37,651 nt of DNA from a virus (IMGVR_UViG_3300020352_000013:1-37651), one strand, 5' to 3'. Positions 1 to 37,651 are shown, counted from the stretch's first letter. Notes: a model not told the origin generated them from the sequence alone. Made by a program: numbers and translations.

Positions 1-1
1 A

Positions 2-679
2 GGAGAGACCGTAGGTTATATAGCACTGGAAGAATCAGTAAGACGTACTGCACTTGGCATCATGGGCATTCATCTTAACAAACCACTGCACCTTGAGAAT
101 GATCTGAAGGAGGAGGAGTTACGCAAAGCATTCGATGAGACTATGGGTAACAAGAACTTCTATACCTATGACCACTTCGGAAGTACGGAGAGTGATAATC
201 TGTTATCAAAGATACGCTACCTGTGCAAAGGATTAGGATGTAAGTGGATATTCCTTGACCATCTATCTATTGTGGTTAGTGGTATTCAAGGAGATGATGA
301 ACGAAGGTTAATTGATAACACGATGACACAACTAAGAAGCTTAGTAGAAGAGACTGGATGTGGCATGGTGTTAGTATCACACCTTAGAAGACCACCCAAT
401 GGAGGAGGACACGAAGAGGGAGGAGTCACTAGACTTGCAGATTTGAGAGGTAGTCATTCGATACCACAACTCAGCGATATGGTAATAGGACTAGAGAGAA
501 ACCAACAAAAAGAAAACAATAACGAAACAAAAGTAAGAGTCTTAAAGAATAGATTCTCAGGTGAGACTGGACTGGCATCTACATTATTTTATAATGCTGA
601 TAGCGGTAGGTACACCGAGAGTGAGGATGTATTCAAAGACAAAACAATAACAACCAACAGCGGACCAAGTCCGTTTTAA
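2..679 (+). CDS. gp4: Primase/helicase, C-terminal DnaB-like helicase part (5' truncated)
   Basis: Frame open from nt 2 (GETVGYIALEES...); SF4 helicase motifs IFLDHLSI, LVSHLRR, DLRGSHSIPQLSD, KNRFSGETG. Confidence 0.95.
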   Translation, partial: GETVGYIALEESVRRTALGIMGIHLNKPLHLENDLKEEELRKAFDETMGNKNFYTYDHFGSTESDNLLSKIRYLCKGLGCKWIFLDHLSIVVSGIQGDDERRLIDNTMTQLRSLVEETGCGMVLVSHLRRPPNGGGHEEGGVTRLADLRGSHSIPQLSDMVIGLERNQQKENNNETKVRVLKNRFSGETGLASTLFYNADSGRYTESEDVFKDKTITTNSGPSPF

Positions 680-683
680 TAAT

Positions 684-2558
684 ATGAAAATACTATTCTT
701 TGATATAGAAACCAACGGCATTGAGGACTTCACTAATTTGAGTGACCTTGAGGTCTGTCATTGCATATCCATCTATGATCCTATCGCCAGTAAGATGATT
801 ACATTTGAAGGTGAAGGGATAAAGGAAGGACTTAATATGTTAAGCAAAGCAGACAAGATCGTAGGACATAACGTCATAGGCTTTGATCTACCTGCGTTAG
901 CTAAGTTGTATAACTTCCATCCACCCTTGGTCCGAGTACAAGACTCTCTCGTAATGAGTAGATGCTTGAACCCTGACCTTAGAGAAGATGACTTCAAGCG
1001 TAAGGACTTTGATCCTAAGCTAGTAGGTAGTCACAGCTTGAAGGCATGGGGACACAGGATGGGTCAGATGTTAAAGCTTACTTACGGTGAGAACGAGGAT
1101 GCTTGGGACAGCTACAACGAAGAGATGAAGAAGTACTGTGAACGAGATGTGTTAGTAACTAAGACCTTGTACGAATACTTAATCAAGCTAGAACCTAGCA
1201 AGAAGATGTTAGCTATTGAACATTGGTTTGCTTACATCATCAGGTTACAAGAGAGCCAAGGCTTTGCGTTTGATATAGATAAAGCGGAACAACTAGAGCA
1301 GAAGTTAAATGGCATACGAGCAAAGCTACAAGATCAGCTGCAAAAAATGTTTGAACCTACTGTTAACAAGATGAAGACTCCGCAGGGATACTCCTTGACT
1401 ATTAAACATGTGGATGGAGTGGAGATTATCAATGCACCTACTAAAGTAGAACTTAAAAAGATACTGAAGAGTAGAGGCATGGTACAGAACTTAGTCAACA
1501 AAGCTGAACCACTTGATGTAAAGGAAGAGATCATACCTTTTAATCCTGGTAGTCGTAAGCAAATCAAAGAAAGACTTGAGGCTTTAGGTTTTGAAATACC
1601 TCTATCGAATGACGGTAAGACTGTGAAGATCGATGAGTCTACACTTAAATCAATAGACCATCCATCTGCCAAGCTTTTGCTCGATTATCTGTTAGTCGTA
1701 AAAAGACTTGGGCAATTAGCTGAAGGCAAGAATGGATGGCTAAGATTAGTTAAGGATGGCAGAATCCACGGACGAGTCAATACAAACGGAGCAGTGACAG
1801 GACGGTGTACTCATAGTCTACCTAACCTAGCACAAGTACCAGCTACAAGAGCAGAGTATGGCGAGGAGTGTCGTTCTTTATTCATAACTAAAAAAGGTTA
1901 CAAGCTAGTAGGTTGTGATGCTAGTGGGTTAGAGTTAAGAATGCTTGCACATTACCTGTCTACTTGGGACGGAGGGGAGTACTCTAAAGCTATACTGGAA
2001 GGAGACATACACACTGTGAATCAGAAGGCAGCAGGGTTAAAGACTAGAGACCAAGCTAAGACATTCATCTATGGATTCCTTTACGGAGCAGGGGATGCAA
2101 AGATAGGTGAGATAGTAGAGGGTACAGCACAAGATGGTAGTAGATTAAAGAAGAAGTTCCTGTCTAACTTACCAGCGTTAAAGATACTGAAACAATTAAT
2201 CAAAGAGAAAGCAGAACAGAACGGATGCTTAACAGGATTAGACGGTAGGATTCTACCGATAAGAAGTGAACACGCTGCACTCAATATGTTACTGCAATCA
2301 GCTGGTGCTGTACTCATGAAGGTGGCTTTGATTAAACTACACACCAAGCTAACAGACATCGGATGGCAACACGGAAGAGAGTATTCATTTGTAGGTAACA
2401 TACACGATGAGTTCCAAGCTGAAGTTAAACCTCAGTTAGTAGAGACATACGGAGAGTTAGCTGTTAAAGCAATCCAGTCAGCAGGTAGAGAGTTAAAGAT
2501 GAAGTGTCCTATGGACGGTGAATATAAAGTAGGAGAGTCATGGGCAGAGACGCACTAA
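684..2558 (+). CDS. gp5: T7-like family A DNA polymerase
   Basis: Exonuclease motifs FDIETNG, GHNVIGFD, YCERDV; polymerase motifs DASGLELR, RDQAKTFIYGFLYG, IHDE. Confidence 0.97.
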   Translation: MKILFFDIETNGIEDFTNLSDLEVCHCISIYDPIASKMITFEGEGIKEGLNMLSKADKIVGHNVIGFDLPALAKLYNFHPPLVRVQDSLVMSRCLNPDLREDDFKRKDFDPKLVGSHSLKAWGHRMGQMLKLTYGENEDAWDSYNEEMKKYCERDVLVTKTLYEYLIKLEPSKKMLAIEHWFAYIIRLQESQGFAFDIDKAEQLEQKLNGIRAKLQDQLQKMFEPTVNKMKTPQGYSLTIKHVDGVEIINAPTKVELKKILKSRGMVQNLVNKAEPLDVKEEIIPFNPGSRKQIKERLEALGFEIPLSNDGKTVKIDESTLKSIDHPSAKLLLDYLLVVKRLGQLAEGKNGWLRLVKDGRIHGRVNTNGAVTGRCTHSLPNLAQVPATRAEYGEECRSLFITKKGYKLVGCDASGLELRMLAHYLSTWDGGEYSKAILEGDIHTVNQKAAGLKTRDQAKTFIYGFLYGAGDAKIGEIVEGTAQDGSRLKKKFLSNLPALKILKQLIKEKAEQNGCLTGLDGRILPIRSEHAALNMLLQSAGAVLMKVALIKLHTKLTDIGWQHGREYSFVGNIHDEFQAEVKPQLVETYGELAVKAIQSAGRELKMKCPMDGEYKVGESWAETH

Positions 2559-2611
2559 CATACGATTACTACTTGTCGCTAGCTAGCTTGTATGATACAA
2601 CTGATTTAAAT

Positions 2612-3010
2612 ATGCCTTCATCAAACCCACAGCGGATAGGAGCTATAGCAGAATCAAGGTTTACAACGGAATGCTTAGAGAGAAACTTCGAACCTCACTT
2701 ACCTACCACACCTATGCCTTGGGACTTCATTGTCACCTGCCCTGCTGGTACTTTAAAGGTACAGATTAAATCAACAACGAGGAAGTCTTCAGCTAATACT
2801 TATATGGTTTCAACGAGTAAAGGATTGGCAAGTAAAGAACCAATGTGTGATACAATAGATGTAGTCGGATGCTATGTCATACCTGAGAAGACATGGTGGA
2901 TGATACCAAGAAAAGAAATAAAAGGATTAGGTGTAAAGTTAAACATCCTACCTAACAGTAAATCAAAACATAAAAAATACCAAGAGAACTGGAGCATATT
3001 CTATGAGTAA
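2612..3010 (+). CDS. PD-(D/E)xK endonuclease, probable free-standing homing endonuclease (PDDEXK_5 / I-Ssp6803I-like)
   Basis: GAIAE...PWDFIV...KVQIKST pattern; ATG 2612 preferred over 2540, which overlaps the polymerase. Confidence 0.75.
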   Translation: MPSSNPQRIGAIAESRFTTECLERNFEPHLPTTPMPWDFIVTCPAGTLKVQIKSTTRKSSANTYMVSTSKGLASKEPMCDTIDVVGCYVIPEKTWWMIPRKEIKGLGVKLNILPNSKSKHKKYQENWSIFYE

Positions 3011-3932
3011 AACAACCATACTAATTGACGCTGATGTGTTAGCATTTGAATCGTCAATCATAGCACAAGAAAATATACAATGGGAAGAGGAGCTTTGGAC
3101 TGTACACGCAGACATGGCAGTAGCAAAGAACAGAGTCATTGGAAGGATAGAACAATTCAAAGACTTACTTAAAGCAGATGAAGTAGTGTTAGCACTTAGT
3201 GACCGAGCAAACTTCAGAAGGAAACTATTCCCTGACTACAAGTCTAACAGAAGAAAGTCAGTACTGCCTGTCATCCTAAAGCCTATGAAGGAATGGATGA
3301 TTAATGAACTAGACGCACAGCTGTGGGCTAATGTAGAAGCAGATGATGTACTCAGTATCCTAGCAACTGAAAGACCTAACAGACTAGACAAGCGTATCAT
3401 CGTATCAATCGACAAGGACTTCAAGAGTGTACCAGGAATCTTCTATGATTATAACAGAGAGGAATACCATGAACCTACTGAAGAAGAAGCAGATAACTTC
3501 CACCTACTACAATCACTAATGGGAGATTCAACAGATGGATTCAGTGGAGCGAAGGGGGTAGGAGCTGTGACTGCTAAGAAGTGGTTGGACGAACACGGTT
3601 ACACTTGGGAATCTGTTGTAGCTTTGTACGCTAAGAAGGGACAAGACGAACAGGAAGCCTTGATGAATGCTTGGATGGCAAGACTATTAAGAAAACAAGA
3701 ATACAATAAGAAACAAAAACAAATAACAAAACTATGGACACCAAAGAACTACCAAACTCTGGAGAGAAAGAACATTATGCCACTGGTGCGGAGCGTGACA
3801 GGGCTACTGGACGAGGACGATTCAGCCTTATTCCTCCAATCGCCCTTCGATCCCTTGCCAAACGATTTGAAGAAGGAGGCAAACTCTACGGAGACAACAA
3901 CTGGCACAACGGATTCCCTCTCAGTAGATTAA
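3003..3932 (+). CDS. gp6: 5'-3' exonuclease
   Basis: LIDAD, YKSNR, EADDV, SIDKD, GDSTDGFSGAKGVG motifs; follows the polymerase. Confidence 0.93.
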   Translation: MSKTTILIDADVLAFESSIIAQENIQWEEELWTVHADMAVAKNRVIGRIEQFKDLLKADEVVLALSDRANFRRKLFPDYKSNRRKSVLPVILKPMKEWMINELDAQLWANVEADDVLSILATERPNRLDKRIIVSIDKDFKSVPGIFYDYNREEYHEPTEEEADNFHLLQSLMGDSTDGFSGAKGVGAVTAKKWLDEHGYTWESVVALYAKKGQDEQEALMNAWMARLLRKQEYNKKQKQITKLWTPKNYQTLERKNIMPLVRSVTGLLDEDDSALFLQSPFDPLPNDLKKEANSTETTTGTTDSLSVD

Positions 3933-4111
3933 TAGATAGCATGAGCAGACATCTGTTAGCATTGAGTGAAGGAGATGATAAAGAAGATCACGCAGGTGCT
4001 ATACTGTGGAACGCTAGTGCTTTCCTGTGGACCGAGGATCAGATTAACAAAGGTAAGCTACCACAAGAACTAGATGATAGGAGTTATACATGGACTGGAG
4101 ACACGCAATAA
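3734..4111 (+). CDS. DUF5664-like (dATP/dGTP diphosphohydrolase N-terminal domain) protein
   Basis: GAERD..GRGRFSLIPP, YGDNNW..G, SMSRHL, EDHAGAILWNA pattern. Confidence 0.75.
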   Translation: MDTKELPNSGEKEHYATGAERDRATGRGRFSLIPPIALRSLAKRFEEGGKLYGDNNWHNGFPLSRLIDSMSRHLLALSEGDDKEDHAGAILWNASAFLWTEDQINKGKLPQELDDRSYTWTGDTQ

Positions 4112-4305
4112 TGGAAGACGAACTAATGCCTCTTATAAGCGAGGCTATGATTAAACGCTTAGAGGAATTATACCCTGACAAATGTCCTGACTTGACGAAC
4201 ACAGAAAAAGATGTTTGGTTTAAGAGTGGTCAAGTATCTGTAATTAGATACCTAAGACAAACTTATAACGATCAACTTCAACAAAACATTTTAACGAAAG
4301 ACTAG
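4111..4305 (+). CDS. Small hypothetical phage protein
   Basis: TAATG coupling to the upstream stop; LEELYPDKCP...GQVSVIRYL resembles small genes at this position in marine T7-like phages. Confidence 0.7.
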   Translation: MEDELMPLISEAMIKRLEELYPDKCPDLTNTEKDVWFKSGQVSVIRYLRQTYNDQLQQNILTKD

Positions 4306-4307
4306 AT

Positions 4308-4514
4308 ATGTGTATGTCAGCACCCGATATTCCACCGCCTCCTCCACCTCCAGCACCTCCACCACCACCTCCTCCTGTTGCTGAAGGGTCTAAGACTGTT
4401 AGACAAACACAACCTAAGAAGAAGAAGGTAGGAGCACAAGCACAACTCAAGCGTTCTGCTAGACCTACACTTGGTGGATCAGCTGGTGGTACTGGTGTCT
4501 ACATGTCTTCCTAA
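4308..4514 (+). CDS. Proline-rich small protein, possible gp6.7/7.3-like virion protein
   Basis: MC N-terminus as in T7 gp6.7/gp14, poly-Pro tract, basic segment, lies upstream of the portal. Confidence 0.55.
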   Translation: MCMSAPDIPPPPPPPAPPPPPPPVAEGSKTVRQTQPKKKKVGAQAQLKRSARPTLGGSAGGTGVYMSS

Positions 4515-4537
4515 TAACAATATAACTATATAATACT

Positions 4538-4855
4538 ATGCTTCGCACACTCTCAAAAAAGACTTTGCTATCATCTGTCTCAGCGACAGGGGCTGGCAGT
4601 TCATTCTCAGTAGAGCGTTCTAAGGGTTGGACCTTTGTGATCGCTTCTTCCGCAGTAACCACAGGAGGCACGGTAGACATTGAAGCCTACATCGGTGGTT
4701 CTTGGTTTGTCGTTCACTCTGAAGCTGTAACAGCTGATGGTTCTGTAATGGTAAGAGATGACCACGGACACTACGAACAGATCAGAGGAAATGTATCAGC
4801 TAGAACAGATGGTACTTACAGTGTATACGCTACAGGTTCTACTGATTCTCTGTAA
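4538..4855 (+). CDS. Hypothetical beta-rich protein, possibly structural
   Basis: 105-aa Ser/Thr/Gly-rich ORF with A-rich leader, tightly packed with neighbours. Confidence 0.6.
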   Translation: MLRTLSKKTLLSSVSATGAGSSFSVERSKGWTFVIASSAVTTGGTVDIEAYIGGSWFVVHSEAVTADGSVMVRDDHGHYEQIRGNVSARTDGTYSVYATGSTDSL

Positions 4856-4858
4856 GTA

Positions 4859-5131
4859 ATGTCGCTTACCTTTCCAACCGCTACTCAGAATCTTCCGAGT
4901 GGCTTAACTGTTATACCTAATAAGTTCGTAAGACCTTCGTTTGGAAAGACTTACGCATTTGATGAGGCAGCTACAGCAAGTACAACATTCCAAGCAGAGT
5001 ATAACACAGAAGCTTATATACTAGCTGAAGGTTCTCCTGGACTAGGACTGACTTACTTTGTTACTGACAAAGCTACACCTACTCTAGCTGTGTACAACGG
5101 AACTGAATGGAAATATTACGAGGGAGTATAA
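4859..5131 (+). CDS. Small protein with fibre-type G..F.TD....VYNG..W module
   Basis: C-terminal GLTYFVTD...LAVYNGTEW resembles ORFs 24061 and 24291; stop overlaps the portal ATG. Confidence 0.6.
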   Translation: MSLTFPTATQNLPSGLTVIPNKFVRPSFGKTYAFDEAATASTTFQAEYNTEAYILAEGSPGLGLTYFVTDKATPTLAVYNGTEWKYYEGV

Positions 5132-6696
5132 TGAAAGAAACTGCACAAGGGCTATATACTAGCTTAGAGAATCAGCGTTGGTCATTCTTGGATAGAGGTC
5201 GTACCTCATCTGAGTTGACGATACCTTACATAATGCCACCCGATGGGCATAGTCACTCTACTAAGTACTACACACCATATCAAGGAGTAGGAGCAAGAGG
5301 AGTTAACAACCTAGCATCTAAGTTATTGTTAGCACTGTTACCGCCTAACGCTCCCTTCTTCCGCTTGGTCATAGACAAGTATGAATTAGATAAAGCAAAG
5401 CAGGAGCTAGGACCAGAGGGAGGAGAGCAATTGCGTACTGACCTAGAGAAAGCATTAGCAGATGTAGAACGAAGTGTATCTCAAGAAGTAGAAGTCGAAG
5501 CATTTAGAGTAGGAGTGTTTGAAGCGTTAAAGAATCTATTGGTCACAGGTAATACTTTATTGTACCTACCTGATGACGGAGGGATGAGAGTGTTTCGATT
5601 AGATCGTTATGTAGTTAAGAGAGACCCAATGGGTAACGTAACTCACATAGCTATCAAAGAGACTGTTGCTCCGATGATGCTTCCTGAGTCTGTAAGAGAA
5701 GAGGTCTATCGTCAAGAGAAAGAGAACAGCTGTGATCTATATACCTCTGTTGTTAGAGAAGGAAATGAATTTGTAGTACAACAAGATGTAAAAGGAATTG
5801 TTATAGAAGAGTCAAAGGGTAGGTATCCTGTCGAGAAGACTCCGTTCCTACCTCTTCGTTATACCAGGATAGACGGTGAAGACTATGGTCGAGGATTTGT
5901 AGAGGAGTACATTGGTGATCTTAAATCTTTAGAGTCATTAACAAAAGCGATAGTCGAAGGTAGTGCAGCAGCAGCTAAGGTATTGTTCATGGTTAATCCT
6001 AACGGTACAACTAGAGCTAAGACTTTATCTGAATCTCCTAACGGTGCAATTGTACAAGGTAGTGACGGAGATGTATCTGTTCTACAGCTTAACAAGTTCA
6101 ATGACTTCCGTACTGCACAAGGAGTAATGAATGGAATCAGTGACAGATTGTCTCAAGCTTTCCTACTTAACAGTGGTGTAGTCAGAGATGCAGAACGAGT
6201 AACAGCAGAGGAGATACGTATGTTATCTCAGGAGTTAGAAGCTGCACTTGGTGGATTGTATTCTTTATTATCACAAGAGTTTCAAATGCCTGTCGTTACT
6301 AGGTTAATGACAAGGATGAGTAAAGAAGGCAGACTTCCTAAGTTACCTAAAGACATTGTTAAACCTACTATCGTTACTGGTGTTGAAGCACTAGGACGAG
6401 GTAATGATTTACAGAAGCTTGATCTATTCCTTGCAGGAGCTAATCAAATCGTTGGTCCTCAAGCAGTTGCAGAATATGTTAACGTATCTGACTACTTCAA
6501 GAGAAGAGCTACAGCGTTAGGTATAGAGACTGAAGGATTGATTAAGACACAAGAAGAAATTCAACAAGCTATGCAGCAAGCCCAACAACAGGAGATGATG
6601 ATGAAGTTGGGTGGACCTGCTGTAGCACCTGCTATCAATGCTGCACAAGAGCAGTACATGAGTAGTCAACAACAACAACAACCACAAGAAGAGTAA
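5131..6696 (+). CDS. gp8: Portal (head-tail connector)
   Basis: GARGVNNLASKL, GEDYGRG, RDAERVTAEEIR, ALGRG motifs; AGGGAG SD before ATG 5131. Confidence 0.97.
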   Translation: MKETAQGLYTSLENQRWSFLDRGRTSSELTIPYIMPPDGHSHSTKYYTPYQGVGARGVNNLASKLLLALLPPNAPFFRLVIDKYELDKAKQELGPEGGEQLRTDLEKALADVERSVSQEVEVEAFRVGVFEALKNLLVTGNTLLYLPDDGGMRVFRLDRYVVKRDPMGNVTHIAIKETVAPMMLPESVREEVYRQEKENSCDLYTSVVREGNEFVVQQDVKGIVIEESKGRYPVEKTPFLPLRYTRIDGEDYGRGFVEEYIGDLKSLESLTKAIVEGSAAAAKVLFMVNPNGTTRAKTLSESPNGAIVQGSDGDVSVLQLNKFNDFRTAQGVMNGISDRLSQAFLLNSGVVRDAERVTAEEIRMLSQELEAALGGLYSLLSQEFQMPVVTRLMTRMSKEGRLPKLPKDIVKPTIVTGVEALGRGNDLQKLDLFLAGANQIVGPQAVAEYVNVSDYFKRRATALGIETEGLIKTQEEIQQAMQQAQQQEMMMKLGGPAVAPAINAAQEQYMSSQQQQQPQEE

Positions 6697-6703
6697 GAGA
6701 GAT

Positions 6704-7474
6704 ATGGCAGAATTACACCGAGTAGAGATAAATGAGAAAGCACCACAGGAGATTGACCCTGAGTCAGAAGAAGCTGTTGATGCAGTACCTGAAGAACAAG
6801 CACAAGAAACGCAAGAGGATAGACCTGAATGGTTGCCTGAGAAATTCGCATCTGCTGAAGCTATGGCAAAGTCATATATTGAGTTGGAAGGAAAATTGGG
6901 ATCGAATGAACAAGAACAAGAAGAAGAACAACAATCAACAGAGGAACAAGATGACACCACAAAGGAAGACAGTAATACTAATGATGTTATCGTGGAAGCT
7001 AGCAAAGAGTTCTTTGAGAATGACGGTGTTATATCTGAAGAGACCTATAAGAATCTTGCTGAAGTTGGGTTACCGAAAGAGTTAGTAGATAGCTACGCAG
7101 CTGGACAACAAGCACTGCAACAAAGTGAAGAAGGTAGTATCAAAGCTGTAGCTGATGGTAACTGGGATCAGATGGCAGAGTGGGCAGCTAATAACTTATC
7201 ACCTGAAGAAGTAAATACCTTTGATGACATCGTACAAAACGGTACAGTCGACCAAGCAAGGCTAGCTACTAAAGGATTATATGCACAATACAAAGCAGAG
7301 AATGGAGTTAGTCCTAAGCTTGTTCAAGGTGCTGTAAGTGGTTCATCATCAATGCCTTTTAAATCTAACCAAGAACTTGCAAGAGCAATGTCTGATCCTC
7401 GATACAAGAGTGGTGATAAAACTTATCACGAAGAGATTGACAGACGCATAGCAGCAAGTCACAATTACCTATAA
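6704..7474 (+). CDS. gp9: Capsid scaffolding protein
   Basis: Acidic; RPEWLPEKF and AMSDPRY motifs; between portal and capsid. Confidence 0.93.
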   Translation: MAELHRVEINEKAPQEIDPESEEAVDAVPEEQAQETQEDRPEWLPEKFASAEAMAKSYIELEGKLGSNEQEQEEEQQSTEEQDDTTKEDSNTNDVIVEASKEFFENDGVISEETYKNLAEVGLPKELVDSYAAGQQALQQSEEGSIKAVADGNWDQMAEWAANNLSPEEVNTFDDIVQNGTVDQARLATKGLYAQYKAENGVSPKLVQGAVSGSSSMPFKSNQELARAMSDPRYKSGDKTYHEEIDRRIAASHNYL

Positions 7475-7497
7475 TTTTATTTGGTTGGTTCATATAT

Positions 7498-7947
7498 ATG
7501 AAGCCTTGGACTCCATCTTTTTTCTTGCCAGTGTTGGTTCTGGTTCTTTTGGGTGGATGTTCCAAGGCTTCTTTTTATCCGTTAGCAGGTAGTGTAGGTG
7601 GTGCAACTATTGGTAGTCTTGGTGGTCCTGGTCCTGCTGCTGGTGGTGCTGCCCTTGGATGGGGACTAGGAGAGGGTGCTAAGTTAATGGAAGAGAACAA
7701 GGGATTAGCTAACAAAGTAAAAGCTATATCCGAAGGAGATGTACAGGAACTTGTACAACAGCAGTTAGATGAGAGTATGACTAATGGTTTCTTTGACAAT
7801 ATGTTAGATGAAGTCTATGGTTTTTTAAAACTATGCCTAGTAGGTGTAATACTTTGGAACATCGTACCTATCTTTTATACTAGATATGTGCAGAAAAAAT
7901 CTAACAATAATGATAAATCAACTAAGAAGACTAAAAAGAATTTATAA
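7498..7947 (+). CDS. Predicted lipoprotein with glycine zipper and C-terminal TM segment (u-spanin-like topology)
   Basis: Hydrophobic signal ending LLGG-C, GxxxG-rich segment, C-terminal hydrophobic helix, basic tail. Confidence 0.6.
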   Translation: MKPWTPSFFLPVLVLVLLGGCSKASFYPLAGSVGGATIGSLGGPGPAAGGAALGWGLGEGAKLMEENKGLANKVKAISEGDVQELVQQQLDESMTNGFFDNMLDEVYGFLKLCLVGVILWNIVPIFYTRYVQKKSNNNDKSTKKTKKNL

Positions 7948-8026
7948 TAACTTGGACAAGAAGGAGAAAGCTATTGTCTTGACTGTTCTATGTTTAGGTG
8001 GAATTATAATACTTAACTTACTTTAA
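7910..8026 (+). CDS. 38-aa single-TM peptide (not in ORF track)
   Basis: MINQLRRLKRIYNNLDKKEKAIVLTVLCLGGIIILNLL; basic N-terminus, hydrophobic C-terminus. Confidence 0.5.
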   Translation: MINQLRRLKRIYNNLDKKEKAIVLTVLCLGGIIILNLL

Positions 8027-8028
8027 TA

Positions 8029-8151
8029 GACAATTAGTATAACTAATGTCAAGACCCACTGCGGTGGACAATCTCGAACGAAGGTTACAACGAAAGTCGC
8101 AAAACAAATACACAAACATTAATAACAAAATACATAAGGAGATAATATATC
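8029..8151 (+). promoter_or_regulatory. Structured leader and RBS of the capsid gene
   Basis: Hairpin GAC(A)ATTAG/CTAATGTC 8029-8050; CCAC-TGCG-GTGG 8056-8067; A-rich spacer; TAAGGAG SD. Confidence 0.55.
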
Positions 8152-9213
8152 ATGGCTAATGGAGATACATCCCCCTCACGTGTAGGACAAGTTAATAGTT
8201 CAGGTGACGTAGATGCTTTGTTTCTTAAAAAGTTCAGCGGAGAAATCTTGCAGACCTTTGAGGAGTCAAACATTTTCAAACCACTACATACTGTTCGCAC
8301 AATCGAAAACGGTAAATCAGCTCAGTTCCCAGTAACTGGCGTAGCTTCCGCTGACTACCACACACCTGGCGAAAACATCGCTGACGGTGGCAACTCATAC
8401 TTGAGCGACATCAAGAAAGCAGAGAAAGTAATCACCATCGATAAGATGTTACTTGCTTCTACCTTCTTGGCTAACATCGACGACGTAAAGAATCACTACG
8501 ACATCCGCAGCGTTTACGCTAACGAGTTGGGTAAGGCTCTTGCTGTACGTTTCGATACTGCTATTGCTAAAGTATTCATCGCTTCTGCTCGTTCAGCTGC
8601 TGCTGTTACTGGTGGTAAAGTCGGAGGAATCCTCGACGTTTCTGCTAACGCAATGGGAGACGGAGCTGACTCAACTGATGACGCTGACAACACTGATCCA
8701 ACAGGAGCAGAACTTGTTGCTGCTTTATTCACTGCTGCTCAGAAGCTCGACGAAAACGACGTACCTAGTGACGGACGTTTCTGCGTACTTCGCCCTCAAG
8801 AGTATTACAAGTTAATAACTGGTGGTGCTGGTGCGTTGGCTATCTCTACTTCAGCTGTCAATAAAGACGTTGGAGGAGTAGGAAGTATTGCTTCAGGATC
8901 AATCCCTCAAGTTGCAGGTATCACGATCTACAAGAGTAATCACATCCCTTCGACTGACTTATCAGCTGTTACTTCTGGAGACGGTGCTTCTAGCAATGAT
9001 GTCTTCGGAGCAGGTGGAGCAGGTTACAATGGTAACTTCACAAACACTTTAGGTGTTGTTGCTCATTCGGCTGCTGTCGGAACAGTTAAGCTTCTTGATC
9101 TTGCTACTGAAAGCGAGTATCAAATCGAGCGTCAAGGAACACTTTTTGTTGCTAAGTATGCTATGGGTCACGGAGTTCTCCGTCCTGAGTGTGCTATCGA
9201 ATTACAGAAATAG
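8152..9213 (+). CDS. gp10: Major capsid protein
   Basis: ALFLKKFSGE, GKSAQFP, ITID, YDIRS, YAMGHGVLRPECAIEL motifs. Confidence 0.97.
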   Translation: MANGDTSPSRVGQVNSSGDVDALFLKKFSGEILQTFEESNIFKPLHTVRTIENGKSAQFPVTGVASADYHTPGENIADGGNSYLSDIKKAEKVITIDKMLLASTFLANIDDVKNHYDIRSVYANELGKALAVRFDTAIAKVFIASARSAAAVTGGKVGGILDVSANAMGDGADSTDDADNTDPTGAELVAALFTAAQKLDENDVPSDGRFCVLRPQEYYKLITGGAGALAISTSAVNKDVGGVGSIASGSIPQVAGITIYKSNHIPSTDLSAVTSGDGASSNDVFGAGGAGYNGNFTNTLGVVAHSAAVGTVKLLDLATESEYQIERQGTLFVAKYAMGHGVLRPECAIELQK

Positions 9214-9221
9214 TTCTCTCT

Positions 9222-9271
9222 TCGGTGTTGGGTGGTCTGTGATTCGTTCCGCACCCTCCACCGATATTTTT
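9222..9271 (+). terminator. Intrinsic terminator after capsid (T-phi equivalent)
   Basis: TCGGTG/CACCGA and GGGTG/CACCC stems followed by TATTTTT. Confidence 0.7.
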
Positions 9272-9288
9272 ATTTATAAAGAAAAGCT

Positions 9289-9867
9289 ATGGCACTGACA
9301 ACTAAACTGGAAGCGGTAAACATTATGATCTCTGTAATAGGAGAATCACCTGTTAATACTTTAAGTGGAACTAGTGTTCCTGTTACCGTTACACAGGCAG
9401 TCCATGCATTAGAAGAAACCAGCAAAGCTATCCAATCAGAAGGATGGCATTTCAACACAGAGTATGATTACCCACTTGTTCCTGATTCTGTTACAAGTAG
9501 GATTACTCTTCCTGTTAATACTTTAAAGGTAGACTTAGACCCTGAGTTAAACACGGACACTGATCCTGTACAACGAGGTCTCAAGCTATACGACAGGAAA
9601 AACCACAGGGATACTTGGACCAAAGACTTGAAAGCTATTATTACTTTTGAGTTACAGTTTGAAGAACTACCTGAACAATTTAGACATTACATATCTGTTA
9701 AATCTGCTCGCATCTTTGCTGCTAGGTTCTTAGGCAGTCGAGAGATAGAAGGGTTTGCTTTAAGAGATGAGATAGAAGCGAAAGCAAGAGCTATTGAAAG
9801 TGACTCTGAGAATGCTGACAGGACTATCTTCGATAACTATAGCGTACTGCGAGTGCTTGACAGATAA
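9289..9867 (+). CDS. gp11: Tail tubular protein A (adaptor)
   Basis: LEAVNIMISVIGESPV, QSEGWHFNTE, FEELP. Confidence 0.95.
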   Translation: MALTTKLEAVNIMISVIGESPVNTLSGTSVPVTVTQAVHALEETSKAIQSEGWHFNTEYDYPLVPDSVTSRITLPVNTLKVDLDPELNTDTDPVQRGLKLYDRKNHRDTWTKDLKAIITFELQFEELPEQFRHYISVKSARIFAARFLGSREIEGFALRDEIEAKARAIESDSENADRTIFDNYSVLRVLDR

Positions 9868-12800
9868 TGCCTTTGCTTAACACTAGCATTCCTAACCTTG
9901 CCCAAGGTGTATCACAACAGCCTGACAATTTAAGATACCCTGGACAATGTGATGAACAAGTTAATGCTTGGTCAACTGTAGTAGAGGGATTAGTAAAAAG
10001 ACCTAATTCTAGGTTTTCCTATGATACTGGATTAGGTGCTAATATTAGCTCTGATTTATTTAGTCACTATGTAGATAGAGATGAACAGAATAAATATGTT
10101 ATTACGTATGACTCTGTTAACGGATTAAAAGCAAGAGACCTAACTGTCGATAACATTAGCGATGGTGAGATGGATATAATTATTGAAGATGCTACCGCTG
10201 GTACTTATGTCGCTGTTTCTATCGCAGGCAATCCTCTTAAAGACCTTACAGCTTTAACCATAGCAGACTCTACCTTTATTGTTAACAAGGCTAAGACGGT
10301 AGATAAAGAGACAACAGCTGATTTAAAAACTCAACCGTTAGAGCACGATGCTTTAATCTTTGTTAAACTAGGAGACTACGAGAAGACTTATAGCATACAC
10401 CTAGATGGACTCTTAGTCCCTTTTGATAGCAGCTTAGGTGACCATCACGATTATTCATCAAGCAGTCATGGTAATACAGGGGTGCAAGCTTCTACTTACG
10501 TAAGTGGTCCAGCAGATGTAGACCCAAAAGGTAACCACGCTGATACGGAGTTTATCGCAAGAGACCTTACCACTTGTTTAGATACTTACATAACTGGGGC
10601 AGGTACTTTAGAAGTTTTTGCTTTATCGGGAGGATCAGGTTTAGGTCCATCATCTAATCTCAGACGCTACTGCACTCCTATAACTACATTTCATGTAGAC
10701 CAATTTGACGCAGGAGTAAAGATAGGATCAGGTGCAGGTGGAACTTTAACTGTTGTTGACGGCATAGTAACTGGTTCTACTTTAACTCAAAAAGGAACAG
10801 GTTATGACAGTACTGTTTCTACTGCTGCTTATAATACAGGAACACAATCTGGAATGTTAATAACTGTGAGATGGACAGCTGTCCATCAGTGGTATGGTGA
10901 CGAAACACTTAATTCAGGAGACCTAAACTATTTAACTCCAGGTGTCGTGATGCCTACTATAGACTCTGCCACTGTTGCAGGTACTACTACAAAATTTACC
11001 GTAGAAAGAAACAGCAGTATTATAAAAATATCATCAGACACAGATTTCATGGTCAGGGTTTCTGATGGATTAGCAGATCAAGGATTAGGTGTTATTTATA
11101 AAGAAGTAGATAATATTACTGATCTCCCTAAATCTTGTTTTAATAGCTTCCGAGTTAAAATAATAGGAGACACAGACCTAGAACAAGATGATTACTATGT
11201 AAGGTTTAAGACTAAAGATAACGAAGACTTTGGAGAAGGTAGTTGGGTAGAAGAACCAGGATGGTATCAAGACGGAACAAACAAAGGAAGCATAACAGGA
11301 ATAGATACTTTTTTAAATAAAGACACAATGCCTGTGCAACTAATCCCTGACCAAGCGACAGGTAAGATAACAAGCTTTACTTTGAAGACAGTTGATTGGG
11401 GAGCTAGAACAGCAGGTGACGATAACACTAATCCATTCCCTTCTTTTGTTAACTATAAAATCAATGACATCTTCTTCTTTAAGAATAGACTAGGACTGTT
11501 AACTGATGACTCGGTAGTGTTCTCTGAAGCAGATGAATACTTTAATTTCTTCAGGACCACAACACAGTCTCTACTTGACTCTGCTCCTATAGATGTAGGA
11601 ATATCACACACTAAGATAAGCTTACTTAAATACGCACAAGCGTTCCAAGAGAAGCTAATGTTGTTCTCTGCTAAGACACAGTTTGTATTGAGAGGTGCAG
11701 ACTTGTTAACACCTAAGACAGTTACAATATCTCCAGTCACTGAGTACGATGTAGCGGAAAGCATTAGACCGTTAGCACTTAGTAGTCACATATACTTTAA
11801 CTTTAAAAGGAATAGCTTTGAAGGATTGTTAGAGTACACTGTGGATAATAACACAGAGACCTACGGAGCAGCTGAGATAACAGAACAAGTTAATAAGTAC
11901 ATACCCTCTAACATCGTAAGGATGGAAGGTAGTGCAGCAGAGAACATGATAGTTGTACAATCAGACAGCGACTATAAGAAGTTGTTTGTATATAAGTACT
12001 TTTGGCAAGGCAGAGAGAAGATACAGAGTTCATGGATGTCGTTTACTTTTGCTAGAGAAGTGAGAAGTTTTAAGTTTATTGAATCTACTTTGCATATCAT
12101 TACAACAGATAGTGACGGTACTTACTTAGAACAGATACCAATGGAGAATGGTTTAGCAGAAACAGGTAGAGACTATGCTTTATTGTTAGACAGTAGGATA
12201 CAAAGTGACAGCGCTTACGTACAAACTATAACCTACACTAAGCCAAGCAGTCCTACACCTCAAAGCTTTGACGGAGTTAATTATACTGATGTTACTTATG
12301 TTAGGTTTAGAAATGGCTTTTTGTTTAAAAGTGGCATGGCTATCTACTCTAAGAACGGAACAAAGAAAGTAGTAACACCTCACTCTGTTAATGAAATCAC
12401 TATCTTGATTGATGGTAAGTTAGCTAATTATGTAAACTATTCTAGTCATGTAACTAATAACGGTGATACATATATATGCACTCAAGGACACACCTCAGAC
12501 GCAAATAAAGAACCAGGAGTGGGAGTTGACTGGGAGAGTTATTGGGAGAAGATAACGACAACTATAGTAGCGGACGCTTGGGCTTTAGCTGTTGTTTATA
12601 ATTTTAAAGCGTTATATAAGTGCGTTCAAGGACACACCTCCTCCGCATCCATCCTTCCTACAGATACTAACTATTGGCAACCTACTGTAGAAGTTGATGT
12701 AGCACCTGTATGGAGCGAGAACAGCTATGAGTACCTAAGTGTGTATGATTACTTTATAGGATACGAATACGATATGTTATACAGGTTCTCTAAGCAGAAC

Positions 12801-13142
12801 TTAAAGCAACCTACAGAGAGAGGTGGTCGATCTGCATCTGATTATACTTATCAAACAATTCGTAACGGTAGTATTGAATACTCAGAGACTGGACACTTCA
12901 ACGTAGAAGTAACACCTAAGTTTAGAGATACATACACTTACACCTATAACCCAGCTTTGTTAGCCTCTGTCAGTACCCTTAATAAATTCACACCTGAGAC
13001 TGGATTCTTTAAGTTTGCTGTACAAGCTCAACCTAATGATGCCACTATCGAGATTAAATCTTCTAGTGCTTTACCAGTGAAGTTACTATCAGCTGAGTTT
13101 GAATCAACAATCATATCAAGGAGTAGACGCTATGGAGGTTAA
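9867..13142 (+). CDS. gp12: Tail tubular protein B (nozzle), enlarged by insertions
   Basis: GVSQQPD, GLVKRP, NPFPSF, FFKNRLG, PIDV, QSSW; 1091 aa versus about 800 in T7. Confidence 0.93.
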   Translation: MPLLNTSIPNLAQGVSQQPDNLRYPGQCDEQVNAWSTVVEGLVKRPNSRFSYDTGLGANISSDLFSHYVDRDEQNKYVITYDSVNGLKARDLTVDNISDGEMDIIIEDATAGTYVAVSIAGNPLKDLTALTIADSTFIVNKAKTVDKETTADLKTQPLEHDALIFVKLGDYEKTYSIHLDGLLVPFDSSLGDHHDYSSSSHGNTGVQASTYVSGPADVDPKGNHADTEFIARDLTTCLDTYITGAGTLEVFALSGGSGLGPSSNLRRYCTPITTFHVDQFDAGVKIGSGAGGTLTVVDGIVTGSTLTQKGTGYDSTVSTAAYNTGTQSGMLITVRWTAVHQWYGDETLNSGDLNYLTPGVVMPTIDSATVAGTTTKFTVERNSSIIKISSDTDFMVRVSDGLADQGLGVIYKEVDNITDLPKSCFNSFRVKIIGDTDLEQDDYYVRFKTKDNEDFGEGSWVEEPGWYQDGTNKGSITGIDTFLNKDTMPVQLIPDQATGKITSFTLKTVDWGARTAGDDNTNPFPSFVNYKINDIFFFKNRLGLLTDDSVVFSEADEYFNFFRTTTQSLLDSAPIDVGISHTKISLLKYAQAFQEKLMLFSAKTQFVLRGADLLTPKTVTISPVTEYDVAESIRPLALSSHIYFNFKRNSFEGLLEYTVDNNTETYGAAEITEQVNKYIPSNIVRMEGSAAENMIVVQSDSDYKKLFVYKYFWQGREKIQSSWMSFTFAREVRSFKFIESTLHIITTDSDGTYLEQIPMENGLAETGRDYALLLDSRIQSDSAYVQTITYTKPSSPTPQSFDGVNYTDVTYVRFRNGFLFKSGMAIYSKNGTKKVVTPHSVNEITILIDGKLANYVNYSSHVTNNGDTYICTQGHTSDANKEPGVGVDWESYWEKITTTIVADAWALAVVYNFKALYKCVQGHTSSASILPTDTNYWQPTVEVDVAPVWSENSYEYLSVYDYFIGYEYDMLYRFSKQNLKQPTERGGRSASDYTYQTIRNGSIEYSETGHFNVEVTPKFRDTYTYTYNPALLASVSTLNKFTPETGFFKFAVQAQPNDATIEIKSSSALPVKLLSAEFESTIISRSRRYGG

Positions 13143-13572
13143 GATAGAAAAAGCAAAAGCACTTGAAGACGCTCCTTTGTTATATGATGACTTACGAGAA
13201 GAGGACATGATGGAATGTATCGGTCTAATGCACCACCCTAGAGATGCTGTGTACGGATCGTTTGAATCAAGTAGTAAATGCTATAGCGTCAAGACAGATC
13301 AAGACGGACTGTTAGCTTGCTTCGGAGTTAGTCCGAGAGATAACATCGGAGTTTGTTGGTTGCTAGGTACGAGAAACTTTTATAAGATAAAGAAGAAGTT
13401 TGTTAAGGAATCACAGATGTGGATAGATGACTTGATGGGAGACTTTGACTACTTAACAAATTATATAATGGAAGCGAACACACTAAGTATGAGATGGTTG
13501 AAATGGTTAGGTGCTAGTTTTGAGGATTGCAATATCCCTGGTTATAAGTCATTTAAGATAGAGAGGAAATAA
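13132..13572 (+). CDS. gp13: Internal virion protein A-like
   Basis: LREED..E, WLLGT, N...MRWLKWLG..F; AAGGAG SD before ATG 13132. Confidence 0.85.
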   Translation: MEVKIEKAKALEDAPLLYDDLREEDMMECIGLMHHPRDAVYGSFESSSKCYSVKTDQDGLLACFGVSPRDNIGVCWLLGTRNFYKIKKKFVKESQMWIDDLMGDFDYLTNYIMEANTLSMRWLKWLGASFEDCNIPGYKSFKIERK

Positions 13573-13573
13573 T

Positions 13574-14209
13574 ATGTGTGACCCAGCAACAATAGGAGCG
13601 ATAGTAGGAGTAGCATCAGCAGGTGCAGGGTATGCAGGGCAAAGACAACAAGCTAAAGCACAAGCAGCGTATCAAGCACAGTCGGCAGCAGCGGAGCGTC
13701 AAAGAGCGTTACAAGAGCAATCCTCTATCCGTATGCAACAAGCACAACAACAAGAAGCTACTGCTAGGGAACTACAACAAGTTAGTAAGAAGTCCCAAGA
13801 AGCTTTAGCTAGAGCGAGAGTTTCAGCAGGGGAAGCAGGTGTTGCAGGTGCTAGTGTACAAGCTTTAATGGATGACTACTCTAGGCAGGAAGCAGGGTAT
13901 AGAGCAGCTACTTTAAGACAACAAGAGTTAACAGGAGTAGGTACACAGCTAGGATTAGAACAAGCTGGACTAGCTTCTCAACAAAGACTTATTGGCATTC
14001 AACAACCTATTAACAGACCTAGCTTATTAGTATCAGGGTTACAAGCTGTTAGCGGTGGACTTAGTGGATATGCAGCAGGTCAGGGTATTAGCAGTAGAAT
14101 GGCAGGTACATCAACAACAGGAATAACCCAAACCACAGCAGGTACTTATAGAGGAGGTTCAGGAGGTACGATGGCTCCTGGTGGTTACTCTTTATTTGGA
14201 GGAAGATAA
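13574..14209 (+). CDS. gp14: Internal virion protein B-like
   Basis: MCDP start, Ala/Gln-rich, AGEAGVAGASV motif, synteny. Confidence 0.85.
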   Translation: MCDPATIGAIVGVASAGAGYAGQRQQAKAQAAYQAQSAAAERQRALQEQSSIRMQQAQQQEATARELQQVSKKSQEALARARVSAGEAGVAGASVQALMDDYSRQEAGYRAATLRQQELTGVGTQLGLEQAGLASQQRLIGIQQPINRPSLLVSGLQAVSGGLSGYAAGQGISSRMAGTSTTGITQTTAGTYRGGSGGTMAPGGYSLFGGR

Positions 14210-16383
14210 TGGCAGAACGAGTACAAGTACAAGGGTTAGGTGATGCAGTTCCAGGTTTACAACCTACTATTCAAAGAGCAGGTCAATACAGTGTAGGTCA
14301 GCGTAGAGCTGGTAGGAATAAGTTGATGGACCTTGCTGATGCTTTGTCACAGGTTAATCCTATATTGCAACAGTACACACAGGTAGCTGATATAGAAGCA
14401 GAACAATTTGAAGATGAGTTATCAAAGCAGAGTCCTGAAGAGTTTCAAGCGATGCTCCAAAAGACAGAGGGAGAGTTTGATAAGCTGTCTAGAAAAGGGG
14501 TAATGAGTTGGCTTACTTCTCCTGTTAATCGGAAGAGAAAACTAGAGGCAGTGGGTAACTTATCAAGTAGAGATTTAATATCTCAGATAACTACTAGGTT
14601 AGAGAATCCTGAAGTCGGAGATGAAGATGCAGATCAAATCATAGCAGAACTTAGAGATGAGTATATAAGTAAAAATCCTTTGTTAAGAGATTCATTGTTA
14701 TCTCAAGGAGGTTTACAGCAGTCTCTTAATAGAGTAACACCTAATTTAAAAATTAACTTTGACAGGAAGATGTCAGCAGAGGAAAGAAGAGAACAAGGAT
14801 TTGCGACTACTGCTGGTTTATATGATTTCATAGATAATCTTAAAGATACAAACACTCTTGTTACTGGCGGTATATCAGACGGTTCTTACACTGAAGATTT
14901 TAAAAAGATATGGGAAGGATCAAATGCTCATAACGCTAAAGAACAAAGAGCAATACTTAAAGGAGCGTTAGGTTCTTTAGCTCGTAATGGAATGCAAGAT
15001 GAAGCAGAGGAACTTAGGATATGGGCTGCTTCTAATTTAAAGTTTGGTACAGCTAAGATGACCGAGATGGAACAAGATGAATTAGATGACTTCATTGATG
15101 ATGTAGCAGAACAATCGGAAGATAGAAATGACAGGGATCAAGTTAATATAGCTAAGGAACTAGAAGCACAAATTGGAATAGCTATTTTTGATCTTAACGA
15201 AAAAAAGACAGTAACAGAATTTAACGGTAAGCCTGTAAACAATGTTAATGAATTAATAGATTTAGTAGGCGAGACATACGAAGACAGTAACGGTGTTCGT
15301 TTATCCTCAGCGACTCAAAGAAAACTTAGGAGAAGTGTAATTTACGAAGTAAATAATTATAGAAGCCCAGAAAAGAGAGCAGCTGATACTAGTTATAATG
15401 CGTCTCGTAACGAGTTTTCCGATTTATTTAACGCTAAAAATGAAACAAACATAACAACAGGAATATCAGAAACACTTAGAAGCGAATACTCTGACATTCA
15501 AAATATAATAGATGACAACCCAAATATTCTATTTGATGTTGCAAATGATTTTAATAATGAACTACAAGAAGAAGCACAACGATTAGCAGCAGAGTCAGAA
15601 GATTTTGATCCTGTAAAAATAAAGAATAAGTTAACTCCTTTTGCGAGAAAACTTTACAAAACAACACAGAAGAATTTAAGAGAAGAATACGAAAAAATCG
15701 CTAAAGTAGAAAAAGAAAAAAATGACTTACTTCAAGCAACTAAAACCGAAGCAGGTAATGAAAAAGTAATAGAAGATTCCTTTTGGAAAAAGCTAGGGTT
15801 TAATGCATTAACAGAAAAAGAGAAGGCAGAAAATTACATTGCAGTTTTAGGCAACACAGAAATAGAAGATGTTAAAGAACAGAACAAAGCTTATAAAAAA
15901 CTAGGTGATCTTGATTTTACTGATCTATTAGACAAAGCATACAAAAGGAAACCTGTTTCTGTACAAAGGTTTTCCACTACAGGGTTTGATCCTTTAGCTG
16001 ATGTGGAAATATACATGACCGAAGAAGCTGCTGAAGAAGTTAAAATGCTGTATAAAAAGAGTTCTATTTATTTAGGTTATTATACTGATCTAGAAACCTT
16101 ACGAGACGGTCTGTTACCTGAAGGTGAGCGATTTAATCCTAGAGCTTTAGACGCTAAAATTTTTCCTATACTAACATATAAAGAGATTAAAATGGGTTTA
16201 TCTACTACGGAATCAATTAAAGAAAAAGCTGAACTAATAGGACGAGGAGATGATGTAGATAGTTTTCTTAACGAACAGAAAAAATTATTAGAAAGGTACG
16301 AAAAGAGTAAGCGTACTTATCCACGATTTGAACGATCAGTTTCAGCAAGACCTCAAAATTTAATTAATCCTTTTGGATTTTAG
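14209..16383 (+). CDS. Internal virion protein C-like
   Basis: 724-aa helical, charged protein in the gp15 position; called on synteny only. Confidence 0.7.
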   Translation: MAERVQVQGLGDAVPGLQPTIQRAGQYSVGQRRAGRNKLMDLADALSQVNPILQQYTQVADIEAEQFEDELSKQSPEEFQAMLQKTEGEFDKLSRKGVMSWLTSPVNRKRKLEAVGNLSSRDLISQITTRLENPEVGDEDADQIIAELRDEYISKNPLLRDSLLSQGGLQQSLNRVTPNLKINFDRKMSAEERREQGFATTAGLYDFIDNLKDTNTLVTGGISDGSYTEDFKKIWEGSNAHNAKEQRAILKGALGSLARNGMQDEAEELRIWAASNLKFGTAKMTEMEQDELDDFIDDVAEQSEDRNDRDQVNIAKELEAQIGIAIFDLNEKKTVTEFNGKPVNNVNELIDLVGETYEDSNGVRLSSATQRKLRRSVIYEVNNYRSPEKRAADTSYNASRNEFSDLFNAKNETNITTGISETLRSEYSDIQNIIDDNPNILFDVANDFNNELQEEAQRLAAESEDFDPVKIKNKLTPFARKLYKTTQKNLREEYEKIAKVEKEKNDLLQATKTEAGNEKVIEDSFWKKLGFNALTEKEKAENYIAVLGNTEIEDVKEQNKAYKKLGDLDFTDLLDKAYKRKPVSVQRFSTTGFDPLADVEIYMTEEAAEEVKMLYKKSSIYLGYYTDLETLRDGLLPEGERFNPRALDAKIFPILTYKEIKMGLSTTESIKEKAELIGRGDDVDSFLNEQKKLLERYEKSKRTYPRFERSVSARPQNLINPFGF

Positions 16384-16394
16384 TTTTTATTATT

Positions 16395-19300
16395 ATGGAA
16401 GAAACAGAAGAAGAATTACTGAGAGACCCTACAGCAACTATAGGATTAGGAGGTTCTGATACTCTCCCTAAACAGCAAACACAAAAAGCACCTCAAGTAC
16501 AAGAAAAAGAAAAGGAAGAAGATTTAGATTTTTTTGACTACGCTGGAGATATAGCTTTAGCTCCTTTTAGGGGCATAGAGGGAATGCTTAATGGTGCGTA
16601 TAATCTAGCTGACATGATTGCGTTTGATGTACTGCCTGACTTGGACACTCGTTTCTTAGGTACTTCTAAAACTACAGCAGGTTCTTTAGTAGAGGGTGTA
16701 GCTCAGTTTGCTTCAGGGTTCGTTCCTATCTTTGGTGCAGCTGGTAAAATAGGTGCGTTAGCTAAAGCAGGTACTGTTGCTAGAGGTGTAGCTGCTGGTG
16801 CTGTTACTGATTTTGTAGCGTTCAAAGGACAAGAAGATAGATTGTCTAATCTCATACAACAATTCCCTGAGTTACAGAATCCAGTTACTGAGTTCTTGGC
16901 ACACGATGCAAACGAGTCTGAAGTAGAAGGCAGGTTGAAGAATGTACTAGAAGGCTTGATTCTTGAAGGTGCTATCGGAGGGACTGTTACTTTGTTTATG
17001 AAGTCTCTCAGAGCTTTGAAGGCAGGTAAGAAAGTAAGAGATGTAGACGGTGGTGGTGCTGATGAGGTTAATAAAGCTACTTCAGATTCTCTAGGAGGCG
17101 GTAAGGATTTTGCTGATATACCTGAGTTCAAGGAAGATACATCCCTAATCCAAAAAGAACTAGACCAAGATAAAACTAGGCTTGATGAACTGTTAAAGAA
17201 AAAAGAAGAAGGCAAAGCAACTAGTGCTGATGAGACTAGAATATCTATGCTTGAAAACCGTATAGAAGGTAAAGAAGCTGATCTTCGTGTGTTAGGTGAT
17301 GTTAGGACTGCTGATGTAAAGGATAGAGTAAGAGTAGCAGAAGAAAGAGAACTACAAGAAAGAGTAGAAGAACTAGACGAAACTTTAGAAGACTTTGACG
17401 CTACTGTAGAAAGAACACCTAGACCGTTTAAGACCTACGAAGAGGAAGCCATGATGGATATTATTCCTAAAGGTGCTGACACTCTAAAAAGCAGGTTAAT
17501 GAAGAAGTTCCCTATAAAGGGAGCAGACCCACAAGATGTAGCTGATGTTGAAAAGTTCATTGATGTGATGGGTAAGCGGTTGTTTGGTGATGTATCGTTA
17601 TCCGTCACTAACAAGATACCATCTGCTGGTCGTTATAACTTTGGTAACAACCTACTACAAATAAGGCAGTCTGTTATAGACGAGGGTGGTATTAAGCGTA
17701 CTATGGTCCACGAGCTTTGGCATGGACTTAGTCGTTATCTTCCTAAGACAGATGTTACTTCTTTAACTAAACAGTTTGATAAAGCTAGGAGAGATTACAT
17801 CAGAAGTTTTGGAGTTGATTTAGATGACACTGTTGATCCTTCTTCCTTGCTTAAAAAAACAATACCTAAAGAACTAGAAAGATTTCTTAAAGGTAAACAC
17901 ACCTCTGAGAACTATAGGTTTAAAGATGTAGACGAATACTTTGCAGAGGAAATGACTGATGCTTTCTTGAAGAAGTTAGACGAGAAAGATTTAGCTCCTT
18001 CAGGTACACTTAAAAGAATAGCACAAGAAGTAGCGATCATGTTCAAGGATATGTTTGCTTCTTTAAAATCTAAGTTAGGTATAGACCAAAGGCAGAAGAT
18101 ATTTAACGACTTCCTTAAACAGCGTAATGTAACTAAGAGAGCAGAAGCACCTTTAGATTTTGGTAAAACTTTTGCTGAGATGCCTGACTTTAAACCTAAG
18201 ATAAAGACAGACCCTGAGTGGCAGCAATGGACAAACGCTGTGTTAAAAGGAGAAAGTCCTACTCTACCTCGTTTAGAAGTTGTAGGTGATATTGACTCAG
18301 CTCATAAGATACTAACAGAAAAGTACGCTAATAATCCTGAGTTATTAAAGAAGTTTGATGAAGCACCTGCTGATGCTTTAGATGAAGAGTTTGCAGCTCT
18401 GTTTGAAATGGGTGCTCAGTCCATTAAAGATCGTAGGAAGATTCGTATAGAAAGCGAGATATTCAAAGACTTGTTAAAAGGTTCTAACGAACGCTTAATG
18501 AAAGCTGTTAAACAGTTTGAAGATACAGAAAGCTTACAATCAGAAGCAGCATTGAGAAATCAGTTGAGTGAGTTTGTAGAGATATACGATTACTACAGAC
18601 AGATGGGTTCTGAGGATTCTAAGAATCTTGCTATGCGTAGACAGAAGAAACCTATATCTAGAAAGATAGGGTTAGAGAAAAGCGAGCTACAGAACACTGC
18701 TCTTGTAAGAGAATTTATTAACAACCAAGCAGGTGGGATGTCTCCTAAGAAAGCTGTTAAGCTTATAAAAGAGATGTACGATCCTAATAACCCTGAAGCT
18801 ACTATAAAAAAAGTATTAGGGATAGCCAAAAAGGCACAAGGAAAAAGCTTGTTAGACATGACCACTGAATATTGGATTAACTCCATCCTTAGTGGACCTA
18901 GAACACAAGCTGTCAACTTACTAGGTAATCTTTTAACTCAGGCGTTAGGTGCAGCAGAGATGACAGCAGGTGCGGTTATTAGTGGAAACATGCCATTAGC
19001 TAAAGCTGCGTTAGCACTTAGTTTTGACTGGAATTTATATCGTGAGGCTTTTTCAGCTGCTGGAAAAACATTAATAACAGGAAGAGAAGTATTAGATGTA
19101 GGCAGTAGAACAATGGAAACATCTAGGCAAGCTATAGGTGAGTCTATTGATTTTGATCCTTTAGGTAAAGGCAGTAAAAATATAGACAGAAATGCTATAA
19201 ACACATTAGGCACAGTAATTAATCTCCCTGCAAGGGGTTTGTTGACTGGGGATGAATTCTTTAAACAAATAGCTTTTAGAAGAGCTGCTCGATTAAAAGC

Positions 19301-20897
19301 AGGTATGGAAGCAATTAACTCAGGTATCTCTGACTCTAAAGGCATAGCTAAATATGTTGAAGATAAACTAAGTAAAGTAGTGACTGTTGGTGGACAGGTT
19401 ATGTCTGAAGAAGCTTTAATAAGAGAAGCTGTAAAGCAAGCTGATGACTTAGGTTTAATAGGTCAAAAGTTCGCTAAGAAAAGAGCTGCTCACATTAAGA
19501 AGTATGTTGACGATAACTTTGATGAGGACGCTTCTAACCTTGCAGCTTATGCTCTAGAAGAAGCTAAATACTTCACACACACTAGAGAGTTAGAAGAAGG
19601 GACTTTAGGAAAAGGCATACAAAACCTAACAAAGAACTTTGCGTTTGCTAGATTTGTTCTACCTTTTGTTCGTACTCCTTCAAATCTTTTAAGTTTTGCT
19701 TTAGAGAGGTCTCCCTTGGGATTGCCTTACAGGATTCCAGGTACAAATAAAAAATTGAATGTACCAGGATTAAGGGCAGAAGCGGAAGCTATGAGAGAAG
19801 GATTGAAGTCTAGTGATCCTGTAGTTAAAGCAGCAGCTAGAGGTAAGATTGTAACAGCTTTTACAGCTGCTGGTTTGTTTTACGACATGGTGTTTAATAA
19901 TAATAACACATTTCCAACCGTTACAGGAGGCGGACCTAAAGATGAGAAGCAAAAGAAGATACTAGCGGAGACTGGTTGGAGACCTTACAGCATAAAAATG
20001 GGTGATACATATTACAGTTACCAACGGTTAGACCCAATCGCTACTTTACTAGGCATCAGTGCTGATATGAGTGAGATGATGAAGGAAAATCAAGAAGCTA
20101 ACGAAGAAGGATTGGAGCAAGTAGGTATAGCAATGGCAACAGCTCTAGCTCGTAATGTAGGTAATAAATCTTACCTAGCTGGTGTTCAGTTATGGGCAGA
20201 TGCATTCAAAGACCCAGAAAGATTTGGAGAGAAGTTAGGTAGAAACTATGTTAGTTCTTTTGTTCCTAATGTACTTTCTCAAATGCAAGACTATGATAAG
20301 CAATCTATGAGAGAAGTGAGGAGTATTGCGGATGCTGTTTTGAAAAAAATGCCTGGAGGTAGAGATATGCTTGATCCTAGACGAAATATATTAGGAGAAG
20401 AGAAAATAATTGATTACGGTACAATGGGATTCATTAATCCTGTAGCTACTTCAAAAGAAAAAGATGATGAAGTATTACAGGAAATGGCAGACTTACAATA
20501 TGCGTTCAGGCAACCTAGTCCTAAAGTATCAAACGGTAATGTTGATTTATTAAACTTTGTTAACAATAAAGGAAGAACTGCTTACGATAGAAGTCTTGAT
20601 CTATTACAAACAGTAACAGTAGGTGGACGTACTTTAAGACAGACTTTAAAACGATTGATTAACTCTGCTCAATATCAAAGACTTCCTGGTTTTTCTGCTG
20701 AAGTAGGTGTTGATAGTCCTAGAGTACAAGAGATAACTAAAGTGTTAAGACGATACAGAAAAACAGCTAAAAGAGAAATGTTAAAAGAATTTCCTGATGT
20801 AGCATCACAAATAAATATTGTAGATCGTGCTTTAAAACTTAACAGGCAAGGTGTTAACAGACAAGAAGTGCTTGAACTTTTATCACAAACAAACTAA
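16395..20897 (+). CDS. Large internal virion (gp16-like) protein with HExxH module
   Basis: 1500 aa in the gp16 position; NSILSGPRT, LPFVRTPSN, PYSIK.GD.YYSYQRLDP motifs; internal HELWH...EYFAE. Confidence 0.8.
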   Translation: MEETEEELLRDPTATIGLGGSDTLPKQQTQKAPQVQEKEKEEDLDFFDYAGDIALAPFRGIEGMLNGAYNLADMIAFDVLPDLDTRFLGTSKTTAGSLVEGVAQFASGFVPIFGAAGKIGALAKAGTVARGVAAGAVTDFVAFKGQEDRLSNLIQQFPELQNPVTEFLAHDANESEVEGRLKNVLEGLILEGAIGGTVTLFMKSLRALKAGKKVRDVDGGGADEVNKATSDSLGGGKDFADIPEFKEDTSLIQKELDQDKTRLDELLKKKEEGKATSADETRISMLENRIEGKEADLRVLGDVRTADVKDRVRVAEERELQERVEELDETLEDFDATVERTPRPFKTYEEEAMMDIIPKGADTLKSRLMKKFPIKGADPQDVADVEKFIDVMGKRLFGDVSLSVTNKIPSAGRYNFGNNLLQIRQSVIDEGGIKRTMVHELWHGLSRYLPKTDVTSLTKQFDKARRDYIRSFGVDLDDTVDPSSLLKKTIPKELERFLKGKHTSENYRFKDVDEYFAEEMTDAFLKKLDEKDLAPSGTLKRIAQEVAIMFKDMFASLKSKLGIDQRQKIFNDFLKQRNVTKRAEAPLDFGKTFAEMPDFKPKIKTDPEWQQWTNAVLKGESPTLPRLEVVGDIDSAHKILTEKYANNPELLKKFDEAPADALDEEFAALFEMGAQSIKDRRKIRIESEIFKDLLKGSNERLMKAVKQFEDTESLQSEAALRNQLSEFVEIYDYYRQMGSEDSKNLAMRRQKKPISRKIGLEKSELQNTALVREFINNQAGGMSPKKAVKLIKEMYDPNNPEATIKKVLGIAKKAQGKSLLDMTTEYWINSILSGPRTQAVNLLGNLLTQALGAAEMTAGAVISGNMPLAKAALALSFDWNLYREAFSAAGKTLITGREVLDVGSRTMETSRQAIGESIDFDPLGKGSKNIDRNAINTLGTVINLPARGLLTGDEFFKQIAFRRAARLKAGMEAINSGISDSKGIAKYVEDKLSKVVTVGGQVMSEEALIREAVKQADDLGLIGQKFAKKRAAHIKKYVDDNFDEDASNLAAYALEEAKYFTHTRELEEGTLGKGIQNLTKNFAFARFVLPFVRTPSNLLSFALERSPLGLPYRIPGTNKKLNVPGLRAEAEAMREGLKSSDPVVKAAARGKIVTAFTAAGLFYDMVFNNNNTFPTVTGGGPKDEKQKKILAETGWRPYSIKMGDTYYSYQRLDPIATLLGISADMSEMMKENQEANEEGLEQVGIAMATALARNVGNKSYLAGVQLWADAFKDPERFGEKLGRNYVSSFVPNVLSQMQDYDKQSMREVRSIADAVLKKMPGGRDMLDPRRNILGEEKIIDYGTMGFINPVATSKEKDDEVLQEMADLQYAFRQPSPKVSNGNVDLLNFVNNKGRTAYDRSLDLLQTVTVGGRTLRQTLKRLINSAQYQRLPGFSAEVGVDSPRVQEITKVLRRYRKTAKREMLKEFPDVASQINIVDRALKLNRQGVNRQEVLELLSQTN

Positions 20898-20909
20898 TAA
20901 TAGATTACC

Positions 20910-22886
20910 ATGGCTAATACATACGTAGACTACACAGTTGGAGCAAGTCAGACGGACTTTGCATTCTCATTTCCTTATCTTGATGACACTCACGTAGTTG
21001 TACAGCTAGACGATTCAACAGTTGATTCTCCAGGAGGTAAGTTTTATACTGTTTCTACAGGAGATTATTCTATTATTACATCTCCTTCTGCTCTTATTAG
21101 GTTTTCTTCTGCTCCTGAGACTGGTGCTAGGATAAGGATTAAGAGAGACAGTGCATCTGACACCGCTCTTGTAGACTTTGAGAATGGTAGTGTACTTACT
21201 GAAGTAGAACTAGACCGTGCTTACTTACACAACTTATATCTTAGCGAAGAGATTGAAGAGGGTAGTGGTAAGAACACAATGACTAAAGACCCTGTTGATG
21301 GGAACTATGACGCTGATTTAGCTAAGATTAAAAACCTAGCTGATCCTACAAACCCACAAGATGCAGTAACTAAGAACTACGCAGATACTACCTTTGTTGA
21401 TGTAGCTGGTGATACGATGACAGGTAACTTGGACATGGGTGGTAATAAGGTTACCTCATCTGCTGTCCCTGGTACTGGTAATGATTTAACTAACAAGACT
21501 TATGTAGACGGTCAAGACGCACTACAAGTTACCAAAGCAGGTGACAATATGACAGGTGACTTGGCTATGGGTGGTAACATGGTCAGTGGTTTAGGTGCTC
21601 CTCTTAGTAGTGATCACTCTGCTCGTAAAGGTTATGTAGATGATCAAGACGCTCTTCAAGTTAACAAGAGTGGAGATTCGATGTCAGGTAACTTGGATAT
21701 GCAAACAAATGATATTCAAAACGTTGATAAAGTTACAGGGTTAATTTCCCCTGCTAGTGGTAGTCACGCTACGAATAAGACTTATGTAGACGCTGAGATT
21801 GCTACTTCTTTAGCTACAGGTGTTGCAGGTGGTCCTATCGATACTGTTAACATTGCTTCTTCTGCAATTACTACAGACAAGATCGATGATGATGCTATCA
21901 CTGCTGACAAGCTTGCTAACACTGCTGTTACTCCAGGAGCTTACACTGCCACTAATCTTACAGTAGACGCACAAGGAAGGATCACAGCAGCTGCTAACGG
22001 TAGTGCTTCTCCTTCTGCTGCTGATGTTAAGACTCTTTACGAAAGTAATGCAAACACTAATGAGTATGATGACGCTGAACAAACTAAGCTTGCAGGTATT
22101 GCAACAGGTGCAACAGTTAACTCTAGTGACGCTACTTTATTAGCACGAGCTAATCATACAGGTTCTCAAACCCTATCTACTATTAGTGACGCAGGTACTG
22201 CTGCTGCTAATAATACAGGAGATTTTGCTACAGCGGCTCAAGGTTTGTTAGCTGATAGTGCAGTACAGAACGGTGACAGTAGTTTAGCACTGACTAGTGC
22301 CACAGGTAATGTAAACATGGAAATAGGTGGGGCTGCTGGTTTTAAAGCTTTTATCGATTTAAAAAACCCAAGCACTGATGATTATGATCTTAGAGTTGTA
22401 AGTGATGATATTACTACATTGGATGCAGTTCACACTTCAAGAGCTAGGATCGAAGGTCATAATTCATTAGGGTTGTGTGCTGGTGATACATCAGGTGGTA
22501 CTCCAATTCCTGAAGTTGTTACAATTGAATCTAATGGTATAAAACTAAGAGGCACTGCTACTCAACTAACCTTTGAAGATACAGATGAGATAGGCACTCC
22601 CACAGAAATTGCTGTGTCCATGAACGCAAGAGCATTGAGGTTTGGGTTTCAAGATTCACCTAGTACGCAAGCTTTTGCAGTCTTTGGTAGGAATATTACT
22701 TTAGCTGGAGGTACAGTAGCAGAAATGAACGCTTTAACAGCTGCGGATGGTGCGTTAGAGGGTCAAGTTGCAGTTGTATCTAATGGAAACTCTGGTTCTA
22801 TTTGTCTAGCGATGTACACAGGAACTGCTGGGGCAGGTGGTTCTTGGAAAGTATTAGCTACTCCAGGTTCAGCAATATCAGCTTAA
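20910..22886 (+). CDS. gp17: Tail fibre protein
   Basis: T7 gp17-type N-terminus (FSFPYL...VDFENGSVLTEVELD...EE) followed by fibre repeats. Confidence 0.9.
   Translation: MANTYVDYTVGASQTDFAFSFPYLDDTHVVVQLDDSTVDSPGGKFYTVSTGDYSIITSPSALIRFSSAPETGARIRIKRDSASDTALVDFENGSVLTEVELDRAYLHNLYLSEEIEEGSGKNTMTKDPVDGNYDADLAKIKNLADPTNPQDAVTKNYADTTFVDVAGDTMTGNLDMGGNKVTSSAVPGTGNDLTNKTYVDGQDALQVTKAGDNMTGDLAMGGNMVSGLGAPLSSDHSARKGYVDDQDALQVNKSGDSMSGNLDMQTNDIQNVDKVTGLISPASGSHATNKTYVDAEIATSLATGVAGGPIDTVNIASSAITTDKIDDDAITADKLANTAVTPGAYTATNLTVDAQGRITAAANGSASPSAADVKTLYESNANTNEYDDAEQTKLAGIATGATVNSSDATLLARANHTGSQTLSTISDAGTAAANNTGDFATAAQGLLADSAVQNGDSSLALTSATGNVNMEIGGAAGFKAFIDLKNPSTDDYDLRVVSDDITTLDAVHTSRARIEGHNSLGLCAGDTSGGTPIPEVVTIESNGIKLRGTATQLTFEDTDEIGTPTEIAVSMNARALRFGFQDSPSTQAFAVFGRNITLAGGTVAEMNALTAADGALEGQVAVVSNGNSGSICLAMYTGTAGAGGSWKVLATPGSAISA
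21330..21800 (+). repeat. Degenerate tail-fibre repeats
   Basis: DAVTKNYAD / DLTNKTYVD / HSARKGYVD / HATNKTYVD; the first three each followed by GDxMxGxLxM; coordinates approximate. Confidence 0.8.
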
Positions 22887-22895
22887 TAAAAACTA

Positions 22896-23147
22896 ATGAC
22901 AGAATCAGTATCACACTTCCTCGACACTGCTCTAGCTGTTATTCTAGGAGCTATTGGATGGGTTATAAAAAAGCTATCGGATCGCTTAGAAACAGATGAG
23001 AAGCGATTGACTAAGATAGAAGTAGAACTTGCGACGCAAAGGGAACGAGATACTGCTGTTGAAAACCGTATGACAGGGCTTGAATCTTCCGTTAAAGAGA
23101 TTAACAGTAAATTAGATAGAATGATGGAGATACTTATAAAACGATGA
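22896..23147 (+). CDS. Single-TM plus coiled-coil protein, holin candidate
   Basis: N-terminal hydrophobic helix ALAVILGAIGWVI then heptads; gp17.5 position. Confidence 0.55.
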   Translation: MTESVSHFLDTALAVILGAIGWVIKKLSDRLETDEKRLTKIEVELATQRERDTAVENRMTGLESSVKEINSKLDRMMEILIKR

Positions 23148-23266
23148 AAAAAGGATTATACGCAAATATAAACAGAAGACGTAAGCTAGGCATTAGTCGT
23201 AGCAAAAAGAAGTCTACTATATCACCTAAGTCTTACGCTAATATGAAGCGTGGTTTTAAAAAGTGA
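23144..23266 (+). CDS. 40-aa highly basic peptide (not in ORF track)
   Basis: MKKGLYANINRRRKLGISRSKKKSTISPKSYANMKRGFKK; ATGA and GTGA overlaps with both neighbours. Confidence 0.7.
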   Translation: MKKGLYANINRRRKLGISRSKKKSTISPKSYANMKRGFKK

Positions 23267-23502
23267 GAAGTGTATCGTTATCAATAGGTAGAGGTGAGAA
23301 GAGCAAAAAGGGTGGTCTCACAGCTAAAGGCAGGGCTAAGTATAACAAAGCTACTGGGTCTAAATTAAAAGCCCCTCAACCTGGTGGTGGTCCTCGTAAG
23401 CGTTCCTTCTGTGCTCGCATGAGTGGTAACAAAGGACCAATGAAAGACTCTAAAGGCAGACCTACTAGAAAAGCTTTAGCCCTTAGAAGGTGGAAGTGTT
23501 AG
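23263..23502 (+). CDS. Basic protein, DUF6321-like
   Basis: GGLTAKGRAKYN...RKRSFCARM...ALRRWKC. Confidence 0.7.
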   Translation: MRSVSLSIGRGEKSKKGGLTAKGRAKYNKATGSKLKAPQPGGGPRKRSFCARMSGNKGPMKDSKGRPTRKALALRRWKC

Positions 23503-23724
23503 ATGCCTAGAAGACCTGTAGTCCGTGTTCACCCTCTTACTTTTCAAAGTAGGACTATCGCTGCGTCTGCTGGTGCGGTAGCTACGGACAACAAAGAAAA
23601 AGCAGATACTTTAGAATCACAAGTAGAATCCTTAGAGAATGAACCTTTCTTTGCCATCTTAGACGGTGGTGCTCCAGTAATGGAGGAAACTGATATATTT
23701 GACGGAGGATTAATTGATGCCTAA
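23503..23724 (+). CDS. Hypothetical protein with two C-terminal DGG motifs
   Basis: ...ILDGG...IFDGG...; abuts both neighbours. Confidence 0.65.
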   Translation: MPRRPVVRVHPLTFQSRTIAASAGAVATDNKEKADTLESQVESLENEPFFAILDGGAPVMEETDIFDGGLIDA

Positions 23725-24046
23725 CTTTACGAAACGAATACAACTTAGAAGAGGAGAATCCTCTTTGTGGGAATCCACTAACCCTGTTTTACTAGCTGGT
23801 GAATTTGGGATTGACTTAACTAATAAGCGTGTCAAATTGGGGGACGGTGTCACTACTTGGAACAGTCTTACCTATCTTGGACCAGTGCAGACTGTCGCAG
23901 GGAGAACTGGAAATATCATTCTTCAAAACGATGATGTGTTTGGTTCTGCTTCTCAAGTTAGCTTACACTCAGTAGAAACAGACCTTAGTAATCTTCGTGG
24001 CGAATTAGGTGACATGGATGATTATACGTCAGGATTAACCAACTAA
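23714..24046 (+). CDS. Mtd N-terminal-like domain protein
   Basis: RIQLRRG...W...NPVLLAGEFG.D.....KLGDGVTTWNSL.Y. Confidence 0.8.
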   Translation: MMPNFTKRIQLRRGESSLWESTNPVLLAGEFGIDLTNKRVKLGDGVTTWNSLTYLGPVQTVAGRTGNIILQNDDVFGSASQVSLHSVETDLSNLRGELGDMDDYTSGLTN

Positions 24047-24060
24047 AATGAATATAAATA

Positions 24061-24249
24061 ATGAGCGTATGGTATCAAATGGGACAAGCAGTAAGAAACG
24101 TTTTAACAACTCTATCAAACAAAGCTATATTAGACACAGACAGCAACATCCAAGCTAGGACTGGAGATGAACTAGGAGCGATGGCTTTTGCTACAGACAC
24201 GAGTAAACTCTATGTTTATACAAGTAGTGGTTGGGTACACGCTCAATAA
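24061..24249 (+). CDS. Small fibre-module protein
   Basis: Paralogous to 24291..24548 (QMGQ/QIGT, RTGD..G, YVY...W). Confidence 0.7.
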   Translation: MSVWYQMGQAVRNVLTTLSNKAILDTDSNIQARTGDELGAMAFATDTSKLYVYTSSGWVHAQ

Positions 24250-24251
24250 CT

Positions 24252-24280
24252 TTGACACTTCTTTAATTATAACTTAAAAC
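24252..24280 (+). promoter_or_regulatory. Candidate sigma70 promoter
   Basis: Intergenic TTGACA-17 nt-TAAAAC. Confidence 0.35.
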
Positions 24281-24290
24281 TAAACACACA

Positions 24291-24548
24291 ATGGCAAACA
24301 TTCTACAACAGATCGGTACAGTAGTTAAAAGCAAACTTGATGATAAAGTCGACAAGACTGATGCAACAGGTGATTTTATTAAAGCTGTACTAGGAATAGA
24401 CACTGACACAACAACACCAACAGTTGCACTTGAATCCGATATTACCACAAGAACAGGAGATGCTAACGGCACTTTGTTTTTTGGTTCTGACTCCGCTGAC
24501 TTCTACGTTTATAACGGAGGAACTTGGTATCAATTCAACAACTCTTAA
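24291..24548 (+). CDS. Small fibre-module protein
   Basis: Paralogous to 24061..24249. Confidence 0.7.
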   Translation: MANILQQIGTVVKSKLDDKVDKTDATGDFIKAVLGIDTDTTTPTVALESDITTRTGDANGTLFFGSDSADFYVYNGGTWYQFNNS

Positions 24549-24559
24549 AACAATATAAT

Positions 24560-25366
24560 ATGAGCGATATAGCATTAATTAATGACTCCCAGCAATCTGC
24601 GATTGTTACTAATGGGATAGGTAAGAACGGAGAGATATACATGAAAGCAGCAGGTAGTACGGACGCAGGTGCTCTTGTTGTATATGATAGCGGTAACTGG
24701 AGGAAGTTTGCAGATGAAGCTAGTTCCTTTAGTAACGACTACAGCGTAGACTTTGATGGCACTAATGATTATATGGATGCAGGTAATGTCACAGCAATCA
24801 ACAGCGTAGCTAATGCGTCATATTCATTTTGGTATAAAACTAGTGCGACAGGTAAAGTAGGTCTGATTGGTGGAGGAGTAGGAACTTCCGCTTATCATTG
24901 GAGCGACGGAAATATGTATGTTCACTCTTGGGTTTCCAATCTTTCCCACCCAATTACAATACCCACATTGGGAGCTTGGCATCACATCGTTTGTACTTTT
25001 GAGGCGAGTGGTTCTAAACTGTATCTTGATGGCAGCTTACAAAGTACAGTAGACCACGGTGACACAACTAGCAGCGATGCAGGTACTAATTTTCAAATAG
25101 GTAGAGTGCCTCATTACAGCATACCTGACGGTCAAAAACTTATAGACGAGGTTGCTCTTTTCACCTCTACATTATCATCCTCGGATGTTACAGCAATCTA
25201 CAACTCAGGAGTCCCTGCTGACTTAACTTCGTACTCTCCTGTCGGTTGGTGGAGAATGGGAGATAACGATAGCGGAACAGGTACTACAATCACAGACCAA
25301 GGTAGCGGAGGTAACGACGGTACACTCACAAATGGTCCTACCTTCTCCTCAAGCGTACCTTCCTAA
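24560..25366 (+). CDS. LamG / concanavalin A-like lectin domain protein (copy 1)
   Basis: FDGTNDY, SFW, WHHIV.T, LYLDG, IG, IDEVALF...LS....IYN; ATG 24560 preferred. Confidence 0.88.
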   Translation: MSDIALINDSQQSAIVTNGIGKNGEIYMKAAGSTDAGALVVYDSGNWRKFADEASSFSNDYSVDFDGTNDYMDAGNVTAINSVANASYSFWYKTSATGKVGLIGGGVGTSAYHWSDGNMYVHSWVSNLSHPITIPTLGAWHHIVCTFEASGSKLYLDGSLQSTVDHGDTTSSDAGTNFQIGRVPHYSIPDGQKLIDEVALFTSTLSSSDVTAIYNSGVPADLTSYSPVGWWRMGDNDSGTGTTITDQGSGGNDGTLTNGPTFSSSVPS

Positions 25367-25379
25367 CTTTTAAAATACT

Positions 25380-25613
25380 ATGAGCAGACAATATGTAATA
25401 TTAAACGCATCCGAAGTGGACTCTGTTAACTTTGATGATGTACTAGAAACGAGTGTAGATACTCTTCGTTATAGCGTAGACGGTTCAGAAACCTTTGTTA
25501 AATATGAAGGAGCTAAACCTAGAAGCCTATACGGTAAAGATACACTTTCACACACTGCTATGCTTACCGTATTAAACGGTGAAGCTTGGACACAAGAACT
25601 TGAGGAACTATAA
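25380..25613 (+). CDS. Small LamG-partner protein (copy 1)
   Basis: YVI...VNF..VLETS..TLRY...G..TFVKYEG..P...W; paralog of 26423. Confidence 0.8.
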   Translation: MSRQYVILNASEVDSVNFDDVLETSVDTLRYSVDGSETFVKYEGAKPRSLYGKDTLSHTAMLTVLNGEAWTQELEEL

Positions 25614-25616
25614 GAA

Positions 25617-26414
25617 ATGGCTACTTTAAATACAGTTACATCTTCCACTCGCCCAGCATCTCCTACAGCAGGGGAAGCTTACTTTGAAACAGATACTAAT
25701 AAGATCGTAGTTTGGAATGGTTCGTCCTGGACGGAGATTGTTTCCGACGGTACTTTGAGTTCTTACAGTAATGCATACAGCGTAAGCTTTGATGGTACTA
25801 ATGACTACATTCAACTCCCCAATGGTGTATTAAGCACATTTACAGGTACTGCCTACACGATAAGCATGTGGTACAACTTAGATGTGGTTGGAAGTTATCA
25901 AGAAATTTTTACTGCTGGTAGTAATTTGCAAATATACTTTAGACCTAGAACTACACAGGTAGGACTAGAACTTTACGTTAATGGAGCGGGTAGGATAATT
26001 CAACCCTCTCCATATAGTAATGTGGGTTCATGGGTACATGGTTGTATTTCAGTCGATACGACAGGCACAAGTACAATGTACATTAATGGTTCTTTTAGTG
26101 CTTCTTCTCCTAGTGTACCTCAACCTACTAGCGTTTCAAATCCTGTAATAGGGTCTTTTAATGGAGCGAGTAACTTTTTGAACGGATTGGTTGATGAGGT
26201 AGCTATTTTCAACTCAGCCCTTTCCGCATCCAATGTAACAGCAATTTACAATAGCGGAGTACCTAATGACATCTCATCTCTCAGTCCTGTAAATTGGTGG
26301 AGAATGGGTGAAAACGATGGTGGCAGTGGCACTACAATTACAGACCAAGGCAGCGGTTCTAACGATGGAACACTTACTAACGGTCCTACATTCTCAAGTT
26401 CAGTCCCTAGCTAA
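25617..26414 (+). CDS. LamG / concanavalin A-like lectin domain protein (copy 2)
   Basis: Same motifs as copy 1, near-identical C-terminus. Confidence 0.88.
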   Translation: MATLNTVTSSTRPASPTAGEAYFETDTNKIVVWNGSSWTEIVSDGTLSSYSNAYSVSFDGTNDYIQLPNGVLSTFTGTAYTISMWYNLDVVGSYQEIFTAGSNLQIYFRPRTTQVGLELYVNGAGRIIQPSPYSNVGSWVHGCISVDTTGTSTMYINGSFSASSPSVPQPTSVSNPVIGSFNGASNFLNGLVDEVAIFNSALSASNVTAIYNSGVPNDISSLSPVNWWRMGENDGGSGTTITDQGSGSNDGTLTNGPTFSSSVPS

Positions 26415-26422
26415 TAACAATT

Positions 26423-26653
26423 ATGAACAGAAACTATGTAATCATTGACGCAGCAGATGTTTCATCTGTTAACTTTTCTCAAGTCCTTGAAACCTCAGCA
26501 TCTACCCTTAGGTATAATGTTGCAGGGGACAAGACCTTTGTTAAGTATGAGGGTGTTATGCCTTCGTTCTTAGCTGGTAAGGACGCTTACAATCACTCTG
26601 AGATTCTTGCAATCTTGGGTGGTGAAGAGTGGACACAGGAGATGGAATTTTAA
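26423..26653 (+). CDS. Small LamG-partner protein (copy 2)
   Basis: Paralog of 25380..25613. Confidence 0.8.
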   Translation: MNRNYVIIDAADVSSVNFSQVLETSASTLRYNVAGDKTFVKYEGVMPSFLAGKDAYNHSEILAILGGEEWTQEMEF

Positions 26654-26701
26654 TTAGGAGTTACATCCTATACTTAACAATAACTAAAAACATATAATAC
26701 T

Positions 26702-27940
26702 ATGCCAGTAGATAATACATCTATATTCTATAAAATCGGTCAGTCTACAAAGTCTGCGATTGCTGTAGAAGAAACAAGAGCATTGGCTGCAGAAGCAGTC
26801 TTGCAAACGAACATCACCGCTGAAGCTTCTTCAAGAGCCAGTGCTGATACTACCCTTCAAAGCAATATCGACAGCGAAGCTTCAAGCCGTTCGTCTGCTG
26901 ATACTACGTTGCAAAGCAACATTACTGCTGAAGCTTCTTCGAGAACTTCTGCTGACTCTGCTTTACAAAGTGAAATCGACGCTACTCAAAGTGGTGCTGG
27001 TCTTGGAACTGGTGGTTCTTATACTGCTAACGCTTCTACTAACTACCTTACTTCCGTAGGTAACTTGGTTGCAGCTGACGAAGCTCTTGACGCACAATCT
27101 AAAACAAATGCTGACGCTATCTCTTCTGAAGCTAGCTCAAGAGCATCTGCTGATTCCGCTTTACAAGCTGAGATTGACGCTGAAGAAACAGCTCGTGCAG
27201 CTGCCGACAGTACTCTTCAATCGAACATTACTAGTGAAGCTTCCTCCAGAGCCAGTGCTGACTCAACTTTACAGAGCAACATTGATTCTGAAGAGACTGC
27301 TAGACAATCTGCTGACTCCACGCTTCAAACAAACATTGATGACGAAGAATCCGCTAGGCAATCCGCTGACACAACCTTACAGTCAAACATTGACTCCGAG
27401 GAAACTGCTCGTATAGCTGCTGTTTCTGGTGAAGCTACTGCACGTAGTTCTGCTGATACAACACTTCAAAGTAACATTGATAGTGAAGCTTCAACAGCTC
27501 GTGCTGCTGAGTCTAACCTTAACACTGTTAAAGCTAACCTTGCTGGTGCTGCTTTTACTGGTGCTGTAAGTGGTACTGATCTTACCCTTAGTGGTAACTT
27601 GACTGTTAACGGTACAACTACTTCCGTTCAAACCACTAACTCCGAGATTAAGGATTCGATTCTTTTAATCAATGACGGAGCTGCTGGTTCATCGAACAAT
27701 GCAAACGACGCTGGTCTTATTATCGAACGTGGTACTGGAGACGGTGGAAACATCGCTGCTATCTACGACGAAGGTGAAGACATGTTTGCTTTCTATAAAA
27801 CATCCGCTGGTTCTAGTTCTGTTGACATCTCTGATGATGACTCAAGTGCTGAACTTATCGACGTTAACTGTAACGACGTGGTTCTTGGAGACGGTAACAA
27901 TCTTGGTGATTTAGCAGACTTTACTGCTGCAATGGCTTAA
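26702..27940 (+). CDS. Fibrous protein with 18-aa coiled-coil repeats and fibre-type C-terminal domain
   Basis: EASSRASADxTLQSNI repeats; LTLSGNLTVNGTTT...D..I.IN...AGLIIERG. Confidence 0.8.
   Translation: MPVDNTSIFYKIGQSTKSAIAVEETRALAAEAVLQTNITAEASSRASADTTLQSNIDSEASSRSSADTTLQSNITAEASSRTSADSALQSEIDATQSGAGLGTGGSYTANASTNYLTSVGNLVAADEALDAQSKTNADAISSEASSRASADSALQAEIDAEETARAAADSTLQSNITSEASSRASADSTLQSNIDSEETARQSADSTLQTNIDDEESARQSADTTLQSNIDSEETARIAAVSGEATARSSADTTLQSNIDSEASTARAAESNLNTVKANLAGAAFTGAVSGTDLTLSGNLTVNGTTTSVQTTNSEIKDSILLINDGAAGSSNNANDAGLIIERGTGDGGNIAAIYDEGEDMFAFYKTSAGSSSVDISDDDSSAELIDVNCNDVVLGDGNNLGDLADFTAAMA
26770..27510 (+). repeat. 54-bp / 18-aa tandem repeat in two blocks
   Basis: About a dozen E(A/E)(S/T)xRxSAD(T/S)xLQxNI units, interrupted by GAGLGTGGSY...; coordinates approximate. 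Confidence 0.85.
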
Positions 27941-27947
27941 GACTGTC

Positions 27948-28109
27948 ATGGCGAAAAGTAAAAAGAGTTCTTCTATTACGATTCGTCTTCCCGATGACTT
28001 ACAAAAAGCAGAGGTCGCTGGTATAGCTAAAAAGTTAAATATCAGCACCTCTGCTCTAGTAAGTGGGTGGATCAACGAAATACTGAAGAGTTTGAAAAGA
28101 GAGAGTTAA
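27948..28109 (+). CDS. Ribbon-helix-helix (Arc/CopG-like) protein, 53 aa (not in ORF track)
   Basis: MAKSKKSSSITIRLPDDLQKAEVAGIAKKLNISTSALVSGWINEILKSLKRES. Confidence 0.7.
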   Translation: MAKSKKSSSITIRLPDDLQKAEVAGIAKKLNISTSALVSGWINEILKSLKRES

Positions 28110-28115
28110 TACAAT

Positions 28116-28361
28116 ATGAAAACGCAAGAAGAATTAGGTGAGCTACAAGTTCTATTAACAGATACTTTAAAGAAGGGGATCAAGCTGATGCACGTCACTG
28201 AGGAATACAATCCTTCCCTTCTTAACTGTGCTAGACAACTACTCAAGGATAACGATGTTGTTCTTATGAGTGGTAAAGATACTCCACTTAATGACTTGCT
28301 AGGAGAGGTTCTACCTTTTGAAGAGAACCCAGAACTTAAACAAAAAGTAATTACAAAGTAA
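28116..28361 (+). CDS. gp18: Terminase small subunit
   Basis: LNCARQLLKDN...LPF motif, precedes the large terminase. Confidence 0.8.
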   Translation: MKTQEELGELQVLLTDTLKKGIKLMHVTEEYNPSLLNCARQLLKDNDVVLMSGKDTPLNDLLGEVLPFEENPELKQKVITK

Positions 28362-28383
28362 TAACATCAAAGAGAGAGAAAGT

Positions 28384-28421
28384 AGGGTCATCGCTGAGTA
28401 GTCGGAGGTGACCCTCTTTTT
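28384..28421 (+). terminator. Intrinsic terminator between terminase genes
   Basis: AGGGTCATC/GGTGACCCT stem followed by CTTTTT. Confidence 0.65.
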
Positions 28422-28428
28422 GTTACAA

Positions 28429-30108
28429 ATGACAAATAAATTAGCACAACTGAGAGACTTCCGTAACTTCCTGTATGTAGTTTGGAAACACCTTAACCTA
28501 CCTGATCCTACAGCTTTACAATACGATATAGCTGACTTCATGCAACACGGTCCTAAGCGATCTGTTATCATGGCGTTCCGTGGTGTAGGTAAGTCCTGGA
28601 TATGTTCTGCCTATGCTGTACATCAACTACTACTAGACCCTACTAAGAACATACTTGTTGTATCTGCTTCTAAGAACCGCGCTGATGACTTCTCCACTTT
28701 TACATTGAAAATCATACACGACATTCCTGTTCTTCAAGGACTAATCCCTAAGAACGATCAAAGGTTCTCTAAGATAGCTTTTGATGTAGGACCTGCACCT
28801 GCTGCTCACGCTCCTTCCGTTAAGTCCCTCGGTATATCCTCTCAGTTAACAGGTAGTCGTGCAGACATTATCATTGCTGACGATATAGAAGTTCCTAACA
28901 ACTCTGCTACTCAAGGTATGAGAGATAAGCTAGATGAACAAGTAAAAGAGTTTGAAGCTATTATAAAGCCCTTAGACACCTCTAGGATTCTCTTCCTAGG
29001 CACACCTCAATGCGAGGATTCAATTTATAACAAACTGCGTGAGAGAGGCTATGACGCTCGTATATGGACCTCTGAGTACCCACAACAAGATTTAGTACTT
29101 AAGAACTACGACAATGACATAGCACCCTTTATACAAGAACAGATAACAGAAGAGACAGTAGGACACACCACAGAGCCTCTTAGGTTCTCTGATCTAGACT
29201 TAGAGGAGCGTAAGCTATCGTACGGTCGTACAGGGTATGCTTTGCAGTTCATGCTTAATCCTAGACTCTCTGATGCTGACCGCTATCCGTTAAAGATTAA
29301 CGATCTGATTATAACAGATATTGATGGTGACCTAGCTCCTGAGAAGATTATATGGTCCAGTGATCCTGATAACGAAAACAAAGACCTTCCCAATGTAGGA
29401 CTAGGGGGAGATAGATACCACAGACCTTCTAAGACTTTAGGTGATATGGTAGAGTATACTGGGTCTGTTCTTTCTATTGACCCTAGTGGTAGAGGTAAAG
29501 ATGAAACTGGGTACGCTGTGGTTAAGATGCTTAACGGTCAACTCTTTGTTCCTGATGCTGGTGGTCTAAAAGGTGGGTACGATGAACAAACACTTAAACA
29601 ACTCATTCACATCGCTAAGACTAATAAGGTTAACAAGATTATCATAGAGTCTAACTTTGGTGATGGTATGTTCATGGAACTACTTAAACCTTTGTTGATG
29701 ACTTCCTATCCTTGTTCCGTTGAAGAAGTAAGACACTCTAAACAAAAAGAACTTAGAATCATTGATGTCCTTGAACCTGTCCTTAATCAACATAAACTTA
29801 TCATTGATCCTTCTGTTGTTACTAAAGACTATAAGAGTGCTCAAGGGTATCCTATAGAACATCAAGCTAAGTATATGTTGTTCTATCAACTTAGTCGTAT
29901 AACAAAAGATAAAGGCTCTCTTAATCACGATGATAGATTAGATGCTCTTTCTATTGCTGTTAACTATTGGGTAGAACAAATGAACCAGTCTGTAGACAAT
30001 AACATTAACTCTAGGAAACAAGAACTACTTGATAAAGAGTTAACAAAGTTTACTGATAGCTTCCATAAGAGAAGTGTTAAAGGCTCTAGGGCTATGCTTT
30101 GGTCGTAA
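28429..30108 (+). CDS. gp19: Terminase large subunit
   Basis: AFRGVGKSW, LTGSRADIIIADDIE, LGTPQ, IDPSGRGKDETG, ESNFGDGM, HDDRLDAL. Confidence 0.97.
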   Translation: MTNKLAQLRDFRNFLYVVWKHLNLPDPTALQYDIADFMQHGPKRSVIMAFRGVGKSWICSAYAVHQLLLDPTKNILVVSASKNRADDFSTFTLKIIHDIPVLQGLIPKNDQRFSKIAFDVGPAPAAHAPSVKSLGISSQLTGSRADIIIADDIEVPNNSATQGMRDKLDEQVKEFEAIIKPLDTSRILFLGTPQCEDSIYNKLRERGYDARIWTSEYPQQDLVLKNYDNDIAPFIQEQITEETVGHTTEPLRFSDLDLEERKLSYGRTGYALQFMLNPRLSDADRYPLKINDLIITDIDGDLAPEKIIWSSDPDNENKDLPNVGLGGDRYHRPSKTLGDMVEYTGSVLSIDPSGRGKDETGYAVVKMLNGQLFVPDAGGLKGGYDEQTLKQLIHIAKTNKVNKIIIESNFGDGMFMELLKPLLMTSYPCSVEEVRHSKQKELRIIDVLEPVLNQHKLIIDPSVVTKDYKSAQGYPIEHQAKYMLFYQLSRITKDKGSLNHDDRLDALSIAVNYWVEQMNQSVDNNINSRKQELLDKELTKFTDSFHKRSVKGSRAMLWS

Positions 30109-30215
30109 CTAACGTTACTTCTTATTAACAAATCTTTGTGATTAATATAGGTGCTTCGGTAGTTAGTGTAAATACATATGTATAAAGTACCTATTAAAAG
30201 AGGGTCGACCCTGAC

Positions 30216-30435
30216 GAAGACCCTCCCTCCTTTAAAAGCTATTATAACTAATCCTTGGTCTTTAGACACACCTAGCCTTAAAAGCTTTTTGTTATTAAAA
30301 GAGTATTTAAAGGACAGGGTCTTCTTGTTGTAATGATTAAGAAGGAGAAGAACGAAGTATCGACTTCTTTAGTTTAAGTCGTTATGGTTCTTGTAAGACC
30401 TTACTGGTTTTAATACACACCTCTAGGAGGTCTTA
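30216..30435. repeat. Two inverted-repeat hairpins sharing an 18-nt direct repeat
   Basis: Arms 30216-30236/30306-30324 and 30394-30401/30428-30435; TGGTCTTTAGACACACCT and TGGTTTTAATACACACCT. Confidence 0.7.
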
Positions 30436-30486
30436 ATAAAACATTATAACCGATTTTCAGATTTGTAAAGCCTAAAATTTAACACT

Positions 30487-30684
30487 ATGGACATAGATAC
30501 TCAGACAGACTTGTTAACCAACGACTTATGTAACTTAATAAATCGCTATAAGGGGGAGTTCGAATTGAATGACCAAACAATCATAGGAGTCCTGGAGTTC
30601 ATTAAATATGACCTTTTAGCTATGAGTGTTATAGAATTTGATCCAGACTTTGATGTGGAAGATGAAGAAGAAGACGAGGACTAG
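30487..30684 (+). CDS. Small acidic hypothetical protein
   Basis: 65 aa with Asp/Glu tail; last ORF before the probable genome end. Confidence 0.6.
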   Translation: MDIDTQTDLLTNDLCNLINRYKGEFELNDQTIIGVLEFIKYDLLAMSVIEFDPDFDVEDEEEDED

Positions 30685-31245
30685 TTTGAAAGTATTAGAT
30701 TAATTTTAGTTGAAAAAATATGAGGGGGTTACGCTATATACGCGTGCGTTAAAATACCCCCGCGCGTGCCTGCGTTTTTCTACTGGGGGGCGGTATATTG
30801 TACGATTTGTTAAAATGTCTTTCGTAACTCGTTGATTACCAACATAAATCGCACAATATAGATTATGTCTAATTACTGATTATCAACGACTTAGGTAAAA
30901 CTGGAGCTATGCTACGCACATCAACAGATCAACAAGGTTAATAGCGTCAATTGATTGCTTATTGAGACCTTGTTGAGACACTTGTAAATTTGTATTTCTT
31001 TTTTCGTTTATTTTGATCAATCAAAGTCTTTATTCACTACTAATCAAAGTATCCTACAATCATTAGTCAAAGTCTTTTAATCTCATTTGATCAATAATTC
31101 TATAAAACTTTTTTTATTTTTTTTCTATTAAGTAAAATCAACGACTTACAACAAACTTAAAAAATAAAACTTGCTAAATTATATACTTTCTGATTTAACT
31201 TTGATCATATTTATTTAACCAACCAACCAACAAATAAAAAATACG
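30685..31245. other. Probable genome terminus / terminal-repeat and early-promoter region
   Basis: Non-coding gap between late and early genes, GC-rich hairpin 30724-30761, T-tracts, IHF-like sites. Confidence 0.6.
30825..31148. promoter_or_regulatory. Three IHF-consensus (WATCAANNNNTTR) sites
   Basis: 30825-30837 (-) AATCAACGAGTTA; 30881-30893 TATCAACGACTTA; 31136-31148 AATCAACGACTTA. Confidence 0.6.
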
Positions 31246-31440
31246 ATGAATTACGATTATAAAACCTTATTGACTCGTTATAGATTGCAAGGCAATTGGA
31301 TAACCAGTGAAAGCCAAAATTTAGAGGAATCTATGCTAAACTATCGCAAGCTTTTAAAATCAAGATTGATTAAGAATCGACCAGATAGATATTCTTTTCA
31401 ATATCGCTTCAAACATCAAAACAATTGGATTGCATCATAA
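31246..31440 (+). CDS. Early hypothetical protein
   Basis: First ORF after an A/C-rich leader; TAATG coupling to the next gene. Confidence 0.6.
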   Translation: MNYDYKTLLTRYRLQGNWITSESQNLEESMLNYRKLLKSRLIKNRPDRYSFQYRFKHQNNWIAS

Positions 31441-32144
31441 TGAAACCTAACGGATTTATAATACATGAGGGAACAAAGAACGGCTCAAAATATGCTGTAA
31501 TTGCTACCCTTAAAACAAGTAACAGAAAAACTGGCAACATGATTCAATTATGGATTCTATTGTCAGATTATTCACCAGTTGACGGCGTTAAATCAGGGCT
31601 TGATGCTTCTACCATTTGTACAGGTTGCAAGTTTGCCAGTGGTAACGGCTGTTACGTCAATGTCGGACAAGCTCCGAATAGTATATGGAAAGCTTACAAA
31701 AAGAATTCTTATCCTAAACTTGATCCATTCTTATATGACAGTGTTTTTAATGGTCGCAAAGTAAGATTCGGAGCTTATGGTAATCCATCTTTAATTCCTC
31801 TTTCTATCATTAAAATGATCACTGAATCTTGCGATGGGTGGACAGGATATTTTCACGATTGGAAAGAGATGTCCAAAGAACGAGCTACAGCATACGGTAA
31901 TTACTTTATGGCATCGACTGAAACAAACGACTCAGTAAGACGAGCAAAAGAAAAGAACTTACGTTATTTCCATGTATCACCCGACCAGCCAAAGGATACC
32001 ATAGAATGCCTTGCGGATAGTAAAGGTTTATCGTGTGATCAATGCCAGCTTTGCAAGGGCAATCGTATTGGTGCAAAGTCAATATGGATCAATCCACACG
32101 GAAGTAAGAAGAAAAGAGCAATCGAACAAGCAATAAGTAATTAA
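31440..32144 (+). CDS. Cys-rich early protein (GP88-like)
   Basis: N.KTG, CTGC...GCY, VRFGAYG.P, WTGY.H.W, MAS.E, C......CDQCQLC, PHG. Confidence 0.65.
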   Translation: MKPNGFIIHEGTKNGSKYAVIATLKTSNRKTGNMIQLWILLSDYSPVDGVKSGLDASTICTGCKFASGNGCYVNVGQAPNSIWKAYKKNSYPKLDPFLYDSVFNGRKVRFGAYGNPSLIPLSIIKMITESCDGWTGYFHDWKEMSKERATAYGNYFMASTETNDSVRRAKEKNLRYFHVSPDQPKDTIECLADSKGLSCDQCQLCKGNRIGAKSIWINPHGSKKKRAIEQAISN

Positions 32145-32165
32145 TAACTAATAATATATATAAAC

Positions 32166-32462
32166 ATGAAACTACTAATAACAGACTTAACAACTCATGA
32201 AGGATTAATTATCCAATTAAATGAAAAGCAAAATGAAAGATTAGAAGATTATCTTAATCAAATGGACGGCTCTCTTTCTATCTTCCATATGTTATCAACT
32301 GAAAAGGATATATTATGGCAACTGGAAAACACTTTTAATGTATATTTTGAAAACATTGAAACAACTAACCAATCCAAAAGAAGTACTAGAAAATTAAGAT
32401 CAGTAAATGATTTTGAAGTACAAGCTTTCAACAATATTAAAACTTACGCAACTTACGCATGA
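32166..32462 (+). CDS. Early hypothetical protein
   Basis: ORF with A-rich leader. Confidence 0.6.
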   Translation: MKLLITDLTTHEGLIIQLNEKQNERLEDYLNQMDGSLSIFHMLSTEKDILWQLENTFNVYFENIETTNQSKRSTRKLRSVNDFEVQAFNNIKTYATYA

Positions 32463-32608
32463 AAAAACCAACCAACCAATCAACCGACATACAAGATATG
32501 TTTAACTCATTAAAACCAAGCAAAAAGGAACAAGCTATAGTGTGGCTATTGTCACCAGTAATTGTGCTTGCCACTTGGGCTTTGCTTATCTTTATATGTT
32601 CGCTATGA
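32459..32608 (+). CDS. 49-aa membrane peptide (not in ORF track)
   Basis: MKKPTNQSTDIQDMFNSLKPSKKEQAIVWLLSPVIVLATWALLIFICSL; ATGA overlaps at both ends. Confidence 0.6.
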   Translation: MKKPTNQSTDIQDMFNSLKPSKKEQAIVWLLSPVIVLATWALLIFICSL

Positions 32609-32799
32609 GCGTAACAGAATACATAGAAGACCAGGCTTTCGTTTACAGAATTGTAAGCGATTATAAAGAAGTCTACATCGAATGGCATCTTAAGGGCTTA
32701 CCTCACCTGTTTACTGGACGAGCGAGTAGCCATGAGGAAAAGATTGAGCAATACAAATCAGTCTTAAAGGAATTGAAGAAATTAAATAGAAAGAAATAA
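32605..32799 (+). CDS. Early hypothetical protein
   Basis: ATG 32605 overlaps the upstream TGA. Confidence 0.55.
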   Translation: MSVTEYIEDQAFVYRIVSDYKEVYIEWHLKGLPHLFTGRASSHEEKIEQYKSVLKELKKLNRKK

Positions 32800-32803
32800 A
32801 ACT

Positions 32804-32875
32804 ATGAGTTTAGAAATGCTATTGCTATTCGCTTTGATATTCTTAATAAGCTTAGGCTTTTTATACAGCGATTAA
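32804..32875 (+). CDS. 23-aa hydrophobic peptide (not in ORF track)
   Basis: MSLEMLLLFALIFLISLGFLYSD; fills the gap, TAATG coupling. Confidence 0.45.
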   Translation: MSLEMLLLFALIFLISLGFLYSD

Positions 32876-33213
32876 TGAAGACTTGCATTCAATGTGGATT
32901 AACCTTGCGAGGTATGGACAGAGAGGGAGACATATGTTTAACTTGCCTTTCCTCTTTGACTCCTCATTGTAGTTTTGACCAAGGTTATAGCACGATAGAA
33001 GGATGCATTAGACAATCAACAGACAACCCTATGAAAACAGAAATAACAACTAAAGATTTTAAATACATTAACCAACCAAGAAATATGATAGAAGAAACCA
33101 TGCACTATATAATGACCGAGCACTTTAAAGGTGTGCTTGATCCCGAACATAAATACTTTAACCTTTACCTGTCCTTACAAAAGCTATTGGAGGAATACAA
33201 CAATGGAAAATAA
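32875..33213 (+). CDS. Early hypothetical protein with CxxC..CxxC
   Basis: CIQC and CLTC; internal alternative starts possible. Confidence 0.5.
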   Translation: MKTCIQCGLTLRGMDREGDICLTCLSSLTPHCSFDQGYSTIEGCIRQSTDNPMKTEITTKDFKYINQPRNMIEETMHYIMTEHFKGVLDPEHKYFNLYLSLQKLLEEYNNGK

Positions 33214-33379
33214 ATACTGGTTACTTGAACCTTCAGACAGCTTTCTTGATATAAACCAAGATGACATTGATGAGATGAGGTGGGAATCTGGTCTTGAACC
33301 TGATTGCATGACCTTATCTAAAGCGAAAAAGGAACAAGATATTTTAGATAGCTTAGAAGAAAAAGATAATGACAACTAA
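33203..33379 (+). CDS. Small acidic early protein
   Basis: GGAGGA SD before ATG 33203. Confidence 0.6.
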   Translation: MENKYWLLEPSDSFLDINQDDIDEMRWESGLEPDCMTLSKAKKEQDILDSLEEKDNDN

Positions 33380-33851
33380 ACTTAAATTCACTGAAGCAGA
33401 AAGTTTTACTTTGTTAAGTGAACATTTCCCAGACCTTCAAAAGAACGGAGCGAGGAAACAACTTAGAGAAGCTTACGACTGGGTTGAAGGTTATGGAGAA
33501 ACATATGATTGGGATAATGATAGATGTAAAAGCGATGTGTTTCCTCCTTTAATACCTGATGCTACTCGTCTTATCAAACTTGAAGGAGGTGAAGATGAGC
33601 GTGATTTTATCTTTCAGTTTTGGGAGATAGAAAATAATTTCCCAGTAAATGAACTTAAACTAAAGCGATTGGAGAAGTGGTTATTCTATGAGCTTGATCC
33701 ATTTGATGTTGGAGTGTTTGAACTTTGGCGTTGTGATAAATGGGGAGGTGGACACAGACGCTTATTCAGTAACATCGACTGGTATCTTTATAAAGGATAC
33801 GAGAGCTACGAAGAATTACATTCAAAATTTAAGGAGGAGGACGAAACATGA
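33369..33851 (+). CDS. Early hypothetical protein
   Basis: 160-aa acidic and aromatic ORF overlapping its neighbours. Confidence 0.65.
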   Translation: MTTKLKFTEAESFTLLSEHFPDLQKNGARKQLREAYDWVEGYGETYDWDNDRCKSDVFPPLIPDATRLIKLEGGEDERDFIFQFWEIENNFPVNELKLKRLEKWLFYELDPFDVGVFELWRCDKWGGGHRRLFSNIDWYLYKGYESYEELHSKFKEEDET

Positions 33852-34093
33852 ACTGGGAAGACTTTGATCATAACGCTTTTATCTCTTCCACCTTTCAAGA
33901 GCAAGTAGCAAAAGCATACGATGCGTTTTGGGATAAGAACCAATTAGGTTATGACAAGAACGGAAAGAGAATACGAACAGAGTTGAGCCGTCCTAGACCG
34001 AGAGAGTTTAGAGAGCAAATCATGAGGGAAGCGTTATATAAAAAGTCTTTAATTGAAAACCATTTGAACGATGAAAGAAGAAAAAAAGATTGA
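33848..34093 (+). CDS. Early hypothetical protein
   Basis: AAGGAGG SD, ATGA overlap. Confidence 0.65.
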   Translation: MNWEDFDHNAFISSTFQEQVAKAYDAFWDKNQLGYDKNGKRIRTELSRPRPREFREQIMREALYKKSLIENHLNDERRKKD

Positions 34094-36449
34094 GGAAAGC
34101 ATGATCTCATGGGGCAAGGCACGATATAGAAAAGCCCAAGAGATTTATAAAAAGCACGGTTTGAACTCCGAGTTACCAGCTTATAAAAAGCTAGGCAGAG
34201 AGGTACACGTCCCGATTGAGCAAGCAATTAACAAGTTCTTTGTAGACAACGCACGTCCCAATGCTCCTGTACCTGTTTGGTTACCTTTTATATGGGACTT
34301 AGAGCCTGGACTTGTTGCGTTCTTAGGAGTGAAGGTACTGTTTGATATCCTACCTAGTGAACCGTTCATAAGTGACGCATCCTTTCAAGTAGCAAAAGCT
34401 TTAGAAGATGAAGTACGTGTCCGTTACTTTAAAGAGTACGTGTCCGAAAGCGATTGGTTGCTATTGAAACGAGATCAAAAGGATGTACTGACTAGGAATA
34501 AATTTGTTAATAAGTTTTGGGATAAAGAAAGGAAGTACCACAAACAAGGACGATATAAAAGGTTTGAACTTTGGAGTCAACGGAACAAGATAATGTTAGG
34601 GTCTTGGCTTATTGAATTGATAAGGATGCAAACTAATTTGTATCACGTTAAGATTAAGTACTCTAGTCTTAGACAAAAGAGAAAGACACTAGCTCCTAAC
34701 AAGGACTTGTATGCTTGGGTGGATAAGTACGATAAGAACTGTGAAGTTATCCGTCCGTTCTACTTGGCTACTCCAAAACCACCTATTGACTGGGTAGATA
34801 ACTACGGAGGAGGATATAATTCTGAAGGACTACCTACTCTACCTATCATGAAGATCAAGAACAACGATGGTATAAAGCATCGTGACTTGTCCGTAGCTTA
34901 TGAACCTCTTAACCGACTGCAACGAGTAGCTTGGAAGATTAACCCTAAGATGTTGAACTTGATGCAATGGGCTTGGAGTAAAGGCTTAACGATTGGAGGG
35001 ATGGAGAAGAGCGACTTGATTGAACCGTTAGAAACTATACCTAATCTAGCAGAGACTGATCCCGAAGCATTTAGTGAGTGGAAGAGAAGGGCGAAGGAGA
35101 TATACGAGTACAACTTTCGTAGTAACGGACAACGAATGAGGTGCTTAAAGATTCTTAACGTAGCAAAGAGATACAGTGAGATGGACGAGTTCTACTTTCC
35201 TTATCAAATGGATTACAGAGGAAGAGTGTATGCCATACCAAGCTATGTTAACCCACAATCCTGTGACTTTGGAAGGAGTGTGCTACAATTTGCTGAAGGT
35301 GTCGCGATAAATAACTACGAGGACAGTCGATGGTTACGTGTTCACGGAGCTAATGTGTTTGGAGTTAAAGGTAGCTTTGTTAAACGCTTGGACTGGGTAG
35401 ATAAGAAGAAGGACTTGATACTTGAATGTGCTAATGATCCTATGGAGTGTACTTGGTGGCATGAAGCGAGTGATCCGTGGGCATTCATACACTTTTGCTT
35501 TGAGTTTGCAGAGTTTAAAGAACAAGGATGGGGATTCAAGACGAAGTTACCTTGTCACATGGACGCTAGCTGTAACGCTATACAAATCCTTAGCCTACTA
35601 ACAAGGGACGAACAGTCAGGACATCACGTTAACTTGTTACCTGACCGTAAACCACAAGACATATACCAGGAAGTAGCCGATCAAGTATACGATAGGTTAA
35701 TGAAAGACAAGAGTAAGAATAGTTTAGCTGGTGACTGGTTAAAGTTTGGAATAGACCGTAGCTTTACTAAGAAGATAGTGATGTGTAAACCTTTTGGTAT
35801 GAATGGATACACTAGTAAGGATGCACTTGAAGAAGCTGTTGTTAAAAAACTAAAGCAAGGTATAGGTAGTCCGTTCAGTAAGGAGGATTACAACGAGGCT
35901 ATGATCTACCTAGCTAGTTTGATAAACGATAAAGCGAACGCTCTTATCCAACCACACATCGAATTGATGAGATGGTTCAAAAGAATAGCAAGGACAGATG
36001 AGCCTTTGACTTGGACTACACCCTTCGGATTGGAAATTGTACAAGCTCTATACGATCAAACAATTATTAAAGTACACAGCATATTGAACATGCAAAATAC
36101 TATCTTAGCTTTTAACAATAGACAGAAGGGAGTGAGCAGTAAGAGGATGGCACGAGCAATCGTACCTAATTTTATACACAGCTTAGATGCAAGTGTGATG
36201 ATGGAATTAGCTTGCAAAAGTAATTATTCTATAGCATCTATACATGACAGCTTTGCAACTCAAAGCCCGAACGGACCGAAGATGCACCAACAATTAAGAG
36301 AGATTTACACAGAACATTTTAGCGATGATCTTATCAACAAGTTCAAGGATGAGATTGAAGCACAGCGAGGATGTACACTGGAAGACAGCCCTGAACTTGG
36401 CACACTAGATGTGTCGGCACTAAACGACTGCCAGTATATATTCTCATAA
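34071..36449 (+). CDS. gp1: Single-subunit T7-like RNA polymerase
   Basis: DYRGRVY, DASCNAIQ (motif A), DIY, RSFTKKIVMCKPFG (motif B), PNFIHSLDA, IHDSF (motif C). Confidence 0.97.
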   Translation: MKEEKKIEESMISWGKARYRKAQEIYKKHGLNSELPAYKKLGREVHVPIEQAINKFFVDNARPNAPVPVWLPFIWDLEPGLVAFLGVKVLFDILPSEPFISDASFQVAKALEDEVRVRYFKEYVSESDWLLLKRDQKDVLTRNKFVNKFWDKERKYHKQGRYKRFELWSQRNKIMLGSWLIELIRMQTNLYHVKIKYSSLRQKRKTLAPNKDLYAWVDKYDKNCEVIRPFYLATPKPPIDWVDNYGGGYNSEGLPTLPIMKIKNNDGIKHRDLSVAYEPLNRLQRVAWKINPKMLNLMQWAWSKGLTIGGMEKSDLIEPLETIPNLAETDPEAFSEWKRRAKEIYEYNFRSNGQRMRCLKILNVAKRYSEMDEFYFPYQMDYRGRVYAIPSYVNPQSCDFGRSVLQFAEGVAINNYEDSRWLRVHGANVFGVKGSFVKRLDWVDKKKDLILECANDPMECTWWHEASDPWAFIHFCFEFAEFKEQGWGFKTKLPCHMDASCNAIQILSLLTRDEQSGHHVNLLPDRKPQDIYQEVADQVYDRLMKDKSKNSLAGDWLKFGIDRSFTKKIVMCKPFGMNGYTSKDALEEAVVKKLKQGIGSPFSKEDYNEAMIYLASLINDKANALIQPHIELMRWFKRIARTDEPLTWTTPFGLEIVQALYDQTIIKVHSILNMQNTILAFNNRQKGVSSKRMARAIVPNFIHSLDASVMMELACKSNYSIASIHDSFATQSPNGPKMHQQLREIYTEHFSDDLINKFKDEIEAQRGCTLEDSPELGTLDVSALNDCQYIFS

Positions 36450-36471
36450 TAAATAAAAACACAGAAAAACA

Positions 36472-37098
36472 ATGGCGATAAAATCGAGACAGAGAGAAGA
36501 AGCAATAACGACATCAGTAGGAACTGCACAGTACCCTTGGGTTAACACTCCGAGTACAAAGTTCGTACCTGAAGGAGAGTATAGCTGTGGTATAATACTA
36601 ACTAAACAAGAAGGTGAATCTATTATTAAAAAGATACAACCTATCCTTGAGAAGAAACAACAAGAGCAAGCAGAAGAGTCTGGCAAGAAGGTAAAGACAT
36701 ATGATTTACCTGTCCAATTAGAAGGAGATACTTATGTATTAAAAGCTAAGTTAAAACCAGTGAATGGTAAGCGTAAAGATGGTAGTGACTACACTAGATC
36801 ATTAGGTCTGTTCGATTCCAAAGGTAATCCTTGGGACAGAGAAGTGATCGTAAGAGGTGGATCAAAGGTACGCTTAAACGTACGCCCCAAACCTTGGTTC
36901 TCTCCTTTATTAGGGGTGGGTATAACACTAGAGTTATTAGGTGTTCAAGTGATAGAGTTAGCAGACGGAGAACTATCCACTCAAGCAGCAGAATCCTTTG
37001 GATTTACTGAGGTTGAGGGAGGATATGTTAACGGAGGTGAAACCCTAGACCAAGCCCTCGATGCCGAAGAAGAAGACGTTATCAAAGCAGACTTTTAG
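36472..37098 (+). CDS. gp2.5: Single-stranded DNA-binding protein
   Basis: G.A.YPWVNTP, FDSKG, GGSK, L.GVQVIEL, acidic tail ending in Phe. Confidence 0.92.
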   Translation: MAIKSRQREEAITTSVGTAQYPWVNTPSTKFVPEGEYSCGIILTKQEGESIIKKIQPILEKKQQEQAEESGKKVKTYDLPVQLEGDTYVLKAKLKPVNGKRKDGSDYTRSLGLFDSKGNPWDREVIVRGGSKVRLNVRPKPWFSPLLGVGITLELLGVQVIELADGELSTQAAESFGFTEVEGGYVNGGETLDQALDAEEEDVIKADF

Positions 37099-37555
37099 GT
37101 CTGGATTTGAAGAGAGAATTGCTTCACAACTAAAACGCTGTGGCATTGACTACACATATGAATCGTTAGTCATTGAATACAAGCGACTTAGTACTTACAC
37201 TCCTGACTTCATCCTCCCCAACGGAATCATTATTGAAACCAAGGGGAGGTGGGTCACGGAGGATAGGTCCAAGCATTTGTTAATCAAGGAACAACATCCT
37301 GACTTAGACATTAGGTTGTTATTTCAAAACGCACACAACAAGATACGCAAGGGAAGTAAGACTACCTATGCAATGTGGTGTGAAAAGAAAGGAATATTAT
37401 ATGCACATAAACAAGTACCAAAATCATGGCTTTCACTAGAACGCATCAGCAGTGTGCAAAGTGTGGATCGAGTGACGCTCTTGCAGTCAACGAAGACGGA
37501 AGCACAATGTGTTTCAGCTGTGCTACATACAGTCGAGGCAGACAACAAACTATGA
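37061..37555 (+). CDS. gp3: Endonuclease I (Holliday junction resolvase)
   Basis: FRSGFEE, YTPDFILPNGIIIETKG, HPDLDIR, TTYA.WC. Confidence 0.95.
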   Translation: MPKKKTLSKQTFRSGFEERIASQLKRCGIDYTYESLVIEYKRLSTYTPDFILPNGIIIETKGRWVTEDRSKHLLIKEQHPDLDIRLLFQNAHNKIRKGSKTTYAMWCEKKGILYAHKQVPKSWLSLERISSVQSVDRVTLLQSTKTEAQCVSAVLHTVEADNKL

Positions 37556-37651
37556 CACTACCAACAACCAACAAAGACACGTCATTTATACAAGGTAAAC
37601 CACAAGAAGTAGCGAGAAGGAACTTAACGAAGGAGACTTGTCAGAAGTGGG
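37426..37651 (+). CDS. gp4: Primase/helicase N-terminus, zinc-binding domain (3' truncated; not in ORF track)
   Basis: MAFTRTHQQCAKCGSSDALAVNEDGSTMCFSC...; CxxCGSSD..CFSC matches the T7 gp4 Zn ribbon; frame open to window end. Confidence 0.92.
   Translation, partial: MAFTRTHQQCAKCGSSDALAVNEDGSTMCFSCATYSRGRQQTMTLPTTNKDTSFIQGKPQEVARRNLTKETCQKW

Follow-up and report, generated by a model that had tools for sequence, protein, structure and literature searches.

Phenylalanine at the position of T7 Tyr639 is a genuine and rare active-site variant, shared by a whole lineage, of a well-known family of enzymes, the T7-like RNA polymerases (RNAPs). T7 RNAP senses ribose through Tyr639, and its Y639F form is the usual tool for making 2'-fluoro RNA. 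The natural Phe, residue 575, is found in the RNAP of the window, by which we mean the whole stretch of DNA analysed: a virus record of 37,651 bases, cut within the primase/helicase gene, whose T7-like genes share one strand.

The window phage is Autographiviridae-like, one of a widely distributed marine group of uncultured T7-like phages, with its own single-subunit RNAP and co-directional T7-like replication and head-tail genes. The genes run in the order RNAP, ssb, endonuclease, primase/helicase, DNA polymerase A, exonuclease, portal, scaffold, capsid, tail, internal virion proteins, fibre and terminase, an order shared with Roseobacter CRP and pelagiphage Autographiviridae and with the nearest named genome, uncultured phage MedDCM-OCT-S45-C18 (Ayaqvirus, AP013544). 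The latter resembles the window in its DNA polymerase (52%), terminase (64%) and capsid (60%), but its RNAP has Tyr. Sequencing runs containing at least half of the RNAP gene's words were labelled marine metagenome, marine plankton metagenome or metagenome. Among 50,697 phage records no RNAP was more than 31% identical, and the best match in a motif-region search was 53%. A host search via prophages returned 24 pattern matches in GTDB contigs, none of them a relative, and no integrase was found among the 42 window ORFs scanned. The clade could not be placed in the AG groups of PMC12361551, six contig names giving no match in the readable supplementary files of that survey.

The RNA polymerase and its active site

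The product of the RNAP gene shares about 25% identity with T7 RNAP; its T7-like identity is given by full-length homology and a right-hand fold with an N-terminal domain. Its features, in window coordinates, are:

34071-36449, + strand: T7-like single-subunit RNAP gene (792 aa; PF00940 1e-77, PF14700, phrog_414 6e-179; fold matches T7 RNAP)
35211-35225, + strand: DxxGR motif with Arg385 (T7 R425), intact, by alignment
35556-35585, + strand: motif A with catalytic Asp498 (35562-35564) and Ala503 (35577-35579) at T7 Gly542, by alignment
35757-35798, + strand: motif B / O-helix R563-G576 (T7 R627-G640), by alignment; helix 563-575 in the model
35772-35774, + strand: Lys568 (T7 R632), variable in the clade (K5 R2 N1 Q1)
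35784-35792, + strand: Cys572-Lys573-Pro574 (T7 T636-L637-A638), Lys/Arg-Pro being common to Tyr-bearing sister groups
35793-35795, + strand: Phe575 codon TTT (T7 Tyr639 position), by alignment, contigs of 4/4 runs and 10/10 clade clusters
35799-35804, + strand: Met577-Asn578 (T7 S641-K642), constant across the Phe clade; candidates for co-adaptation
35814-35816, + strand: Ser582 (T7 F646), invariant in the clade and found in <5% of Tyr enzymes
36060-36113, + strand: predicted hairpin of the specificity loop, residues 664-681 (strands at 664-669 and 676-681; pLDDT low over 672-683)
36165-36182, + strand: segment with His703 (36177-36179; T7 H784), intact, by alignment
36240-36254, + strand: motif C with catalytic Asp726 (36246-36248; T7 D812), intact, by alignment

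An AlphaFold2 model of the RNAP (110-row alignment; pLDDT 90.6, pTM 0.84) matched the T7 elongation complexes 1msw, 1s76 and 1s77 in Foldseek at TM 0.87, and its helix 563-575 terminates at F575. An earlier note, made from the sequence alone, had placed Phe (TTT, residue 575) on Y639 in a motif B without gaps. This placement was reproduced by a gapless phmmer alignment of motif B to T7 RNAP PDB chains, by a multiple alignment with T7 gene 1 from NC_001604, and by the position in the model helix; misalignment was rejected on these grounds. The same note took motifs A and C and the H784 equivalent to be intact, and so they are: D498 (T7 D537), H725-D726 (H811-D812), H703 (H784), R385 (R425) and K433 (K472) are kept, as are R563, K567 and G576 of the motif B pattern Rx3Kx7-G, M571, and R383/R385 of DxxGR. 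It had missed Ala503 at T7 Gly542; the window protein also has K568 at T7 R632. Because the Tyr of the motif B consensus Rx3Kx7YG is replaced by Phe575, the enzyme is classed as a variant rather than a typical T7-like RNAP.

The RNAP is under purifying selection with its catalytic residues intact, dN/dS being 0.055-0.088 against four relatives at 85-95% identity. A second, Tyr-bearing RNAP covering for the Phe enzyme was sought and rejected: the gene is the only RNAP among the 42 window ORFs scanned, and one RNAP match was found in each of five near-complete Phe genomes; the relative G005 gives one match. Identity with the N4-like virion RNAP was rejected as well, the window enzyme having 792 aa in a 37.7-kb genome as opposed to about 3,400 aa in a 70-kb genome.

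Occurrence of Phe at the 639 position

Nucleotides 35793-35795 were identical in the assembled contigs (not raw reads) of all four runs aligned over 35700-35900. The agreeing contigs include a divergent relative with 17 other differences, and three of the four runs belong to studies other than the possible source study. Confirmation of the codon, which the earlier note had proposed, was thus obtained on contigs, with TTT in every run and no TAT. Its other proposal, an alignment of motif B across homologues, found Phe to be clade-wide: among the best 120 of 277 homologue clusters, 10 have Phe and the other 110 have Tyr. The 10 Phe clusters are the 10 best matches, 51-100% identical, and represent 587 sequences. 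Nine of them have 105 listed members, and all 89 that cover the motif have Phe, encoded by both TTT and TTC. Because the contigs agree in all four runs and Phe marks the whole clade, F575 is not an error; sequencing error was rejected on this agreement, on the 10 clusters and on the use of both codons.

Phe also occupies 67 of 67 clade loci in IMG/VR (TTT 61, TTC 6), a biased count, since Phe is present in one of the two seeds used. Unbiased tests of Phe against Tyr are the 120 homologue clusters, a search with the Tyr version of the clade motif, and the counts of Tyr in sister loci and in new cluster representatives. The Tyr-version search gave three matches, none of them an RNAP, and thus no reversion was seen. 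Tyr was present in 79 of 80 loci of the nearest sister group, the remaining locus being without the motif, and in 140 of 143 new 50%-cluster representatives (Phe 2, fragment 1). A scan of IMG/VR for the Phe motif found 97 stretches, made up of 72 from this clade, 11 from other RNAPs and 14 unrelated. With a broader pattern, the estimate was 2300 Tyr, compared with 11 Phe beyond the clade, and all 120 Tyr matches that were fetched read as motif B. Tyr is therefore present in about 96-97% of T7-like RNAP stretches in IMG/VR and Phe in roughly 3-4% (~2300 vs 83, a rough figure from unlike patterns), in agreement with the earlier statement that the Tyr is normally highly conserved.

Residues beside Phe575 and the conserved core

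Conservation was assessed at 51 columns that are at least 95% conserved among 242 Tyr RNAPs, with 639 included by construction. The Phe clade departs at one of these near-invariant columns, namely 639, and a second Phe lineage (lineage B, below) departs at 10. In the window protein three columns differ: F575, A503 (T7 G542) and I473. Ala503 is found in 5 of 67 clade loci and in 1 of the 242 Tyr enzymes, a second sugar-pocket change atop Phe in the window's sub-lineage. The G542 position is the steric gate in DNA polymerases, and G542 and H784 are also described as bearing on selection (PMC11617373).

The earlier description of the neighbouring CKP as atypical was overstated, since Pro is the majority residue at T7 638 (207 of 242 Tyr enzymes) and Lys or Arg stands at T7 637 in 32 of the 242, including all 18 nearest Tyr relatives; the Cys572 equivalent occurs in six. 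Met577 and Asn578, each present in 9/9 clade proteins and in none of the 242 Tyr enzymes, are the more distinctive neighbours. At the T7 R632 position, Arg is present in 191 of the 242 and Lys568 in the window; R632 and Y639 recognise ribose in T7, R632 contacting it in the pre-insertion state (PMC9836923). No invariant replacement Tyr was found nearby: position 565 is F4/Y5, and position 580 is Y8/F1, where Tyr is ordinary (95/242 Tyr enzymes).

Origins of Phe in other lineages

Three trees were built with the motif B columns removed; they were quick searches without bootstrap, with some long branches and rows thinned by hand. In all three, a single branch separates the Phe clade from the rest (SH-aLRT 100), and support for its grouping with Tyr sisters is 98-99. 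The 43-row tree contains four Tyr/Phe changes, all forced by starred branches and placed at the window's clade, lineage B, lineage C (L171/P0281) and P0292. The number of Phe origins depends on sampling, because trees with fewer neighbours gave two and three changes. Tyr-to-Phe thus appears to have arisen independently about four times in T7-like RNAPs.

The three further lineages are likewise T7-like and uncultured: lineage B (L169-L179; genomes G001-G003), lineage C (L171/G004 and P0281) and P0292. All three are without Met577 and Asn578. Lineage B genomes have 63-65% GC; their nearest cultured RNAP, that of Synechococcus phage S-SRP02 (40%), has Tyr and shares part of the 10 departures of lineage B. 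None of the four genomes from lineages B and C (completeness 91-100%) has a family A DNA polymerase, and G001-G003 are without T7 primase/helicase as well. Groups of Autographiviridae without DNA polymerase have already been described (PMC12361551). Genome G004 has a replication module with ERF and DUF6291, encoded on the opposite strand.

Gene content and promoters

Gene content was compared among eight Phe, three Tyr-sister and one lineage C genomes. Phe and Tyr-sister genomes share core genes; two families without a Pfam match are limited to the Phe clade and occur in most of its members (window 7498-7947 and 33848-34093). A stand-alone dATP/dGTP diphosphohydrolase N-terminal domain ORF (PF18909; window 3734-4111) overlaps the exonuclease ORF's final 200 nt. 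It is 72-96% conserved across Phe and sister genomes (7/8 and 3/3, respectively), and dNTP depletion by its product as a Phe-specific partner was rejected because all three Tyr sisters have it. An altered DNA polymerase was rejected as a partner in the same way, its motifs being ordinary. One of the 12 genomes (L306:7839-9330, equivalent to G005 27839-29330; RNAP 87% to the window) has, between primase/helicase and DNA polymerase, a QueD/PTPS gene, a nucleoside 2-deoxyribosyltransferase-family gene and a 242-aa ORF without a Pfam match, possibly a deazaguanine-type DNA modification module. Elsewhere in the window are a 412-aa protein with 54-nt (18-aa) repeats, a likely coiled fibre (26702-27940), flanked by two laminin-G-domain genes (24524-25366 and 25617-26414); a 239-aa early gene (phrog_2554; 31425-32144) with two Cys clusters, found in 5/8 clade genomes; and a PD-(D/E)XK endonuclease ORF (PF11645; 2540-3010) between DNA polymerase and exonuclease, common to the Tyr sisters.

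No repeated promoter-like motif above chance was found in the window or in the intergenic DNA of seven genomes, a search that would overlook one or two promoters present in single copy. In the clade, the specificity loop varies widely, is hydrophobic and lacks the basic residues that other RNAPs commonly carry at T7 positions 746 and 748; judging from these residues, promoters may be recognised in an unusual way. In three RNA runs, the share of the RNAP gene's words present is only 5-6%. A conserved two-hairpin leader precedes the major capsid gene (8021-8117) in both Phe and Tyr-sister genomes. Compensatory change is seen in 2/13 of its predicted pairs (seven sequences), with a folding z-score of only -1.4, and Rfam gave no match to it or to the rest of the window; it is possibly a translational control element or a promoter. 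A sigma-70-like element, recognised by eye, lies before the tail fibre gene (20872-20901) in 8/8 clade genomes, with a variant in the three sisters, and suggests that host RNAP also drives a late gene.

Comparison with engineered and natural enzymes

In T7 RNAP, Y639F lowers the rATP/dATP selection from about 120-140-fold to 5-7-fold (PMC9836923, citing earlier work), an effect that simulations attribute to the hydroxyl (PMC4223216). The same substitution improves 2'-F incorporation by Syn5 RNAP (Y564F; <30% identical to T7; PMC4538805) and by SP6 RNAP (Y631F; PMC13286181). The substitution is thus the same as that of the window in divergent RNAPs; those are laboratory-made, their wild types having Tyr. 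The window RNAP shares with engineered T7 Y639F (and Y639F/S641A) the Phe at the O-helix tip, the fold (TM 0.87) and the equivalents of R425, K472, D537, R627, K631, M635, H784 and D812, and the S641 hydroxyl is absent from it too; it differs in being natural and fixed, and in Met577, Asn578, Lys573, Lys568 and Ala503.

Natural Tyr-to-Phe substitution is not unique to the window: besides the three other T7-like lineages, Y678F was noted in 2010 in the N4-like Pseudomonas phages LUZ7, LIT1 and PEV2 (Ceyssens 2010, supplementary figure legend; PMC3715699). Both are natural changes of the motif B Tyr, but the N4-like phages have a 3,398-aa virion enzyme with hairpin promoters and a two-subunit enzyme, whereas the window has a 792-aa T7-type RNAP. 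The accessible text of PMC4496689 has no passage on Y678. Our literature search, which covered mainly listings and abstract openings of openly available papers, turned up no description of a naturally occurring Phe in T7-like RNAPs. The Y639 variants in the accessible portions of PMC11617373 are all engineered, a mined RNAP described in PMC13029058 has Tyr, and 'Y639' does not occur in the main text of PMC12361551, a survey of >1200 marine Autographiviridae.

Interpretation of the Phe enzyme

In E. coli, rNTP pools are some 10-30 times dNTP pools; the host of the window phage may differ. Because this genuine and rare substitution runs through a whole clade of otherwise intact enzymes, and because the same change relaxes 2'-selection in T7, Syn5 and SP6, the likeliest reading, held with modest confidence, is that this is the phage's ordinary transcribing RNAP and that relaxed 2'-OH selection is tolerated since rNTPs outnumber dNTPs. 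The sole T7-type RNAP of the phage would transcribe phage genes as T7 RNAP does. By analogy with the engineered enzymes, Phe would retain ring stacking at the O-helix tip and the driving of translocation, with only the hydroxyl that senses the 2'-OH lost. Taking the 5-7-fold selection of the T7 mutant and the 10-30-fold rNTP excess as inputs, we estimate that transcripts would be RNA with a dNMP roughly every 50-200 nt, compared with every 1,200-4,000 for the wild type, a load that would be tolerable. Met577, Asn578 and Ser582 would then represent repacking that fixed this state, not a new sugar sensor. The earlier suggestion of mixed RNA/DNA or 2'-modified products would then hold in part: in vivo the likeliest product would be RNA containing occasional dNMPs, with 2'-modified products confined to reactions in vitro, where 2'-F and 2'-deoxy NTPs should be accepted better than by an F575Y form. 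Loss of the hydroxyl is compatible with transcription in vivo, since T7 Y639V emerged from a library enriched for in vivo activity (PMC4551944) and Y639F in E. coli gave ssDNA-dependent editing of only 3.4e-7 (PMC11775612). About four Phe origins also fit a tolerated state. Against relaxed selection stand the three clade-specific neighbours, the failure to find a multi-copy phage promoter, and T7 P266L/Y639F/H784A, which yielded no translatable mRNA in a cell-free system (PMC8155940; a triple mutant, the cause presumed by its authors). The retention of Tyr in the great majority of T7-like RNAPs also counts against it, implying that loss normally costs something, and the lack of reversion in the clade suits compensation or benefit.

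Compensation would mean that T7-like ribose selection is maintained through His703 (H784) and Arg385 (R425), with Lys573, Met577, Asn578 and Ser582 reshaping the O-helix tip. We regard this as possible though rather doubtful. The strict association of Met577 and Asn578 with the clade speaks for it, as do long fixation across 51-100% identity without reversion, the rarity of Phe elsewhere, the description of H784 as a 2'-OH contact (PMC11617373, PMC13286181), and the N4-like phages, in which natural Phe enzymes sustain viable cultured phages (PMC3715699). However, the engineered Tyr-to-Phe mutants keep H784 and R425 yet lose selection; Lys573 predates Phe, being shared with Tyr sisters, and by helical spacing would face away from the R563/K567/M571/F575 face; Met577 and Asn578 do not recur in the other Phe lineages; and loss of the S641 hydroxyl in T7, as in Y639F/S641A, increases rather than reduces dNTP use (PMC8155940). 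That relaxed selection is itself useful, for instance in mixed RNA-DNA origin primers, nuclease-resistant transcripts or the use of modified templates, seems to us quite unlikely. Strict fixation with repeated origins, the lack of an obvious promoter set together with the hydrophobic specificity loop, the absence of family A DNA polymerase from lineages B and C, and the QueD-like module of one clade relative could be read in its favour. Yet the window's clade keeps a full primase/helicase and a normal replisome, its DNA polymerase steric-gate and motif B residues match those of Tyr sisters (7 clade, 3 sister genomes), and neither the diphosphohydrolase-domain ORF nor the QueD-like module, nor any other nucleotide-metabolism gene, tracks Phe; loss of DNA polymerase is known from other Autographiviridae (PMC12361551), and close relatives of lineage B have Tyr. 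A bolder version, to which we give slightly more weight while still thinking it unlikely, is that the ribose gate was given up on purpose: the enzyme's cellular products would be RNA in which deoxynucleotides are frequent, or RNA-DNA primers, the co-evolved O-helix (Met577, Asn578, Lys573, Ala503) would make the enzyme a better synthesiser of 2'-modified RNA and ssDNA than engineered T7 mutants, and lineages B and C, without DNA polymerase, would be extreme cases. An error, or a decaying or inactive polymerase, is very improbable: the second rare motif A change, Ala503, and a codon check made on contigs rather than raw reads leave it some room, but Phe throughout the 587 clustered sequences and the 89 listed members, in both codons, the dN/dS below 0.1 and the retention of all catalytic residues speak against it.

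Why nature keeps Tyr almost everywhere, though Y639F is active, was not previously testable with natural examples. About four natural Tyr-to-Phe lineages, each with close Tyr-bearing sisters, now provide them, and the window's clade is otherwise unchanged in its conserved core. If selection is relaxed in these enzymes, they would offer a naturally stable scaffold for making modified RNA, and would indicate that phage mRNA tolerates dNMPs; if selection is retained, they would reveal a second way to read the 2'-OH.
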